Source: Alphaproteobacteria bacterium (GTDB lineage Bacteria > Pseudomonadota > Alphaproteobacteria > RF32 > CAG-239). From it: a DNA stretch of 64,000 nt. The stretch covers positions 4,851 to 68,850 of the forward strand of contig JAFUTN010000003.1 in assembly GCA_017484225.1 (NCBI GenBank). Direction: 5' to 3'. The notes below the pieces were generated by a model. The model searched no databases. It was not told the origin of the DNA and worked only from the letters and a program-made list of their open reading frames with translations. A program made the position numbers and the translations under genes. Positions within the stretch are counted from its first letter, which is position 1; every line of letters begins with the position of its first letter. This document shows positions 1 to 64,000 of the stretch, piece by piece.

Positions 1-70
1 TAAGATATTATCGGTTTGCTGCGCGCCTGAGGGCGGCTATTCTCTACTAAACCGAAAATAAGGTATTAAT

Positions 71-101
71 AAAAAAACTCTCCGGAAGCAAATCCGGAGA
101 G
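71..101 (-). terminator. Rho-independent terminator after ORF 130..573
   Basis: Stem CTCTCCGG (78-85) / CCGGAGAG (94-101) with an 8-nt loop. On the minus strand it is followed by T7 (A7 at 71-77), just 3' of the ORF stop. Confidence 0.6.
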
Positions 102-129
102 AAAAGGAGAAACAACGAAAATATAAACC

Positions 130-573
130 CTAAATCATTCCTTGTGAATAATCTCTCAGCTGACGAGCCATTTGCACCGGTATTCTGTTTTTTTCCGTTT
201 TATCCTCACCAAATTCTTTAGGATACGCTTTTTTGAAATCTTCCTTAAATTGTTTAGGTGTGCCGAATTTATTTTTTTGGTAAGCATTTTCAATCATCAT
301 CAGCATTTTATCGGATGAGACATCTTTACCGGCAACAGCATTCATTTCCGCTACCTTTGCCAAAAGATTAATCGCCGTAGGTTCTTCGGGAAGTTTGCGT
401 TCGGACAATGTTTGTCCGGAGTGGGAATTAAGGATTACATAACGCGCAAGCCGCAATAATCCCTCTTTATTTTGTTCGGCATCTTTAAGAAGCTCCACAA
501 ATTTTTCGCCAACGGTCATTTTTGAACTTTTATCAGTCATAACGCACCTCCCATAATTATAGTTTATATTCAC
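130..573 (-). CDS. Hypothetical protein
   Basis: 147-aa ORF with no motif I recognise. The start may be the internal Met at 540 (MTDKSSK). It has its own terminator. Confidence 0.5.
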   Translation of the reverse strand: MNINYNYGRCVMTDKSSKMTVGEKFVELLKDAEQNKEGLLRLARYVILNSHSGQTLSERKLPEEPTAINLLAKVAEMNAVAGKDVSSDKMLMMIENAYQKNKFGTPKQFKEDFKKAYPKEFGEDKTEKNRIPVQMARQLRDYSQGMI

Positions 574-672
574 ATAATAGCATATTTTAAGGGGGCAATC
601 AATACAAATTTAACAAAAAATTCATAAACTTTTCGGTTATAAATCAATAACTTCCCGAAAAAATCTTTAATT

Positions 673-1560
673 TTATTTTTTCATCTGCTTCAAATTAATC
701 GCGTAGTTCAGAATTGCCTCACTGACATCAGCGGCAACTTCGTAAAAATCTTCGCTTTTTTGCAAATTTTCTTCGTCGGCATACAATCCGCGATTTATTT
801 CCAGTTGCAACGTATACATATTACGACGAGGCTGGCAATAGTTAAAAGTAATAAAAGCTCCGGAATAAGGACAGTTAAACTCAACCGTATAATTTTTATT
901 CCAAAACTGCGTCGCCAATAAATCACTCATTTCCTGCGGGCAACTTTGGCTGAACAAATTTCCCAAACATATATCTATCCCCTTGCGGCTGTCAATAATC
1001 GTGCATATTTTTGAAGGCATGGAGTGGCAATCCAAAAGCAGACAAAAACCAAACTTTTTTACACATTTAGCAATTAATTGATTCAAGCGATTGTGATAAA
1101 CATCATACACATATTTCAGGCGACTTTCCACTTCGGCATAATCCAGCAGTCCGTCATAAATATTTTCGCGTTTATAGTTAATACGATGAACCACGCCCAA
1201 ACCGACACGGCAATGCTTGTCAAACAAAATCTCTTTATTTTCCGGATAATTATAAAACATTTGCGGATCAAGTTCCAATCTGTCGCGATTCAAATCTATA
1301 AACGTGCGTGAAACTTCCATTTTCATGGCAGTAATACCGCCATCCACCGCACCTTTTACCAATTCATCAACAAAAATATCTTCATTACGGCGCAGATTTT
1401 TTTCATCAAATTTAACATTTTGCAAAAATTCCGGCGGAAAATATGTGCCGCTATGCGGAACGGAAAGCAACAAAGGATAATTTATTTTATCGGCATTATA
1501 CTCCGTATAAATCGGCATATTTCGGTAATCAATATCAATTTTTATTTTTTTGTTTTCCAT
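673..1560 (-). CDS. N-formylglutamate amidohydrolase family protein
   Basis: 295 aa with family-typical motifs: SVPHSGTYFP near the N-terminus and LLLDCHSMPS centrally. Confidence 0.7.
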   Translation of the reverse strand: MENKKIKIDIDYRNMPIYTEYNADKINYPLLLSVPHSGTYFPPEFLQNVKFDEKNLRRNEDIFVDELVKGAVDGGITAMKMEVSRTFIDLNRDRLELDPQMFYNYPENKEILFDKHCRVGLGVVHRINYKRENIYDGLLDYAEVESRLKYVYDVYHNRLNQLIAKCVKKFGFCLLLDCHSMPSKICTIIDSRKGIDICLGNLFSQSCPQEMSDLLATQFWNKNYTVEFNCPYSGAFITFNYCQPRRNMYTLQLEINRGLYADEENLQKSEDFYEVAADVSEAILNYAINLKQMKK

Positions 1561-2197
1561 ATTTTTTGCCCTTTTGCGGCTTTTTGTTGTTTTGAGTATT
1601 TTCTTGTTTTTGCCGTGCTATTCTTTTTTTTGCGGTAGATTTTTTTTCTACCGACCAACCGAATTTACCGATTTTTTTGCCTAACGCATAATAAAATCCG
1701 TGAGCATAAGCCAAAAGCTGAGCCTTATCTAAATTCAGTTCATTTTTTTCACCGATATATTTGTCATCAACATTAACAGCCAAAACCTCGGCCAAGAACA
1801 TATCGTGAGTTCCGAAAGACGTGATATTTTTTACCCTACATTCCAAAGAAATCGGAGCTTCTTCTATTTGCGGAGCCGATATTTTCTCGCATTTTACGGC
1901 GGTTAATCCCATTTGTTTAAATTTATCAACATTGCGACCGCTTTTTACTCCGCACCAATCAACGGCTTTTGCTAATTTTACCGTGGGAACATTTATAACA
2001 AATTCTCCGCTTTTTCTTATAATTTCGTTACTGAAACGTGATGGGCGAACGGAAACATAAACCAACGTCGGTTCCGTGCAAATTATTCCGGTCCAAGCCG
2101 CTGTCATAACATTCGGATTTTCAACTGTTCCGCACGAAATAAGAGCCGGCGGAACCGGAGATAACATTGTTCCTGCTTTCCATGTAATTTTTGTCAT
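1535..2197 (-). CDS. Flavin reductase-like (FMN-binding split-barrel) protein with Lys-rich C-terminal tail
   Basis: 220 aa. The stretches NVMTAAWTG..VSVRPSRFS..GEFVINV are typical of flavin reductase-like domain proteins. The basic tail overlaps the downstream gene start by 26 nt. Confidence 0.65.
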   Translation of the reverse strand: MTKITWKAGTMLSPVPPALISCGTVENPNVMTAAWTGIICTEPTLVYVSVRPSRFSNEIIRKSGEFVINVPTVKLAKAVDWCGVKSGRNVDKFKQMGLTAVKCEKISAPQIEEAPISLECRVKNITSFGTHDMFLAEVLAVNVDDKYIGEKNELNLDKAQLLAYAHGFYYALGKKIGKFGWSVEKKSTAKKRIARQKQENTQNNKKPQKGKKYGKQKNKN

Positions 2198-2465
2198 TAT
2201 TACCGTTCCAAAATCAAACCACTCTCAGATTATATATGAACTTTGTCCATACGTCAAGACCTGCGGTTTTTATGCCGCAGGCCGTTTCAAATTAAAGGAA
2301 TAAACCATGAAAAAATTTCATAGTAACAATAATATAGCACATTTTTTGCCGGCAAAAAATAAAACAAAAGCTAAAAAACCGGTAATAAATAGTTTAATAA
2401 GTCAAAATTTTGTTTGTAATAAAAAATCCGTAATTTATACTAAATGCAGCTGACGGGAGGAAAAA

Positions 2466-2714
2466 ATGTCCGATATTAATTTAGAAAATCTTACTTTTGA
2501 AGATGCTTTGGCACAACTGGAAAATATTGTCCGCGAACTTGAAGGCGGAAGAATTAAACTTGATGATGCGGTTGAAGCTTATGAAAAAGCTTCTGCTCTG
2601 AAAAAATTTTGCGAAGAACGCCTGAAAAATGCCGAGCTTAAAATTGAAAAAATAAATATTTTGCCGGATGGAAGTATTTCTACCGAGCCTTTGGATAAAA
2701 CTGACGGAGAATAA
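2466..2714 (+). CDS. xseB: Exodeoxyribonuclease VII small subunit
   Basis: 82 aa with FEDALAQLENIVRELEGGRIKLDDAVEAYEKA, a typical XseB sequence. A GGAGG Shine-Dalgarno (SD) site lies upstream and ispA follows after 2 nt. Confidence 0.92.
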   Translation: MSDINLENLTFEDALAQLENIVRELEGGRIKLDDAVEAYEKASALKKFCEERLKNAELKIEKINILPDGSISTEPLDKTDGE

Positions 2715-2716
2715 AA

Positions 2717-3613
2717 ATGCAAAATATAAAAGTTGTTTTAGCCGAATTTTCTAGTCGCTTTAATGATGATTTGGAAAAATTTTTTCCTTGTCCGGACGGG
2801 GCAGAAAAACGTGTTATTGAGGCTATGAAATACTCCGTTATGAACGGCGGAAAAAGGTTGCGCCCTTTTTTGTTATGCGAATGTGCTTCATTATTCGGTG
2901 TTGACTATAAAACAGCTTTGCCGGCGGCAGTTTCGTTGGAAATGCTTCATTCTTATTCTTTGATACATGACGATTTGCCGGCCATGGATAATGATGACTT
3001 GCGGCGCGGCAAACCTACATGCCACAAACAATTTGATGAGGCAACCGCTATTTTGGCCGGAGACGGTCTTTTAACCGCCGCCTTTGACATTTTGTCTTCA
3101 TCTTTAATTATTAAACCGGAAATTCGTTTGACACTGGTGCAACTTCTGTCTTCTGCCGCCGGTGCTTTCGGGGGAATGGTTGCCGGACAAACATTGGATA
3201 TTTATGCACAATCAACCGGCAATAAACAAAATGATGAAAATATTATTTCCCGATTGGAAGAAATGAAAACCGGAAGATTGTTACGGTATGCCTGCGAAGC
3301 CGGTGCCGTATTGGGCAAAGCATCATTGGAAGAAAGAAACATTTTAATCGGATATTCGCGAAAAATAGGTCAGGCTTTTCAAATTGCCGACGATATTTTG
3401 GACCGCATAGGAGATCAAAAAACAGTAGGCAAAACTTTGCATAAAGACGATAAACAAAATAAATTTACCTTTGTCGGATACTACGGCATAGAACCGGCCC
3501 GCAAACTTGCCGAAAAATTAATATCTGATGCAATAAATGAAATTTCGTTTTTCGGAGATAAAGCCGAAAATTTAAAATTGATGGCTCAATACATCATAGA
3601 CCGCGAGTATTAA
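2717..3613 (+). CDS. ispA: Polyprenyl (farnesyl/geranylgeranyl) diphosphate synthase
   Basis: 298 aa with both Asp-rich motifs (LIHDDLPAMDNDDLRRGKPT and FQIADDILD). Shows the classical xseB-ispA linkage. Confidence 0.92.
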   Translation: MQNIKVVLAEFSSRFNDDLEKFFPCPDGAEKRVIEAMKYSVMNGGKRLRPFLLCECASLFGVDYKTALPAAVSLEMLHSYSLIHDDLPAMDNDDLRRGKPTCHKQFDEATAILAGDGLLTAAFDILSSSLIIKPEIRLTLVQLLSSAAGAFGGMVAGQTLDIYAQSTGNKQNDENIISRLEEMKTGRLLRYACEAGAVLGKASLEERNILIGYSRKIGQAFQIADDILDRIGDQKTVGKTLHKDDKQNKFTFVGYYGIEPARKLAEKLISDAINEISFFGDKAENLKLMAQYIIDREY

Positions 3614-3686
3614 AAAACAAAACATTCTTTACATTAACGTAAATATTTGATAACATCTTTTTCAGGATATGTAAAAGACGTATCTC

Positions 3687-3871
3687 AGGGGATTAGAAAA
3701 CCCTTAAAATAAACGCAAAACTTGTATATTCAAGTCCTTTTTTTATACCGATAAAACTCGTAAATGGGTGTGATGTCGGTGAATAAGGCTATATGCTCAA
3801 TAAACTGAGCCGTTTTTAACGTTTATTTTACGGTTTTCTAACATCCGCCCACCGATTCAGGTGGCTTTTTT
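3687..3871 (+). promoter_or_regulatory. Structured leader RNA, copy 1 (degenerate variant), ending in an intrinsic terminator
   Basis: Has the family blocks AACCCT, GATGTCGGTGAATAAGG, GAGCC, ACGGTTTTCTAACATCCGCCC. Helices are AAAATAAACG (3706-3715) / CGTTTATTTT (3820-3829) and TTAGAAAACC (3693-3702) / GGTTTTCTAA (3832-3841). Terminator is CCACC-GATTCA-GGTGG-CTTTTTT (3849-3871). Confidence 0.75.
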
Positions 3872-3895
3872 GTAAACTCTTTTGATTTTGAAAGG

Positions 3896-4621
3896 ATGTT
3901 TGAAATGAAACATTTGTTATTTATTTTTTGTTTTATCGGTGCCGGTGCTGCTTTTGCCGAAACATGGAATTGCGGACCGGCAACTGACGGGGTGTATAGT
4001 GACAGCGTTAAATGCACGTATGATGAGGCAACAAAAACGCTTACCATATCAGGCGAAGGAGAAATGGGCGATTATAATGCTATAGATATTAATGGAGAGG
4101 ACGTATCCGATACACCATGGCTAAGAAAAGATATTGTTCACGCCGTTGTGGAAAAAGGTGTAACCACAATCGGAGACAGAGTATTTAAGGCATTATACAA
4201 TTTGGAAGATGTCACCGGATTGGAAAATATAACTTCTGTCGGCATAGCTTCTTTTTCTCAGGCACATAAGCTAGAAAGTGTAGACCTTCCTAATGTGCAA
4301 AATGTAGGCAGCAGCGCTTTTTATAGAACATTGAATTTGCAGTATGCAGGAATACCGGATGGTGTTATATTTGGCTACCGACAAGATCAGCCTGATGTAT
4401 TTGAAGGTTCTATGATTCCTAATTGCAAAACCGGAGACTGCGGAAGCTGCGGAGAAAAATTCGTGCAAGCGGGAGTTGGTTGTGTAAATGATTGCTATGT
4501 CGGATATTATCCGACGAATCAAGGATACTGCAAAATAATTAAACTCCGTTACACCCTGCCGGAAGCGGATGCGGCAACAAGTAATGACAATGAAAACACG
4601 ATTGAGTGGATTTTTGAGTAA
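3896..4621 (+). CDS. Secreted BspA-type LRR / Cys-rich protein, paralog 1 (IEWIFE-tag family)
   Basis: 241 aa. Signal peptide with AFA-ETW cleavage-like site, LRR_5-like repeats (..IGDRVF..L..V.GLENITSVG..AF..), a CGSCGEKFVQAGVGC module and the C-terminal RYTLPEADAATSNDNENTIEWIFE. The true start is probably the second ATG at 3905, because the first ATG overlaps the AAAGGA SD. Confidence 0.85.
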   Translation: MFEMKHLLFIFCFIGAGAAFAETWNCGPATDGVYSDSVKCTYDEATKTLTISGEGEMGDYNAIDINGEDVSDTPWLRKDIVHAVVEKGVTTIGDRVFKALYNLEDVTGLENITSVGIASFSQAHKLESVDLPNVQNVGSSAFYRTLNLQYAGIPDGVIFGYRQDQPDVFEGSMIPNCKTGDCGSCGEKFVQAGVGCVNDCYVGYYPTNQGYCKIIKLRYTLPEADAATSNDNENTIEWIFE

Positions 4622-4711
4622 AATTTTTCTTTTGTTATCACATAAAAAATACTGTTTACATTACACTTAATACTGTTTACAGTATTCCCATGTGTAAAAA
4701 CGGAGAAAAAA

Positions 4712-6064
4712 ATGGATAAGTTTGTTCGCATAATCGGTGCCGGTTTAGCCGGATGCGAGGCTGCATGGCAGCTGGCAAAAAGAGGTATAGATGTTGAACT
4801 GGTAGAAATGAAACCGCAAAAACATTCACCGGCTCACAAAAAAAATTCTTTTGCCGAACTCGTGTGCTCAAATTCTTTTCGTGCGGATGATTTTGAGCAT
4901 AATGCCGTGGGTCTTATGCATCAGGAAATGCGTTTGTTCGGCTCACTGATAATGGATTGCGCCGACAAAACAAAAGTTCCGGCCGGAGGTGCCTTAGCTG
5001 TTGACCGTGACGGTTTTTCAAATATGGTAACGCAACGCTTAAAAGAACAAAAAAATATTCATTTTGTAACTCAAGAAATAACAGATTTTCCGGCAGAAAA
5101 TGATGCGTTAACCATTATTGCCACCGGACCGCTGACAAGCGAAAATTTCATTAAAGCGATTTTGCAGAAAACGGACAATCAGTCTCTTTCGTTTTATGAT
5201 GCCATTGCTCCGGTTGTTTTTAAGGAAAGCATAGATTTTTCAAAAGCTTGGTTTCAATCAAGATATGACAAAGGGGATAAGTTTGATTATATCAACTGCC
5301 CTCTTGGCAAAGAACAATATTACAAATTTGTGGATGAACTGTTAAAAGCAGAAAAAATGCCTTTTCATGATTTTGAAGAACCTCATTATTTTGACGGTTG
5401 TCTGCCGATTGAAGTTATGGCGGAAAGAGGAGCAGATACTCTGCTTTTCGGTCCGATGAAACCTGTCGGGCTGACAAATCCAAATTCGGCGGAAAATCCT
5501 TATGCCGTTGTGCAATTAAGACAAGACAATAAGGAAGATACTTTGCGGAATATTGTCGGATTTCAAACAAAACTCAAGCATGGTGAACAAACCAGAATAT
5601 TTAAGATGATACCGGGACTTGAAAATGCCGAGTTTGCCCGCTTGGGAGGTATTCATAAAAACACATTTATTAAAAGTCCGCTGCTCTTAGATAAATTTTT
5701 GCGCTTAAAAAAACAACCGAATGTAATGTTTGCCGGACAAATAACCGGTTGCGAGGGATATGTTGAAAGTGCAAATGTCGGAATGACTGCCGGCTATTTT
5801 GCCTCAAAACTGGTTCAAAATAAAACTCCGATTATCCCTCCCGATACCACGGCAACGGGAGCCATGCTCGGACATCTTTCGGACGCAACAGACATAGAAA
5901 ATTATCAGCCTATGAATATAAATTTTGGAATTTTTCCTTTAATTCAGGGTGAAACAACCATAAACGGAAAATTTCGCAAAATAAAAGGTGCCGAACGGAA
6001 AGCCGCTTATTGCGAGCGAGCATTAAGAGATTTTAAACAATGGCTGGAGCTGATTAATGCTTGA
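4712..6064 (+). CDS. trmFO: Methylenetetrahydrofolate--tRNA-(uracil54-C5)-methyltransferase
   Basis: 450 aa. N-terminal FAD fold IIGAGLAGCEAAWQLA and overall TrmFO/Gid-like sequence (GQITGCEGYVES). Confidence 0.9.
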   Translation: MDKFVRIIGAGLAGCEAAWQLAKRGIDVELVEMKPQKHSPAHKKNSFAELVCSNSFRADDFEHNAVGLMHQEMRLFGSLIMDCADKTKVPAGGALAVDRDGFSNMVTQRLKEQKNIHFVTQEITDFPAENDALTIIATGPLTSENFIKAILQKTDNQSLSFYDAIAPVVFKESIDFSKAWFQSRYDKGDKFDYINCPLGKEQYYKFVDELLKAEKMPFHDFEEPHYFDGCLPIEVMAERGADTLLFGPMKPVGLTNPNSAENPYAVVQLRQDNKEDTLRNIVGFQTKLKHGEQTRIFKMIPGLENAEFARLGGIHKNTFIKSPLLLDKFLRLKKQPNVMFAGQITGCEGYVESANVGMTAGYFASKLVQNKTPIIPPDTTATGAMLGHLSDATDIENYQPMNINFGIFPLIQGETTINGKFRKIKGAERKAAYCERALRDFKQWLELINA

Positions 6065-6779
6065 TTATATTGATGTATGCTCTCTGGTGCAAAAAAAACA
6101 TGAAAACCTGATAAAAAACTATTGTTCTTATTTGGATTGCGGTTGGAAACACTATCAAAACAACAAAATAGAATCTTCCGTAAGGCTGAAAAAAACAGAT
6201 TTGTTAGAAAAAGCAATTCGCAAAGAATTTCCCTTGCCTGAGAGTTTGTTGGCAAAACTTCAAAAAGATTTTGTGAAAGAAAATTTATCGCTGTATCTTT
6301 TATTGGATGTTTTGCCGGCATGGCGTTATTTGGCGGCAGATAAGTCTCCTTCTTCAGAAGAGCAGCTTTCCGAGCTTACTAATTTTGCAATTTCTCCGCT
6401 GGGAAGAATGATTTTGGCGCTGTATGACGAAAATCCGGCCGCCTATCATCCTTTAAATTCTTTATTGATAATGAATTTTTGGATGCAGTTGTTTATTTCA
6501 AAATCACCGATTGTATCTAAAGTTAAATTAAGCAAAAAGCAGAAAGAAAGCAAATTGCGCGGACTGCTTAAAAATTCCGTTGTTTTGCTCAATCTGTTGG
6601 ATTCTAAACGAACAAAATTCAGAGCGGCTGCAGCAATCAAAAAATCGGAACTTATGTTGAACAAGTTCAAAAACAATGAACAAATCAAACTGACGATTCT
6701 TGACAAGATAAGAGTTTTTTTGTATAGTTTTGCTATGTTTTTAGCCGCCGGAAAGCGGACAGTTTACAGTAAAAGGTAG
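6057..6779 (+). CDS. Hypothetical protein, possibly a divergent squalene/phytoene-synthase-like protein
   Basis: 240 aa. The start overlaps the trmFO stop (ATGCTTGA). The segment FAISPLGRMILALYDENP resembles HpnC-type proteins, but I see no Asp-rich motifs. Confidence 0.35.
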   Translation: MLDYIDVCSLVQKKHENLIKNYCSYLDCGWKHYQNNKIESSVRLKKTDLLEKAIRKEFPLPESLLAKLQKDFVKENLSLYLLLDVLPAWRYLAADKSPSSEEQLSELTNFAISPLGRMILALYDENPAAYHPLNSLLIMNFWMQLFISKSPIVSKVKLSKKQKESKLRGLLKNSVVLLNLLDSKRTKFRAAAAIKKSELMLNKFKNNEQIKLTILDKIRVFLYSFAMFLAAGKRTVYSKR

Positions 6780-6788
6780 GACTTTTTT

Positions 6789-7619
6789 ATGATTTCTCTC
6801 GGTGATGTTGTCAAAAAATCTCGTTCGTCATTGTTTTGGTGTATGCAGGGATACCCGAAAGCCAAAAGAGAGGCATTGTATACATTGTATGCTTTTTGTT
6901 GCCACATAGATGATATTGTTAATTCCTCCATGCCGTCAAAAGAAAAACAAAATCTGCTTGAAGCGTGGCGGGAAGAACTCAATAATATTTATGATAAAAA
7001 AGTTCCGGCAACAAATATCGGTCGCAAAATTTATAAAAACTGTATGCGCTTTAATCTTTCTAAATCAAAGTTCTCGGCAATTCTTGACAGTGCTTTTTTT
7101 AATGTGCCTAATCCGTTGCAAGCTCCGAAACAGGAAATTTTTGAGAAATATGTTTACGGTGTAGCTGTTGCCCCGATAGAATTGGCTCTGACCGTAATGT
7201 GCAGCGAAAAAGAAAAAATCAGAGATGAACTGGCCCGCAATTTGGGAACGGCTATTATTACAACTTTTATTCTTAAAGATATTAAAAGTGATGCAAAAAA
7301 GAATCGCTTGTATATTCCGCTTGAATTGCTGAAAAAATCAAAGGTTAAAATCGGAACACCGCTGTCCGTTATAGAGAACAAAAATATCATAAATTCCAGA
7401 GAAAATCTGTCGGAAATTGCAGAAAAAAGCTATAAACGCGCATGGCGTTTGCTGGATAAGATGAATAAAAAAGAGACATTCCCGCTGAGATTTATCGGCA
7501 GTGTAAGTGAGTGCTATTTTAATATTATGAAAAATCGCGGCTGGGAAATCATAGCACCTAAACCATATATAAGCAGTATCAAAAAAATAAAAATCGCATT
7601 TAAAACCATTTTTGATTAA
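6789..7619 (+). CDS. Squalene/phytoene synthase family protein
   Basis: 276 aa. REALYTLYAFCCHIDDIVN (first motif, partly degenerate) and DIKSDAKKNRLYIPLE (second Asp-rich / GRxYLP-like motif). Confidence 0.7.
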   Translation: MISLGDVVKKSRSSLFWCMQGYPKAKREALYTLYAFCCHIDDIVNSSMPSKEKQNLLEAWREELNNIYDKKVPATNIGRKIYKNCMRFNLSKSKFSAILDSAFFNVPNPLQAPKQEIFEKYVYGVAVAPIELALTVMCSEKEKIRDELARNLGTAIITTFILKDIKSDAKKNRLYIPLELLKKSKVKIGTPLSVIENKNIINSRENLSEIAEKSYKRAWRLLDKMNKKETFPLRFIGSVSECYFNIMKNRGWEIIAPKPYISSIKKIKIAFKTIFD

Positions 7620-9094
7620 GCAGATTCATCAATCAGTTTAAATTCAGGATATTGGAAACCTTCGGTATATTTTTTTGGAGCATCTTTTATTGCTTTCACA
7701 AAAACATCTTTTATTCGCACAATTTGATTATTTTTCATTAAAGTTTCTTTGGGAATTTTGCGCAAAACATCAAATCCTTGTTCGCCGGCAGCCACAAACG
7801 GATCAATGGCACAACTGAATGTTTCTCCAGGATTAAGCGGTTCGCCGTTTTCATCAAACAAAGGATTTCCACTGATATAAATTTGCCGCACCATTCCCCA
7901 ATTATCCTTATTTTTGTAGCAAACTACCGTTACATTTTTGGAACACTGCAAAAAGCGCACATTACCAGAACGCTGAATGTAGCGATTACGCAAGGCATTG
8001 TTAAAAATATCTTTAATATCAGCAGGACGTAACAGCATTTTTTGCAAAGCTACGGTGGCGGAAATAGCTCGCTCTAAATTATAATTTGTTAAAATTTTAT
8101 CCTTTTCATAGCGAAGAGCATGGCTGGTATATCCGGTAGAAATAACAGCCATATCGGCGTGGGCTTCACTACGCATACCATCGGCAATAAAAGTGCCGAG
8201 AGAACAAGGATCGGAATAAATTTTTTCCAGATTTACGGTGCTTTTGGCAACCGGAATATTTAAGCCTGCTTTTTTTTCATATTCTTCAATTTGCGGAACA
8301 AAAATACTGTTTATCGGCAAGCCTTTTGAATAAATTTCACCGATAAAATTAAGCAATGCACCGTTTTCACCGAAACAAAGTTCAAATTCAAGCATTGTTT
8401 TGCTAAAAGCTTGCGGATAATAAATATGCTTTGTTTCATTTGCCTCAATCGGAGAATGTTCATGCCCGCCGATTAACAAATCAATCTTTATTCCGTCTTT
8501 TGCTGCCATATCGGCTAAGTTGTAACTACTGTCTTTGAGAGCATGATTTAATACAATAAAAGCATCCGGATTAATGTGCTTTATCACTTTTTCCATTTGT
8601 TGAAAAGCATTGGGAATATCAATTAAACGCACACCGTATTTTTGCAGGCGCACCAAATTAACACAAAAAGCCGTTACCAAAATTTTTTTGTGATTTATAT
8701 CTAAAATGATATAAGGGTCAACCCAATCCGGACATTTTTCCGTGTTAACATCAATCAGATTTGCACATAACACGTTGATATTTGCATTATTAAAAACGGA
8801 AATCGTTTTTTGCAAAAATTTAAAATTTTCCAAATTAAACCCGAAATCATTATTCCCGATTGCCAGAACAATTTTTGCTTCCGGTAAAAGCGAGCGCAAT
8901 TTAAGGTATCCGTCAACGCATAAATCACGATCATAAATTCCTTTAAACAAGTCACCGCAATCACAAATCAGAGTGTTTTTCCCGTTTTTCGGAGAATTAT
9001 CGGCAATATAAGAAAACAAATTACACAACTTTCGCACTTCCTGATGGCAGTCCGTAACCGTGAAAATATTAATTTTTTTGTTATCAGTATTCAT
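7616..9094 (-). CDS. Bifunctional metallophosphatase / 5'-nucleotidase family protein
   Basis: 492 aa with calcineurin-like motifs DCHQ, GDLFKG, GNNDF and GGHEHS, plus a C-terminal 5'-nucleotidase-like domain. No obvious signal peptide. Confidence 0.75.
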   Translation of the reverse strand: MNTDNKKINIFTVTDCHQEVRKLCNLFSYIADNSPKNGKNTLICDCGDLFKGIYDRDLCVDGYLKLRSLLPEAKIVLAIGNNDFGFNLENFKFLQKTISVFNNANINVLCANLIDVNTEKCPDWVDPYIILDINHKKILVTAFCVNLVRLQKYGVRLIDIPNAFQQMEKVIKHINPDAFIVLNHALKDSSYNLADMAAKDGIKIDLLIGGHEHSPIEANETKHIYYPQAFSKTMLEFELCFGENGALLNFIGEIYSKGLPINSIFVPQIEEYEKKAGLNIPVAKSTVNLEKIYSDPCSLGTFIADGMRSEAHADMAVISTGYTSHALRYEKDKILTNYNLERAISATVALQKMLLRPADIKDIFNNALRNRYIQRSGNVRFLQCSKNVTVVCYKNKDNWGMVRQIYISGNPLFDENGEPLNPGETFSCAIDPFVAAGEQGFDVLRKIPKETLMKNNQIVRIKDVFVKAIKDAPKKYTEGFQYPEFKLIDESA

Positions 9095-9192
9095 TTTTTT
9101 TATTTTATGTCCGATATATCAACAGACTTTACAATTATTTTTTATTTTATCAATAGAAAATTAAAAAAATTTTGCTAGTTTTGTAAAAAAAT

Positions 9193-9861
9193 TTGAAGGA
9201 GAACAAAATGAAAAAGTTTTTGTGGTTGTTTGCGGTTGTTGTTTTAAGTGCCTGCGCGCAGGACCCGTATCATTTGAAAATAGAAAACACTATGGCTGAT
9301 GCCCACGGACAAAGTGTATATTATCGCAGCAGCTTACGCAGTAATTATGCCGGACAAATAAGACGTGTTTTGAGTAACAAAATGGGAGAAATAGGCTTAA
9401 AAACCGCGACATCCGCCGAGATTGCCGATTATATAGGTATTTTTGATATTGAAACATTTTATGCGCAAAGCGGCGAAAAATTTAATCCGGATGCTTTCAA
9501 ACAGACAAATGAAAACGCCTATCTGTTCAGTGATGACGAATCATCAGAATCTATGTATTTTTCCGGCAATGCCAATGTGGTTGTTGACCATGACAAAACG
9601 TGTTTTACTTTAAAAATAGGGCCGAAAGGAACATCTGTTGTCCGTTATTCATCTTCATTTTGTGCCGACGGAGTTTTAGACACGGAAGAAATGTTGCCGT
9701 TGGTTTTAGATATTTACGGCAAATATGCTAATTATCAGCAAGCAGATGTTGGTGTTCAATGTCACATGAGCGAAACAGGTGACACTTCTTGTGATGCTAT
9801 GTATGATCGCCAAAAAGCATTTATGAATAGTTGGTGGATGGATAAAGATATAGTGGACTAG
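9193..9861 (+). CDS. Hypothetical lipoprotein
   Basis: The lipobox LSAC follows a hydrophobic N-terminus. The probable start is 9208 (MKKFLWLF). Confidence 0.6.
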   Translation: MKENKMKKFLWLFAVVVLSACAQDPYHLKIENTMADAHGQSVYYRSSLRSNYAGQIRRVLSNKMGEIGLKTATSAEIADYIGIFDIETFYAQSGEKFNPDAFKQTNENAYLFSDDESSESMYFSGNANVVVDHDKTCFTLKIGPKGTSVVRYSSSFCADGVLDTEEMLPLVLDIYGKYANYQQADVGVQCHMSETGDTSCDAMYDRQKAFMNSWWMDKDIVD

Positions 9862-9927
9862 ATGCTTGTATATGTTGACAACAGATAAAATTTAAAGCAT
9901 TTTAGTCCCGTAAAAAGGGGAAAGTTT

Positions 9928-10287
9928 ATGAAAAAAATAATATTAGCTTTTTTGTGCTTCGTTACGCTGATGTTTACCGCTTGTTCCAAAAGCGAAGAAG
10001 AGAAAGAACCGGATGGAAGTAAAATCTACTTTTTTTATCAGACAACCTGCCCTCATTGCCATGATGCAGAGAAATATATTAAAGAAAATCATCCTGATTT
10101 GAAAATTGTGATGAGAGATGTTCGTTTACCGGGAAATCAAAAATTATTCAACTATGCGGTAAGAAAATATAAAATTACCGGTGCAGCCGGAACCCCGTTG
10201 ATTTGTTTTGATGATAAATACATTATGGGATGGAGCAAAGAAACGGCAAAAGAGTTTGAATATTACGTCAAACCTTATGAAAAATGA
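9928..10287 (+). CDS. Thioredoxin-fold (CxxC) lipoprotein
   Basis: 119 aa with lipobox FTAC and the redox motif TTCPHCHDAEKYI. Confidence 0.65.
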   Translation: MKKIILAFLCFVTLMFTACSKSEEEKEPDGSKIYFFYQTTCPHCHDAEKYIKENHPDLKIVMRDVRLPGNQKLFNYAVRKYKITGAAGTPLICFDDKYIMGWSKETAKEFEYYVKPYEK

Positions 10288-10297
10288 AAAATTTGAG

Positions 10298-10321
10298 CGG
10301 CGATTTTTCGCCGTTTTTTTA
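10298..10321 (+). terminator. Rho-independent terminator
   Basis: Stem CGGCGA / TCGCCG with a TTTT loop, followed by a T8 run immediately after the stop of 9928..10287. Confidence 0.8.
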
Positions 10322-10391
10322 TAAATATTGTTTCTTTACAAAAAAACTTTCTTTTGCTAAAGTAATTCTACGGTATGAAAAAACATGCCGG

Positions 10392-10559
10392 AGGGCGTCA
10401 CAACCCTAAACAGAAACGGTTGCACATATTTGCAACAACAAAATGTGCTGGTATTCGCGTTTGTGCGGATGTCAGCTGAATAAGGTTATGCCGAATAGGT
10501 TGAGCCGTCTGTTTCTGTACGGTTTGTGAACATCCGCCCGTTTTTGAACGGGATTTTTT
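10392..10559 (+). promoter_or_regulatory. Structured leader RNA, copy 2, ending in an intrinsic terminator
   Basis: Sequence AGGGCGTCACAACCCT ... GCGGATGTCAGCTGAATAAGG ... GAGCC ... ACGGTTTGTGAACATCCGCCC. Helices are ACAGAAAC/GTTTCTGT and CAC-AACC/GGTT-T-GTG. Terminator is CCCGTT-TTTG-AACGGG-ATTTTTT. Confidence 0.8.
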
Positions 10560-10585
10560 GTTAACTTTTTTAATTTAATGAAAGG

Positions 10586-11443
10586 ATGTTTGAAATGAAA
10601 CATTTAATACTTGCGGTAGCATTAACTTTTTTTGCCACACAGACGAATGCCGAAACTGCCGGAATTATCGGAACATGGCCTTGCGGTGCCGATTGCACGG
10701 CAACCCTTGATGATAAGGGAAATTTTCTGGTTGTCGGCAACGGACCAATGAATGACTATGGAACTACTCATGCATCTAATGGAGCGCCATTATTAACTAC
10801 TGCACCTTGGGCAGAACACCTTAGAGAAATTAAAAACATTGAAATAAACGGTGTCTCAAATGTTGGAAGAGATGCTTTTTTTTACAATGAAGGAGGCTCT
10901 CTAAAGCTACAATCCATAAAATTTGATGACACCGTTGAAACCATAAAAGGCGGTGCATTCCATAAAACAGAGTGTTCATATATTGAGCTGCCCGATTCTA
11001 TCAAAAAAATAGAAAGTTACGCCTTTTCAGGGCGCACAGAAATAGTTGTTCCCGATACATTAAATTCTATTACAGGAGACAGGCCTTTTGGTCAATATGC
11101 ATTAACAAATCTAAAAATTGTATGCAGAGGAAATAATTGTTTAAATGTTGAAAATTTATTTAAAAAATATACTCGCTATTTTGATGGTGCATGGATAACG
11201 GAAGATTTAAGCAATAATGTATATCTTGCCGGAGAAAATCAGTGCAATAGTGCAAAATATTATTGGACCGGCGGTTTGTGCAATAATCGCCCGACCGACG
11301 GAAGTGCAATAGAATGTGATGAAGGGTGGTATGCTACCAATAAAGATGTATGCGCAAGAATCAAGCTTCGCTATACCATACCGGAAGCCGACGAGGCAAC
11401 AAGCAACGATAACGAAAATACGATTGAGTGGATTTTTGAATGA
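10586..11443 (+). CDS. Secreted BspA-type LRR / Cys-rich protein, paralog 2
   Basis: 285 aa. Signal peptide, IIGTWPCGADCTATLDD N-terminal module, LRR-like repeats, and a C-terminal module CNSAKYYWTGGLCNNRPTDGSAIECDEGWYATNKDVCARIKLRYTIPEADEATSNDNENTIEWIFE. The likely start is the second ATG at 10595. Confidence 0.85.
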   Translation: MFEMKHLILAVALTFFATQTNAETAGIIGTWPCGADCTATLDDKGNFLVVGNGPMNDYGTTHASNGAPLLTTAPWAEHLREIKNIEINGVSNVGRDAFFYNEGGSLKLQSIKFDDTVETIKGGAFHKTECSYIELPDSIKKIESYAFSGRTEIVVPDTLNSITGDRPFGQYALTNLKIVCRGNNCLNVENLFKKYTRYFDGAWITEDLSNNVYLAGENQCNSAKYYWTGGLCNNRPTDGSAIECDEGWYATNKDVCARIKLRYTIPEADEATSNDNENTIEWIFE

Positions 11444-11460
11444 AAATGCCGCATCCTTGT

Positions 11461-11501
11461 AAAAAACCGCCGGATATTTTTTCTATGCCGGCGGTCTTTT
11501 T
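11461..11501. terminator. Bidirectional terminator between convergent genes
   Basis: Stem ACCGCCGG (11466-11473) / CCGGCGGT (11488-11495), flanked by A6 upstream and CTTTTT downstream. Confidence 0.6.
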
Positions 11502-11506
11502 CCTTT

Positions 11507-12145
11507 TTATTGAGCGTTAATCAGTGTAATTTCTACACGGCGATTTTGGGCTTTTCCTTCTTCGGTTGCATTAGATGCAATCGGATTTGCGGCACCTGCC
11601 CCATAAGTGTTCATACGAGCGCCGTTAACTCCGCGCAAAGTAAGATAATTTGCCACTGAAGCGGCACGACGTTCGGAAAGAGGGATATTTATCTTATCAT
11701 TACCGGTGCTGTCGGTATATCCGACAATTTGCAAGCGAGTTTTATCGTATTCATTAGCAACCTGAGCCACCGAATCCAAAACTGCGTTGGCAGATGTTTT
11801 CATAGCAGAATCATTTGTTTTGAATGTAATGCTGTTAGGCATAATAAGTCGGATATTGTCACCGTCACGTGCAACCTGAACTCCGGTGCCGGTTAATTTT
11901 TGACGCAATTTACTTTCTTGCACGTCCATATAACCTCCGGTTGCCGCGCCTGCAGCGCCACCTATTCCAGCCCCAATCAGTGCTCCTTTTTCACCACCGA
12001 TTAAGGCACCGACACCGGCACCTACAGCGGCACCTATACCTGTTCCCCAAGCTGTTTTAGCGACTTTGCTCTCACCGGTATAAGCATCAGTGGCACAAGC
12101 ATTTAACATACCCAATGCAACAAAACACAAAATTAATTTTTTCAT
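11507..12145 (-). CDS. OmpA-family peptidoglycan-binding lipoprotein with glycine-zipper region
   Basis: 212 aa. Lipobox LNAC, Gly-rich GAAVGAGVGALIGG, and an OmpA C-terminal motif VGYTDSTG...SERRAASVANYL...NRRVEI. Confidence 0.85.
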   Translation of the reverse strand: MKKLILCFVALGMLNACATDAYTGESKVAKTAWGTGIGAAVGAGVGALIGGEKGALIGAGIGGAAGAATGGYMDVQESKLRQKLTGTGVQVARDGDNIRLIMPNSITFKTNDSAMKTSANAVLDSVAQVANEYDKTRLQIVGYTDSTGNDKINIPLSERRAASVANYLTLRGVNGARMNTYGAGAANPIASNATEEGKAQNRRVEITLINAQ

Positions 12146-12157
12146 ATTGTAATCTCC

Positions 12158-14797
12158 TTAAAAATTGGCAATGCGCGCCAAAGCTGCTTCAACTTTTTCT
12201 TTGTTCTCCAAAGCTTCGGACTGACGGCGTTTTTCTTCTTCAACTACTGCCGCCGGTGCCTTGGCAACAAAACTTTCGTTGCTCAATTTACGGGCATAGC
12301 CTTCTAAATTTTTGTTTAATGTATCAAGTTCTTTTTGCAAACGAGAGCGTTCTGCATCAAAATCCACAATTCCTTTGAGCGGAATCAAGATAACCGCATC
12401 ACGACTCACGGTTTGCACCATATCTTTACTGATTGGCTTATCGGCAAGCAAAGACAGTTCTTCCAGACGAGCCAGATTGCAAATAAGCTTGTTTTGTTTG
12501 TTTATTATGGTTAAAGATTCCGGATTTACATCCTTAACAAAAGCGTGTAATTTGGCCCCTGCCGGCAAATTCATGCTTGAACGCAGAGAACGAACGGCTC
12601 CGATAAAATCAATAGCCCAATCAATTTCGTTCTTATCGTTTTCATTAACTCTGTCAGCCTGCGGCCAAGGTGCTTTAATCAAATCAACGTTACGAGTTGC
12701 CAAATTATTCCATAATTCCGTTGTAACAAACGGCATAAACGGATGTAAAATAACCAATATTCTATCCAAAACATAAGCAGCAGCAGCTCTTGTCTCCGTT
12801 ATCTCTTGACTATTGTCTCCGTAAAATATCGGTTTTATCAACTCAATATACCAGTCACAGAATGTTCCCCATACAAATTGATAAACAGCATTAGCGGCAT
12901 CAGAAAAACGATAATTGTTAAGATTATCGGTAACTTCTTTTGTTGCCTCGTTAACTTTTGCAATAATCCATTTGTTGATTTCAAGTTTTACGGATGAAAT
13001 ATCAAAATCTTTAACCGAATAACATTCGTTCATTTCGCAAAAACGAGAAGCATTCCACAGTTTTGTGGCAAAATTGCGGTATCCCTGAATACGAGAGTCG
13101 GACAAATTAATATCACGTCCCTGTGTTTCCGAAGCCGCCATGAAAAAGCGCAAAGCATCTGCTCCGTATTTTTCAATGGTTTCCATCGGATCCACGGTAT
13201 TGCCCTTGGATTTGCTCATTTTACGTCCTTGTTCATCACGAACCAAACCGTGAATGTAGCACTTTTTGAACGGAACACGCTTCATCATATACATGCTCAT
13301 CATCATCATGCGGGCAACCCAGAAGAAAATAATATCAAAACCGGTTACCAAAACGGACGTAGGATAAAATGTTTTTAAGGCCTCAGTATTCTCCGGCCAA
13401 CCCAGTGTTGAAAAAGCCCACAGTCCGGAAGAAAACCAAGTATCCAGAACATCTGTTTCACGGCGCAAATCAACATGTTTTCCGTAGTGTTTATCTGCTG
13501 CTTCCTGTGCTTTTTCTTCAGTTTCTTCACAGAAAATAGTTTCATCAGGACCATACCAAATCGGCATTTGATGTCCCCACCATAATTGACGGGAAATACA
13601 CCACGGTTGAATATTGTTCATCCATTCAAAATACGTTTTTTCATAAGCTTGCGGAACAAACACCATTTCTTTATCATTAACGGCTCGGCGTGCTTCTACC
13701 GCAAGTTTAGGCGCATCCACAAACCATTGGTCTGTCATGTATGGCTCAATTACCACGCCGCTTCTGTCGCCGTATGGTATCACCATCGGGTGGTCTTCTA
13801 TTTTTTCCATTAAACCGAGTCTTGTCAGTTCATCAATGGTTTTAACTCTGGCTTCTTGAGTTGTCATACCGTTATACGGCGTATTTTCGTTTAATGTGGC
13901 ATTGGGATTCAGAATGTTTATCATCGGTAAGTTGTGGCGTTTACCAACCTCAAAATCATTAAAATCGTGTGCCGGTGTAATTTTAACCGCACCGGTTCCT
14001 TTTTCCGGATCGGCATGATCGTCGGCAATAATCGGAATTTCACGGTTAATTATCGGAATAATACAGGTTTTACCGATTAAGTGAGAAAGTTTTTTATTAT
14101 CTTTAGAAACGGCAACCGCTGTATCACCAAACATTGTTTCCGGTCTGGTTGTGGCAATGTGAATAAATTCATTTTGGTTATCCTTCAAAGGGTATTTGTA
14201 ATAATACATTTTACCCAAGGTTTCTTTTTGCACAACCTCCAAATCGGAAACGGCCGTTTCCAAAGCCGGATCCCAGTTTACTAATTTTTTTGCTTTGTAA
14301 ATTAAGCCGTCTTTGTAAAGCGAAACAAAAATTTTACGCACGGCATGAGAAAGTCCTTCATCCATGGTAAAGCGTTCACGACTCCAATCGCAAGAAGCTC
14401 CCAAGCGACGGAGCTGACGGCAAATGGTGCCGCCTGATTGCTTTTTCCATTCCCAAACGCGTTCAATAAATTTTTCTCTGCCCAAATCATGGCGGGTTAA
14501 ACCTTCTTTTGCCAAATTACGCTCAACAACCATTTGTGTTGCAATTCCGGCATGGTCTGTTCCCGGTTGCCATAAAACCTTTTTACCGAGCATACGGTTA
14601 TATCTGATTAAAATATCTTGCAAAGTATTGTCAAGAGCATGTCCCATGTGCAAAACACCGGTAACGTTAGGCGGTGGAATCACAATAGAAAAAGCATCTT
14701 TGTCTGATTTCATATCCGGCTTAAAATCGCCGTTATTTTCCCATTTTTCATAAATTTTTTCTTCAAATTCTTTCGGATTATAGTTCTTTTCTAACAT
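12158..14797 (-). CDS. valS: Valine--tRNA ligase
   Basis: 879 aa. HIGH-type motif PPPNVTGVLHMGHA, KMSKS motif, and a C-terminal coiled coil. Confidence 0.97.
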   Translation of the reverse strand: MLEKNYNPKEFEEKIYEKWENNGDFKPDMKSDKDAFSIVIPPPNVTGVLHMGHALDNTLQDILIRYNRMLGKKVLWQPGTDHAGIATQMVVERNLAKEGLTRHDLGREKFIERVWEWKKQSGGTICRQLRRLGASCDWSRERFTMDEGLSHAVRKIFVSLYKDGLIYKAKKLVNWDPALETAVSDLEVVQKETLGKMYYYKYPLKDNQNEFIHIATTRPETMFGDTAVAVSKDNKKLSHLIGKTCIIPIINREIPIIADDHADPEKGTGAVKITPAHDFNDFEVGKRHNLPMINILNPNATLNENTPYNGMTTQEARVKTIDELTRLGLMEKIEDHPMVIPYGDRSGVVIEPYMTDQWFVDAPKLAVEARRAVNDKEMVFVPQAYEKTYFEWMNNIQPWCISRQLWWGHQMPIWYGPDETIFCEETEEKAQEAADKHYGKHVDLRRETDVLDTWFSSGLWAFSTLGWPENTEALKTFYPTSVLVTGFDIIFFWVARMMMMSMYMMKRVPFKKCYIHGLVRDEQGRKMSKSKGNTVDPMETIEKYGADALRFFMAASETQGRDINLSDSRIQGYRNFATKLWNASRFCEMNECYSVKDFDISSVKLEINKWIIAKVNEATKEVTDNLNNYRFSDAANAVYQFVWGTFCDWYIELIKPIFYGDNSQEITETRAAAAYVLDRILVILHPFMPFVTTELWNNLATRNVDLIKAPWPQADRVNENDKNEIDWAIDFIGAVRSLRSSMNLPAGAKLHAFVKDVNPESLTIINKQNKLICNLARLEELSLLADKPISKDMVQTVSRDAVILIPLKGIVDFDAERSRLQKELDTLNKNLEGYARKLSNESFVAKAPAAVVEEEKRRQSEALENKEKVEAALARIANF

Positions 14798-14871
14798 TTT
14801 TATTTTTCCAATTTCTGTTCAACATTAAATTCTGCAAAAAGACTTTAGGAAAGCCGGTCATAACAGCAGAC

Positions 14872-15225
14872 TCATATATTGCTTTCCTTTACGCTCACTC
14901 GTCCGAATCCGACGAGATTATGATTAGATGTGTTTTGTATTTCACACTGATTTTGCCAATGTGCCGCAAAATAAGTGCGATACTTTTTCATTATTTTTTT
15001 TGCCACATCATCAAAACTCCAAACACCAAGCTGGTATGGTATATCTTCACGATTAACCATCATATTTTGAGATAAGAGAAAAACATCTTCATCCGGCTTT
15101 GCTTTTTTCTTAGCACTTTCCGGCAAAAACTGGCGAAAATATTTTTTGCGCTCGTTGTCTATTATTGCATCACGGATATGCTGCAATATTTCGTCAACAG
15201 GCATCTCTTCGGAAAAAGTTTCCAT
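14872..15225 (-). CDS. Hypothetical protein (possibly DUF2497-like)
   Basis: 117 aa. The N-terminal PVDEILQHIRDAI and the position next to valS recall alphaproteobacterial DUF2497 proteins. This is a weak call. Confidence 0.35.
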   Translation of the reverse strand: METFSEEMPVDEILQHIRDAIIDNERKKYFRQFLPESAKKKAKPDEDVFLLSQNMMVNREDIPYQLGVWSFDDVAKKIMKKYRTYFAAHWQNQCEIQNTSNHNLVGFGRVSVKESNI

Positions 15226-15330
15226 ACAAAACTCCGTGATATTAAATTCTCTGACATATTAAATAATTTTTATCGGTCTTGCAACCATAAAAAATTTTTT
15301 AGCAAAAATAGTCTTTATTGAGTAGCCGAG

Positions 15331-15362
15331 ATTATCGGTTATTGCTTCGCAATCCCGATAAT
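15331..15362 (-). terminator. Conserved 3' hairpin downstream of LRR paralog 3
   Basis: ATTATCGG-TT-ATTGC-TTC-GCAAT-C-CCGATAAT. Nearly the same hairpin follows paralog 7 (48577-48608). It has no clear U-tract. Confidence 0.4.
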
Positions 15363-15395
15363 GACAGAAAAAAGAGTGCGGTTGATAATGACTCT

Positions 15396-16211
15396 TTACT
15401 CAAAAATCCATTCTATCGTGTTTTCAAAGTCATCAGATGTCGCCGCATCCGCTTCCGGTATAGTATAGCGGAGTTTAATGACTTCGCAATATCCCTTACT
15501 TGTCGGATAATAGCCGTCAAAACAATTACCTACACACCCCGCACCTGCTTGCACGAATTTATCCCCACAACTGCCGCAGTCTCCACCGTTGCCGCATCCG
15601 CTTACTAATGTATTTGAAAAAGCATCTTCAGCTACATTTGCATCTTCAGGTATTCCGATATATTTTAATTTATTTCCGTCAAGTCCTTTGTTACCATTAT
15701 ATCCCTTAAAAGCTCCAATTCCAATCACTTTTACGTTAGGCATATCAACACTTTCTAATACTTTTGAAAATTTAAAAGCACCATCGCCGATATTTTCCAC
15801 CAAAGGCATATAAATGGAAGTCGCCGCATAGGGGTCATAAAAAGCCAAGGTGCCTATTTTTTTTACTCCCGGCATATAAATATTTTCGGCTTTTCTGGCT
15901 CCGTTAAATGCGTTGGCTCCGATTTCATCAACACCGCTTTCTACAACGATATTTTTTATTCTATTCATATTTGCTTGTGTTCCTCCCCATGGTGCGGTTG
16001 ATACCGACAATCCACCATCAACAACACGTCCGAAATCTGCCATTTTACCGGTTCCGGAAACAGTAAAATTACCATCTTCATCCAATGTGCATTTTACGTT
16101 TGCACCATAATTACCATCAGAATCTTTTTCTCCGCAATTCCATGTTTCGGCATAAGTTTTATTCGCAAAACATATAACAATTCCCAACATCAACACAATT
16201 TTTTTCATCAT
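15396..16211 (-). CDS. Secreted BspA-type LRR / Cys-rich protein, paralog 3
   Basis: 271 aa. Signal peptide, ETWNCG, LRR_5-like repeats, CGSCGDKFVQAGAGC module, and C-terminus LRYTIPEADAATSDDFENTIEWIFE. It has its own AAAGGAG SD. Confidence 0.85.
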   Translation of the reverse strand: MMKKIVLMLGIVICFANKTYAETWNCGEKDSDGNYGANVKCTLDEDGNFTVSGTGKMADFGRVVDGGLSVSTAPWGGTQANMNRIKNIVVESGVDEIGANAFNGARKAENIYMPGVKKIGTLAFYDPYAATSIYMPLVENIGDGAFKFSKVLESVDMPNVKVIGIGAFKGYNGNKGLDGNKLKYIGIPEDANVAEDAFSNTLVSGCGNGGDCGSCGDKFVQAGAGCVGNCFDGYYPTSKGYCEVIKLRYTIPEADAATSDDFENTIEWIFE

Positions 16212-16239
16212 TTTTCTCCTTTAAGCAAAATTTTCAAAC

Positions 16240-16470
16240 AAAAAATCGCCTCATTTTCGGAGACGATCGGGGAGTTGACAAATCATGTTAAGGGTAATGA
16301 CTATTATGACCTTTAGCTTAAAAATTTAAGCTTGAACATACGCCATAATCTCCCCGACCAATGCGGGGAATAAATTCAGATACAAAAAAACAGCATCCGA
16401 CGGATACTATTTCAGTATCCCCTTAACATAGAGCCTGTCACAGCCCCGAACCTCTCGGTTCTAAAATGAA
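16240..16470 (-). promoter_or_regulatory. Second, unrelated structured leader with an intrinsic terminator (upstream of paralog 3)
   Basis: In RNA sense: GAACC-GAGA-GGTTC hairpin, a 10-bp long-range helix ATGTTAAGGG (16420-16429 rc) / CCCTTAACAT (16285-16294 rc), and nested hairpins GATACT..AGTATC, TCCCCG..CGGGGA, ATTATG..CATAAT, GCTTAAA..TTTAAGC. Terminator is TCGTCTC-CGAAAAT-GAGGCGA-TTTTTT (16240-16266). Confidence 0.6.
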
Positions 16471-16548
16471 TTTTTGTTCATTCTGCCGGAAGAATAACAT
16501 ATAAAAAAAATATTGTCAAAAAAGAAAATCTACCGCTAAAACAAAACG

Positions 16549-17787
16549 TTATTTTTTTTGAATCCACTGCCTTATTTCATCATCAGCAATATGCGAATAA
16601 ACCTCATTTAAATAGGCATCTATTAAGATTTGTTTTGCTTCATCATAAGGGATACCGCGTGATTGCATATAAAAAAGCTGGTTTTTATCTAAATCACCGC
16701 TCGTGGCTCCGTGCGAACATTTTACGTCATCTGCAAAAATTTCCAGTTCCGGTTTACAGTCAACCACTGCATCATCACTCAGCAACAAAGCTTGGTGCAA
16801 CTGGTATCCTTGAGTTTTTTGCGCATCAGGAGCAATATGAATCTGTCCCTGAAAAACACCTTTTGAATTCCCGCTCAAAACACCTTTGACCAGTTGATTT
16901 GAAACTGTATGCTCGGCTAAATGACGGATATTGGTAGTAATATCGCTATGTCCGTTATTTTGTAATTTATATACGGCATCAACCTTTGCCTCGGCACCTT
17001 CTTCCAAGAGCTTTACATAAGTTTCATTACGAGCAAAAATGCACTCATTCTGATGGCAAAAAGAGGTATATGTTCCGTTTTGTTTAACATTTACGCAATT
17101 AAGCGCGATATGGTGTGCTTTTGCAGATTCGTTTTGTTTTTTATAGTGCCGGAAATGTGCATTGCGACCAATATAAATTTCATTAACCGTATTACAAAAA
17201 TATTGCCCGTCTTTTTCGGAATTAAAGTCTTCAATAAGCACAATATTTGCATCACTTTCTACCACAAATATGTTGCGGATATTGCAAAATATATTTTTTT
17301 CGGCATGATTGTGATAGTTCAGATAAATCGGTTTATCCGCACAAAATCCACGCTCAACACACACAAATAAACCTTGCTCCAAATATGCGGTATTTAGTGC
17401 GGCAAACGGAAACAAATTCATATCAAAACTTTTGTTCAAATAATTTTTAACATCACCGTCATAAATTGCTTCCGCAAGAGATTTCACCAAAATACCTTCA
17501 GGAAAATCAAAATGATGACCGGAAACATTCCCGTTGCAAATTTTCAGCCGGTAGGCATCAAAAGGTAAATCTTGTTTTTCATGACAATGGCAATCTTCCC
17601 CGCATATATGTTCAGACACATCAGCCTGCAGAATACCCAAGTCTTCCGGCTGAAAATAAGAATATTTCCATGCTTCGGTTTTTATTGTCGGGAATCCTTG
17701 TTCGGCAAAAGAAATTTTTCCTTTGTCACGAAGTCCGGCCAACGAAGGAATATCCTCACCCCACAAATTTTTTACAAAAAAATCCAT
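16549..17787 (-). CDS. sufD: Fe-S cluster assembly protein SufD
   Basis: 412 aa. It sits after sufC, with the SufB/D-type C-terminal beta-helix sequence (..CSHGATSGDLDKNQLFYMQSRGI..). Confidence 0.9.
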   Translation of the reverse strand: MDFFVKNLWGEDIPSLAGLRDKGKISFAEQGFPTIKTEAWKYSYFQPEDLGILQADVSEHICGEDCHCHEKQDLPFDAYRLKICNGNVSGHHFDFPEGILVKSLAEAIYDGDVKNYLNKSFDMNLFPFAALNTAYLEQGLFVCVERGFCADKPIYLNYHNHAEKNIFCNIRNIFVVESDANIVLIEDFNSEKDGQYFCNTVNEIYIGRNAHFRHYKKQNESAKAHHIALNCVNVKQNGTYTSFCHQNECIFARNETYVKLLEEGAEAKVDAVYKLQNNGHSDITTNIRHLAEHTVSNQLVKGVLSGNSKGVFQGQIHIAPDAQKTQGYQLHQALLLSDDAVVDCKPELEIFADDVKCSHGATSGDLDKNQLFYMQSRGIPYDEAKQILIDAYLNEVYSHIADDEIRQWIQKK

Positions 17788-18551
17788 TATTCCACCGCCT
17801 GCAAAAATTCGCCATATCCGTTTTTTTCCACAATTTCCGCTAACTCTTTTCCTCCGGACTTGATAATACGTCCGTCTGCATAAATATGCACAAAATCAGG
17901 ATTGATGTAGTCAAGCAAATTGATATGGTGAGTTATTATCAACAGCGAATTATGTTGATTACGCAAAGAATTTACGCCTTCGGCAACCATTTTAAGAGCA
18001 TCAATATCCAATCCGGAATCAGCTTCGTCCAAAATAGCCAAACTCGGTTGCAATAAGCTCATTTGCAAAGTTTCCAAACGTTTTTTTTCACCTCCGGAAA
18101 AACCGACATTTAATTCTCGCTTCAGCATTTCCGGAGCAATGTTCAACTTTTTGGCTTCAGATTTCAAAAGTTTTAAAAATTCGGCGGCATCAAGCTCTTT
18201 TTCTCCGCGATATTTGCGAACGGCATTCACCGCATGCTTCAAAAAATTATTAACACTCACACCGGAAATTTCTACCGGATATTGCATACACAAAAAAATA
18301 CCTTCGCCGGCGCGTTCTTCAGGTTTTAACTCTAACAAATTTTTGCCTTTAAATTCTATTGTTCCACCGGTAATTTCATAACCGAATTTTCCGGTCAAAA
18401 CATTAGATAATGTGGATTTTCCGGCTCCGTTCGGTCCCATAATTGCATGGACTTCACCCTCGTTTACGGTAAGAGACAAATTTTTCAAAATTTGTTTTTC
18501 GGCAACTCCGGCACACAAATCGGTAATTTTCAGCAACTGTTCCGACATCAC
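17787..18551 (-). CDS. sufC: Fe-S cluster assembly ATPase SufC
   Basis: 254 aa. Walker A GPNGAGKST, ABC signature FSGGEKKR and Walker B AILDEADSGLD. Confidence 0.95.
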   Translation of the reverse strand: MMSEQLLKITDLCAGVAEKQILKNLSLTVNEGEVHAIMGPNGAGKSTLSNVLTGKFGYEITGGTIEFKGKNLLELKPEERAGEGIFLCMQYPVEISGVSVNNFLKHAVNAVRKYRGEKELDAAEFLKLLKSEAKKLNIAPEMLKRELNVGFSGGEKKRLETLQMSLLQPSLAILDEADSGLDIDALKMVAEGVNSLRNQHNSLLIITHHINLLDYINPDFVHIYADGRIIKSGGKELAEIVEKNGYGEFLQAVE

Positions 18552-18835
18552 TTATTCCCTTTTTCAAAATCTTCCAAACGCTTTGCAATCATTTTAATTT
18601 TCTCGGCTTTATAATCGGCAACTTTCTGCTCAATACCGTAACAACACTTAAGTTGCCCTAACATTATTTCAACATCTGCCGTTTCTTCCACCAATTCGGC
18701 AATATTTTCTTTTTTGCGGTTGATATTTTTCAAAATTTCTTTGGTCAGTTCGGCCATTTCTTCAATAACCTGCATCATTTGCGGTTCTTTTCCCCAATCT
18801 TTCAATGCACGTTTATACAATTCCTTTTCAGTCAT
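18548..18835 (-). CDS. Small MazG-like nucleotide pyrophosphohydrolase-fold protein embedded in the suf operon
   Basis: 95 aa. [10 protein letters not shown] ... [10 protein letters not shown] is the EExxE...ExxD pattern of MazG-type all-alpha NTP-PPases. It overlaps sufB and sufC by 4 nt on each side. Confidence 0.55.
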
Positions 18836-20274
18836 CCTACACTCCCTTCCAGACTGATATTTATCAGTTTTGCCGCTTCTATGGCAAATTCCATCGGCAA
18901 ATGCTGCATAACTTCTTTACAAAAACCGTTTACAATCAATCCGACGGCTTCTTCTTCCGTTAAACCGCGTTGCAAACAATAAAACAGTTGTTCTTCGCTT
19001 ATTTTAGATGTTGTGGCCTCATGCTCCAAAACAGCACTCTTATTGGCATTTTCCACATAAGGAACCGTATGAGAACCACATGAAGAACCTATCAGCAAGC
19101 TGTCACATTGCGAATAATTGCGTGCATTATCCGCACCTTTTGCCACTTTTACCAAACCACGGTATGTTTGATTTGAAAATCCGGCAGAAATCCCTTTGGA
19201 GATAATTTTGGATTTTGTATTTTTTCCCAAATGTATCATTTTTGTTCCGGTATCTGCCTGCTGATGATTATTGGTTATGGCCACGGAATAAAATTCTCCC
19301 GAAGAATTGTCTCCGGCTAAAACGCAAGACGGATATTTCCATGTCACCGCCGAACCCGTTTCCACCTGAGTCCACGAAACTTTGGCATTTTTTCCCTTGC
19401 ACAGTGCGCGTTTTGTCACAAAATTATAGACACCGCCCTTGCCTTCTTTATCTCCGGGATACCAGTTCTGCACAGTTGAATATTTTACTTCGGCATTATT
19501 CATTACAACAATTTCCACAATCGCCGCATGCAGCTGATTTTCATCTCTCTGCGGAGCCGTGCAGCCCTCTAAATAAGAAACATACGCATCATCTTCCGCA
19601 ATAATCAAAGTGCGCTCAAACTGTCCGGTATTTTTGGCATTTATCCTAAAATATGTGGAAAGTTCCATCGGACAAACAACACCTTTGGGAATATAAACAA
19701 AAGAACCATCTGTAAATACTGCCGAATTTAAGCAAGCAAAAAAATTATCGGTATACGGCACAACAGAGCCTAAATATTTTTGCACTAAATCCGGATGATT
19801 CTGCACAGCCTCGGAAACAGAACAAAAAATAACTCCTTTTTCCGCTAATTTTGCCCGATACGTAGTTGCCACCGATACACTGTCAAAAACGGCATCAACC
19901 GCTACTCCGGCCAAAACTTCCTGCTCCTTGAGGGGAATACCTAATTTATTATATGTATCTAAGAGCTTGGTATCAACTTCATCAAGGCTTTTCGGTTTTG
20001 CCTTCTGCACCGGAGCAGAATAATACTGCAAACTTTGGTAATCAACTTTGTCATACGAAAGTTTTGCCCATTCAGGCTCAACCATTGTCAGCCAGTGGCG
20101 ATAAGCTTTCAGACGCTTTTCAAGCAACCATTCCGGTTCATTTTTTTTAGCCGAAATCATGCGGATTATATCTTCATTCAATCCGCAAGGAACACTTTCC
20201 GCTTCTATATCGGTAACAAATCCGTATTTATATTTGTCACCGCCGTTATCACTTATTTCAGGTCTATCAACCAT
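18832..20274 (-). CDS. sufB: Fe-S cluster assembly scaffold SufB
   Basis: 480 aa of typical SufB sequence (..[23 protein letters not shown].., ..[11 protein letters not shown]..). Confidence 0.95.
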
Positions 20275-20331
20275 TATTTCACCTTATTTTAACTATGGCG
20301 ATATAATACATTTTCGGTGCCAAAATGCAAG

Positions 20332-20366
20332 AAAAAACCGCCGGCGGTTTTTATCCCTGCCGGCGG
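20332..20366 (-). terminator. Rho-independent terminator after tsf
   Basis: On the minus strand: CCGCCGGC ... GCCGGCGG stem followed by T6 (A6 at 20332-20337 on the + strand), 17 nt downstream of the tsf stop. Confidence 0.7.
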
Positions 20367-20382
20367 ATTTATCCGTTAGTTA

Positions 20383-21306
20383 TTATTTTCCTAATTGAGC
20401 TGCAACTTCAGAGGCAAAATCTTCCTCTTTCTTTTGCAAACCGTCACCCAATTTGAAGAAAGCATATTCAACCAATTTAATATCGGTGCCGGCATCTTTT
20501 GCGGCTTCGGCAATAACAGCCTTAACTTTTTTATCCGGATCCATAATGAAAGCTTGTTCTTCCAAAACAACTTCTTCATAAAACTTACGAACACGGCCTT
20601 CAACCATTTTTTCAATAATGTTAGCCGGTTTTCCCGATGCGGCAGCTTGCTCGGCAAAAATGCTCTTTTCGTGTTCAACAGCTTCTTTGGAAACACCTTC
20701 AATATTCAAAGCAATCGGAGCAGATGCGGCAATATGCATGGCAATATGTTTACCCAACTCTGCCAATTTTGCTTTATCCGCAGAAGATTCCAAGGCAACC
20801 AATACACCGATTTTACCCAAACCTTCACGAACTGCATTATGAATATAAGAACAAACCAAACCGTTGTTAACACTGATAACTTTTGCACGGCGCAAATTCA
20901 TATTTTCGCCGATTTTTGCAATCATATCCGTCAAGCGTTCACCAAAAGTTTTGCCGTCAGAACCTTTAACTTCTTTCATTGCTTCAACATCACCGTTTGC
21001 CTTAAGGGCAACTTTGGCGGCATCTTCAACATAAGCTTGGAAAATTTCGTTTTTAGCAACAAAGTCTGTTTCGGAATTAACTTCAACAACAGCACCTTTA
21101 TTTCCGTCTATTGCAACGGCAACCAAACCTTCAGCAGCAATACGGCTGGATTTTTTTGCAGCCGAAGCCAAACCTTTTTTGCGCAACCAGTCAACAGCTT
21201 GTTCCATATTTCCATCAGCTTCAACCAAAGCTTTTTTACAATCCAACATTCCTGCGCCGGTTGTCTCTCTTAATTCTTTCACCATAGCGGCTGTAATATT
21301 TGCCAT
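20383..21306 (-). CDS. tsf: Elongation factor Ts
   Basis: 307 aa. N-terminal ITAAMVKELRETTGAGMLDCKKAL, sitting downstream of rpsB. Confidence 0.97.
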   Translation of the reverse strand: MANITAAMVKELRETTGAGMLDCKKALVEADGNMEQAVDWLRKKGLASAAKKSSRIAAEGLVAVAIDGNKGAVVEVNSETDFVAKNEIFQAYVEDAAKVALKANGDVEAMKEVKGSDGKTFGERLTDMIAKIGENMNLRRAKVISVNNGLVCSYIHNAVREGLGKIGVLVALESSADKAKLAELGKHIAMHIAASAPIALNIEGVSKEAVEHEKSIFAEQAAASGKPANIIEKMVEGRVRKFYEEVVLEEQAFIMDPDKKVKAVIAEAAKDAGTDIKLVEYAFFKLGDGLQKKEEDFASEVAAQLGK

Positions 21307-21353
21307 CTTTAAATTTCCTCTATTTTAGATTAAAACTCTTGTTTTTTTAAGCA

Positions 21354-21371
21354 GGGCGGAAGAATCCGCCC
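21354..21371 (-). promoter_or_regulatory. Intercistronic stem-loop between rpsB and tsf
   Basis: GGGCGGA-AGAA-TCCGCCC perfect 7-bp stem. There is no U-tract in the sense (minus) orientation, so it is more likely an attenuator or processing hairpin than a full terminator. Confidence 0.4.
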
Positions 21372-21396
21372 GTTTTTATTTTTCTACAAAATCAGC

Positions 21397-22214
21397 TTAT
21401 TCGGCAGAAGCTTCTTCAGCTGTTTCTGTTTTTGCTTTGCGTCCTCTTTTTTTCGGAGCTGTTTCGGATGCGGCTTCAACAATCTCTTCTGCATCAGATA
21501 CTTCTAAACCTTTAGCAGCTATTTCAGCCTGCATACCGTCCAAAATTGCGCCGGACATCAATTCACAATAGAACTGAATGGCGCGAATGGCGTCATCATT
21601 GCCCGGAACAGGAAAATCAACTTCGTTAGGGTTTGCATTGGTATCAATAATACCAACAACAGGAATACCCAACTTTTTTGCTTCCTTAATAGCCAATGAT
21701 TCTTTCGGTGTGTCAATAACGAACAACATATCCGGTTGACCACCCATATTTTTGATACCATCCAAAGTTACAGCCAATTTCTCACGCTCTTTTTTTTCAG
21801 ATTCAAAATTTCTTTTTTTGTGTATCCTTCATAAGCGTTTTTTTCTTCCATTTCGTTAAGCTTGTTCAAACGGCTGATTGACTTATACACTGTTTTCCAG
21901 TTTGTCAACATACCGCCGAGCCAACGATAATTAACATAGTATTGACCGCATCTTTCAGCGCTTTCTTTAACAATATCCTGAGCTTGACGCTTTGTAGCAA
22001 CAAACAAAACCTTACCGCCGTTAGCTGCAACATCACGAGCAGCATTAAGTGCGTTATAAAGCATCGGGTATGTTTTTTGCAAGTCAATAATGTGAATATT
22101 GTCTTTTTTTCCGTAAATATACGGAGCCATTTGCGGATTCCAACGACGAGCGTGGTGTCCGAAGTGCACGCCAGCTTCAACCATCTGACGCAAAGTAAAT
22201 GTAGGAAGTGTCAT
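21397..22214 (-). CDS. rpsB: 30S ribosomal protein S2, reading frame broken by a 1-nt shift in an A8 run
   Basis: The N-terminal 148-aa ORF (21768-22214) and the C-terminal 126-aa ORF (21397-21777) together make a complete S2. The frames meet at coding-strand A8 (21790-21797). A9 would read ..[22 protein letters not shown].. continuously. Confidence 0.9.
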
Positions 22215-22318
22215 ATTTATATATCCTTCTTTTTTCCGGTTAAACCTCCGCAGAAACTCGGCCTTTCGGCACCGGAGCGAAAAACTTTTCAGCCTTCCGC
22301 CTGTCTGCGTGTGTAATT

Positions 22319-22344
22319 ACGAAACCGCACCATTGCGATTTCGT
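22319..22344 (-). promoter_or_regulatory. Stable hairpin at the 5' end of the rpsB leader
   Basis: RNA sense: ACGAAATCGCA-ATGG-TGCGGTTTCGT, 11 bp including one G-U pair. It lies about 10 nt downstream of a plausible TTGATT-N16/17-TAAAAA promoter and about 105 nt upstream of the rpsB ATG. Confidence 0.4.
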
Positions 22345-22403
22345 GCTAATTTTTATCATAACTTTATAAAAAATCAAGCATTTTTTTGCAAAGATTTTTT
22401 GTT

Positions 22404-23126
22404 TTATTCAAATATCCACTCAATCCAATTTTCATTGTCATCAGAAGTCAATTCATCTGCTTCTTGTATAGTGTATCTTGTTCTATATACCGGTATTTCT
22501 TTAACAAAATTTCCCATATTCAGCAACGAAGAAACATAAGTTCTACAACTATCCTCAGAACAAGAATTTATTATTTCATCTTTACAGTCCGCAGCATTTT
22601 TTTCCAAACAATAAATATTGGATTCCGGTGATATTGTTGTATTATTAAACAAATTTGCCATATAGTTTACAGCTCCGGATAAAATAATATCTCCTGAAAT
22701 GTTATTACCCTTAAACACTTCCCGATCTATTCCGTTAAGTTGTATTTGACCTTCTTTTCCTACAATATTTGCACCCAATCCCAAAAAAGCATAAGCTCCT
22801 ACGCTAAAATCACCGTCAATAACTACCGTTTTAACGGTTATTTCTCCATTTCCACTCGGAAATGTCTTTTTGCTGGTATCCGTTTGATAGGAAAACGGCA
22901 TAAATGCACCCGCTTTTATTGTTGCATTTTCTCCTGTTGCCTTAACGGTCAAGGTTTCTGTTTCCAAATCATAACTGTAAGTGCAACCTGTGCCGCAATT
23001 ATTTTCAATATCCGGTTTCCATTCATTGCACGAAACGGCATAACCGTCGTAGCATTCAACCGCCTCTGCCGTTTGAAAATTAAACATTACAAAAACAAAA
23101 AATATAAAAAACTTCATAACAAACAT
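22404..23126 (-). CDS. Secreted Cys-rich repeat protein, paralog 4 (most divergent family member)
   Basis: 240 aa. Signal peptide, divergent repeat core, and C-terminus RTRYTIQEADELTSDDNENWIEWIFE. The likely start is the second ATG at 23117. Confidence 0.8.
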   Translation of the reverse strand: MFVMKFFIFFVFVMFNFQTAEAVECYDGYAVSCNEWKPDIENNCGTGCTYSYDLETETLTVKATGENATIKAGAFMPFSYQTDTSKKTFPSGNGEITVKTVVIDGDFSVGAYAFLGLGANIVGKEGQIQLNGIDREVFKGNNISGDIILSGAVNYMANLFNNTTISPESNIYCLEKNAADCKDEIINSCSEDSCRTYVSSLLNMGNFVKEIPVYRTRYTIQEADELTSDDNENWIEWIFE

Positions 23127-23153
23127 CCTCTTTGGTTATTTTTCAAAACTATT

Positions 23154-23314
23154 AAAAAAACCACCTCAAATGGTGGGCGGATGTTAGTAAACCGTATATA
23201 CGCAAACGGCTCAACCTATTCGGTATAACCTTATTCAGCTGACATCCGCTCAAAGCAAATACCAGCAAAAAGCCGTTAAACAACGACTGCGTATATTCAG
23301 GGTTACTACGCCCT
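23154..23314 (-). promoter_or_regulatory. Structured leader RNA, copy 3 of the shared class, ending in an intrinsic terminator
   Basis: RNA sense: AGGGCGTAGTAACCCT ... GCGGATGTCAGCTGAATAAGGTTATACCGAATAGGTTGAGCC ... ACGGTTTACTAACATCCGCCC. Helices are ATATACGCA/TGCGTATAT and AGT-AACC/GGTT-T-ACT. Terminator is CCACC-ATTTGA-GGTGG-TTTTTTT. Confidence 0.8.
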
Positions 23315-23383
23315 AAAGTGGTTTTGTATCCCACTCTGCAAATATTCTAGCAAAAAAAGATTTTTTGTAAAGATTTTTTGTTT

Positions 23384-23665
23384 TCAAATTTTAATGAACT
23401 CACCGTTTTTTATCGGCGGAAAATAATTTTTGATTTCAGGTGCTTCTGTTATCTCGTCAACTCTGGCAAAAAGCGGACCGACAAAACAATAAGACTTAAA
23501 TAAATTAAGGCTGTTTTCTTCACCGCGGGCATAAATAAAAACATCTCCGGATACATCATTATGAATATATCCGAAAATACCGCCGATTTGTGCGGCTTTA
23601 TTAATAGCCCAACGACGGTATCCGACATGTTGAACACGTCCGCTTATTTTCCAGCAAACATCCAT
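23384..23665 (-). CDS. acyP: Acylphosphatase
   Basis: 93 aa with ISGRVQHVGYRRW and GYIHN..SGDV, the acylphosphatase signatures. Confidence 0.85.
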   Translation of the reverse strand: MDVCWKISGRVQHVGYRRWAINKAAQIGGIFGYIHNDVSGDVFIYARGEENSLNLFKSYCFVGPLFARVDEITEAPEIKNYFPPIKNGEFIKI

Positions 23666-24159
23666 TATTTTTTTAAGTATTCCTCTATTTCTTCAATATC
23701 TTTTTTAACCTGATTTCTGGCATAAAAAGACTTGCTTTCGGTTCCCCAAATTTCATTTTGATGAATTTCTTCCAAATAAGACAACTCAAAAGCCTCTTCC
23801 GCACTTATTTGTCCTTCTACCATAGCCAAAGCCAGAAGCGTTGATTTTAAACGAACGGAAATAAAATAAAAAGCCGTTAATTTTTTAATCGGAAGCCTGT
23901 CCATAACCGCTTCCATTTCATTGCGATATCTTTGGTTCCCCTCCGGAACGTCTAACTTATCGGTTTTTTCCAACTTAATATTAAATTTTTTGCTGAACCA
24001 AAACAAAACCGGCGCCCATTTTTCTTCTTGTATTTTTTTTATTTTGGTATCATCACTCCAAAACAAAAGAGTATCCGTAAAAGAAAAATCCACCAATTTC
24101 TGTATTACTTCTTCGCGGTTTTCCGCTATTTCTTTTTCTGCCTGTTTAAAGTCAATCAT
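23665..24159 (-). CDS. ATP12-family F1-ATPase assembly chaperone (short form)
   Basis: 164 aa. LKSTLLALAMVEGQISAEEAFELSYLEEIHQNEIWG matches the conserved C-terminal half of alphaproteobacterial ATP12 proteins. Confidence 0.55.
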   Translation of the reverse strand: MIDFKQAEKEIAENREEVIQKLVDFSFTDTLLFWSDDTKIKKIQEEKWAPVLFWFSKKFNIKLEKTDKLDVPEGNQRYRNEMEAVMDRLPIKKLTAFYFISVRLKSTLLALAMVEGQISAEEAFELSYLEEIHQNEIWGTESKSFYARNQVKKDIEEIEEYLKK

Positions 24160-24160
24160 T

Positions 24161-25990
24161 TTAATTTCCCGTCAAACCTTTTAACATTCCGCCAAGTTGA
24201 TTTTTTACGGCGTCTTTAGTATCCGTGCCTAAATTTTTAATATTTTTACCCAAGTTTTTTACGGCATCTTTGGTGTTGTTGTATTGGTCGGAAACAGTGT
24301 TTCTAACACCCTTAACCTCCGGAAAATAATTTGCGTATTCCGTTCCTTTTAATGCCGTATGACAAGGGCTTCCGTCTGCCGAAAGCATCATGTCTCCGAC
24401 ATTATACATTCCGGCTGTGGCAATAGCACCGACAACTGCTGTTGCAGTTTGTTTTTCATTTATACCAACTTTAGGATTTTGAAATGTGCCGTTTATTTTC
24501 AGCAAAGAACCTAAAATAGAAGAAATATTTGTATCGGTTATATTGCCGGAAAACGGTTGCAAACTCAAATTAATTTTATCGTTGTTCAAATTTATAGTTC
24601 CATCGGCAACCAAATAAAAGTCTTTAGCATCAACAACAATTCCTTTCGGGTATGTAACTTTTCCGCCGGCAACATCTCCGCGCATAACGGCACACTTTAA
24701 TTTCATATCGCTGTTACCTATTTTCAGCTGCAATTTATCTAAAATCTGCACAATTATATTACCGCGCAATTTATCAAGACTGGAAATTTTCATCACCGAA
24801 GAATCCGCAAGCAAAATAACCTGCCCGCTTGCATTTGAAATTAAGTGGTCTGTATCATTTCCCGAAGATTTCAAATTAAACAAAAAATTTGTTTTTCCGC
24901 CTTCTTTTATATAAAAAGACGGATTAGATGCACTGGCTATCGGAGTATAAAGTTGTTGGATAATAATATCATTACCTTTTAAATTAAGTGCTGCCGATTT
25001 TGTTGCGGCATTGGCATCTATCATACCGGAAATTTTTCCGGAACCGGCACCGATATTCTTAAAATTTACGCTCAAAACTCCGTTTTTAACCGTTATTACA
25101 CTGTCAATATCCGTCAATTTAACATCACTGTTTACAATTAACTGTTTTATTTTCAGGACAACATCTGCATTAACCATTTTCAAATAATCAAACGGAACCG
25201 GTGTATTTTTAATCAGCTCGGAAGCATCTGCTTTTGAAACTAAAGCACCGGATATGCTTGCAGACTGCTGTTCCCCGAAATCGGCAATGTTTATATTATT
25301 GCTGTTGGCACTCAGCTTAACATAAGGTATTTTGTTTGCCATACTCACATAAACATCACCGTTTATTACGTTCTTTTTATATTCTACCTTATAGTTTCCG
25401 GTTGCTTTCATATCCTTATCTAAATCAGTAATTTTTCCTTTGTAGTCAACAGTATAACCCATAGCATTGACAACTATATCTGCTTCAACTTCGCTGAAAT
25501 TACTTTCCATTAATTTTTTCAGCGAGGATATTGTTCCTTTTGCTTTAATGTTTGTGCCGGAAACATCTGTATCTATATCAACATTAATAGGCGAATCATA
25601 CGATTCCATGCTCACATCCAAATTATTGATTTCTGCATAATCCGTTGCCGAATAATATATTTTTGTATTATCAGTTTGAACGGTATCAACCACAAATTCT
25701 TTTGCCAAGAGCGGTTTAATGGAAAATTGCACCAGTGCGGCTCCGATTTGTGCAATCGGATTTTTTGTTTCTTGGTCGGAAACAGAAACGTCGGCTATTT
25801 CTATGCTCGGTTTCAGTGATATTCCTATTTTCATATCACCGTTTATTTTTGCATCAACTTTGGCATATTTTGCCACCAACTTTTCTATTTCAGGCTTGTA
25901 ATTGTTTATATCAACAAAATATATGGCGGCAATCAAAGCCACAATCGGTAAAATAATTATTACGCTTAAAACTATCAAAAATTTTTTCAT
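24161..25990 (-). CDS. AsmA family protein
   Basis: 609 aa. N-terminal anchor plus YFVDINNYKPEIEKLV, typical of AsmA, followed by a long beta-rich body. Confidence 0.75.
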   Translation of the reverse strand: MKKFLIVLSVIIILPIVALIAAIYFVDINNYKPEIEKLVAKYAKVDAKINGDMKIGISLKPSIEIADVSVSDQETKNPIAQIGAALVQFSIKPLLAKEFVVDTVQTDNTKIYYSATDYAEINNLDVSMESYDSPINVDIDTDVSGTNIKAKGTISSLKKLMESNFSEVEADIVVNAMGYTVDYKGKITDLDKDMKATGNYKVEYKKNVINGDVYVSMANKIPYVKLSANSNNINIADFGEQQSASISGALVSKADASELIKNTPVPFDYLKMVNADVVLKIKQLIVNSDVKLTDIDSVITVKNGVLSVNFKNIGAGSGKISGMIDANAATKSAALNLKGNDIIIQQLYTPIASASNPSFYIKEGGKTNFLFNLKSSGNDTDHLISNASGQVILLADSSVMKISSLDKLRGNIIVQILDKLQLKIGNSDMKLKCAVMRGDVAGGKVTYPKGIVVDAKDFYLVADGTINLNNDKINLSLQPFSGNITDTNISSILGSLLKINGTFQNPKVGINEKQTATAVVGAIATAGMYNVGDMMLSADGSPCHTALKGTEYANYFPEVKGVRNTVSDQYNNTKDAVKNLGKNIKNLGTDTKDAVKNQLGGMLKGLTGN

Positions 25991-26916
25991 TTTTTTATCT
26001 CCATTCCCAAAAAATCACATGCCTCGGCAAAATGCTTAGGCAATTTTGCGGTGATAACCGTTTTTTTATTATATATATCACTTAAATCTATTTTGTAAGC
26101 ATGTAAATACAATTTATCCGAAATTTCTTTTACATGCAGTCTTTCCGAACCAAAATATTTGTCATCCCCCAAAATAGGTGTTCCCAAGGCCTCCAGATGT
26201 GCTCTTATTTGATGGGTGCGTCCGGTTAAAGGTGATGCTTCAATAAGTGCAAATTTTTTACCCGCGGTATCTATAACTTTATATAGTGTATGTGCCTTTT
26301 TTCCGTCTTTTACCACTTGCATTTTTTCATCAATCTTTTCAAGAGGTAGTTTTATTTCTCCCTCTGAAAGCTTAGGGCATCCGCGCACTATTGCCAAATA
26401 TGTTTTTTGCAAACCATGTTCTCTGAAAGCCTTTGTAAGTATTTCGGCATTTTTTCTGTCTCGTGCCAACACAAGCAAACCGCTGGTATCTTTATCTATA
26501 CGGTGAACAAGTTTAGGTTTTTCTTCTTTTTCAAACTTGAGAGCCTCCAGCATTCCGTCAATATGTTTAGATGTATTTGTTCCTCCCTGAACGGCAAGAC
26601 CGGAAGGCTTATTGAGAACTATAATTCTTTCATCTTTGTAAATTATCATTGACTGAATATATTCGGCATCTTTAGCATTTACTTCGTTATCCGTTTTTTT
26701 TGCTTTTTCATTATCAAGCGGAGGGATTCTCAGTTCTTGTCCGGCACAAAGTCTGGTTGAACTTTCAGCTTTTTTACCGTCAACTTTTATTTGTTTTGTG
26801 CGTAAAAGTTTTTGCAATCTTCCCAAACTCAAAGACGGATATTCACGCAAAAACCAACGATTTAAGCGTATTCCGTCATCTTCAGGTTTTATTTTGGTAA
26901 TTTTCACACCGGACAT
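25987..26916 (-). CDS. RluA-family 23S rRNA pseudouridine synthase (RluC/D-like)
   Basis: 309 aa. N-terminal S4-like domain, catalytic motif HRIDKDTSGLLVLAR, and C-terminal GRTHQIRAH. Confidence 0.88.
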   Translation of the reverse strand: MSGVKITKIKPEDDGIRLNRWFLREYPSLSLGRLQKLLRTKQIKVDGKKAESSTRLCAGQELRIPPLDNEKAKKTDNEVNAKDAEYIQSMIIYKDERIIVLNKPSGLAVQGGTNTSKHIDGMLEALKFEKEEKPKLVHRIDKDTSGLLVLARDRKNAEILTKAFREHGLQKTYLAIVRGCPKLSEGEIKLPLEKIDEKMQVVKDGKKAHTLYKVIDTAGKKFALIEASPLTGRTHQIRAHLEALGTPILGDDKYFGSERLHVKEISDKLYLHAYKIDLSDIYNKKTVITAKLPKHFAEACDFLGMEIKK

Positions 26917-27282
26917 TTATCTTCCGCCTTTCTTTTTGGTATTAAAATTTCTATTTATTATATTTTTCGGACAATAAGGTCTTAAATTTTTTTTATGTTT
27001 TTCCTTAAATACTTGCTTAGTCTCTTTTATTTCAATAACCGGAGGTAAATCAAAAATCTTTTCTGTTGCAACTCTTTCTACTTTCAATGGAACTAATTCC
27101 GTTCTGTTAAAACCTTCCAATTCTTTCTTTTCTTCGGCGCTTAATTTTTCATAAGTTTCATTTTTTATGCTTATTAAAAATCCGACCTGCTCGCTATCAC
27201 TATCCAAAATGCTTTGTTTTTGTTTTTCAGATAAACGCTTAAAGTCATCATAAAGAATTATGATTTTAACTATTGGTTCCAT
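26917..27282 (-). CDS. Hypothetical protein
   Basis: 121-aa ORF tightly packed between rarA and the pseudouridine synthase. No recognisable motif; basic C-terminus. Confidence 0.45.
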   Translation of the reverse strand: MEPIVKIIILYDDFKRLSEKQKQSILDSDSEQVGFLISIKNETYEKLSAEEKKELEGFNRTELVPLKVERVATEKIFDLPPVIEIKETKQVFKEKHKKNLRPYCPKNIINRNFNTKKKGGR

Positions 27283-28601
27283 TATTTTTCATCCTTTTTC
27301 ATTTTTGCCTGTTTTTCGCGGCGAAGATTATCAAAATATTCAATACGTTTTTTGATTTCGCGCTCAAATCCGCGATCTACCGGATAATAAAATTTTTGCC
27401 GTCTCATTCCTTCAGGAAAATAATCCTGTCCCGAAAAACCGTCTTCCAAATCCTGATCATAAATATATCCGTCGCTGTAACCCAAATTTTTCATTAATTT
27501 AGTGGGAGCATTCAAAATGTGCTTCGGCGGCATTAATGAACCGGTCTTTTTTGCCGCATCATACGCTGCATACATTGCTTTATATACACCTGCTGATTTC
27601 GGAGCCGTAGCCAAATATGCCGTCAACTGTAAAACCGCCAAATCTCCTTCAGGAGAACCAAGTCTTTCATAAGTTTCACAACAGGCAACGGCTTGATTTA
27701 CGGCATTCGGGTCCGCAAGCGAAACATCTTCTATTGAAAATCTCAACAACCGACGCAAAATATAACGCGGATCTTCTCCGGAAACTAACATTCGCGAAAC
27801 CCAATAAAGCGCAGCATCAACATCCGAACCGCGCATAGATTTATGCACGGCAGAAATAAGATTATAATGTCCGTCTCTTCCTTTATCATAAACAGGTGCT
27901 CTTGAGCGAATTATTTTGATGATGTCTTCTTTATTAAAAATTTCGCCGGATTTTGCGTATGCCCATATATTTTCGGCAATATTTAATATATATCTGCCAT
28001 CGCCGTCAGCTATTTCTTTGATAAATGTTCTGGCTTCATCATCTATCGGAAGTTTATGTCCTTCTTGTTTTTCCGCTCGCTGTAACAGCTCTTCAAAATT
28101 ATCCGGTGTTAAACGATTAAGCACAAAAACCTGACACCGCGAAAGCAAAGCGGAATTAAGTTCAAATGACGGATTTTCTGTGGTTGCACCTACTAATATA
28201 ACGGTTCCGTTTTCAACATAAGGCAAAAAACCGTCTTGCTGCGATTTATTAAATCTGTGAATTTCATCAACAAATAAGAGTGTTCCCTTTCCTTGATTTT
28301 TCCGCCTTTCTTCGGCATATTGAAAAACACGTTTTAAATCAGCAACACCGGAAAATACGGCAGAAATTTGTTCAAAGTAAAGATTTGTGTGTTCAGCCAT
28401 AAGTCTGGCTATTGTTGTTTTACCGCACCCCGGAGGTCCCCATAAAATAAATGATGTTATTTTACCGGATTCCAACATTCTTCCTAAAGGAGCATCTTTG
28501 CCGACAATATGGTCTTGTCCGACAACATCACCAAGTTTCGTCGGACGAAGCCTGTCGGCTAAAGGACGTTTAATATTAGAGGAAAAAAGTGTTTCTTCCA
28601 T
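27282..28601 (-). CDS. rarA: Replication-associated recombination protein A (AAA+ ATPase)
   Basis: 439 aa. Walker A GPPGCGKTT, LFVDEIHRFNK, and a MgsA-type C-terminal domain (HYNLISAVHKSMRGSDVDAALYW). Confidence 0.93.
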   Translation of the reverse strand: MEETLFSSNIKRPLADRLRPTKLGDVVGQDHIVGKDAPLGRMLESGKITSFILWGPPGCGKTTIARLMAEHTNLYFEQISAVFSGVADLKRVFQYAEERRKNQGKGTLLFVDEIHRFNKSQQDGFLPYVENGTVILVGATTENPSFELNSALLSRCQVFVLNRLTPDNFEELLQRAEKQEGHKLPIDDEARTFIKEIADGDGRYILNIAENIWAYAKSGEIFNKEDIIKIIRSRAPVYDKGRDGHYNLISAVHKSMRGSDVDAALYWVSRMLVSGEDPRYILRRLLRFSIEDVSLADPNAVNQAVACCETYERLGSPEGDLAVLQLTAYLATAPKSAGVYKAMYAAYDAAKKTGSLMPPKHILNAPTKLMKNLGYSDGYIYDQDLEDGFSGQDYFPEGMRRQKFYYPVDRGFEREIKKRIEYFDNLRREKQAKMKKDEK

Positions 28602-28602
28602 T

Positions 28603-29691
28603 TTATCTCTCGTATCCCCCGCCCCTTGTATTTTGATTTATCGGTTGATGATGCTGTTTTTCTTCTTTAGTTTCTTTCATTTTTTGATCTAAAAATTCCT
28701 GTTTGCGCTTTTCTATTACTTTTCGCAAATCATCAACATTACTTTCCTGAGGCTCTTCATTTGTTTTTTGAGAATGTTTTTCATTAAATTTTTCCATTAT
28801 TCTTTTATCAGAATCTTCACGTTTAAAACTGTCTATTATTTCTTTTCCTTTTTTAAACATGGTTTTAAAATCAGTTCCTCCTTTGGTTGTATCCCAGTCA
28901 AATCCTCCGCGGCTATGGAAAAATTCAGAAAAATCAATTCCTTTCATTTTACGTTTAGGTTTTTGTTTTTTAGGAGCTAAAATTTTTTGCAGCTCAAGCG
29001 GTGTCGGTTTATGACCTATTGCCTGTTCAATTTGCGCCGGAGATATTATGCACTCACTCAAATCAAGTTCATAAATATTAACACCGGTAAAATCACAACC
29101 GGTAAAGTCCACCCCTTTTAAATTAACATTTGTTAAATCTATTCGCTTTAAATCAAGCATTGTTAAGTTTATGCGGCTTAAATTCAGTTTGTGCGGATAA
29201 TAGGCTGCCAGATACTCTATAAGTTCCTGCAAATCGGCAAGAGATATGTCATCAATATCTATTCCCAACAAAATTGCGTCTTGTATATCTGCATCAATAA
29301 GGCGCACATTTTTCATTTTTGCGCCGGTAAAATTAGTTCCGATTAATTTTGCGCCGGTAAATACTGCTCCGTCTAATACTGCCTCACTCAAATCGGCTCC
29401 GCTTAAATCGGCACCGGTAAAATTTACATTTTTAAGGTTTGCTTTAGTTAAGTTTACTTCTTGAAGGTTACTTCCGCTAAAATCGGCATTGGCAAAATTT
29501 TCGCCGCTGAAATTGCCGCCTTGTAATATTTTTCCGGTAAAAACTATATCTTTTGATATTTTTTCACCGGCATCAATTTGTTTTGATATTGCTTGCCATG
29601 AATAACTGTTTGACAATATATCGTCAACCGACGAATCTTTATTTTCGTTTTTTTGATGATTATCAGGATTTATTTTTTCATCATCAATCAT
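28603..29691 (-). CDS. Pentapeptide-repeat protein with charged N- and C-terminal extensions
   Basis: 362 aa. Long runs of A(D/N)LxG-type pentapeptides (ANADFSGSNLQEVNLTKANLKNVNFTGADLSGADLSEAVL..). Confidence 0.85.
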   Translation of the reverse strand: MIDDEKINPDNHQKNENKDSSVDDILSNSYSWQAISKQIDAGEKISKDIVFTGKILQGGNFSGENFANADFSGSNLQEVNLTKANLKNVNFTGADLSGADLSEAVLDGAVFTGAKLIGTNFTGAKMKNVRLIDADIQDAILLGIDIDDISLADLQELIEYLAAYYPHKLNLSRINLTMLDLKRIDLTNVNLKGVDFTGCDFTGVNIYELDLSECIISPAQIEQAIGHKPTPLELQKILAPKKQKPKRKMKGIDFSEFFHSRGGFDWDTTKGGTDFKTMFKKGKEIIDSFKREDSDKRIMEKFNEKHSQKTNEEPQESNVDDLRKVIEKRKQEFLDQKMKETKEEKQHHQPINQNTRGGGYER

Positions 29692-29756
29692 TTTTATGCT
29701 TTCTCTAAAAAAAATAAACTAACTTGTATGATATATTACATTTTTATTTTTTACAA

Positions 29757-31028
29757 TTATTTTTTATCCTTTTTGGAATAAAACAAAACTATTATTATAC
29801 AAGGTATACTGGCAAAGCTTAATAAACCGCTTATTATAAAAAACCATTTCCAGCCGACAGCTTGTGCAACAATGCCGCTGCTGGCGCAATAAACATCTCT
29901 GGAAACACTCATTACCGAAGAAAGCAGTGAATATTGAGTTGCAGTATATAATTTATTACACAATGAAGAAATATATGCCACTAAAGCAGTTGTTGCCAAT
30001 CCGGAAATAAAATTTTCAACCGTAACAACTACAATAAACAACGGTATATTATGTCCGTAAATTGCCTGAACCGAAAAAAGCATGGTAGAAAAACACTGTA
30101 AAATAACAAAATAAAGTAACCCTTTTCTTAATCCTATTTTATTAATAATCAAACCTCCGACAATACCGCCGCTGATTGCGGCAATCATTCCGTAAAGTTT
30201 CATCACATTGGCAACCTCAATTTTTGTAAATCCCATATCATCATAAAAAGGATTTATTACCGGATTAAAATAAGCATTACTTAAATGATATGTAAAAATA
30301 AGAAAAAGTATCCATATCCAGTTTTCATGTTTCATAAAATCCTTAAACGGATCAACAACAGATGTATAAAAAAATTCTTTTAATTCTGTCTTTTTCTTTT
30401 TATATTCGTAAGCAACCGCTTCCGATGAAAAAATAATGGCGGCAAGTCCTATAAAAATACCGCAAGCCATAATTTTATATGCCGTATTCCACCCGTAAAA
30501 AGAAGCTGCATAAAGAGCGCCGGCTCCGGAATAAATCAAACCTAAGCGATATCCTAAAACAAAAACAGCAACACCTGATGCCTGCTTTTGCGGTTCATTT
30601 TCAAAACATTCAACTCTGTATGCATCCAAAACAATATCCTGTGATGCCGATAAAAAAGCAGTAAAAACCGCCAAAAATGCCATCACTGATGTTTTTTCAG
30701 CCGGATTAAAACAAGACATTGTAAATATGGATAAAAACAATAAAATCTGAATTAAAACCGCCCAAGAACGTCTTCTCCCCAAAAAAGATATTATCGGAAG
30801 TTTTGTGTTATCTATTATCGGAGACCACAACCATTTTAATGAATAAGGTATTTTTACCAAAGAAAAACTTCCTATCAGAGCCAAAGTTAAACCGGCCTCT
30901 TTAAACCAATATGTTAATGTTCCGAACGTGAGCAAAAAAGGAAATCCGCTGGAAAAACCCAATGCCAACATTTTCAACATTAATCTGCTGCAATAAGTTT
31001 CTTTTACATATTTTAAATAGCTTATCAT
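29757..31028 (-). CDS. ampG: AmpG-family muropeptide MFS permease
   Basis: 423 aa, polytopic. The N-terminus LALGFSSGFPFLLTFGTLTYWFKEAG is typical of AmpG. Confidence 0.8.
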   Translation of the reverse strand: MISYLKYVKETYCSRLMLKMLALGFSSGFPFLLTFGTLTYWFKEAGLTLALIGSFSLVKIPYSLKWLWSPIIDNTKLPIISFLGRRRSWAVLIQILLFLSIFTMSCFNPAEKTSVMAFLAVFTAFLSASQDIVLDAYRVECFENEPQKQASGVAVFVLGYRLGLIYSGAGALYAASFYGWNTAYKIMACGIFIGLAAIIFSSEAVAYEYKKKKTELKEFFYTSVVDPFKDFMKHENWIWILFLIFTYHLSNAYFNPVINPFYDDMGFTKIEVANVMKLYGMIAAISGGIVGGLIINKIGLRKGLLYFVILQCFSTMLFSVQAIYGHNIPLFIVVVTVENFISGLATTALVAYISSLCNKLYTATQYSLLSSVMSVSRDVYCASSGIVAQAVGWKWFFIISGLLSFASIPCIIIVLFYSKKDKK

Positions 31029-31030
31029 CC

Positions 31031-31717
31031 TTATTTATTCCAAATAGCATCTTTTATTTTTGTATCAATAAAATTTTTGTGTTGCTCCAATTCTTCAGCT
31101 GATAAAGAAAAATTTCTGGATTTTAATATTCTGCTTTTATCAAAAACAACGTTTTCGTTTGTCTGATTATTTTTTTCCTCACTCATAAAATTTATACTCG
31201 GTTCATCAATACCCAACAGTTGTAAATAAACTTCTGATAAAAGCTGGGCATCAAGCAAAGCACCGTGAAAAGTTCTGGCAGAATTATCAATATTAAATCG
31301 TTTACAAAGAGCATCCAAATTGTTTCTTGCTCCGGGAAATTGATTTCTTGCTATAGCCAAAGTATCAACAACTCTGTCCCATTCATAGGTTTCATAACCG
31401 AGTTTTTTCAATTCAAAATTTATAAAACGCATATCAAACTCTGCGTTATGTGCTACAAAAATTCCGTCTTCACCAATAAAATCTATCCATTCTTGTGCAA
31501 TATCGGCAAAAACAGGTTTATCTGCCAAAAATTCATTCGTAAGTCCGTGAATTTTAACAACTTCTTCCGGTACATCTCTTTGAGGATTTATATATTTATG
31601 AAAAATTTTTCCCGTAGGTAAGTGATTTATCAGCTCAACAGCACCTATTTCCACAAGTCTGTCACCATTTTCCGGATAAATCCCGGTTGTTTCCGTATCA
31701 AAACAAATTTCGCGCAT
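31031..31717 (-). CDS. dnaQ: DNA polymerase III epsilon subunit (3'-5' exonuclease)
   Basis: 228 aa. Exo motifs FDTETTG, HNAEFD and HGALLDAQLLSEVY. Confidence 0.93.
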   Translation of the reverse strand: MREICFDTETTGIYPENGDRLVEIGAVELINHLPTGKIFHKYINPQRDVPEEVVKIHGLTNEFLADKPVFADIAQEWIDFIGEDGIFVAHNAEFDMRFINFELKKLGYETYEWDRVVDTLAIARNQFPGARNNLDALCKRFNIDNSARTFHGALLDAQLLSEVYLQLLGIDEPSINFMSEEKNNQTNENVVFDKSRILKSRNFSLSAEELEQHKNFIDTKIKDAIWNK

Positions 31718-32298
31718 CAGCTAATGTCTTTCAAAAAATCAATGAGTTTTAATTTTATTATTCCTTCAGAATAGCCGGTGTTTATAATAACATCAACCAT
31801 ATTCTTTTTTAAATCATTATTTATTTGCAATTCATATATTTTTTTAAAATCTTCTTCAGTTATGTTATCTCTTTTAATTACTCTCTGTTTTTGGATATTT
31901 TTATCAACATCAGCCAATATAACATAATCACAATAAATATCCCAATTCATTTCATAAAGCAAAGCTGCATCTAAAAATAAAAAATCAGATGTTTTGCATT
32001 TTTTTCTGATTTTTTTCTTCAAATTATCTTTAAGTAACGGATGTATTAAATTTTCAAGTTCTTTCAGTTTATTTTTATTTCCGAAAACAATATTGCGCAA
32101 TTTTCTTTTTACAAAAACACCTTTTTCATCAAAACTTTCCGGAAATTTATGCTTTATAATGTTAATAAACTTTTTATTATAATAAAAGTATTTAACCGTT
32201 TTATCGGCATCAAAAATATCATATCCCATACTTTTTAGTATATTTGCTATAAACGTTTTTCCACATCCTATAGAACCGGTAATGGCAATAATTTTCAT
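31717..32298 (-). CDS. coaE: Dephospho-CoA kinase
   Basis: 193 aa. P-loop ITGSIGCGKT and the coaE-dnaQ linkage typical of alphaproteobacteria. Confidence 0.88.
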   Translation of the reverse strand: MKIIAITGSIGCGKTFIANILKSMGYDIFDADKTVKYFYYNKKFINIIKHKFPESFDEKGVFVKRKLRNIVFGNKNKLKELENLIHPLLKDNLKKKIRKKCKTSDFLFLDAALLYEMNWDIYCDYVILADVDKNIQKQRVIKRDNITEEDFKKIYELQINNDLKKNMVDVIINTGYSEGIIKLKLIDFLKDIS

Positions 32299-32722
32299 TT
32301 TTTTCTCTCAAAACAAAAAGTTATAAATGTTATCAACAGACAACATAAAATCTGTGCATAAATAGAGACACCTTGAAATTTTTAACAAACTATATACATT
32401 TTGTAAAAATCTTAAAATAACTTATTAACATTAAAAAAATTTATACAGACATGTTTATAATTTTGTTAATAATTTATTAACCTTTTGAAATATTAACTAA
32501 ATATTAATAAATAAAAATAAACGGCTTGTATATAAACCTGTGCATAACAAATTATGCACAATATGAACAAGGATAAACAATAACTAAAAAAAATATTTAA
32601 AATATATAATGTGAATTTTTTTTGTTAATAATTATTGACATTAAAATCTTTATTATATATAAATCCATCATAAACATTAATGTTTATATCTTAATAATCT
32701 AATCATAAAATAAAAGGCTGAT
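32299..32722. other. Very AT-rich 424-bp divergent intergenic region with DnaA-box-like 9-mers (oriC candidate and/or rho promoter-leader)
   Basis: TTATCAACA (32330-32338), TGTGCATAA (32353-32361), and the inverted pair TGTGCATAA (32539-32547) / TTATGCACA (32552-32560). Two TTAA-N7-TTAA sites lie at 32466-32480 and 32493-32507. Confidence 0.35.
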
Positions 32723-33976
32723 ATGCATTTAAAAGAATTGAAGGACAAATCTCCTACCGAGTTATTGACTCAGGCTGAAGATTTAGGTGTAGAAGACGCA
32801 TCTTCCATGCGTGTTCAGGACTTAATATTTGCAATAATGAAAAAACTTTCAGAAGATGATACTGTTATAAACGGTGATGGTGTTATTGAAGTTTTGCAAG
32901 ACGGATTCGGATTTTTACGTTCATCACAATCAAACTATTTGGCCAGCGCTGATGATATATATGTATCTCCGCAACATGTTAAAAAATACGGATTGAGAAC
33001 CGGTGATACCGTAGAAGGTGAAATAAGAGCTCCTAAAGATAATGAACGTTATTTTGCTCTGACAAAAATAAATACTATAAATTTTGATGATCCGGAAAAA
33101 TCAAAATTGAGAGTTAATTTTGATAATTTAACTCCTCTTTACCCGACGGAAAAATTGAATTTTGATATAATTTGCGGTGAAAAAGATTATACAACCAGAG
33201 TTATAGATCTTATTTCTCCTCAAGGTAAAGGACAACGCGGTTTGATAGTTGCTCCCCCGCGCACGGGTAAAACGGTTATGCTGCAAAATATTGCTCATGC
33301 AATATCAACCAATCATCCGGAAGTATATCTTATGGTATTGCTTATAGATGAGCGTCCTGAAGAAGTTACGGATATGACTCGTTCTGTTAAAGGTGAAGTT
33401 ATATCTTCTACTTTTGATGAACCTGCAACCCGCCATGTTCAGGTGGCTGAAATGTGTATTGAAAAAGCAAAACGATTGGTAGAAAACAAAAAAGATGTTG
33501 TTATTTTGCTTGATTCCATCACTCGTTTGGGAAGAGCTTATAATGCTGTTGTTCCTTCTTCCGGAAAAGTTTTAACCGGCGGTGTTGACGCAAACGCATT
33601 GCAGCGTCCTAAAAGATTACTCGGTGCCGCCAGAAATGTTGAAGAAGGGGGTTCTTTAACAATTATCGCTACCGCATTGATTGACACCGGATCCCGTATG
33701 GACGAAGTTATTTTTGAAGAATTTAAAGGAACCGGTAATTCTGAAATAATACTTGATAGAAAATTGACAGATAAACGCTTATTCCCGACTATTGATATAA
33801 CTCGTTCAGGAACAAGAAAAGAAGAATTATTGGTTGATAAAAATACACTTTCAAAAATGTGGGTTTTGCGTCGTATATTAATGCAAATGGGTATGACGGA
33901 CGGTATGGAATTTTTGCTTGATAAACTGAGACAAACAAAGGATAATCAAGACTTTTTTCAAAACATGAATTCTTAA
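32723..33976 (+). CDS. rho: Transcription termination factor Rho
   Basis: 417 aa. N-terminal [15 protein letters not shown], an RNA-binding domain, and Walker A PPRTGKT. Confidence 0.97.
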
Positions 33977-34041
33977 ATCTGTTGACATAAAGCAAAAATT
34001 TAATGTATATTAATACGTGTAACAAAGAGAGGTAAAATAAA

Positions 34042-34524
34042 ATGGTTGAAAGAAAATCTTTAAGAGGAAGAATGGCTAATAACGAGCCTAATCCGGTAGA
34101 TGTTCATGTTGGAAACAGAATAAGATTACGCAGAACTGTTTTGAAAATTACTCAGCAACAGTTAGCAAAAATGCTCGGTCTTACTTTCCAGCAAATACAA
34201 AAATACGAAAAAGGAATGAACAGAGTTGGTGCAAGCCGATTGTGGGATATAAGCAGAGTTTTAGATGTTTCTATGGATTTCTTTTTTGAAGATATGGATG
34301 CACAAGTTATTAATAACAGTCCGAGAATGCTTAATACCCATGTTAATATGGTTGAAGAAAGAAGTTATTCTTTTGATGATGACCCTATGAGCAGAAAAGA
34401 AACTTTAGAGTTGGTTCGCGCTTATTACAAGATTCCAAACAGAAAAATTGCCGGTCAAATTTTTGATTTAACGGTTTCTTTGTCAAAATCAAGCAGTGCT
34501 TTTCCTATGCAAAGTGATGACTGA
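34042..34524 (+). CDS. XRE-family helix-turn-helix transcriptional regulator
   Basis: 160 aa. The HTH is VGNRIRLRRTVLKITQQQLAKMLGLTFQQIQKYEKGMNRV. Confidence 0.8.
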   Translation: MVERKSLRGRMANNEPNPVDVHVGNRIRLRRTVLKITQQQLAKMLGLTFQQIQKYEKGMNRVGASRLWDISRVLDVSMDFFFEDMDAQVINNSPRMLNTHVNMVEERSYSFDDDPMSRKETLELVRAYYKIPNRKIAGQIFDLTVSLSKSSSAFPMQSDD

Positions 34525-35251
34525 TATTGCAGAAAAAATAAAATTTTTCGGAAGAAGAAAAGGCAGAACAATCAGAAAGGCAAAGAGTTATCTTTTAGAT
34601 AACTTTTTGCCTGATGTTTTATTTAAGCCTGAAAAGGATAAAAAAATTGAACAATATTTTCCGGAAAAGAAAAATAAATATTATTTGGAAATCGGTTTTG
34701 GTGACGGTGAACATATAGCGGAATTAGCTAAAAAAAATCCGGATACAGGGTTTATAGGTGTTGAGGTTTATAAAAACGGAGTAGCTAATCTCCTATCGCT
34801 GATAACGGGAATAAAAGACGGAAATGATGAAATATTGTCTCATAAAATTTGTATAAGCAACGACAGAACAGACAATATCAGAATTTATGATGATGATGTC
34901 AGGCTCATGTTCTCCTTAATACCTGATAATTCTTTTGATAAGGTTTTTTTACTTTTTCCTGATCCGTGGCCTAAAACTAAACATTCGGGAAGAAGATTTA
35001 TTAATGAAAGAAATATAAAAGAATTGGCGCGCATAATTAAAAAAGACGGTATTTTGCAAGTAGCAACTGATCATTATGTATATAAGCGCTGGACATTGGA
35101 GCAAATGCGCAATAATGAATATTTTGTATGGACGGCAAAAACATCTGACGATTGGCGCAATCCTCCGGCTGATTGGTGTGAAACAAAATATCAAAGAAAA
35201 GCAATAAGAGAAGGTAGAAAACCGGTATTCTTTGAGTATAAAAGAATTTAA
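34496..35251 (+). CDS. trmB: tRNA (guanine46-N7)-methyltransferase
   Basis: SAM motif LEIGFGDGEH and LFPDPWPKTKH. The probable start is 34517 (MTDIAEK). Confidence 0.88.
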   Translation: MLFLCKVMTDIAEKIKFFGRRKGRTIRKAKSYLLDNFLPDVLFKPEKDKKIEQYFPEKKNKYYLEIGFGDGEHIAELAKKNPDTGFIGVEVYKNGVANLLSLITGIKDGNDEILSHKICISNDRTDNIRIYDDDVRLMFSLIPDNSFDKVFLLFPDPWPKTKHSGRRFINERNIKELARIIKKDGILQVATDHYVYKRWTLEQMRNNEYFVWTAKTSDDWRNPPADWCETKYQRKAIREGRKPVFFEYKRI

Positions 35252-35301
35252 TGTTTTTATAATAAATTTGTGCTAAATTCCGGTAAAAGAAGAGGTGATG
35301 T

Positions 35302-36105
35302 ATGAATATACTTGCTTTTGATATAGGCGGAACAAAAATAGCATATGGATTAATGAATGAAAAAGGTTGTTTGTTATCTGAAATAACCAAAGTAAAAACT
35401 CCTGATTCTGCCGATAAAATAACCGATTTATTAAAAAAAGCCGTAAATGAGTATGAATTTGACGGATTAGCTGTTTGCACTGCCGGTATAGTAAATGACG
35501 GTAAAGTGGTTTCAAAGCCTCTTAATTTGCCGGAAGGGTATGAAAAAATAGATTTTAAATCATTAAAAAATGTTCCGTTCGTTATAGAAAATGATGCAAA
35601 TGCAGCTGCATGGTGCGAATATAAAATAGGAGCGGCAAAGAAAAATAATAATGCCATAATTTTAGCCATCGGGACAGGTGTAGGGTGTGGAATAATTTGT
35701 GATAATAAACTGCTTAAAGGCAAAAACGGAGCCGCCGGAGAAGTTTCTTTTCCTATAAGCGGAAAAGATTTTATAAAAATAGCACAAAAAAACGGTGTTA
35801 ATGAACAAGATTGTTTTGTTATAAAAAAAATGGCCGAAAATAATAATGAAAAAGCAAAAAATGTAATGAAAGAATGGTATGATAATCTGGTTGGTTCTTT
35901 GGTTGTTTTGAGTAATTTATTTGATACCGAAACTATTGTTATGACCGGTAGTCTGGCAAAACTTATTGATTATCAAAAAATTAATGAAGATATAAAAAAT
36001 AAGTGTATTGGTATTCCTCCGAAAATATTATCGGCAAAGTTTGAAAATAATGCCGGTTTGAGTGGAATAGCCTTGCTTTGTGCGGAGAAGAATAATAATA
36101 CTTAA
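35302..36105 (+). CDS. ROK-family sugar kinase/regulator-like protein
   Basis: 267 aa. LAFDIGGTKIAYGL and ENDANAAAWCE are ROK/glucokinase signatures. Confidence 0.8.
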   Translation: MNILAFDIGGTKIAYGLMNEKGCLLSEITKVKTPDSADKITDLLKKAVNEYEFDGLAVCTAGIVNDGKVVSKPLNLPEGYEKIDFKSLKNVPFVIENDANAAAWCEYKIGAAKKNNNAIILAIGTGVGCGIICDNKLLKGKNGAAGEVSFPISGKDFIKIAQKNGVNEQDCFVIKKMAENNNEKAKNVMKEWYDNLVGSLVVLSNLFDTETIVMTGSLAKLIDYQKINEDIKNKCIGIPPKILSAKFENNAGLSGIALLCAEKNNNT

Positions 36106-36164
36106 AAACGGCTTGTTTTATTTTGAATTATGTTATAGCCTTAAATATATGAGGGGGACTTGAA

Positions 36165-36605
36165 ATGTTAAAAAATTTATTTTTTGTATTTGTTTTGTTT
36201 TTTTCTTTTTCGGCAAAATCACAAATGGCTGATACCATTGGAGCGATGGGAATTCAAGGTGAGCTTACAACAGAAGGTTATGAAGCCATAAATCAAGGGC
36301 AGCAGGCTTTTTCACGAATGAAATTTCAGCAGGATTTAGGTGAAGTTGTTGCCGAAATTCAAACAACCTATTTCGGAAATTATGGCGGAATAAATAAATC
36401 GGCAATAATGTATGATGGTTTCAGAGGTATGGTTTGGGATGTAAAAGAAGACGGAGAGGGTGGTTTTTTTCTTGAGTTTAACGGGCTTGACGGACCGACA
36501 TGCTTTATAACAAAATCAAATCCGGCCGGAGCTAAAAAAACGGAAATAAATTCCGGCGCTGATTGTATGGCAAGCGGAAATAATGTAAAAATATTTTATA
36601 ATTAG
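36165..36605 (+). CDS. Hypothetical secreted protein
   Basis: 146 aa with a hydrophobic signal peptide. No recognisable domain. Its stop overlaps the fmt stop (convergent). Confidence 0.5.
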   Translation: MLKNLFFVFVLFFSFSAKSQMADTIGAMGIQGELTTEGYEAINQGQQAFSRMKFQQDLGEVVAEIQTTYFGNYGGINKSAIMYDGFRGMVWDVKEDGEGGFFLEFNGLDGPTCFITKSNPAGAKKTEINSGADCMASGNNVKIFYN

Positions 36606-37513
36606 GCAATAATATAACCGGATTCAAAAGAAAAACCTTTTAACAGTTCTTCTGTATCCATGGCTTTTTTGCCTTGTCGTTGCATTTTTTTAACCTCTAA
36701 TGAGCCGTTTTCACAACCGATAAATAATTTATCATCTTCTTGCATAATTTGTCCTACGGCAAGTTTTTTTGAGCTTTCTATAGCATATAAAATTTTAAAT
36801 CTTTCTTTGTTGTATTCAAAATAAACTGCCGGATAGGGGTTAAAAGCTCTTATTTTATTGCATAAATCATAAGAAGAAGCGGCAAAGTTTATTTTACATT
36901 CCGACTTATCAATTTTTTGTGCGTAACAAGATAAAGAATCGTCTTGTTTAATCGGCGGATATTTTTTGATATCGGCTAAAACTTTTGATATTAAATCAGC
37001 TCCGGCTAAAGAAAGTTTATCGTGCAAAAGTTCACCGGTAGTGTCTTGTTTTATTTCAACAACCGTTTTTGCCAACATATCTCCGGTATCAAGTCCTTCG
37101 GCCATTTGCATAACCGTAACGCCGCTTTCTTTATCACCGGCTTCTATTGCTCTTTGAATTGGAGCGGCACCGCGCCAACGCGGTAGTAAGGAAGCATGAA
37201 TATTAACACATCCGAAAGGGAAAGCTTCAAGAATTTCTTTTGGTAAAATAAGTCCGTATGCCGCAACTACGGCAATATCGGCATTTAAATCAGCAAATTT
37301 TTTTTGCTCATCAATATTTTTCAGCGTTTTTGGTGTTCTTACCTCAATCCCTGATTGTTCGGCAAACAAGTGAACCGGTGTTTTTGACAATAAATTTCCT
37401 CGTCCGGCTACTTTCGGTTCACGAGTATATACGCAAACAACATCATGTTCTTGTGTTAACCGCTGCAAAGCCGGAACGGAAAAATCCGGCGTCCCCATAA
37501 AAACAATTTTCAT
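36602..37513 (-). CDS. fmt: Methionyl-tRNA formyltransferase
   Basis: 303 aa with MKIVFMGTPDFSVPAL and HASLLPRWRGAAPIQRAI. Confidence 0.95.
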   Translation of the reverse strand: MKIVFMGTPDFSVPALQRLTQEHDVVCVYTREPKVAGRGNLLSKTPVHLFAEQSGIEVRTPKTLKNIDEQKKFADLNADIAVVAAYGLILPKEILEAFPFGCVNIHASLLPRWRGAAPIQRAIEAGDKESGVTVMQMAEGLDTGDMLAKTVVEIKQDTTGELLHDKLSLAGADLISKVLADIKKYPPIKQDDSLSCYAQKIDKSECKINFAASSYDLCNKIRAFNPYPAVYFEYNKERFKILYAIESSKKLAVGQIMQEDDKLFIGCENGSLEVKKMQRQGKKAMDTEELLKGFSFESGYIIA

Positions 37514-39399
37514 TAATCTGTTAATCCTGCACGATTATAATTAACTTCCACCTTGTAACTTTCGGCAAAATTTTTAAGCAAAGCATCAGACATTATTTCT
37601 GCCGCATTGGCCTTAAGATTTTCGGTAAGAGTATTTATATCGGACTCTTTTAATGAAGAAGAATCATCATAAATATCTGAAGTTAAAGCAACCACAAAAT
37701 CATCACCGTTTTTAATCACCAACTTTTCGTTTTTAGGTTGTGCAAACAGGGATAAAATATCTGATGTTTGCAGATTATCAAAATTTTCGCCGCGAGATAT
37801 AGGCATGGTTTTTTTCAAAGCCAATCCGTAACGATTTGCCACATCATTGATTGTGTCTCCGGCATCCAAGTCATGTTCAATATTGTCAACAAGCTCTTGG
37901 ACAATAGATGATTTTTCGTTTTCAATCCATATTTGTTTGATTTTGTCGCTGACTTGTTCTTTCGGAGCAACATGGGATTCATTTATTTTATTGATTTTAA
38001 CAACAACAATACCCATATCATCTTCAACCGTTTGACTTGTTTCACCTTCGCTGTATGAGAATATTGCATCAATAATATCACCGTTGCCTAATAATTGTGC
38101 AACATTTAAATTTTTACTCTCGGATGTTCCGTCCTCAGTAACACCTTTAACATCTATCAAAGGAATATTATAACTTTCGGCAATACTCTCCAAAGAAGTT
38201 TCTGCTCCCAATTTATCTTCTATATCGGAAACAATTTCATAACTTCCGTCATAGGCTTTTTCTTCTTTAAGATTAGCAACAATCTGTTGGTTTGCAATTT
38301 GTCTGTCCGTTTTACTTGCCGGTTTTACCGATAAAACTTTAACAATTTGCCATTCTTCATTAATTTCTATAGGTTCGGAAAAAGAACCGTTTTCCATTGA
38401 AAATACCTGTTCTGACAAATCAGACATTAATTGGTCTGCAGAAACAAGCCCGAGGTCAATATCTTTTTGTTCAAATTTTGCGGCAACATCTGCAAATTCT
38501 TCACCGTTTTGAAGCATGGAATAAGCCTCATCTGCCTGCTCTTTGGATGTGAAAAGCATTTGTTGAACACTGCGCTGTTCCGGTTGTTCAAATTCATCAA
38601 TATGTTCTTTGTAATAAGCTTCAATTTCTTCATCACTGATTTGAGTATTTGCGGCAATATCATCAAGAGAAACATATAACATGGTAATATCTCTTTTTTC
38701 CGGAACGGTAAATTCTTCACTGAAATCGTCATAATATTGATTCAATTCCTCCTCAGAAGGCTGACGATCAATTTTTGCTTCGTCTTTTTTGATGTCAATA
38801 TACTTGAAAATACGGCGTTGTCCGGCAACTTTTTTCATTTGATTTATTTCAATTTGCGGAACTTTAGCACCGGCAACCTGAGATTCTAAAATAACTTTAC
38901 GAGCCAAATTTCTCTTAATTTCAGTAACAAATTCTCTTTCACTCATTCCGGTTTTTTGCAAATACCATTTGAATGCTTCTTTATCAAATTTCCCGTTATC
39001 GGAAAATTGCGGATTAAGCAAAATAACGTTACGAACCAAGTTTTCACTGAAATCAATGCCGAATTTATTCATAGTGTTATCAATAATAGCACCGTTGAGT
39101 TTTGATTTTAACAACTCGTTAGCCAATTCGTTTTTAATATTATTATCTTCGGAATCAATATTTGCACCGAGAATTGCGCGTAATTTAGCCAATTCTCTTT
39201 GCAACGCAAAATTGAACTCACTTTGGCTTATTTCAACATTATCAACTTTTATAACCGTTTTATTGTTGTTTGCGGTTGTAATATAGCCGGAAACACCGAA
39301 TAAAGAAACAAAACTCAAGGCCGTAACGGTTAAAATTAATTTTGTAAAAATGCTGTTACGCATATTAGAAAGCTTACCTATCATTACTTTTAATCCCAT
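37513..39399 (-). CDS. PpiD-like periplasmic chaperone / peptidyl-prolyl isomerase (SurA N-terminal domain protein)
   Basis: 628 aa. N-terminal TM anchor, a SurA_N-like region, and a central parvulin-like region (..RSVQQMLFTSKEQADEA..). Confidence 0.7.
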   Translation of the reverse strand: MGLKVMIGKLSNMRNSIFTKLILTVTALSFVSLFGVSGYITTANNNKTVIKVDNVEISQSEFNFALQRELAKLRAILGANIDSEDNNIKNELANELLKSKLNGAIIDNTMNKFGIDFSENLVRNVILLNPQFSDNGKFDKEAFKWYLQKTGMSEREFVTEIKRNLARKVILESQVAGAKVPQIEINQMKKVAGQRRIFKYIDIKKDEAKIDRQPSEEELNQYYDDFSEEFTVPEKRDITMLYVSLDDIAANTQISDEEIEAYYKEHIDEFEQPEQRSVQQMLFTSKEQADEAYSMLQNGEEFADVAAKFEQKDIDLGLVSADQLMSDLSEQVFSMENGSFSEPIEINEEWQIVKVLSVKPASKTDRQIANQQIVANLKEEKAYDGSYEIVSDIEDKLGAETSLESIAESYNIPLIDVKGVTEDGTSESKNLNVAQLLGNGDIIDAIFSYSEGETSQTVEDDMGIVVVKINKINESHVAPKEQVSDKIKQIWIENEKSSIVQELVDNIEHDLDAGDTINDVANRYGLALKKTMPISRGENFDNLQTSDILSLFAQPKNEKLVIKNGDDFVVALTSDIYDDSSSLKESDINTLTENLKANAAEIMSDALLKNFAESYKVEVNYNRAGLTD

Positions 39400-39495
39400 A
39401 AAAACAATAAAATTTTTTGCTATTATTTGCTATTATAAGATATTAAATAATTAATGCAAATCATAAATTAAATTATGCAATCAAAATTAAAGGAT

Positions 39496-40317
39496 TTAAA
39501 ATTTTATTTCCCAAATTCCGTAATCGTTTAAGAGTAACAGTGTTCCGAGAAAAATACGATAAATTACAAATGGTAAAAAACTCCATTTTTTCAGCCAAAT
39601 CATTAAAATATAGATTGCCATAACAGAAAACAAAAAAGAGTAAGTAACTGCATCATAGTAAGTCAGCAGCGATTGCAAACCTTCGTTTTTCCAAATTTCT
39701 ACACAAGTTAAAATACCGGCACACAAAATAACGGGAATGGCTAACAGCATGGAAAATTTTGCGGCTTCACGTCGTTCCATACCTAAAAATCTGCACATTG
39801 TGATTGTTGTTCCGGAACGGCTTGTTCCCGGAAAAAGAGCTATACACTGTGCAAAACCGATAAGAAGCGCATCCTTAATTCTTAAATTTTTTATTTTAAG
39901 AACAGTTAGTGAAAAGTGGTCAAAAATCCATAATAAAATGCCGAAAATGATTAAATTCCATCCGATAAGTTTTGTATTGCGCAAAAATTCAAGTCCGTGA
40001 AATTTAAGTAATGCACCGACAAAAAGCGCCGGTATGGTTGCTATTATCAAAAGATAAAATAACTTTGTCCCTTCATCACTGAAAACAGGTTTCAGTTTGT
40101 TTTTCCATAAACTTTTGCCGATTTTAATAATGTCTTCGGCAAAATAAATAATAACAGCCAAAACAGAACCGATATGCAAAGCAACATCCATTGCATTGCC
40201 CTGATCCGGAAAATCGGTCAATTTTGAAAACAAAATTAAATGGCCGGAAGAGCTGACCGGTAAAAATTCGGTAATTCCCTGCAATAGCGAAAGAAGAATG
40301 ATATTAAGCGTAGTCAT
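39496..40317 (-). CDS. uppP: Undecaprenyl-diphosphate phosphatase
   Basis: 273 aa. QGITEFLPVSSSGHL and PGTSRSGTTI are BacA/UppP signatures. Confidence 0.93.
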   Translation of the reverse strand: MTTLNIILLSLLQGITEFLPVSSSGHLILFSKLTDFPDQGNAMDVALHIGSVLAVIIYFAEDIIKIGKSLWKNKLKPVFSDEGTKLFYLLIIATIPALFVGALLKFHGLEFLRNTKLIGWNLIIFGILLWIFDHFSLTVLKIKNLRIKDALLIGFAQCIALFPGTSRSGTTITMCRFLGMERREAAKFSMLLAIPVILCAGILTCVEIWKNEGLQSLLTYYDAVTYSFLFSVMAIYILMIWLKKWSFLPFVIYRIFLGTLLLLNDYGIWEIKF

Positions 40318-40327
40318 TTTTTATCCC

Positions 40328-41677
40328 TTAAGAAAATAAATCCAGTTGCCGTGTCCTGTTTTCACCATCAATTTTTACGGTTATACAGTCATCAGCAAAT
40401 TGAATTTTTAATGTTCCCGATTTTTTTGCCTGCTCTGAGTTGTAAACTGTTTTGTTTTTATGGTCTTTAACCCAAGAAAATCCACGTTTCAGAACAGATT
40501 CCACCGAAACGCTTTCCATCCGCAAACCCAGATTTTGTAATGCATCTGTTTTTGTTTTTACTAAATTTTGAATCAGTTGAGAACGAAAATTGCACAACAT
40601 CACCTGATTTTTTTTGTCTTTTACCAAGTTTAGAAAAGATAATTTCAGTCTTTCTGCCCGTTCATCAAGCTTCTGCCTGCTTTCCATCACTATTTGGTCA
40701 AGCGAAGGTATCCCCCGTTTAATATCCTGCAACCTTTGCTTGCGCTCGCTGAAATAACGATAAACAGATGTTTTCATCCGCAAATCCATATTGATTAAAG
40801 AATTAAAAAGTTCATTTTTAACCGGAACGGCAAATTCGGCAGCACCGGTAGGAGTAGGAGCCCGCACATCTGCGGCGTAATCAATCAGCATTGTGTCAGT
40901 TTCGTGTCCGACGGCAGAAATCAACGGAATTTGGGAATTATATACGGCGCGAACCACTAATTCGTCGTTAAACGGCCATAAATCTTCCAGACTTCCTCCT
41001 CCTCTGGCAACAATCAAGACATCCGGACGCAAACCGGATTGCTCGGAAAGAGAGTTAAAACCGTTTATTGCTTGAGCAATCTTTTCGGCAGATCCTTCTC
41101 CTTGCACTGCCGTGGGCCAAACAATAATTCTGCAGGGAAATCTGTCGGTTATACGGTGAATAATATCACGAATTACCGCACCGGTGGGGCTTGTTACTAC
41201 GCCGATAGTTTTTGGGAGATAAGGAATTTTTTGCTTGTGAGAAGAATCAAAAAGTCCTTCAGCCAAAAATTTTTGCTTGCGTTCTTCCAAAAGTTTCAGC
41301 AAGGCACCAACGCCGGCAATTTCCAAATGTTCTATAACAAGTTGATAAGAGGAGCGCCCGTTAAAAGTGGTTATTTTTCCGGTTGCCACAACTTCAACTC
41401 CATCTTCTATTTTTACCGGTAAATTGTTGGCAACTCCGCGCCAACATACGGCAGAAAGCAAAGAATTTTCATCCTTAAGGGACAGATACCAATGTCCGGA
41501 ATCAGCCCTTTTAGCACCGAAAATTTCTCCCTTAACCCGCACATAAGCAAAAGAATTTTCCACCAACCGCTTAATTTCAGCCGAAATTTCGCTGACGGTA
41601 TATTCTTTTTGTATACGCGACAATATTTCATCACTCATATCTATCATATGGCCACAATAGCAATTAAATATGAACAA
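40328..41677 (-). CDS. xseA: Exodeoxyribonuclease VII large subunit
   Basis: 449 aa. OB fold (VRVKGEI..SGHWYLSLKD), catalytic core (ARGGGSLEDLWPFNDE) and a coiled-coil tail. The true start is probably an internal Met near 41638-41647. Confidence 0.92.
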   Translation of the reverse strand: MFIFNCYCGHMIDMSDEILSRIQKEYTVSEISAEIKRLVENSFAYVRVKGEIFGAKRADSGHWYLSLKDENSLLSAVCWRGVANNLPVKIEDGVEVVATGKITTFNGRSSYQLVIEHLEIAGVGALLKLLEERKQKFLAEGLFDSSHKQKIPYLPKTIGVVTSPTGAVIRDIIHRITDRFPCRIIVWPTAVQGEGSAEKIAQAINGFNSLSEQSGLRPDVLIVARGGGSLEDLWPFNDELVVRAVYNSQIPLISAVGHETDTMLIDYAADVRAPTPTGAAEFAVPVKNELFNSLINMDLRMKTSVYRYFSERKQRLQDIKRGIPSLDQIVMESRQKLDERAERLKLSFLNLVKDKKNQVMLCNFRSQLIQNLVKTKTDALQNLGLRMESVSVESVLKRGFSWVKDHKNKTVYNSEQAKKSGTLKIQFADDCITVKIDGENRTRQLDLFS

Positions 41678-41709
41678 TAAATTAATTAACCGTCACAAAA
41701 GAAAAAATT

Positions 41710-42414
41710 TCACTCAAAAATCCATTCTATCGTGTTTTCGTTGTCATCACTTGTTGCCGCATCTGCTTCCGGCAATGTGTAACGTGTGCGCGTGCAAAAC
41801 CCGTAATATGAAGTATATCCTTCAGGACACGAAGAAACACAACCAACTCCCGCTTGCACGAATTTTTCTCCGCAACTCCAACATTCTCCGGTTTTATGAC
41901 AATTCGGAATTTTTGAATTTTGAAAAGGTGTTTCTCCCCCACCAAATTCATCTTCCGAAAAAACAACATCTTCCGGAAGTTCAATATATTCCAATAATCT
42001 GGTACCCTTAAATGCTCTGCTTCCGATTTCCTGCACATTAGGCAAAAAAAGATTTTTTAAACTGTAAGTATAGGCAAAAGCAGAGTTTCCGATTTTTGTG
42101 ATATTTTCAAGTCCTGAAACATCACTAAGATTATGTAAATTATGAAAGACTCTGTTTCCAATGCTTGTAACATTACCTTCAACCACGGCGTGCCTTATAT
42201 CTTTTCCTTGCCATGGTGTGTATATATCTTTTACATAATCCCCCATTTCGCCTTCACCGGAAATTGTTAAAGTTTTACTTATCTCATTATACGTGCATTT
42301 AACGCTGTCACTATATACACCATTAGTTGCAGGTCCGCAGTTCCATGTTTCGGCAAAAGCAGCACCGGCACCGATAAAACAAAAAATAAATAACAAATGT
42401 TTCATTTCAAACAT
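41710..42414 (-). CDS. Secreted BspA-type LRR / Cys-rich protein, paralog 5
   Basis: Starts at MFEMKHLL (42414; the second ATG at 42405 is more likely). The first ~45 codons are nearly identical in nucleotide sequence to paralog 1. C-terminus is CGEKFVQAGVGCVSSCPEGYTSYYGFCTRTRYTLPEADAATSDDNENTIEWIFE. The track ORF extension to 42543 runs through the leader RNA. Confidence 0.85.
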   Translation of the reverse strand: MFEMKHLLFIFCFIGAGAAFAETWNCGPATNGVYSDSVKCTYNEISKTLTISGEGEMGDYVKDIYTPWQGKDIRHAVVEGNVTSIGNRVFHNLHNLSDVSGLENITKIGNSAFAYTYSLKNLFLPNVQEIGSRAFKGTRLLEYIELPEDVVFSEDEFGGGETPFQNSKIPNCHKTGECWSCGEKFVQAGVGCVSSCPEGYTSYYGFCTRTRYTLPEADAATSDDNENTIEWIFE

Positions 42415-42438
42415 CCTTTCAAAATCAAAAGAGTTTAC

Positions 42439-42624
42439 AAAAAAGCCACCTGAATCGGTGGGCGGATGTTCAGAAACCATACAAGTATTAAGATGGCTCG
42501 GCGTTTTCGCGCAAAAAGCCTTATTGCACCGACATCCGCTCAAAACAGAATGAACGAATTATCGGTTTAAACCTCAAAAAATCACAAACTTGTGACTAAT
42601 ACTTGTAAAGGGTTCTGACGCCCT
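42439..42624 (-). promoter_or_regulatory. Structured leader RNA, copy 4 of the shared class, ending in an intrinsic terminator
   Basis: RNA sense: AGGGCGTCAGAACCCT ... GCGGATGTCGGTGCAATAAGGC ... CGCCGAGCC ... TGGTTTCTGAACATCCGCCC. Helices are TACAAGTATTA/TAATACTTGTA and CAG-AACC/GGTT-T-CTG. Terminator is CCACC-GATTCA-GGTGG-CTTTTTT. Confidence 0.8.
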
Positions 42625-42749
42625 GAAGTGCGCTTATTTCACACTCTGTTCTTCATAATAGCAAATAATTTTTCTTTTGCAATTAAAAAAGTGTGGTGTT
42701 TTATTAAGCCTTTTTTAAAAAGAATTGATGTAAAATCAGGCCAAGTTTT

Positions 42750-43664
42750 GTGTTTTTAAGGAAAATAAGCGTGCTGAAACTTTATAAATTTTTATTGCCT
42801 TGTTTTTGTTGCTTTGTTTTTTATTCTCAGCAGGCAACAGCTCAAACTGTGGTGAAACAAGAACAAAACAACTCGGCAAATGTAACGCAGTCTACATCCC
42901 TTACCGGATATGTGAAGGGTGAAGAAACAGCCAATCAGCCTGTTACTGATGAAAAAAAAGATGATGACCAAACTTGGGTAGGCTCGCTGGTTGATAAAGT
43001 TACGCAGAAAGGAGCGGATATAATATCTCCTAATGTTGCGCAAAATAATCAAAACAAAAAGCGTTCAAATGCTTCGGTTTTTGATATCTCCGGCGTAATG
43101 CTGAGGATGAGTTATAAGCAGGCAGCAGATGCTTTAACAAAACGCGGATACAAGATTACTTCGGCAAAGTATGAAATTCCGAATTTTATTCGCTGGAGGT
43201 ATGAGGAAATGTGCCGCAACCAAGGTGTTGTGGGCTATGAGCGTTTGGCTTCTTGTGTTACCCGCTTGGCGAAAAAAAATAACTATCAATATGTGTATGA
43301 AGCAAAATTTGATAATTTTAAAACCAAAGAAACAGTCAGCTTTTTTCTGACCAGTAATTTTACCGGAAATAAAGTTTTTAAGATTATTTATCAATCAGAA
43401 GCGGCAAATATCAGAGGCAGCGGACCGAAAGCGGATTATTTGCGCAATATCAAAATTTATGATTTTTGGAAAAAAATAAATCAAAAATACGGTTATCCGG
43501 ACAATCAGGAACAAGTTATTTGGGGAATGGGTGAAAATAAGCCGTTTTTACAGGCGGCAACCGGTAGACTTCTGCTTTATGATAAGATGTTGCAGGACTT
43601 GGATTATACCAGAATGTCACGCGAAGACCAAAAATTTATGAATACCGCCGTTTATACTTTTTAA
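42750..43664 (+). CDS. Hypothetical secreted protein
   Basis: 304 aa, with a non-ATG start in the track. Signal-peptide-like N-terminus ending QQATAQ. No recognised domain. Confidence 0.5.
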   Translation: MFLRKISVLKLYKFLLPCFCCFVFYSQQATAQTVVKQEQNNSANVTQSTSLTGYVKGEETANQPVTDEKKDDDQTWVGSLVDKVTQKGADIISPNVAQNNQNKKRSNASVFDISGVMLRMSYKQAADALTKRGYKITSAKYEIPNFIRWRYEEMCRNQGVVGYERLASCVTRLAKKNNYQYVYEAKFDNFKTKETVSFFLTSNFTGNKVFKIIYQSEAANIRGSGPKADYLRNIKIYDFWKKINQKYGYPDNQEQVIWGMGENKPFLQAATGRLLLYDKMLQDLDYTRMSREDQKFMNTAVYTF

Positions 43665-43674
43665 GGAGATTTCT

Positions 43675-44280
43675 ATGTTATACTCATCAACGGAAGTAAC
43701 AGAGCTGGTTTGCACACGTATCAGCCATGATTTAATCGGAAATATAGGAGCAATGTCCAACGGCTTGGAAATTTTAGGCGGCGAAGGTGAAGTTATTGAT
43801 GATGAAACAAAAAATATTTTGCAAACAGCTGTTGACATTCTTAAATACCGGCAAAAATTTTTCCGTATGGCTTTCGGTGTTCCTTCATACCAAACAAAGG
43901 CCGAGGAAGTTTTACAAGTGTGCAATGATTATGTTTCCACCATCGGGAGCAAATCTTATTCCATAAATGTAAAAATTTCGCAATTTGCTTCGGAGATAGC
44001 TCGCTATATTTGCCTTTGTGTAATGATTGCCGCAGATGTGTGTGTGCGCGGTGGAAACATTGAATTTTCCGCAAATAATAAACATTTGTGTGTAACAGTT
44101 TCGTCTGATTACGATTTATCCGCCGCTAAAATAGAAAAATATGAGAGCATAATTAAAAATGTTCAACAGGATAAAGATTCTCAGTATGCTCCTTTGATTT
44201 ATCTGCAAGCATTGCTGGGGGAAAACGTTCCGCTTGTTTTGGAAAAACAAGATAAAAAAATGTCACTGACCATCGGATAA
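43675..44280 (+). CDS. chpT: Histidine phosphotransferase ChpT
   Basis: 201 aa. ELVCTRISHDLIGNIGAMSNGLEIL matches the ChpT phosphorylatable-His helix (CckA-ChpT-CtrA relay of alphaproteobacteria). Confidence 0.8.
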   Translation: MLYSSTEVTELVCTRISHDLIGNIGAMSNGLEILGGEGEVIDDETKNILQTAVDILKYRQKFFRMAFGVPSYQTKAEEVLQVCNDYVSTIGSKSYSINVKISQFASEIARYICLCVMIAADVCVRGGNIEFSANNKHLCVTVSSDYDLSAAKIEKYESIIKNVQQDKDSQYAPLIYLQALLGENVPLVLEKQDKKMSLTIG

Positions 44281-45510
44281 TTATTTTTTTATCAGAACAC
44301 AAACAAAAAAATCGTCCGTATGTGTGCTGAGCGGTGAGCATTTGAGATATCTGTTTTCCGTAAACGGATACGGCAATTCCAATTTTCTCTCCCACAAATT
44401 TTGCATATTCATGGTTGTCATATCCGAATGTTTTTGTAAAAAGTTTTCTATTCTCATTTCATTTTCTTCCGGCAGCACCGAACACGTCATATATATAATG
44501 CGCCCATTATCCGTAATGTGATTGTATGCCGTTTCCAAAATTTCTTCTTGAGCGGTTTCAATAGCTTTTAATTGCTTTGGTGTAAGGCGATATTTGGCGT
44601 CGGGAGAACGTCGCCATGTTCCGCTTCCGGAGCAGGGTGCATCAACCACAAAACGATCAAATTTGTCGGATTGCTTCAGTTCAGAGATAATTTGAATATT
44701 TTTTATGCCCAATCTGTCAGCGCGTTCTCCGAGTTTTGCCATACGGTTTATATTTTTGTCGTGAGCATATATTTTGCCGTCATTTTTCAACAACATTCCC
44801 AAAAGCAAACTTTTGCCGCCTCCTCCGCAGCAATAATCAATAATTTTGGTATCTTTGCGAACATCACACAAAATTGCCCCGAGCTGAGAGGCTTCATCCT
44901 GCACCTCTATTTCACCGTTTTGGTAGGCTATACAGTTTTGCAGATTAACCCTTTCCGAGGAACGCAAACCATAAGGAGAATAAGGTGTAAACGAAAAAAA
45001 CAATCCTTCTTTTTGCAATTTGTTTTTTGCATCTTCTCTGCTTATAAAATTAGCTCTGATATCAGCCGAAGCTTTGTCATTCAAACTTTCAACCAATGCC
45101 GGATTATTTATTTTTTCATACAGCCATTTCGGGCATTCTTTTTCAACATATTCCGGATATACATCTTGGCTTAAGTTCGCCAGTTTTTCCTTTTCTTTTT
45201 TTGATACGCAAGCCATTCCGTATTGCGAACCGTCGGCAACAATATCCAAGTCTTCATCTTTAAGATAAGACAGCAAAATCATTCTGGTGTCGCAAACCTT
45301 GTTTTGTCCGTAAAATCCGCAGTCAAACTCCAATCTGCTCCGATGGCGAATAATATCCCAAACGGTTTCGGTGATAAATTTGCGGTCTTTAGAACCTATA
45401 TATTTACGGTTTCTGAGATATTCTTTTATGATGTTGTCTGCCGGATATTGGTCTTGAAAAATTTTTTCCAATATTTCCAAAACAGCTTGATATTTTGCGC
45501 TTATCTGCAT
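44281..45510 (-). CDS. rsmB: RsmB/NOP-family 16S rRNA m5C methyltransferase
   Basis: 409 aa. SAM site DYCCGGGGKS, catalytic DAPCSGSGTWRR, and MTCS. Confidence 0.85.
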   Translation of the reverse strand: MQISAKYQAVLEILEKIFQDQYPADNIIKEYLRNRKYIGSKDRKFITETVWDIIRHRSRLEFDCGFYGQNKVCDTRMILLSYLKDEDLDIVADGSQYGMACVSKKEKEKLANLSQDVYPEYVEKECPKWLYEKINNPALVESLNDKASADIRANFISREDAKNKLQKEGLFFSFTPYSPYGLRSSERVNLQNCIAYQNGEIEVQDEASQLGAILCDVRKDTKIIDYCCGGGGKSLLLGMLLKNDGKIYAHDKNINRMAKLGERADRLGIKNIQIISELKQSDKFDRFVVDAPCSGSGTWRRSPDAKYRLTPKQLKAIETAQEEILETAYNHITDNGRIIYMTCSVLPEENEMRIENFLQKHSDMTTMNMQNLWERKLELPYPFTENRYLKCSPLSTHTDDFFVCVLIKK

Positions 45511-45519
45511 AACAAATCC

Positions 45520-46305
45520 TTATTTTGCAACAATTTGAGTAATTTTTTCGGCTAAACCGGTTTTATCATTTGTTTCCACTAAAATTCCGTATAGCGTTCC
45601 CTCTCCCGTTGCCGGTATAAGTCTGTCGGCAACGTAGTGACGGCGCAAACGATTTATCGGAGCTTCAGGCATAAACCCGAGAACAGAGTTATAATCTCCG
45701 CACATTCCCACATCTGTAATATAAGCCGTTCCTTTCGGTAAAACTCTCGCATCTGCCGTCGGAACGTGAGTATGTGTGCCGGCAACACATGAAACTTTAC
45801 CGTCCAAATAATATCCCAAAGACAATTTTTCTGATGTTGCTTCGGCATGAATATCCACAAATACGGCGGAGCAATTTTTTCCCAAAGCGTATTGCTGCAA
45901 AATTTTATCTATTGCCTGAACCGGACAATCAACAGCTTCCATATATAAGCGGCCGAGAACCTGAATAACCGCTATCTTTCTTCCGTCTGCCAATTCATAA
46001 CACAAAAACCCGCGGCCGGCATTATCGGTCGGAATATTCAATGGCCGTATTATATTTTTACAATCATCTAAATACGGGATAATATCGCGCTGATTTAAAA
46101 AATGATTACCCGTGAGCAAAATATCTGCTCCTTTGGCAAAAAATTCTCGGCACATACCCGGAGTCACACCAAAACCGTGAGCGGCATTTTCAACATTAAC
46201 CATCATCACATCAATTTTATATTCATCTTTCAGGCGTTGCATATTATTATACACAACTTCTCGCCCGGATCTGGCGACAACATCACCGCAGTAAAAAATT
46301 TTCAT
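45520..46305 (-). CDS. YmdB-like metallophosphoesterase (TIGR00282 type)
   Basis: 261 aa with KIFYCGDVVARSGR, VNVENAAHGFG, DIHAEATSEK and GTHTHVPTAD. Confidence 0.85.
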   Translation of the reverse strand: MKIFYCGDVVARSGREVVYNNMQRLKDEYKIDVMMVNVENAAHGFGVTPGMCREFFAKGADILLTGNHFLNQRDIIPYLDDCKNIIRPLNIPTDNAGRGFLCYELADGRKIAVIQVLGRLYMEAVDCPVQAIDKILQQYALGKNCSAVFVDIHAEATSEKLSLGYYLDGKVSCVAGTHTHVPTADARVLPKGTAYITDVGMCGDYNSVLGFMPEAPINRLRRHYVADRLIPATGEGTLYGILVETNDKTGLAEKITQIVAK

Positions 46306-46424
46306 CTTATCTCCGTTTCTTTTTTGGCGATTATAACATTTGGAAGCCGTTATGCAATATTTTTGTTTGCACTGAAAAAAATATGTATTAAACTATGCGA
46401 TATCATATATCAAAGGAGTTTGTC

Positions 46425-46808
46425 ATGAAATTTTATTTTTTTGCTTTTTATCTTGTTTTATTTGCATTTTCCGCACAGGCAAAATCTCTTGATGACGAAG
46501 CGGCATACCCCAAAGAATATATGGAAATTAATTGGGAAAAAGAATTAAAGTTGAACCCGTTTCAAAGCGAAAAAATTAATACCATAAATCAAAAAACAAA
46601 AGAGCAAATGAACATTTTGCAAATGCAAATAGAAACGCTGCAATATGAAATGCTGGCTCTTACCGAAAATAACAACAAGCAAATTCGTGAAATTTTGGAT
46701 GGCAAACAAAAAGTTTTGTTTGATAAAATGCGGATAAAATACAATAAAGAGCATCATATAAATGAAGAAATCGCGAGACCGAGCCGTAAAAAAATGAATT
46801 TGCAATAA
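46425..46808 (+). CDS. Hypothetical periplasmic protein (Spy/CpxP LTxxQ-like?)
   Basis: The start at 46425 has an AAAGGAG SD 7 nt upstream. Signal peptide present. The helical, Q/K-rich LNPFQSEKINTINQKTKEQM resembles LTxxQ chaperones. This is a weak call. Confidence 0.45.
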   Translation: MKFYFFAFYLVLFAFSAQAKSLDDEAAYPKEYMEINWEKELKLNPFQSEKINTINQKTKEQMNILQMQIETLQYEMLALTENNNKQIREILDGKQKVLFDKMRIKYNKEHHINEEIARPSRKKMNLQ

Positions 46809-46868
46809 TTGAAATTTTGTTTTTGCGGCATATATTTCTCCTTGCTTTAATATTTTAGGAGATTAAAA

Positions 46869-47243
46869 ATGAAAAGTAAAATTATGTGGACTTTATCGTT
46901 GGTTGCCGCCTTGTTTTTAGGTTTTTCCGCCAATGCGGGGAGCGGCAAAACTATCAGCAAACCGGTAACTCATGCCGCAGATGCCCAAAATTTACCTGAA
47001 GACTCGGTTGTCTATATGCAAGGAACTCTAACCCAAAATTTGGGTGATGAAATGTATATTTTTACTGATGCTTCCGGTAATATTGATGTTGAAATTGATG
47101 ATTCCCTTATGCAAGGACAAAACTTTACTCCGAACATGGAAGTTATTATTACGGCAACTGTTGATAAAGACGGAAATGTTACATCTTTAGATGTTGCCGA
47201 AATTGAATTTGTTAATTCCAAACAAATGAGCAGTGCAAACTAA
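46869..47243 (+). CDS. YgiW/YdeI-family OB-fold stress protein
   Basis: 124 aa. Signal peptide and VYMQGTLTQNLGDEMYIFTDASGNIDVEIDD, typical of the BOF/YgiW family. Confidence 0.75.
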   Translation: MKSKIMWTLSLVAALFLGFSANAGSGKTISKPVTHAADAQNLPEDSVVYMQGTLTQNLGDEMYIFTDASGNIDVEIDDSLMQGQNFTPNMEVIITATVDKDGNVTSLDVAEIEFVNSKQMSSAN

Positions 47244-47254
47244 AAGAATTTTTA

Positions 47255-47284
47255 AGGCGGTGGCAAAAAACACCGCCTGTTTTG
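47255..47284 (+). terminator. Rho-independent terminator after the ygiW-like gene
   Basis: AGGCGGTG-GCAAAAAA-CACCGCCT followed by GTTTTG. Confidence 0.65.
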
Positions 47285-47370
47285 CTGCATTTTAAGTTAC
47301 GGAATTAAAATCTTTACAAACATAAACTTTTTTGATAACCTTTTGACGAAGTATGTAAAAAACCTACTTT

Positions 47371-47544
47371 AGGGCGTAGCAACCCTTTGAAAAAATCTGT
47401 CGTTTTATGACGATATGTATGCCGATTTCGCATGTATTGATGTGCGGATGTCGGTGTTATAAGGCTTAAAGCACGAAATCGCCGAGCCGATTTGATTTTT
47501 TCACGGTTTGCTAACATCCGCCCACCATTTAAGGTGGCTTTTTT
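47371..47544 (+). promoter_or_regulatory. Structured leader RNA, copy 5 of the shared class, ending in an intrinsic terminator
   Basis: AGGGCGTAGCAACCCT ... GCGGATGTCGGTGTTATAAGGC ... CGCCGAGCC ... ACGGTTTGCTAACATCCGCCC. Helices are GAAAAAATC (47389-47397) / GATTTTTTC (47494-47502) and AGC-AACC/GGTT-T-GCT. Terminator is CCACC-ATTTAA-GGTGG-CTTTTTT. Confidence 0.8.
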
Positions 47545-47571
47545 ATTAATTTTTTTAACTTTAATGAAAGG

Positions 47572-48387
47572 ATGTTTGTAATGAAAAAAGTTAGCTTAAT
47601 TTGCTTTTTTATTCTTTTATCACTAAATGCGAAAGCAAAAATTATCGGCACATGGCCATGCGGAGATGATTGCACGGCAACTCTTGATGACAGCGGGCAT
47701 TTCAAGGTTACCGGAACCGGTGCTACACTGACCTATGGTCATTATTCGCAACCATGGAGCGATAAACTTTCACAGATAACTTCGGTGGAAATAGAAGGTT
47801 TAACGACTATAAACACCAATCTGACTTATTTTTCTCCGATTACGGAATTGAAATTAAGTGATTCCGTTAAGAATATTCTCGGTGGATTTGAAGGTAATCA
47901 CTTGCAAAAGCTGGAACTTCCCGACTCTGTGGAAAGAATTTCAAATTATGCCTTGGCAAGCTCTTCTCTTGTTGAAATTATTGTTCCGGATTCTATTTTA
48001 TCGTTTGGTGGACCGAATAGTTTGGGAGGGCTTGGGCAAATACAAGATAAAAACATCATTTGTCGCGGAGATAATTGCGATAAAGTATCAGATTTGCTCA
48101 AAAATTACATAATCACATACAAAATTAACGGAGAATATCATACAGCCGATGTCAGCGACAGGATGTCATTAGCCGGGGAAAATCAGTGCAACAGTGCAAA
48201 ATATTATTGGACCGGCGGTTTGTGTAATAATCGCCCGACCGACGGAAGTGCAATAGAATGTGACGAAGGGTGGTATGCTACCAATAAAGATGTGTGTGCC
48301 AGAATTAAAATACGTTACACCATTCCGGAAGCAGATGAATTAACCTCAAATGACAACGAAAATATGATTGAGTGGATTTTTGAGTAA
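47572..48387 (+). CDS. Secreted LRR / Cys-rich protein, paralog 6
   Basis: 271 aa. Has the IIGTWPCGDDCTATLDD N-terminal module, like paralog 2. Its C-terminal ~60 aa are almost identical to paralog 2 and it ends IRYTIPEADELTSNDNENMIEWIFE. The likely start is 47581. Confidence 0.85.
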   Translation: MFVMKKVSLICFFILLSLNAKAKIIGTWPCGDDCTATLDDSGHFKVTGTGATLTYGHYSQPWSDKLSQITSVEIEGLTTINTNLTYFSPITELKLSDSVKNILGGFEGNHLQKLELPDSVERISNYALASSSLVEIIVPDSILSFGGPNSLGGLGQIQDKNIICRGDNCDKVSDLLKNYIITYKINGEYHTADVSDRMSLAGENQCNSAKYYWTGGLCNNRPTDGSAIECDEGWYATNKDVCARIKIRYTIPEADELTSNDNENMIEWIFE

Positions 48388-48400
48388 AAAAATATCCGCA

Positions 48401-48554
48401 GTCATCTTGAACCCCGAGCGATAGCGAGTGGGTGTAAAGATCTCACGTTTCAGGAACGGAGTTTATTGTTACGCACTGCATAACAACAAACACTTTCTTG
48501 CTTTAAAAAGATCTTTACGGGGATTTCGCTTATCGCTCAACCCCTCAAGATGAC
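48401..48554. repeat. MITE-like long imperfect inverted repeat between convergent paralogs 6 and 7
   Basis: The left arm (48401-48443) and right arm (48509-48554) share the blocks GTCATCTTGA, GAGCGATA, GCGA and TAAAGATCT in inverted orientation around a ~65-bp core. Each arm also folds on itself (ACCC..GGGT / GGGG..CCCC). Confidence 0.5.
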
Positions 48555-48576
48555 AGTGAAATATTAAATTGCGGAG

Positions 48577-48608
48577 ATTATCGGTTATTGCCTTGCAATC
48601 CCGATAAT
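48577..48608 (-). terminator. Conserved 3' hairpin downstream of LRR paralog 7
   Basis: ATTATCGG-TT-ATTGC-CTT-GCAAT-C-CCGATAAT. It is the same element as 15331-15362. Confidence 0.4.
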
Positions 48609-48614
48609 GACTCT

Positions 48615-49358
48615 TTATTCAAAAATCCATTCAATCATATTTTCGTTATCATTACTTGTCGCCGCATCAGCTTCCGGTAAGGTATAGCGTTTGCGCGTGC
48701 AAAACCCATAATATGAAGTATATCCTGTATAACAACTACTTACACACCCAACTCCCGCTTGCACAAATTTTTCTCCGCAACTTCCGCATTCTCCGGTTTT
48801 TCGGCAGTTTGATAATTTTGAACCACCAAAAGTCTCTCTATTACTGGCTGCAACCGTATCCGGACCATAGATAACGCCATCCGGAATACCGACATATTCC
48901 AGGCTACTTGTTCCATAAAAAGCGATACCACCTATTTCCTGCACATTAGGTAAATCTATGCTTATCAAAGAAGCGGCTCCATAAAAGGCAGTATCTCCGA
49001 CAGAAACTATATTTTCTGTGCCTTCAATATCTTGCAAATTACGAGCATTCTTAAAAGTTCTGGCTCCGATACTGGTTACATTGCCTTCCACAACTGCATG
49101 AACGATATCTTTACCAAACCATGGGGCAGTAGATCCGTCTTTTCCATTCACACTAGCATAAGGATAATCACCCATTTCTCCCTCGCCGGAAATTGTTAAA
49201 GTTTTTGTTGCCTCATCATAGGTGCATTTCACGCTGTCACTGTATACCCCGTCGGTTGCCGGCCCGCAGTTCCATGTTTCGGCTCTTGCTTTATTTACCA
49301 AAACAAAAATTAAAGAAAATATAAGTCCTAAAAATCCAAAACGTTTCATTTCAAACAT
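48615..49358 (-). CDS. Secreted BspA-type LRR / Cys-rich protein, paralog 7
   Basis: 247 aa. ETWNCGPATDGVYSDSVKCTYDEATKTLTISGEGEMGDY is identical to paralog 1. Has LRR_5-like repeats and the C-terminus GYTSYYGFCTRKRYTLPEADAATSNDNENMIEWIFE. The likely start is 49349. Confidence 0.85.
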   Translation of the reverse strand: MFEMKRFGFLGLIFSLIFVLVNKARAETWNCGPATDGVYSDSVKCTYDEATKTLTISGEGEMGDYPYASVNGKDGSTAPWFGKDIVHAVVEGNVTSIGARTFKNARNLQDIEGTENIVSVGDTAFYGAASLISIDLPNVQEIGGIAFYGTSSLEYVGIPDGVIYGPDTVAASNRETFGGSKLSNCRKTGECGSCGEKFVQAGVGCVSSCYTGYTSYYGFCTRKRYTLPEADAATSNDNENMIEWIFE

Positions 49359-49385
49359 CCTTTCATTAAATTAAAAAAAGTTAAC

Positions 49386-49572
49386 AAAAAAACCCGCTTC
49401 AAAAAGACGGGCGGATGTTAGCAAACCGTATTCTATCAACCGGCTCGGCGTTTTCGCGCTTTTTATAAGAGCCTTATTACACCGACATCCGCTCCACAAA
49501 AAAGAACGAAGTCGGTAAACACCAACAAATCGCAATAAATGCGACCGATAGAATAAAGGGTTGCTACGCCCT
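49386..49572 (-). promoter_or_regulatory. Structured leader RNA, copy 6 of the shared class, ending in an intrinsic terminator
   Basis: RNA sense: AGGGCGTAGCAACCCT ... GCGGATGTCGGTGTAATAAGGC ... CGCCGAGCC ... ACGGTTTGCTAACATCCGCCC. Helices are ATTCTATC/GATAGAAT and AGC-AACC/GGTT-T-GCT. Terminator is CCCGTCTT..GAAGCGGG-TTTTTTT. Confidence 0.8.
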
Positions 49573-49651
49573 GAAGTGTACTTATCTCACACTCCGGAGT
49601 TGATTTTAACAGAAGTAATAAAAATTGTAAAGTCCGAAATATATGCTGATT

Positions 49652-50608
49652 TCAATCTTGTTTTTTACGGACAGTTGTTTTTCTTTTTGTTTTTTGTGAC
49701 GTTTTCTTGTTGACAGAACGCTTTTTCTTGTTTGCTTCTGCCGGCTTTGCCTTAATTATTTCAGCAACATTGTTTTCTGCAGCCTGATTTTCTGTTTTCG
49801 GATTTGATACGGTGTCTAAAATTTTGTATTGCGCGCAGCAAAAAGCTGCAAAAATACCGGCGAGTATCAGTTTAATGTAATTGCCGACAAACTCACCGCA
49901 TACAGCAACGATAAATAAAGGATATTTGAGAGTGAAGTATTTGATAACAAATGAAAAATTAACAAATAACATCATCATTAAAAATAAAACAAGGCAGAAA
50001 CATATTAAAACAATATATCCTTTTCCTGATGTTTGCTTAAGTAATGCTAAAATTTTCGGATATTTATTTTCCTGCAAAAATCCGCCTATAAGCGCAGAAA
50101 GTTTTAGGGATATTAAAAACATTACACCCGTTGAAAATACAAATAAGAATTTGAGTGCCTCAATATGCCAATCCGGATTTGCAGGAGAGTTGATGAACCA
50201 TAAACTGATAATGAAAGAAAAAATCATTCCGAAAAAGAAGAAAATTCCGCTCAACACAAATTTTGTTTTCGGGCGGGAAAAAGAAAAAATATTTCGGGCG
50301 GAGAAATAGTTATTTTTATATGAAACAGCATATAAATCATACATAAACGCAAAAATCAGACCGATAAATGCCGCAAAATAAAACAGCATTACGGCAAAAC
50401 CTTTATATGGATTTTTTGTAATTTCATGGCACCACCAAAAGTTGTCCAAACTTCCGCAAGAGTATGACCAATTTCCGATGACGGATGTCAATACTGTTAA
50501 AACAACGGCATAATATCCGGTAACTTTCCACTGCCCTAAAAAATTCCAAAAGGATGAAAATGTTGCCGCTAATATATTTAAGATGGAAAATTTGTTTAAT
50601 TTCAACAT
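49652..50608 (-). CDS. Hypothetical polytopic membrane protein with Lys/Arg-rich C-terminal tail
   Basis: 318 aa with multiple hydrophobic segments. No recognised family. Confidence 0.55.
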   Translation of the reverse strand: MLKLNKFSILNILAATFSSFWNFLGQWKVTGYYAVVLTVLTSVIGNWSYSCGSLDNFWWCHEITKNPYKGFAVMLFYFAAFIGLIFAFMYDLYAVSYKNNYFSARNIFSFSRPKTKFVLSGIFFFFGMIFSFIISLWFINSPANPDWHIEALKFLFVFSTGVMFLISLKLSALIGGFLQENKYPKILALLKQTSGKGYIVLICFCLVLFLMMMLFVNFSFVIKYFTLKYPLFIVAVCGEFVGNYIKLILAGIFAAFCCAQYKILDTVSNPKTENQAAENNVAEIIKAKPAEANKKKRSVNKKTSQKTKRKTTVRKKQD

Positions 50609-50609
50609 A

Positions 50610-53600
50610 CTAAATCTCCTTTACCAAAGTAACGCCGTTAATTGCGCGGATATTTGAAATCGCCGTTCCGTCTGCCAAGGTATACCCGTTTTTGAGTTCT
50701 ATCCGGACATCCCAATCATCAAGCTCCGGTTTTATGTAAACTTTATTTGTTCCGAAATGTTCCTTCATTAAAGCTTCGCGAATCGGCTTAATTGCTTCGG
50801 TATTGTTTACATATATAATCAAACCTTTTGAATTTTCCGCAATGGCATCATCAAGTGTTTTGATTATATTATAACGAATGCGAGGCGGAATATCTTCGGA
50901 TTGTTTTTCAATAATAACTTGTGCAAATAAAGGAAGTCCGCTTTTCAAGGCATCCTCATATTTAGCCATATCATCTCCAAAAACAAACCCCTCAAACTCG
51001 CCGGTTGCGTCCGACATCTTAACAATTCCGTAAGGTTTGCCGTTTTTGCTGATTTTGCGCTGAAAATTTTGCAAACATCCGGCCAAATTTACTTGCAATT
51101 TGTCTCCGACTTTGATGTTTTTTATGGCATCAACAGATTTTTGTATACCCAAACGTTCCATGCTGTCCGAGTAGTTGTCCAAAGGGTGAGACGAAAGATA
51201 AAATCCGATAGCCTCCGCCTCATTTTGCAGGCGTTCAAGGTTAGGCCAGTCGGCTTTATCTTGTAATTTTACTTCGGAAGCAAGTTCCTGCGCACCGAAA
51301 AGAGATGTTTGTGAACTGGTTTTCAGTTCTGCCGACGAGGCTATGTGCCGCATGATGTTATCAATATTGGCGAATAGTTTTGCCCGATTGGAATCCAAAC
51401 AATCAAAAGCCCCTGCTTTTATGAGCTGCTCAATTTGTTTGCGGTTGATTTGTTTTATATCCACGCGGTGAATGAAATCGGACATATTTTTGAATTTACC
51501 GTTTTTTTTGCGCTCATCAACAATGGCCTGCATATTTGCTTCACCAACTCCCTTTATGCCGGCTAAAGCAAAACGAATATTGCCGTTTTCTACGGTGAAC
51601 AAAGCCTCAGATTCATTAATATTCGGCACTAAAACGTCAAAGCCCATTTTTTTGACTTCTTCGCGGTAAAAAGAAATTTTGTCGGTATTTGTTATATCAA
51701 AATCCATGATTGCGCACATAAATTCTACCGGATAATGTGCTTTTAAATATGCGGTTTGGTATGAAATTAAGGAATAAGCGGCTGCGTGAGACTTATTAAA
51801 TCCGTATTCGGCAAATTTTGCCATCTGGTCAAAAATTGCACCGGATACATCTGTCGGAATCCCTTTTTTTGTTGCTCCCTCCATGAACATTTCACGTTGG
51901 TGAGGGATTTCGTCTACCATTTTTTTACCCATAACTTTACGCAGCTTATCTGCACCGCCTAAAGTATATCCGCCGAGAACTTGGGCAATTTTCATAACTT
52001 GTTCCTGATATACCATGATGCCGTATGTTTCATCAAGTATGGGGGCTAAATCGGGGTGCAGGTATTCTATTTTTTCTATGCCGTGTTTGCGGTTGATAAA
52101 TGTCGGAATATTTCCCATCGGTCCCGGACGATATAGCGAAATTACGGCAATAAGATCTTCAAAACGGTCGGGTTTTATTTGCTGAATAACATCACGCATT
52201 CCCGCTGATTCAAACTGAAAAACAGCACTGGTGTATCCGTCTTGCAAAAGTTTATAAGTATCTTTGTCATCAAGCGGAACCGAAGCCATATCCAGCTCTA
52301 TGCCGTGAATTCTTTTTACCCAGTCCACGGCTCGCTTGATAACGGTTAAGGTTTTTAATCCTAAAAAGTCAAATTTAATTAAGCCGGTTTCTTCAACAAA
52401 CTTCATGTCGTATTGGGTTACCGGCATATCGGCTCGCGGGTCTTTATAAAGCGGAACAAGCTGGTCAAGAGGTCTGTCTCCGATAACAACTCCGGCAGCG
52501 TGCATTCCGGAGTTACGATAAAGTCCCTCAAGTTTTATGGCTATATCAAAAAGCTTGTTTATTTGCGGATCTTTAACTCGCATTTCTTCCATTTCCGGAA
52601 CTTGTTCCAAAGCTTCCGGAAGTGTCGGATTTTTACCGCCCTGTCCTTTCGGAATCATTTTGGAAATGCGGTCTGCCTGAGTGTAAGGCATTTGTAAAAC
52701 GCGAGCAACATCACGTATAACGGCCTTTGATTGCAATTTGCCGTAAGTTATGATTTGTGCCACGTGGTCAAATCCATATTTCTTTTGCACGTATTCTATT
52801 GTTTTATAACGATTTTCCTGACACAAGTCTACGTCAAAATCCGGCATGTTTACACGCTCCGGATTCAAAAATCTTTCAAACAGCAAATCTAAGCGAATCG
52901 GATCCAAATCCGTGATTTTTAATGCCCATGCCACAATGGAACCTGCGCCGGATCCTCTTCCGGGGCCGATTGGAACACCATGAGTTTTGGACCAGCGGAT
53001 AAAGTCTGACACAATTAAAAAGTATCCGGGAAAGCCCATTTTTTTGATAACGCACAACTCATAATCAAGGCGCTCATAGTATATTCTGTCGGTTTTTTGC
53101 TTTTCTTCTTCCGTCATTTCCGGTGTATACACCTGAAGCATCATTCTCTCGTGCAGACCTTTATATGCTTCGTTGGTAATAAATTCGTCCTGCGTCATTC
53201 CGTCAGGACAAATAAAAATAGGCAAAAGAGGTTCTTTTTTTTGCGAAAGAAAGTTGCAGCGTTTTGCTATGTTTACCGTGTTTTGCAAGGCTTCGGGAAT
53301 GTCGCTGAACAACTCCTGCATTTCGCTTTCGCTGCGCCAACGATTAGTCGGTAAATAGCGGCGACGATTTTCGTTTGCAACATATTCTCCCTGAGCAATA
53401 CAAACGAGTGCGTCATGCGCTTCATACATGTCAGTATCAAAAAAATAAACATCATTGGTGGCCACAAGAGGAATATCGTATTTGTAAGCCATGTCAATGA
53501 AGGCACTTTCCGTGCGTTTTTCTTCGTCATAACCGACACGAGAAATTTCTATGTATAAATTATCTTTGAAGATATCTTTCAATTCCAGCAGCTTTTTTTC

Positions 53601-54083
53601 CGCTTCTTGGCGGCGGTTTTGAAGAATAAGCCTGCCGATTGGTCCGTCATATCCTCCGGTAAGACAGATTAATCCGTCGTGAAAATCTTGCAAATTTTGC
53701 ATGTTAATCTGCGGTATATCGCTGTGTTCCGTGTTGTCCATGTAGTAACGGCGAAAAAGCTTCATCAGAGAAGCGTAACCGTTTTCGTTTTTAACAAGTA
53801 TGATTATTCTGTCGGGATCCTGTTCTCTGCCTTTTGAGAGTAAAATATTGTCCGAATCGTCATTGTGCAAGCACAATTCCGAGCCGAGAATCGGCTTTAT
53901 GCCGGCATCAGATGCATATTTTGAAAAGGCTTTGCCCCCAAACAAGTTTCCGCGATCTGTTATTGCGCAAGCCGGAACATTCAGAGCCTTGAGTTTTTTT
54001 GTGAGTGCAGGAACGGTTGTTGCTCCCAGAGAAAGGGAGTAAGCGGTATGGACACGCAGGTTGATAAACTTAGGCTCAGGCAT
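50610..54083 (-). CDS. dnaE: DNA polymerase III alpha subunit
   Basis: 1157 aa. N-terminal PHP domain (FINLRVHTAYSL), the polymerase core (PDFDVDLCQ, GMHAAGVVI) and an OB domain. Confidence 0.97.
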   Translation of the reverse strand: MPEPKFINLRVHTAYSLSLGATTVPALTKKLKALNVPACAITDRGNLFGGKAFSKYASDAGIKPILGSELCLHNDDSDNILLSKGREQDPDRIIILVKNENGYASLMKLFRRYYMDNTEHSDIPQINMQNLQDFHDGLICLTGGYDGPIGRLILQNRRQEAEKKLLELKDIFKDNLYIEISRVGYDEEKRTESAFIDMAYKYDIPLVATNDVYFFDTDMYEAHDALVCIAQGEYVANENRRRYLPTNRWRSESEMQELFSDIPEALQNTVNIAKRCNFLSQKKEPLLPIFICPDGMTQDEFITNEAYKGLHERMMLQVYTPEMTEEEKQKTDRIYYERLDYELCVIKKMGFPGYFLIVSDFIRWSKTHGVPIGPGRGSGAGSIVAWALKITDLDPIRLDLLFERFLNPERVNMPDFDVDLCQENRYKTIEYVQKKYGFDHVAQIITYGKLQSKAVIRDVARVLQMPYTQADRISKMIPKGQGGKNPTLPEALEQVPEMEEMRVKDPQINKLFDIAIKLEGLYRNSGMHAAGVVIGDRPLDQLVPLYKDPRADMPVTQYDMKFVEETGLIKFDFLGLKTLTVIKRAVDWVKRIHGIELDMASVPLDDKDTYKLLQDGYTSAVFQFESAGMRDVIQQIKPDRFEDLIAVISLYRPGPMGNIPTFINRKHGIEKIEYLHPDLAPILDETYGIMVYQEQVMKIAQVLGGYTLGGADKLRKVMGKKMVDEIPHQREMFMEGATKKGIPTDVSGAIFDQMAKFAEYGFNKSHAAAYSLISYQTAYLKAHYPVEFMCAIMDFDITNTDKISFYREEVKKMGFDVLVPNINESEALFTVENGNIRFALAGIKGVGEANMQAIVDERKKNGKFKNMSDFIHRVDIKQINRKQIEQLIKAGAFDCLDSNRAKLFANIDNIMRHIASSAELKTSSQTSLFGAQELASEVKLQDKADWPNLERLQNEAEAIGFYLSSHPLDNYSDSMERLGIQKSVDAIKNIKVGDKLQVNLAGCLQNFQRKISKNGKPYGIVKMSDATGEFEGFVFGDDMAKYEDALKSGLPLFAQVIIEKQSEDIPPRIRYNIIKTLDDAIAENSKGLIIYVNNTEAIKPIREALMKEHFGTNKVYIKPELDDWDVRIELKNGYTLADGTAISNIRAINGVTLVKEI

Positions 54084-54109
54084 TTATTTCTCCGCCGGAG
54101 GAAAATCGG

Positions 54110-54349
54110 TTATTCCGGTTTTGCTTTTTGGTAGCAGCGACAGTGACAAATACCATCACGCTCAATGTCACTTTGACACAATGGAGAAATGCAAAAACGT
54201 TTTTCGTTTGTTCCGTCGCAAGGACAACGCTGCCACTCACTGTCTCCGAACATCATGTTTTTTGCGCGGGCGATTTTTTCAATATTTGCGGTCGGATAAT
54301 ATCCTGCTTTAGAGCATTTTTCTTTCATTTTTTCTAAAATATCGGTCAT
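54110..54349 (-). CDS. Small Cys-rich protein, ferredoxin:thioredoxin-reductase catalytic-subunit-like
   Basis: 79 aa. The Cys pattern CPC-x9-C-x4-C-x9-CHC-x-C and the preceding region resemble the FTR catalytic domain, but the spacing is not canonical. Confidence 0.4.
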   Translation of the reverse strand: MTDILEKMKEKCSKAGYYPTANIEKIARAKNMMFGDSEWQRCPCDGTNEKRFCISPLCQSDIERDGICHCRCYQKAKPE

Positions 54350-54362
54350 TTCAGTTCCTTTC

Positions 54363-55253
54363 TTATCGTTGTTCCAATATATCTAATATTCGGCTTAATT
54401 CGGCCGGATTTTCATAGTGCAATGTTACACTACCATTTCCCTTTTTTCCAGCACTAATTTTGACTTTCAAACGCAATTTTTGATTAAGCTCAAACTCAAT
54501 ATTCTTCAGTTCGGCATCTGTCTGAATTTTTTTAGGCTGTTTTTTCTTTCTTGCGGTGGAAGCAAGTTCTTCCGTATCGCGGACATTCAGTTCTTTTTCA
54601 ATTATTTTTTGCGCTAATTCTGCTGCGTTTGGCAAACCGACAAGTGCTCGTGCATGTCCGGCGGAAAGCTTATTTTCGGCAACCATTGCCTGCACTTCTG
54701 CGGGTAAATTTAAAAGACGCAAAGTGTTTGCTATGTAACTTCTTGATTTACTGATGATTTTCCCTATTGCTTCCTGAGTATAGCTGTAATCTGATATAAG
54801 TTTGCTTAGACCTTTTGCTTCTTCTATCGGCGACAAATTTTCCCTTTGGATGTTTTCTATCAAAGCAATTTCCAGTGTTTCTCTATTATTCAAATTTTTT
54901 ATTATTACCGGCACTTGAGTCAGTCCGGCTAACTTTGCCGCGCGCCATCTGCGCTCACCGGCAATTATTTCATATTTTTCTGCTTTTTGGCGCACCAGAA
55001 TAGGTTGAAGAATCCCTTTCTCTTTAATTGATTCACTCAAATCTTTCAGATTTTCCTCATTAAACTCGGTTCGCGGCTGAAAAGAACACCGTTCAATCTG
55101 CTCAATGTTTATTTTTAAGGTGTCTTCAGTTTTAAATACACTGTTTTTTGCCGGTGTAAATTCTTCAGTGTCGGCTTCAAAATCATAAGTGTCATTTCCC
55201 AAAAGGGCTTCAAGTCCTCTTCCGAGCGGATTTTTTTTGTTTGAACCACTCAT
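54363..55253 (-). CDS. parB: Chromosome partitioning protein ParB
   Basis: 296 aa with LSESIKEKGILQPILVR and IIAGERRWRAAKLAGL. Confidence 0.95.
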   Translation of the reverse strand: MSGSNKKNPLGRGLEALLGNDTYDFEADTEEFTPAKNSVFKTEDTLKINIEQIERCSFQPRTEFNEENLKDLSESIKEKGILQPILVRQKAEKYEIIAGERRWRAAKLAGLTQVPVIIKNLNNRETLEIALIENIQRENLSPIEEAKGLSKLISDYSYTQEAIGKIISKSRSYIANTLRLLNLPAEVQAMVAENKLSAGHARALVGLPNAAELAQKIIEKELNVRDTEELASTARKKKQPKKIQTDAELKNIEFELNQKLRLKVKISAGKKGNGSVTLHYENPAELSRILDILEQR

Positions 55254-56021
55254 TTAAATCTCCTTTTCTCTTTGTAATACTTCTTTAGCCAGATTGATGT
55301 ATGCTTGAGCACCGACACTTTTAAAATCGTATATAAGAATCGGTTTGCCGTGTGAAGGTGCTTCCGCAATGCGAACACTGCGAGGAATTACCGTGTTATA
55401 AACTTTGTCGCCGAAGTATTTTCTGACATTTTCTTCTATCATTTTACTTAAGTTATTTTGACGGCTGAACATGGTCAATACAATTCCTTGGAGTATCAGG
55501 TTATGATTAAAATTTCTTTTGATTGCATTAAGATTTTTCATTAAATCGGCGAGACCTTCCAAAGCCAAAAATTCGCATTGTAACGGAACCAAAACGGAAT
55601 TAGACGCAACCAGTGCGTTTATGGTAATCAAATTAAGTGACGGCGGACAGTCTATTATTGCGTAATCATATTCGGATTCCATATCTTTGAGTGTGTTTTT
55701 GAGTATATATTCGCGCTTATCCATATCAACCAGTTCTATTTCTGCAGCAGCCAAATCCGGTGATGAAGGCAATATATCAAAATTCGGCACACCGGTATGT
55801 ATTACGGCCTGATTTGCTTTACATTCTCCTATCAAAATTTCGTAGGTTGATTTTTGATGCTTTTCTTTTTTTATGCCCATTGATGTTGTGGCATTTCCTT
55901 GCGGATCCAAATCAATAACAACAACCTTTTTTTCTATTGCGGCGAGCGCCGTGGCAATATTTATGGCTGTTGTTGTTTTTCCGACACCGCCTTTTCTGTT
56001 GGCAACTGAAATTACTTTCAT
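55254..56021 (-). CDS. parA: Chromosome partitioning ATPase ParA
   Basis: 255 aa with the deviant Walker A NRKGGVGKTTTAINI. Confidence 0.95.
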   Translation of the reverse strand: MKVISVANRKGGVGKTTTAINIATALAAIEKKVVVIDLDPQGNATTSMGIKKEKHQKSTYEILIGECKANQAVIHTGVPNFDILPSSPDLAAAEIELVDMDKREYILKNTLKDMESEYDYAIIDCPPSLNLITINALVASNSVLVPLQCEFLALEGLADLMKNLNAIKRNFNHNLILQGIVLTMFSRQNNLSKMIEENVRKYFGDKVYNTVIPRSVRIAEAPSHGKPILIYDFKSVGAQAYINLAKEVLQREKEI

Positions 56022-56644
56022 TTTTTCTTCCTTACCTCGGTAATTTGTAAAATTATTCCGTTTTCGGCGTATTTGTTTGGAGTTTCTCTGAGTTTAAAAT
56101 GCCAATTTTTTTCGGCACAAACCAACTCTTCTTTGTATTTTTCTCCTTTAAGATACAGCCCGATAGTTTTTTCATCTCCTATTTTGTTCTGATAAAGCAT
56201 CAGTGTATTTAAGTCTGTTACTGCTCGTGCCGTAATCACTGAAACATTTTTAAATACACCGTTTTCAACTCGTAAATTCATAACAGAAGCATTGGCTAAA
56301 CCAAGTTTTTGAATCACATCATTTAAATACACCGTTTTTTTGGTTATGCTTTCAACCAAAGTTATTTTTGCCTGCGGCAATAGTTCTTGCATAAGAATGG
56401 CCAAACAAATTCCCGGAAATCCTGAACCGCTGCCGATATCTACCAGATGAGTCGTTTTTTGCGGAAGATACTTTATTAATTGAACAGAGTCTAAAACGTG
56501 ACGAACCCAAACGTCTTTGATAGAGTTTTTGCTTACTAAATTTATTTTACTGTTCCATTCTTGTAAAATGGTTACAAAGTCTTTTATTTTTTGTAATGTT
56601 TCACGTGAAACACCATAATTTAAAATTTCTTGCTCAATATCCAT
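56018..56644 (-). CDS. rsmG: 16S rRNA (guanine527-N7)-methyltransferase
   Basis: 208 aa with YGVSRETLQKI and DIGSGSGFPGI. Confidence 0.93.
   Translation of the reverse strand: MDIEQEILNYGVSRETLQKIKDFVTILQEWNSKINLVSKNSIKDVWVRHVLDSVQLIKYLPQKTTHLVDIGSGSGFPGICLAILMQELLPQAKITLVESITKKTVYLNDVIQKLGLANASVMNLRVENGVFKNVSVITARAVTDLNTLMLYQNKIGDEKTIGLYLKGEKYKEELVCAEKNWHFKLRETPNKYAENGIILQITEVRKKK
56597..56612. other. parS centromere site 1 (inside rsmG)
   Basis: Perfect 16-bp palindrome TGTTTCACGTGAAACA, the canonical chromosomal parS consensus. Confidence 0.85.
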
Positions 56645-56733
56645 ATTTTACTCCCATGAGTCAAAAGTATGTTATATTGATATTTTTTGCAAGGCAATAT
56701 CTGGGTTATTAACTTGTTTTTTTTAACAAGATG

Positions 56734-57573
56734 TTATTCGGTTATCCTGTTGATTATACCATATTTTTGCAGTTCTTGTTCGGCTTTGTCAAAATCGTAT
56801 CCTAGTTCTGTAGTGCGGTGTGCGTCATCACTGATTATCACTTTTACGCCTTCTGCGGCAATTTGCCGTAAAATTTCCGGTGCCGGATAATAATCACCTA
56901 TTTTTCTCAGTCCCTTTGTGCTTATTTCCGTTCCGGTGTTATTTTCTTTAAGCGATTTTATCAGTGCTGCTTTTTCACCCGCAAAGTCATGGGGTTGACA
57001 GTATTGATTACCCATTTTACGAACATAATCTATATGTGCAACAAACTTAAATAACCCGCTTTCGGCAGATTTTTTTATTGTTTTGAAATGATTGGAAACC
57101 AGATTTTTTATTTGCTCATTATCGGCGAAATCAGCAATGTTCTTATGAATATTGTAAATAATTTCACAATTATCGGTAAATAAAAAGTGGTTTCCGCTGA
57201 TTAAATAGTCATAGTCCAAATGGGATAAAAATTCCTTCATTTCATCAAGCCATCCGTCGTAAGTGAAAAAATCCACTTCAAAGCCGATTAAAATTTTGAA
57301 TTTTGCTTTTTCTGAAAAATTTCGCAATTCATCACAGTGTTTTTGAAATTCCGGCAAGGCAGATTTAAAATCTTTTTTATATATGTGGGCATCAGGTTTT
57401 GATGACATCATTTCCCACGACGGGCTTTTATCAATGTTTTTGTGAATAATCAGGTGATCGCTGATACCTATTTTTGAAAAGCCGATTTTTTTTGCCTGTT
57501 CTACCATTTCCGACAAACTTGATTTTCCGTCTGAAAATGTTGTGTGGCTGTGCATTGTAAAATTTTGTGTCAT
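56734..57573 (-). CDS. PHP-domain histidinol-phosphatase (HisJ) family protein
   Basis: 279 aa. MHSHTTFSDGK, ISDHL and later His/Asp motifs of the PHP fold. It overlaps the mnmG stop by 4 nt. Confidence 0.75.
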   Translation of the reverse strand: MTQNFTMHSHTTFSDGKSSLSEMVEQAKKIGFSKIGISDHLIIHKNIDKSPSWEMMSSKPDAHIYKKDFKSALPEFQKHCDELRNFSEKAKFKILIGFEVDFFTYDGWLDEMKEFLSHLDYDYLISGNHFLFTDNCEIIYNIHKNIADFADNEQIKNLVSNHFKTIKKSAESGLFKFVAHIDYVRKMGNQYCQPHDFAGEKAALIKSLKENNTGTEISTKGLRKIGDYYPAPEILRQIAAEGVKVIISDDAHRTTELGYDFDKAEQELQKYGIINRITE

Positions 57574-59423
57574 TTTTTTAAGTGTCCTAGAATTGCGGTG
57601 ACTGCTGCCGGCGTAACCCCGATTATTCTGGAGGCTTCGCCGATTGTTTTCGGCTTTACTTTGGTAAAGCGCTGAACCATTTCGGTTGATAGTCCCCCGA
57701 TTTTACTGTAATCAATATCTTCTCGTATTTTTAAGTTCTCATCTCTTTTGAAAACAGCAATGTCTTCATATTCGCGTTTTAAATATCCCGAATATTTTGC
57801 TTCAATTTCAACTTGTTCAAATGTTACTTCGTCAACATTTTTTGATTTTTCGTCAAGGCGGTTGATTGTTTCACGTGAAACATCAGGGTAACTCATTAAA
57901 TCTTTAAGAGTTTTCTTTCCGGTGTGCTTTACGGATATTCCGGCATTTTCAATTTCCGGATATGAGACGATTTTACTTGAACAGTATGTGTTATATTCTT
58001 GAATTTTGCTCATTTTCTGTTTAAATACACTGTATCTCTCATCACTTACGCAGCCGATTTCATAGCCTAAATCCGTCAGTCTGGCATCTGCATTGTCGGC
58101 ACGCAAAACAAGGCGGTATTCTGAACGAGATGTAAACATTCGGTATGGCTCATCAACACCTTTGGTGATTAAGTCATCAATCATCACACCAATATAACCC
58201 TGACTGCGATCTATATAAAACTCTTTACCTGTTTTGAGAGCAAATAACGCAGCATTAACACCGGCGACCAGTCCTTGAGCGCCGGCCTCTTCATAACCGG
58301 TTGTTCCGTTTATTTGACCGGCCAGGTATAATCCTTGAGCTTTTTTCACGCCCAAACAATGGTTTAACTCTTGCGGGTTTACGTAATCATATTCAATGGC
58401 GTAGGCATATCTGAGTATTTCAACGTTTTCAAGACCTTTCATGGTGTGAATAAATTCATCTTGAATATCTGCCGGCAGTGATGTAGATATTCCGTTCGGA
58501 TAAACTACATTTGTTTCATATCCCTCCGGTTCAAGAAAAATCTGGTGGGATGTTCTGTCGGCAAACCTTACCAATTTATCCTCAATACTCGGACAATATC
58601 GCGGGCCCACACCGGTAATCAGTCCGGAAAACAGTGCGCATTTTGAAAAGTTATCGCGGATAATTTTATGAGTTTTTTCATTTGTGTTGGTTATACCGCA
58701 ATCAATCTGCCTGTTGGTTATTTTTTCGGTTAAAAATGAAAATGCTTTTGGGTTTATATCACCTGATTGCCTGTCCAAAATATTCCAATTTATGGAATCG
58801 CCGTTCAGCCTAGCAGGAGTGCCGGTTTTCAGGCGACCTAAATTTAGTCCCAAATCTTTTAAAAACGGTGTTATCCCGACACAAGATACGTCTCCTACCC
58901 GACCTCCGATTGATGTTTGATGACCGGTGAACATAATTCCGTTTAAAAAAGTTCCGGTTGTTAAAACAACGGCGTTTGACTGTATGGTTTTTCCGTCAGA
59001 TAAAACTACACCGCAAACAGTATGGTTTTTTACAATTAACCCTTCAACGGATGCTTCTTTTATTTCCAGATTTTTTGTGTTTTTCAGTTCTTCCGACATA
59101 TACATTTTATACAATGTGCGGTCTGCCTGCGCGCGAGGACCGCGGACGGCAGGGCCCTTGGAAAGGTTAAGCATTCTGAACTGGATGCCAGCCTTGTCTA
59201 TTACTCGCGCCATTAAGCCGTCAAGTGCATCTATTTCGCGAACAAGATGTCCTTTGCCGAGACCGCCTATCGCCGGATTGCACGACATTTCTCCTATTGT
59301 GCTGATTTTGTGGGTAACAAGCAATGTTTTTGCGCCGGTTCTTGCGGCTGCGGCACAAGCTTCACAGCCGGCATGGCCTCCGCCGACAACAATAACGTCG
59401 TATATGTCTTTATCTTGAATCAT
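57570..59423 (-). CDS. mnmG: tRNA uridine-5-carboxymethylaminomethyl synthesis enzyme MnmG (GidA)
   Basis: 617 aa with YDVIVVGGGHAGCEA and the typical GidA sequence throughout. Confidence 0.97.
   Translation of the reverse strand: MIQDKDIYDVIVVGGGHAGCEACAAAARTGAKTLLVTHKISTIGEMSCNPAIGGLGKGHLVREIDALDGLMARVIDKAGIQFRMLNLSKGPAVRGPRAQADRTLYKMYMSEELKNTKNLEIKEASVEGLIVKNHTVCGVVLSDGKTIQSNAVVLTTGTFLNGIMFTGHQTSIGGRVGDVSCVGITPFLKDLGLNLGRLKTGTPARLNGDSINWNILDRQSGDINPKAFSFLTEKITNRQIDCGITNTNEKTHKIIRDNFSKCALFSGLITGVGPRYCPSIEDKLVRFADRTSHQIFLEPEGYETNVVYPNGISTSLPADIQDEFIHTMKGLENVEILRYAYAIEYDYVNPQELNHCLGVKKAQGLYLAGQINGTTGYEEAGAQGLVAGVNAALFALKTGKEFYIDRSQGYIGVMIDDLITKGVDEPYRMFTSRSEYRLVLRADNADARLTDLGYEIGCVSDERYSVFKQKMSKIQEYNTYCSSKIVSYPEIENAGISVKHTGKKTLKDLMSYPDVSRETINRLDEKSKNVDEVTFEQVEIEAKYSGYLKREYEDIAVFKRDENLKIREDIDYSKIGGLSTEMVQRFTKVKPKTIGEASRIIGVTPAAVTAILGHLKK
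57867..57882. other. parS centromere site 2 (inside mnmG)
   Basis: Perfect TGTTTCACGTGAAACA, encoding ..VSRET.. Confidence 0.85.
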
Positions 59424-59579
59424 TTTAACCTCTTATCGGCTGTATATAAAGCACAAAATTAAGTTGATTGCAAACAAAAAGAAAAAAATTCTTACCGGAA
59501 AAATTTAAATACAGTGTTTTGTTAACTTGCTTTGGTAAAATTTTGTATTTAAAGAAGATTTTTGATTTTAAATACAGTG

Positions 59580-60947
59580 TTATTTTCCAATACAAAAGTT
59601 GCCGAAAATTTTATCCAGTATTTCACTAACTTCTACTTGGCCGGTAATCTTTCCGATGGCGCGGCAGGCAAGACGGATATCTTCGGCAGCCAACTCTATG
59701 TTTTTCTGCAAATTAAAATTATCAAGATTTCGGATGCAGTCTGTCAGACATTCTTTGTATCGGTGTCTTGTAATTAAATGTGCTTTGTTTACGTCATAGC
59801 GATTGCTCAAAAATTCGGCGATTGTATCAGTTAAATTTTGCAGCCCGATATTATTTTTGGCAGAAATAAGCGTTATTCCTTCTTTTTTGTATTTGCGCTT
59901 TTGTTCTTCGCTTAACTTATCACATTTATTTGCGACCAATAAGCAGTTGTTATCAGATTCTTTTATTGATTCTGAAAATATATCCGGAGAGTCTGTTTGC
60001 GGATCAAACATAAAGATATTAAAATCAGCACCAGCTATTTTTTGTTTGGCAATTTCTATTCCGATTTTTTCTATTTCATCTTTTGCATCCCGTAAGCCTG
60101 CGGTATCGGAAAAAATTACCGGATATCCTTTTATATCTATATAACATTCTATGGCATCACGGGTTGTTCCGGCAATATCGGATACTATGGCAACATTTCT
60201 TTTTGCAAGTGCATTAATCAGGCTTGATTTTCCGGCATTTGTCGGTCCGGAAATAACAACCTTAAAGCCGTTGCGCATTTTTTCATCTAAAGAATTATCT
60301 TTTATGTGAGATTTTATGGCAGAGGATAATTTAAATACACTGTTTTGTAATTTAAAAACAATGTTTTGAGGAATATCTTCATCCGGAAAATCTATATAGG
60401 CTTCAACGTATGAAAGAATATTTAATAAGTCTTCTCGCCATTTTGCATATAAATTGAACAGTGTTCCGCCCATTTGTTGCAAAGCAATTTTTTGCTGCAG
60501 TGCGGTTTCTGCGTCAATCAAATCAGCCAAACCGTCTGCTTCGGTCAAATCCATTTTTCCGTTATAAAACGAACGGCGGGAAAATTCTCCGGCTTCGGCC
60601 ATACGAAAATCCGTTATTTCGGATAAAGCTTCTAAAATGCTTTTTATAACGGCTTTTGAGCCGTGACAATTTATTTCAACCGTGTCTTCGCCGGTAAAAG
60701 AATTAGGAGATTTAAAACCAACCACCAGGCAATTATCAAGTGTTTCACGTGAAACAGGATTAAAAATTTTTGTATAATACATTTTTCTGCTTTGTAAAAT
60801 ATCTACCGGTATATCTGTCATTTTCTCAAAAACAGAAAAAGCTTTGCTGCCGGAAATACGGATTATTGCAACTCCTGATTTTCCCGCAACAGTTGAAAGT
60901 GCATAAATTGTTTTACTATCCATCTTGTCCTCAAAAGTAAATCTCAT
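59580..60947 (-). CDS. mnmE: tRNA modification GTPase MnmE
   Basis: 455 aa. G-domain GPTNAGKSSL, DTAGLR, and the C-terminal FCIGK. The probable start is the internal Met at 60923. Confidence 0.95.
   Translation of the reverse strand: MRFTFEDKMDSKTIYALSTVAGKSGVAIIRISGSKAFSVFEKMTDIPVDILQSRKMYYTKIFNPVSRETLDNCLVVGFKSPNSFTGEDTVEINCHGSKAVIKSILEALSEITDFRMAEAGEFSRRSFYNGKMDLTEADGLADLIDAETALQQKIALQQMGGTLFNLYAKWREDLLNILSYVEAYIDFPDEDIPQNIVFKLQNSVFKLSSAIKSHIKDNSLDEKMRNGFKVVISGPTNAGKSSLINALAKRNVAIVSDIAGTTRDAIECYIDIKGYPVIFSDTAGLRDAKDEIEKIGIEIAKQKIAGADFNIFMFDPQTDSPDIFSESIKESDNNCLLVANKCDKLSEEQKRKYKKEGITLISAKNNIGLQNLTDTIAEFLSNRYDVNKAHLITRHRYKECLTDCIRNLDNFNLQKNIELAAEDIRLACRAIGKITGQVEVSEILDKIFGNFCIGK
60741..60756. 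other. parS centromere site 3 (inside mnmE)
   Basis: Perfect TGTTTCACGTGAAACA, encoding ..VSRET.. Confidence 0.85.
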
Positions 60948-61058
60948 AAAATGCGCTTTTTTTGACTCTGGAGGCGCATTTTTGGTTAAGGTAAGTAATA
61001 TTTCATTTTTTTGCCGATTACCAGCTAAAAAACGATTTAACGGAGAAAATTTTTTTTA

Positions 61059-63014
61059 CTATCTGGAGTAACCTTGCGGCCTTTGCATATTATACTGTGT
61101 TCGGGTGGCCGAATTTCCCGCACTATTGTTTCTGCGGTTTATTATCTGCGCAAATTTTTCTCTTTCTGCCTGAGGAATTTCCCGCATATTGGCGACACGT
61201 CCCAAATTTGTCGGTATTTCTCCTTTAGTTTTGCGTCCGGAGTTAATGCAGGCAACGTAAAGCAATAATTTTTGCTCTTCGTTTAAGGTTGGTAAAAAGT
61301 TGACCGGATTATACTTGTTTGTCGGCTCTTCAAGCAATTTTACGAATGTAGAATATTTGCATTTTTTTGAGAGCGAAACATCTCGGGGTGAAGTGTATTT
61401 TACCGTGTCATTTCCGACCTTAAATTTATATTCGTTGTTATTTTTGCAAATTTCGGAATATCCGCCGATACCTTGCCAATATTCTTTAAGGCAATCACTC
61501 CATTCAGCATGGTTATCCGGCGAGTTTTCTTGACTTTCTTCGTCGTAAAGAGAATTAATGTTAAACGTTTGCACGTCTGATACAATAACCGGTTTTTTGA
61601 TGCCGTCACGCTGCATTTTGCGCGCTTTATCCAACAAATCGGTATCAATATTTTCGCTTTGTGCTTCCTGATTGTATTTGTCTTTTCTTTGTTGCAATTT
61701 TTGTCGGCACGGCTCTATAATTTCTGCGCGGTTTTGGTTAGAAACAACAATTTCATTTTCCGGTTTTATATATTGAGCAAGGTTTATAACTTCCGTTCTT
61801 CCGGTTTGAGGGTTCAAGACACTCATGCTGTAATAGCTGCGGCGCAACAAATCATATTGGCGGTGATCTGTGTCCTCCGGAACATCCATCGGAGCATTTG
61901 CGGCTATATCCGAAACATAATTTTTGAAGTGGCCGGCATCATAGTTTGCGCGATCGGTTGCTTCAAAAAATTTGAGTGAGCCGTTGACTATTTTATCCAT
62001 ATCCGAGACATAGGAAATTCGTTGATTTTCCGGCAATGCAAGCAATTCTGTTTTTAGCCATTGCGATTTATTGTCAAACATTGAGAAGTCATTTAAATCG
62101 CCTTTTTTGAGGTATGTATTGATGGCATAAATTGTTCCCGCCAAATAAGCGCTTCGCTCATTTTCAACCGATATTTTGTAAGTATCCTCGGCTGTCAGAC
62201 GTTTTGCATCTTTTTTGTAATACATACCGTCTAAAATCATCCTGTTTTTTATGTGGTGAGTTTCGTGGGCAACGTAGCTTTCCAGCAGGGATGAAAACTT
62301 TTGCTCTTGAGCATAAATATCAAAAAGTTTTCTTTCGTATGCATCGGGAATCGTTAAGGTATAGTCAAGAATATCCAAATGCGGGTCGCGCATTTTGGCA
62401 ATTTCAAATTTCTGAATTCTGCTTTTAAGACGGTTATAATCATCCGGCTTAAATCTGTAGTGATTGCAGAAAAAGGTTATTACTCGTGCCGGAGTATCTA
62501 CTTCGGCTGCACGGGTATTCAAAATGTCATTGTTTAAATCGGTTATATCAAAAACTTCGTCTTTTGGGACAATCTTAAAACCGAGCTGGCGCACAAATTC
62601 CGGCACACAATCTTCAGAAATGTTATAGTTAAAATGAATGGTGTATTCTTTGTCGGCAAAAGAAGGGATTGCCGGCGGATTCATTTTGTTTTCGTAACTT
62701 TCACGCTGTTTGCGGTAATTAAAAGGCTTGATATAAGTCATCAAAAATTTTGAATTTTCAGCATCTATTTTTTCAATAAATTTTTTGTCTGCAGCAGAAA
62801 TTAAGGAAATATTATCGTAAGCTGCCGATAATTCGTCATAATTTTTTTGTGAAAAGTAATAGCGAAATTTTTCCAGCTCAATGTTGCGTTGGCTTTCGGA
62901 AATTGCATCAACGTCAATATCTGCTGCGATTGTGTAACCGTCCTTAGTAAAAAATAAAATTTTTTTCAGCGCCATTGTTTTGCCTTTTGTTAAACTATGT
63001 CTGAATGGTAGCAT
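61059..63014 (-). CDS. Large hypothetical protein with a single HExxH motif
   Basis: 651-aa ORF. HETHH is encoded at 62253-62267, with a downstream ENERSAY. No signal peptide and no family I recognise. Confidence 0.55.
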   Translation of the reverse strand: MLPFRHSLTKGKTMALKKILFFTKDGYTIAADIDVDAISESQRNIELEKFRYYFSQKNYDELSAAYDNISLISAADKKFIEKIDAENSKFLMTYIKPFNYRKQRESYENKMNPPAIPSFADKEYTIHFNYNISEDCVPEFVRQLGFKIVPKDEVFDITDLNNDILNTRAAEVDTPARVITFFCNHYRFKPDDYNRLKSRIQKFEIAKMRDPHLDILDYTLTIPDAYERKLFDIYAQEQKFSSLLESYVAHETHHIKNRMILDGMYYKKDAKRLTAEDTYKISVENERSAYLAGTIYAINTYLKKGDLNDFSMFDNKSQWLKTELLALPENQRISYVSDMDKIVNGSLKFFEATDRANYDAGHFKNYVSDIAANAPMDVPEDTDHRQYDLLRRSYYSMSVLNPQTGRTEVINLAQYIKPENEIVVSNQNRAEIIEPCRQKLQQRKDKYNQEAQSENIDTDLLDKARKMQRDGIKKPVIVSDVQTFNINSLYDEESQENSPDNHAEWSDCLKEYWQGIGGYSEICKNNNEYKFKVGNDTVKYTSPRDVSLSKKCKYSTFVKLLEEPTNKYNPVNFLPTLNEEQKLLLYVACINSGRKTKGEIPTNLGRVANMREIPQAEREKFAQIINRRNNSAGNSATRTQYNMQRPQGYSR

Positions 63015-63115
63015 AAATTTGACAAATTATCAACAAAAAATAATCCGGAAAAGAATCTTTACAAATAATCAAAATTTTGATAGGTTACAAACAGAATACG
63101 AAATCAGCGTATTTC

Positions 63116-63291
63116 AGGGCGTGACAACCCTTTGTAAAACTCTGTCGCAATACTTTGCGAACAAATTACCGATAGTTCGTTCTTGTAATGAGCGGATGTC
63201 GGTGTTATAAGGCTTTAGCACGAAATCGCCGAGCCGTTTTGAGTTTTACACGGTTTGTCAACATCCGCCCACCAATTCAGGTGGCTTTTTT
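63116..63291 (+). promoter_or_regulatory. Structured leader RNA, copy 7 of the shared class, ending in an intrinsic terminator
   Basis: AGGGCGTGACAACCCT ... GCGGATGTCGGTGTTATAAGGC ... CGCCGAGCC ... ACGGTTTGTCAACATCCGCCC. Helices are GTAAAACTC/GAGTTTTAC and GAC-AACC/GGTT-T-GTC. Terminator is CCACC-AATTCA-GGTGG-CTTTTTT. Confidence 0.8.
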
Positions 63292-63314
63292 ATTAACTTT
63301 TTTAGATTAAGAGG

Positions 63315-64000
63315 ATGTTTGATATGAAATATTTAGCATTTACTTTTTGTTTTATCGGTGCAGGTGTTGCCTTTGCCGAAACATGGAATTGCGGACCGGC
63401 AACCGACGGGGTATACAGCGACAGTGTTAAATGCACGTATGATGAGGAAAGTAAGACTTTAACCATTTCCGGCGAAGGACCAATGGGGAATTATGCTTCA
63501 ATAAATAATAACTCCACGGCTCCGTGGTATGGCAAAGATATTGTTCATGCCGTTATAGAAGGAAATGTAACAAGTATCGGAGACAGGGTATTTAAGCACG
63601 CTGAGAATTTAACAGATATTGTCGGGTTAGAAAATATAACACACCTTGGTTATGCCTCATTCAGTGGAGCCTCTTCACTGGTTAGTATTGATTTACCTAA
63701 TGTGCAGGAAATAGGCGGCGTTGCTTTTCATTATACATCAAGTCTTGAGTATGCCGGTATTCCGGATGATGTTACTTATGGTTCGGACCCTTTATCACGC
63801 GATAATTTTGAGGGTTCAAAATTATCAAATTGCCGAAAAACCGGAGAATGCGGCAGCTGCGGAGATAAATTTGTGCAAGCGGGAGTTGGGTGTGTTTCTT
63901 CGTGTCCTGAAGGATATACTTCATATTATGGGTTTTGCACGCGCACACGTTACACTCTGCCGGAAGCCGACGAGGCAACAAGTAATGATAACGAAAACAC
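63315..64000 (+). CDS. Secreted BspA-type LRR / Cys-rich protein, paralog 8 (3' end runs off the window)
   Basis: Not in the ORF track because no stop is reached. My own translation gives M(FDM)KYLAFTFCFIGAGVAFAETWNCGPATDGVYSDSVKCTYDEESKTLTISGEGPMGNY ... CGDKFVQAGVGCVSSCPEGYTSYYGFCTRTRYTLPEADEATSNDNEN. The likely start is 63324. Confidence 0.85.
   Translation, partial: MFDMKYLAFTFCFIGAGVAFAETWNCGPATDGVYSDSVKCTYDEESKTLTISGEGPMGNYASINNNSTAPWYGKDIVHAVIEGNVTSIGDRVFKHAENLTDIVGLENITHLGYASFSGASSLVSIDLPNVQEIGGVAFHYTSSLEYAGIPDDVTYGSDPLSRDNFEGSKLSNCRKTGECGSCGDKFVQAGVGCVSSCPEGYTSYYGFCTRTRYTLPEADEATSNDNEN

Follow-up and report, generated by a model that had tools for sequence, protein, structure and literature searches.

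Leader RNAs with mutually exclusive helices and a c4/a1b1-like architecture precede surface-protein genes in gut Alphaproteobacteria

Upstream of surface-protein genes in uncultured gut Alphaproteobacteria we identified a family of leader RNAs that appear to be new cis-acting attenuators with an architecture like that of phage c4/a1b1. Each unit consists, in this order, of a promoter, a 5′ hairpin, a structured region of about 170 nt, a terminator, and a Shine–Dalgarno (SD) sequence with its start codon, the latter two lying 20–35 nt past the terminator; the whole leader measures about 200 nt. We see about an even chance that this RNA acts in cis and gates its gene through two exclusive folds at two levels, which would be transcription termination and ribosome access. 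We regard as established that the helices exist and exclude one another, that a terminator is present and that the RNA lies in the leader of the gene, while the folds are predicted.

The window, by which we mean the whole 64-kb stretch of DNA that was analyzed, harbors seven copies of the leader (c1–c7; Table 1), all of them where the first-pass annotation had placed them, and a covariance model run on the window recovered the same seven and nothing else. The block AACATCCGCCC has seven exact occurrences in the window (0.84 expected) and AGGGCGTNNNAACCCT has six (0.56 expected). The blocks had been called invariant; this holds exactly in most copies, the exception being c1 (3687), which carries AGGGGAT..AAAACCC as a seventh, variant form of the AGGGCGTNNNAACCCT block. 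The limits of the element had been drawn too narrowly: it begins about 21 nt further upstream, with a covarying hairpin (P0), and the terminator belongs to it as well. Nor is the sequence between the blocks unrelated among copies, as had been claimed, since a hairpin within it covaries and one of its strands, GCCGAUUUC.., is conserved and complementary to GCGGAUGUCGG.

A search of relatives with a covariance model had also been proposed. Built from the seven copies, the model retrieved 92 further full-length copies from metagenome-assembled genomes (MAGs) of gut Alphaproteobacteria, and the resulting type I alignment has 99 sequences (fewer in some tests). The same genomes contain more than 120 loci of a second sequence type (type II), so that the family as a whole exceeds 200 instances; there are at least about 20 leader copies per MAG. 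A co-oriented ORF starts no more than 140 nt downstream of 89 of the 99 copies. In the window these genes had all been described as LRR paralogs, which holds for the others, while the ORF following c3 has no LRR_5 match. Across the family the products include BspA-LRR proteins, autotransporters, pilins, lipoproteins, outer membrane proteins/porins, and glycosyltransferases/surface-sugar enzymes, i.e., judging from the predicted products, a broad surface/envelope set and not a single pathway.

Within the window the copies are scattered among housekeeping genes and do not form a cassette array. From the terminator into the coding sequence, c1 and c4 are 100% identical, whereas their leaders share only 35–65% identity; conversely, c2 and c3 have cores that are 97% identical but unrelated coding sequences. 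These mosaics indicate that the leader module recombines independently of the genes.

Table 1. Leader copies c1–c4, c6 and c7 with their downstream genes, and the parts of copy c5 (window coordinates).
Feature	Position	Strand	Remarks
Copy c1	3666..3872	+	CM 133.7 bits; most degenerate (AGGGGAT, GTGATGTC)
c1 downstream gene	3896–4621		LRR gene; Pfam LRR_5
Copy c2	10372..10561	+	CM 163.6 bits
c2 downstream gene	10586–11443		LRR gene; Pfam LRR_5
Copy c3	23153..23335	−	CM 173.7 bits
c3 downstream ORF	22404–23126	−	no Pfam match
Copy c4	42438..42645	−	CM 197.2 bits; compensated P3 pair GAGCCA/TGGTTT
c4 downstream gene	start near 42411		LRR gene
Copy c6	49386..49593	−	CM 174.1 bits
c6 downstream gene	48615–49358		LRR gene; Pfam LRR_5
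Copy c7	63095..63292	+	CM 200 bits
c7 downstream gene	start 63315/63324, runs past window end		Pfam LRR_5 on 63315–63998
c5 promoter, sigma-70-type	47313..47341	+	−35 TTTACA 47313–47318, 17-nt spacer, −10 TAACCT 47336–47341
c5 P0, 5′ hairpin (AGTATG / CCTACT)	47350..47368	+	covariation
c5 5′ closing strand AGGGCGT	47371..47377	+	partners: CGCCC (register 1) or ACAUCC (register 2)
c5 long-range helix, 5′ strand	47378..47397	+	helices (ii) and (i)
c5 NNN-AACC, a1-like	47378–47384	+	inside long-range helix 5′ strand
c5 arm TTGAAAAAATC, b1-like	47387–47397	+	inside long-range helix 5′ strand
c5 Pb, local hairpin (GTCG..CGAC type)	47399..47414	+	variable stem; by eye and MFE folds
c5 segment 1, strand ATGCCGATTTCGCAT	47419..47433	+	pairs with segment 2 to form hairpin H-alt
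c5 segment 2, internal strand GCGGATGTCGGTG	47444..47456	+	5′ strands of c4-type stems P1 and P2
c5 P2 loop with conserved AATAAGGCT, and P2/P3 strands	47457..47489	+	
c5 P2 3′ strand CGCCGA	47480–47485	+	P2 is helix (iii)
c5 P3 5′ strand GAGCCG	47484–47489	+	GC-to-AU compensation
c5 long-range helix, 3′ strand	47494..47513	+	arm GATTTTTTCA, then CGGTTT-GCT-A
c5 segment 3	47513..47523	+	AACATCC (anti-SD, P1 3′ strand), then GCCC 47520–47523
c5 intrinsic terminator	47521..47544	+	CCCACC / GGTGG(C), then T6
c5 SD region AAAGGATGTT and start codons	47567..47583	+	start codons 47572, 47581
c5 downstream gene	47572–48387		BspA-type LRR protein; Pfam LRR_5 match

The first-pass annotation had proposed that a long-range helix, composed of copy-specific arms (i) and of NNN-AACC with its complement (ii), is kept by compensatory change, and the alignments bear this out. 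RNAalifold recovered both parts from the seven copies alone, with double changes at 18 of 42 pairs. In the 99-sequence alignment double changes occur at 30 of 42 pairs, 95.9% of the cells are paired compared with 75.5% after shuffling, and the covariation score is 0.54, as against at most 0.073 when the partners are slid by 1–3 columns. Moreover, all four Watson–Crick pair types are present at most positions of helices (i) and (ii). The internal helix (iii) that had been proposed alongside them, P2 in our nomenclature, is likewise maintained, with double changes at all six pairs in the 99-sequence alignment and at three of four pairs in the domain alignment. The same is seen in P0 (double changes at 6/6 pairs, 96.6% of cells paired in the 99 sequences). 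Within a genome, the long-range arms fit their own partners at a mean of −8.3 kcal/mol but those of other copies at only −0.5 kcal/mol. When the alignment is read on the gene strand, 268 G.U cells stand against 24 A.C cells, so the fold belongs to the RNA of the gene's strand. The excess over shuffled pairing, the G.U bias and the position in the leader all agree with the earlier suggestion that selection acts on RNA structure.

The flanks of the structured region look like those of a transcribed leader. A promoter-like −35/N16–18/TAnnnT motif lies upstream in 78 of 95 family members and in 65 of these 78 ends 7–9 nt before the first hairpin, P0, which probably forms the 5′ end of the transcript. 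At the other end, 97 of 98 members have a terminator-like hairpin followed by a U run, and its 5′ arm always starts within or immediately after segment 3. The local hairpin Pb (consensus aGTCG...CGACTTAAA), which has no separate score, can be recognized by eye in all window copies and is present in the minimum free energy (MFE) folds. The heptamer GGATGTT, the exact complement of AACATCC, is found at the SD of all seven linked genes in the window; it occurs there nine more times (8.4 by chance), and none of these occurrences is, by position, at a ribosome-binding site.

The conserved strands can form three mutually exclusive helices, namely 1:2 (H-alt), 2:3 (the c4-type stem P1) and 3:4 (the terminator). 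The duplex of segment 1 with its own segment 2 has a mean energy of −19.7 kcal/mol, and H-alt covaries, GCTGG/TTGAC being paired with TCAGC in c2, c3 and locus L029. Alternatively, segment 2 can pair with ACATCCGC and CGCCGA; the Rfam C4 and sRNA-Xcc1 models also align it as the 5′ strand of P1. In the type I three-stem domain 99.3% of the cells are pairable, and there are three covarying pairs in P2, one in P3 and none in P1. P1 is paired in 100% of the type I cells, its core being invariant within the type, and P3 displays GC-to-AU compensation. The arm GATTTTTTCA is b′-like and lies inside the P3 loop, while CGGTTT-GCT-A comprises the P3 3′ strand and an a′-like junction. Segment 3, in which AACATCC is invariant throughout type I and GCCC is common to the terminator 5′ arm, is predicted to pair with segment 2, with the 5′ closing strand or with the SD. 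The invariant blocks each have a choice of two or three partners; the copy-specific helices, which drift, have one. With one partner only, the latter can accumulate compensatory changes freely, and no special explanation is needed for them.

In type II every block is altered in a coordinated way, P1, P2, P3, H-alt, the anti-SD and the SD all changing jointly with respect to type I; in all three stems the changes are compensatory. The SD GGAUGUU is replaced by GGAAGUU, the anti-SD reads AACTTCC with segment 2 and the SD changed to match, and P3 goes from CCG:CGG to CUA:UAG, while the loop bases AAUAnGnCUAU and GCUnAAUA are common to both types. SD and type go together: type I leaders have 32 GGATGTT and 2 GGAAGTT, type II leaders 0 and 48 (Fisher's test, 9e-21, relatedness ignored). 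The differences between the types may go back to a single evolutionary event. Covariation among 115 type II sequences also exposes an alternative pairing, an extension of P1, in which the tetranucleotide immediately 5′ of GGAAGG covaries with the opening four bases of the terminator arm (position 1: UA 65, CG 44; position 2: CG 101, UG 11; position 3: GC 67, AU 31, GU 16; position 4: GC 58, GU 23, AU 20). The same arm bases are paired within the terminator stem in 113 of the 115. Forcing P1 brings the terminator arm into pairing with the internal strand in 83 of 108 type II leaders. The type II 5′ strand covaries with the first terminator base as well.

From folding energies and covariation we infer which fold would be "off" and which "on". 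The rod, the predicted ground state, would represent the off state: the copy-specific long-range helix would clamp the 5′ part to the 3′ part, the internal strand GCGGAUGUCGG would be sequestered in a local hairpin, the terminator would form, and the anti-SD AACAUCC would be either weakly held or paired with the SD GGAUGUU. The alternative fold would be three-stemmed, with P2 and P3 enclosed by P1, as in the c4 antisense RNA of phage P1. Its closing stem would join the internal strand to ACAUCCG and continue through the opening bases of the terminator 5′ arm; the terminator would be weakened, the SD freed and the gene on.

The rod with the terminator is the MFE structure of 61 of 66 full type I leaders, with the 5′ strand in register 2, and of 88 of 108 type II leaders. 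Among type I transcripts truncated ahead of the 3′ arm of the terminator, register 1 (GGGCG:CGCCC) is the MFE in 65 of 69, and the two registers of the closing helix differ by about 4–5 kcal/mol. Both GGGCG:CGCCC and the extended P1 take the CCC of the terminator arm. SD:anti-SD pairing is part of the MFE structure in only 22 of 66 leaders. By prediction, the "on" fold that we propose lies 11–18 kcal/mol above the rod. A near-isoenergetic pseudoknot, i.e., the c4 fold with its arms still bound, was considered and rejected, as a crude estimate puts it 12–16 kcal/mol above the rod. Our first model had the long-range helix and GGGCG:CGCCC as the sole antiterminator and assigned termination to the c4 fold, and was revised in the light of unconstrained folds and type II. 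GGGCG:CGCCC may still be the antiterminator in type I, and together with the covariation of the 5′ strand in type II this makes both the antiterminator proposed here and the direction of the switch tentative. Two other readings of the conserved bases were dropped. Judged by eye, a leader peptide at the conserved tATGCCGA would have no SD, conserved frame or stop, and type II has no ATG there. GGAUGU resembles the CsrA consensus, but the pairing accounts for the motif and type II alters it, and we therefore set this GGA-based reading aside.

The element had initially been presented as a candidate riboswitch or attenuator. The anatomy is that of an attenuator, with a nearly universal terminator whose 5′ arm is common to covarying alternative helices; ligand sensing is conjectural. 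In a true riboswitch, a small molecule such as a second messenger governing surface structures would be bound by the clamped domain and shift the closing helix or the c4-type stem, and with it the terminator and the SD. The leader does join an expression platform to a domain of several helices that is both large and conserved, keeps some of its loop bases in both types and, with type I registers so close in energy, looks poised. The regulons of c-di-GMP riboswitches comprise pili, adhesins and surface proteins, much like the genes found here. On the other hand, alternative pairing accounts for most of the invariant bases, the blocks have multiple partners, and the two types keep the pairing scheme while most core bases change, which would be unusual for a ligand pocket. 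Moreover, the gene set is broad, and none of the known riboswitch models in Rfam matches. On balance, we consider a riboswitch unlikely.

It had also been noted that, by eye, the conserved blocks match no familiar riboswitch or leader family. This stands in that a search of Rfam found no family matching type I at the gathering score, but consistent matches exist below it. The C4 model (RF01695) scores 22–29.5 bits (gathering score 45), and sRNA-Xcc1 (RF02221), the best-scoring Rfam model for type I, matches every copy tested over the full length with 25–36.2 bits (gathering score 53). Such sub-threshold C4/sRNA-Xcc1 matches, in the same register and on the type I 3′ half, were recorded for four of the seven window copies and all eight divergent loci. 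They favor a reading in which the leader would be processed by RNase P or RNase E, as in phage P1 c4 or the Acinetobacter Group 1 sRNAs, into an RNA of about 90–110 nt that pairs with its own or sister mRNAs, the a1b1-like strand serving as a built-in competitor. The 5′-a1-b1 ... b′-a′-3′ order is the same as in the phage P1 annotation, the anti-SD complements the SD of family members, and multi-copy processed C4-like sRNAs have a precedent (PMC5320573). However, P1-like a2/b2 targets downstream were looked for and rejected, the longest complement to the arms averaging no better in a copy's own downstream region (5.56 nt) than in others (5.44 nt), and looking through the rest of the window for "key" sequences that would fit the arms gave matches at chance level only. 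Our 3′-domain model (R2) did not match the phage P1 c4 locus, and the one type II locus searched had no C4-clan or sRNA-Xcc1 match at E ≤ 5. The family is also essentially missing from viral contigs: a scan of 2.9 million gave a single chance match, and a phage origin was rejected on the same ground. All in all, this processed antisense RNA seems to us an improbable account. Neither did the c4-a1b1 model (RF03163) match anywhere in the window, nor did a literature search for the motif return any description.

A constitutive 5′ untranslated module is a distinctly doubtful explanation. Here, a portable promoter–leader cassette with protective hairpins and a leaky terminator would simply set low, fixed expression, in keeping with the 5′-terminal hairpin, the rod-like ground state and the independent recombination of the leader in c1/c4 and c2/c3. 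Yet a static structure would allow all helices to drift, while the leaders keep multi-partner strands invariant beside hypervariable neighbors of one and the same helix (NNN versus AACC:GGUU), and the alternative helices covary too. Finally, a repeat that matters as DNA and not as RNA, be it a MITE, a recombination site of the attC kind or an inversion site, is brought to mind by the multiple mosaic copies in both orientations and by NNNAAC ... GTTN′N′N′ ends that superficially resemble attC R boxes. It is extremely improbable given the gene-strand G.U bias, a placement and orientation that are fixed with respect to the start codon, arms that are copy-specific and not conserved terminal repeats, the dispersal among housekeeping genes, and a promoter and terminator inside the conserved unit; we rejected the MITE and attC versions on strand asymmetry and context.

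One RNA design fronts much of the predicted surface repertoire in these MAGs, and whatever flips the leader probably determines the face that the cell shows to its host and to phages, in a group whose gene control is almost uncharacterized. The family is large, covaries well and lies outside Rfam, and its single pairing scheme spans two types that amount to a natural experiment on the evolution of bistable leaders. A bolder idea, which we rate as a long shot, is that through the leaders surface antigens are addressed by RNA alone, with a core specific to each of at least two orthogonal types per genome and a copy-specific clamp. In that case, terminated or processed leader RNAs would act in a c4-like manner on nascent transcripts, either of the same gene, by invading the a1b1 clamp, or of all genes of the same type, through the shared strands. 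The outcome would be self-specific feedback or one-at-a-time (variable) surface expression without protein regulators.

Among known systems, trp-type attenuators and riboswitch platforms share with the leaders four segments and three exclusive hairpins, the last being an intrinsic terminator. To the trp-like 1:2, 2:3, 3:4 logic the leaders would add sequestration of the SD. Unlike the trp attenuator, they have no conserved leader peptide that we could see by eye, but have an extra copy-specific clamp and occur as two orthogonal sequence types in one genome. The sRNA-Xcc1 of Xanthomonas/Xylella integron cassettes lies upstream of and co-oriented with symE, which it may control, and is present in several copies per genome in Xylella, again resembling the leaders. 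However, published descriptions treat it as a trans-acting sRNA some 88 nt long and report no 5′ clamp, and we saw no integron context around the leaders. The Group 1 C4-like sRNAs of Acinetobacter baumannii (PMC5320573) are, like the leaders, a large family on one chromosome; every member has a 5′ extension (Region 1) as well as variable specificity regions. In contrast to the leaders, they are recognized by the Rfam C4 model and seem to be stand-alone sRNAs that arise by processing, whereas the leaders directly precede an ORF and carry a terminator and an anti-SD.

The comparison with c4 of phages P1 and P7 extends furthest. The leaders differ from c4 in that their P1 stem is only 7–10 bp, the upstream strand pairs far enough to compete with P3, the neighboring genes are chromosomal surface-protein genes and not prophage icd/ant, there are tens of copies per genome, and no a2/b2 lies downstream over the ribosome-binding site, the invariant AACAUCC alone matching the SD. 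RNase P processing of a ~77-nt RNA is characteristic of c4. At the same time, c4 too resides in the leader of the gene that it controls, 3′ of that gene's own promoter, and has the arrangement of P1 around P2 and P3 that is predicted for the alternative fold of the leaders. In phage P1, an upstream a1-b1 is complementary to b′, which is a loop, and to a′, the junction that follows P3, just as helices (i) and (ii) are built; the a′ junction is UUUGCNAAC in the Rfam consensus and GGUUUNNNAAC in the leaders. In some c4 RNAs, as in the leaders, the 3′ strand of the P1 stem overlaps a terminator. Such overlaps were noted by Weinberg et al. (2010), who suggested a cis-regulatory role; the possibility of cis-acting c4 offshoots that they raised is not known to have been followed up. 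The leader described here may have branched off from the phage c4/a1b1 design as a cis-acting form on the chromosome.

All seven leader copies reported in the first-pass annotation are present in the window at the positions assigned to them. The 3′ block, AACATCCGCCC, occurs exactly seven times against 0.84 occurrences expected by chance; the 5′ block, described as invariant, is exact in six copies and variant in one. From these seven copies alone, RNAalifold recovered the long-range helices, with 18 of the 42 pairs preserved through two-sided changes. R1, a covariance model built from the seven copies, matched these copies and nothing else in the window, and 92 more sequences in loci fetched from outside it, nearly all full-length. 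In the 99-sequence alignment, which was fitted to R1 and is thereby biased toward structure, 95.9% of cells are paired (75.5% when shuffled), 30 of the 42 pairs show double changes, and the covariation score is 0.54 versus at most 0.073 with partners slid by one to three columns. The arms contain all four Watson–Crick pair types in comparable numbers, a diversity that goes beyond an artefact because model fitting cannot create four pair types. Moreover, G·U cells outnumber A·C cells by 268 to 24, so the pairing is a property of RNA read from the downstream gene's strand. Covariation and this excess together bear out the earlier suggestion of selection on RNA structure.

The element is a structured leader in front of a co-oriented gene. 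A promoter-like motif precedes 78 of 95 copies, ending 7–9 nt before the P0 hairpin in 65 of those 78, and 97 of 98 have a hairpin that resembles a terminator and is followed by a U run. A co-oriented ORF starts no more than 140 nt away in 89 of 99 copies, usually 20–35 nt past the U run. This leaves too little space for a second promoter, and transcription of the gene must therefore run through the leader. The anatomy of one copy, c5 (47371–47544, +), was re-checked against the window sequence and is listed below. In many copies the ATG within the SD-like GGATG shares its reading frame with the next ATG, 9–12 nt downstream (MFEMK.., MFVMK.., MFNRMK..), which is why ORF callers place the start within the SD; translation more likely begins at the second ATG.

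Parts of leader copy c5 and associated features (window positions; L-numbers are fetched loci outside the window)
Feature	Position	Strand	Sequence or remark
-35	47313-47318	+	TTTACA, then 17-nt spacer
-10	47336-47341	+	TAACCT
P0 hairpin	47350-47368	+	covarying; absent from the first-pass description
5′ closing strand	47371-47377	+	AGGGCGT
a1-like strand	47378-47384	+	NNN-AACC
5′ arm, b1-like	47387-47397	+	TTGAAAAAATC
Pb	47399-47414	+	small variable hairpin
Segment 1	47419-47433	+	ATGCCGATTTCGCAT
Segment 2, internal strand	47444-47456	+	GCGGATGTCGGTG
Loop and GAGCCG	47457-47489	+	AATAAGG loop
3′ arm, b′-like	47494-47503	+	GATTTTTTCA
CGGTTT-N′N′N′	47504-47513	+	
Anti-SD	47513-47519	+	AACATCC
Terminator	47521-47544	+	
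SD	47567-47576	+	AAAGGATGTT
Start codons	47572 / 47581	+	
In-SD ATG cases in window	47572/47581, 3896, 10586, 49358, 63315		
Type II leader	L115-L224, e.g. L067:2789-2972, L119:801-868	- (both examples)	GGAAGGTAG ... TAGTT-NNN-AACTTCC
MYKNLKN.. ORF family	L090, L042, L004, L092, L097, L016, L037, L067:3860-4804, others		

Segment 2 pairs with segment 1 in a hairpin, H-alt (mean energy -19.7 kcal/mol), which covaries in copies carrying TCAGC. Together with the long-range helix and the terminator, H-alt makes up a rod. Its alternative partners are ACATCCG and CGCCGA, which would give a mutually exclusive three-stem fold: P1 (CGGAUGU:ACAUCCG) encloses P2, the internal helix of the first-pass annotation, and P3 (GAGCCG:CGGUUU). 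In this fold 99.3% of cells can pair; a few double changes occur in P2 and P3, whereas P1 does not vary within sequence type I. CGGUU has two partners, GAGCC (P3) or the AACC that follows NNN, as does the 5′ strand GGGCGU, which pairs with CGCCC (register 1) or ACAUCC (register 2); the CCC of CGCCC doubles as the start of the terminator 5′ arm. Rather than single-stranded "boxes", the invariant blocks are strands with more than one partner each. NNN, the arms, P0 and Pb have one partner each and are hypervariable, whereas their immediate neighbors have two or three and never change, so that partner number explains the conservation pattern.

A second sequence type came from a low-scoring match in L067 with every conserved block altered in matching fashion. 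The pattern derived from it detected over 120 loci, in MAGs that carry type I as well; no type II copy was found in the window. From type I to type II, segment 1 changes from GCCGAUUUC.. to ACCUUCUGG.., segment 2 from CGGAUGU to UGGAAGG, segment 3 from AACAUCC to AACUUCC, P2 from UCGGCU:AGCCGA to GUAGCA:UGCUAC, and P3 from CCG:CGG to CUA:UAG, the last compensated inside P3 and not in AACC. The SD follows (GGAUGUU to GGAAGUU): counts of GGATGTT and GGAAGTT are 32 and 2 for type I, 0 and 48 for type II (Fisher 9e-21, a statistic that ignores relatedness). Most type II copies precede prepilin-like genes.

In 115 type II sequences, the tetranucleotide directly 5′ of GGAAGG covaries with the four bases that follow CUUCC (position 1: UA 65, CG 44, UG 3, AU 2; position 2: CG 101, UG 11, UA 2; position 3: GC 67, AU 31, GU 16; position 4: GC 58, GU 23, AU 20, AC 13). 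The same four post-CUUCC bases also have partners within the terminator stem in 113 of the 115. Both of two mutually exclusive helices are therefore maintained, a hallmark of antiterminator/terminator pairs. The first terminator base is also tracked by the base 5′ of the closing strand (TA 55, CG 33, TG 12, CA 8), and the 5′ strand may contribute to this competition. A sub-group of 26 type II sequences from rabbit-gut MAGs (L116, L118, L121, L131, L132, L135, L138) has a different interior that includes a perfect CCTTTTTTTGA/TCAAAAAAAGG hairpin; several of its copies lack an evident ORF in the next 100 nt and are followed instead by a conserved TTTTTTGCAACACTTTTTTTGCATTTTTTC stretch.

Unconstrained type I folds contained the long-range helix, H-alt, register 2 and the complete terminator in 61 of 66 cases, with a mean energy of -76.4 kcal/mol, compared with -72.8 when register 1 was forced and -58.8 when the three-stem fold was. 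For 65 of 69 transcripts cut 5′ of the terminator 3′ arm, the MFE structure had register 1, with an advantage of 5.1 kcal/mol; the type I terminator arm is therefore predicted to be transiently covered and has to be won back. With the mRNA start included, the predicted partner of AACAUCC was the SD region in 22 of 66 folds and the 5′ strand in 34. For type II, the rod with terminator is likewise the predicted ground state, about 11 kcal/mol below the three-stem fold; forcing the latter joined the terminator arm to the internal strand in 83 of 108 leaders.

We infer that the rod is the off state, in which the terminator would form and the anti-SD would be free to cover the SD. In the on state, the closing stem of the three-stem fold would use up the first bases of the terminator arm as well as the anti-SD. 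Since the predicted on fold is much less stable, some factor, RNA processing or a kinetic effect would be needed. By eye, no conserved peptide was found in the leaders, no trans "key" for the arms in the window, and no clue to a ligand. Some loop bases are common to both types, as a riboswitch might require, but the types differ in their cores, which argues for conservation of the pairing scheme over that of a pocket; we consider a riboswitch improbable.

The type I pattern CGGTTTNNNAACATCCGCCC occurs at more than 111 loci, nearly all in human and ruminant gut MAGs named "Alphaproteobacteria bacterium"; scanned viral contigs gave one match, judged to be chance. The window sequence itself matches a metagenome scaffold. 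Contigs CAVGVF01, CAVKTH01, CAVEOB01 and CAVBCV01 carry many copies despite MAG labels of Eubacteriales, Bacteroidaceae, [Ruminococcus] gnavus or Lachnospiraceae; these labels or bins are probably wrong.

The proposed linkage to LRR paralogs holds for six of the seven window ORFs. The exception, behind copy c3 (22404–23126, −), has a signal-like N-terminus and no match to LRR_5 or any other Pfam family, and family-wide the genes are broader. Pfam searches with 89 leader-linked genes identified BspA-type LRR (9), autotransporters (4), PEGA (4), OMP beta-barrels (3), glycosyltransferases (2) and LicA-like kinases (2), as well as opacity-type and OmpA-type porins, pilin N-termini and Stealth. Signal-like N-termini occur in 71 of the 89 products, 18 being prepilin-like and 19 having a lipobox. 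Judged by these features, the genes are a putative surface and envelope set. Many type I leaders precede MYKNLKN.. ORFs, which have a common ..FNVILRRE.SEL.. stretch and no Pfam match.

Leaders and genes have separate histories. Between copies c1 and c4, identity is 100% from the terminator to a point about 120 nt into the coding sequence (3840–4010 versus 42300–42470), but their leaders share only 35–65% identity. Conversely, c2 and c3 have 97% identical cores and unrelated genes. The leader therefore behaves as a portable module, and the mosaics indicate recombination or gene conversion with breakpoints in conserved blocks.

As anticipated, the leader matched no Rfam family at gathering score; the window's only match was an rpsB leader (RF01815, 22222–22313, −, 41.9 bits) just downstream of the c3-linked ORF. 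No description of the motif was found in the literature either. These leaders are a real, widespread and undescribed family of structured RNAs, proposed to be terminator/anti-SD attenuators with a c4/a1b1-like architecture. The 3′ 90 nt of type I align full-length and in a single register, with sub-threshold scores, to two models, C4 antisense RNA (22–29.5 bits; gathering score 45) and sRNA-Xcc1 (25–36 bits; gathering score 53). Such alignments came from four of the seven copies in the window and from each of the eight divergent loci examined; no such matches were found outside the elements among the sequences searched. Several results speak against membership in the c4 family: the scores stay below both gathering scores, the leader's own 3′-domain model has no match in phage P1 c4, the one type II locus tested does not match the C4 clan, and the leader lacks the a2/b2 sites and phage context. 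Many C4-like sRNAs are known in Acinetobacter (PMC5320573), and sRNA-Xcc1 is located upstream of symE. Just upstream of c4 in phage P1 (48299–48344; L112 300–345), TTACGCCC is by eye complementary to the 5′ strand of the c4 P1 stem, GGGGCGTGA, and is a possible counterpart of H-alt. The annotated order in the phage is promoter, a1, b1, c4, a2, b2 and icd RBS; within c4, the loop of P3 holds b′ and the junction that follows P3 holds a′. By this order, the NNN-AACC helix corresponds to a1:a′ and the arms to b1:b′. Weinberg et al. noted that P1 stems of some c4 RNAs overlap terminators, with possible cis action. By analogy, the leader would work as if an attenuator had been fused to a c4/a1b1 module.
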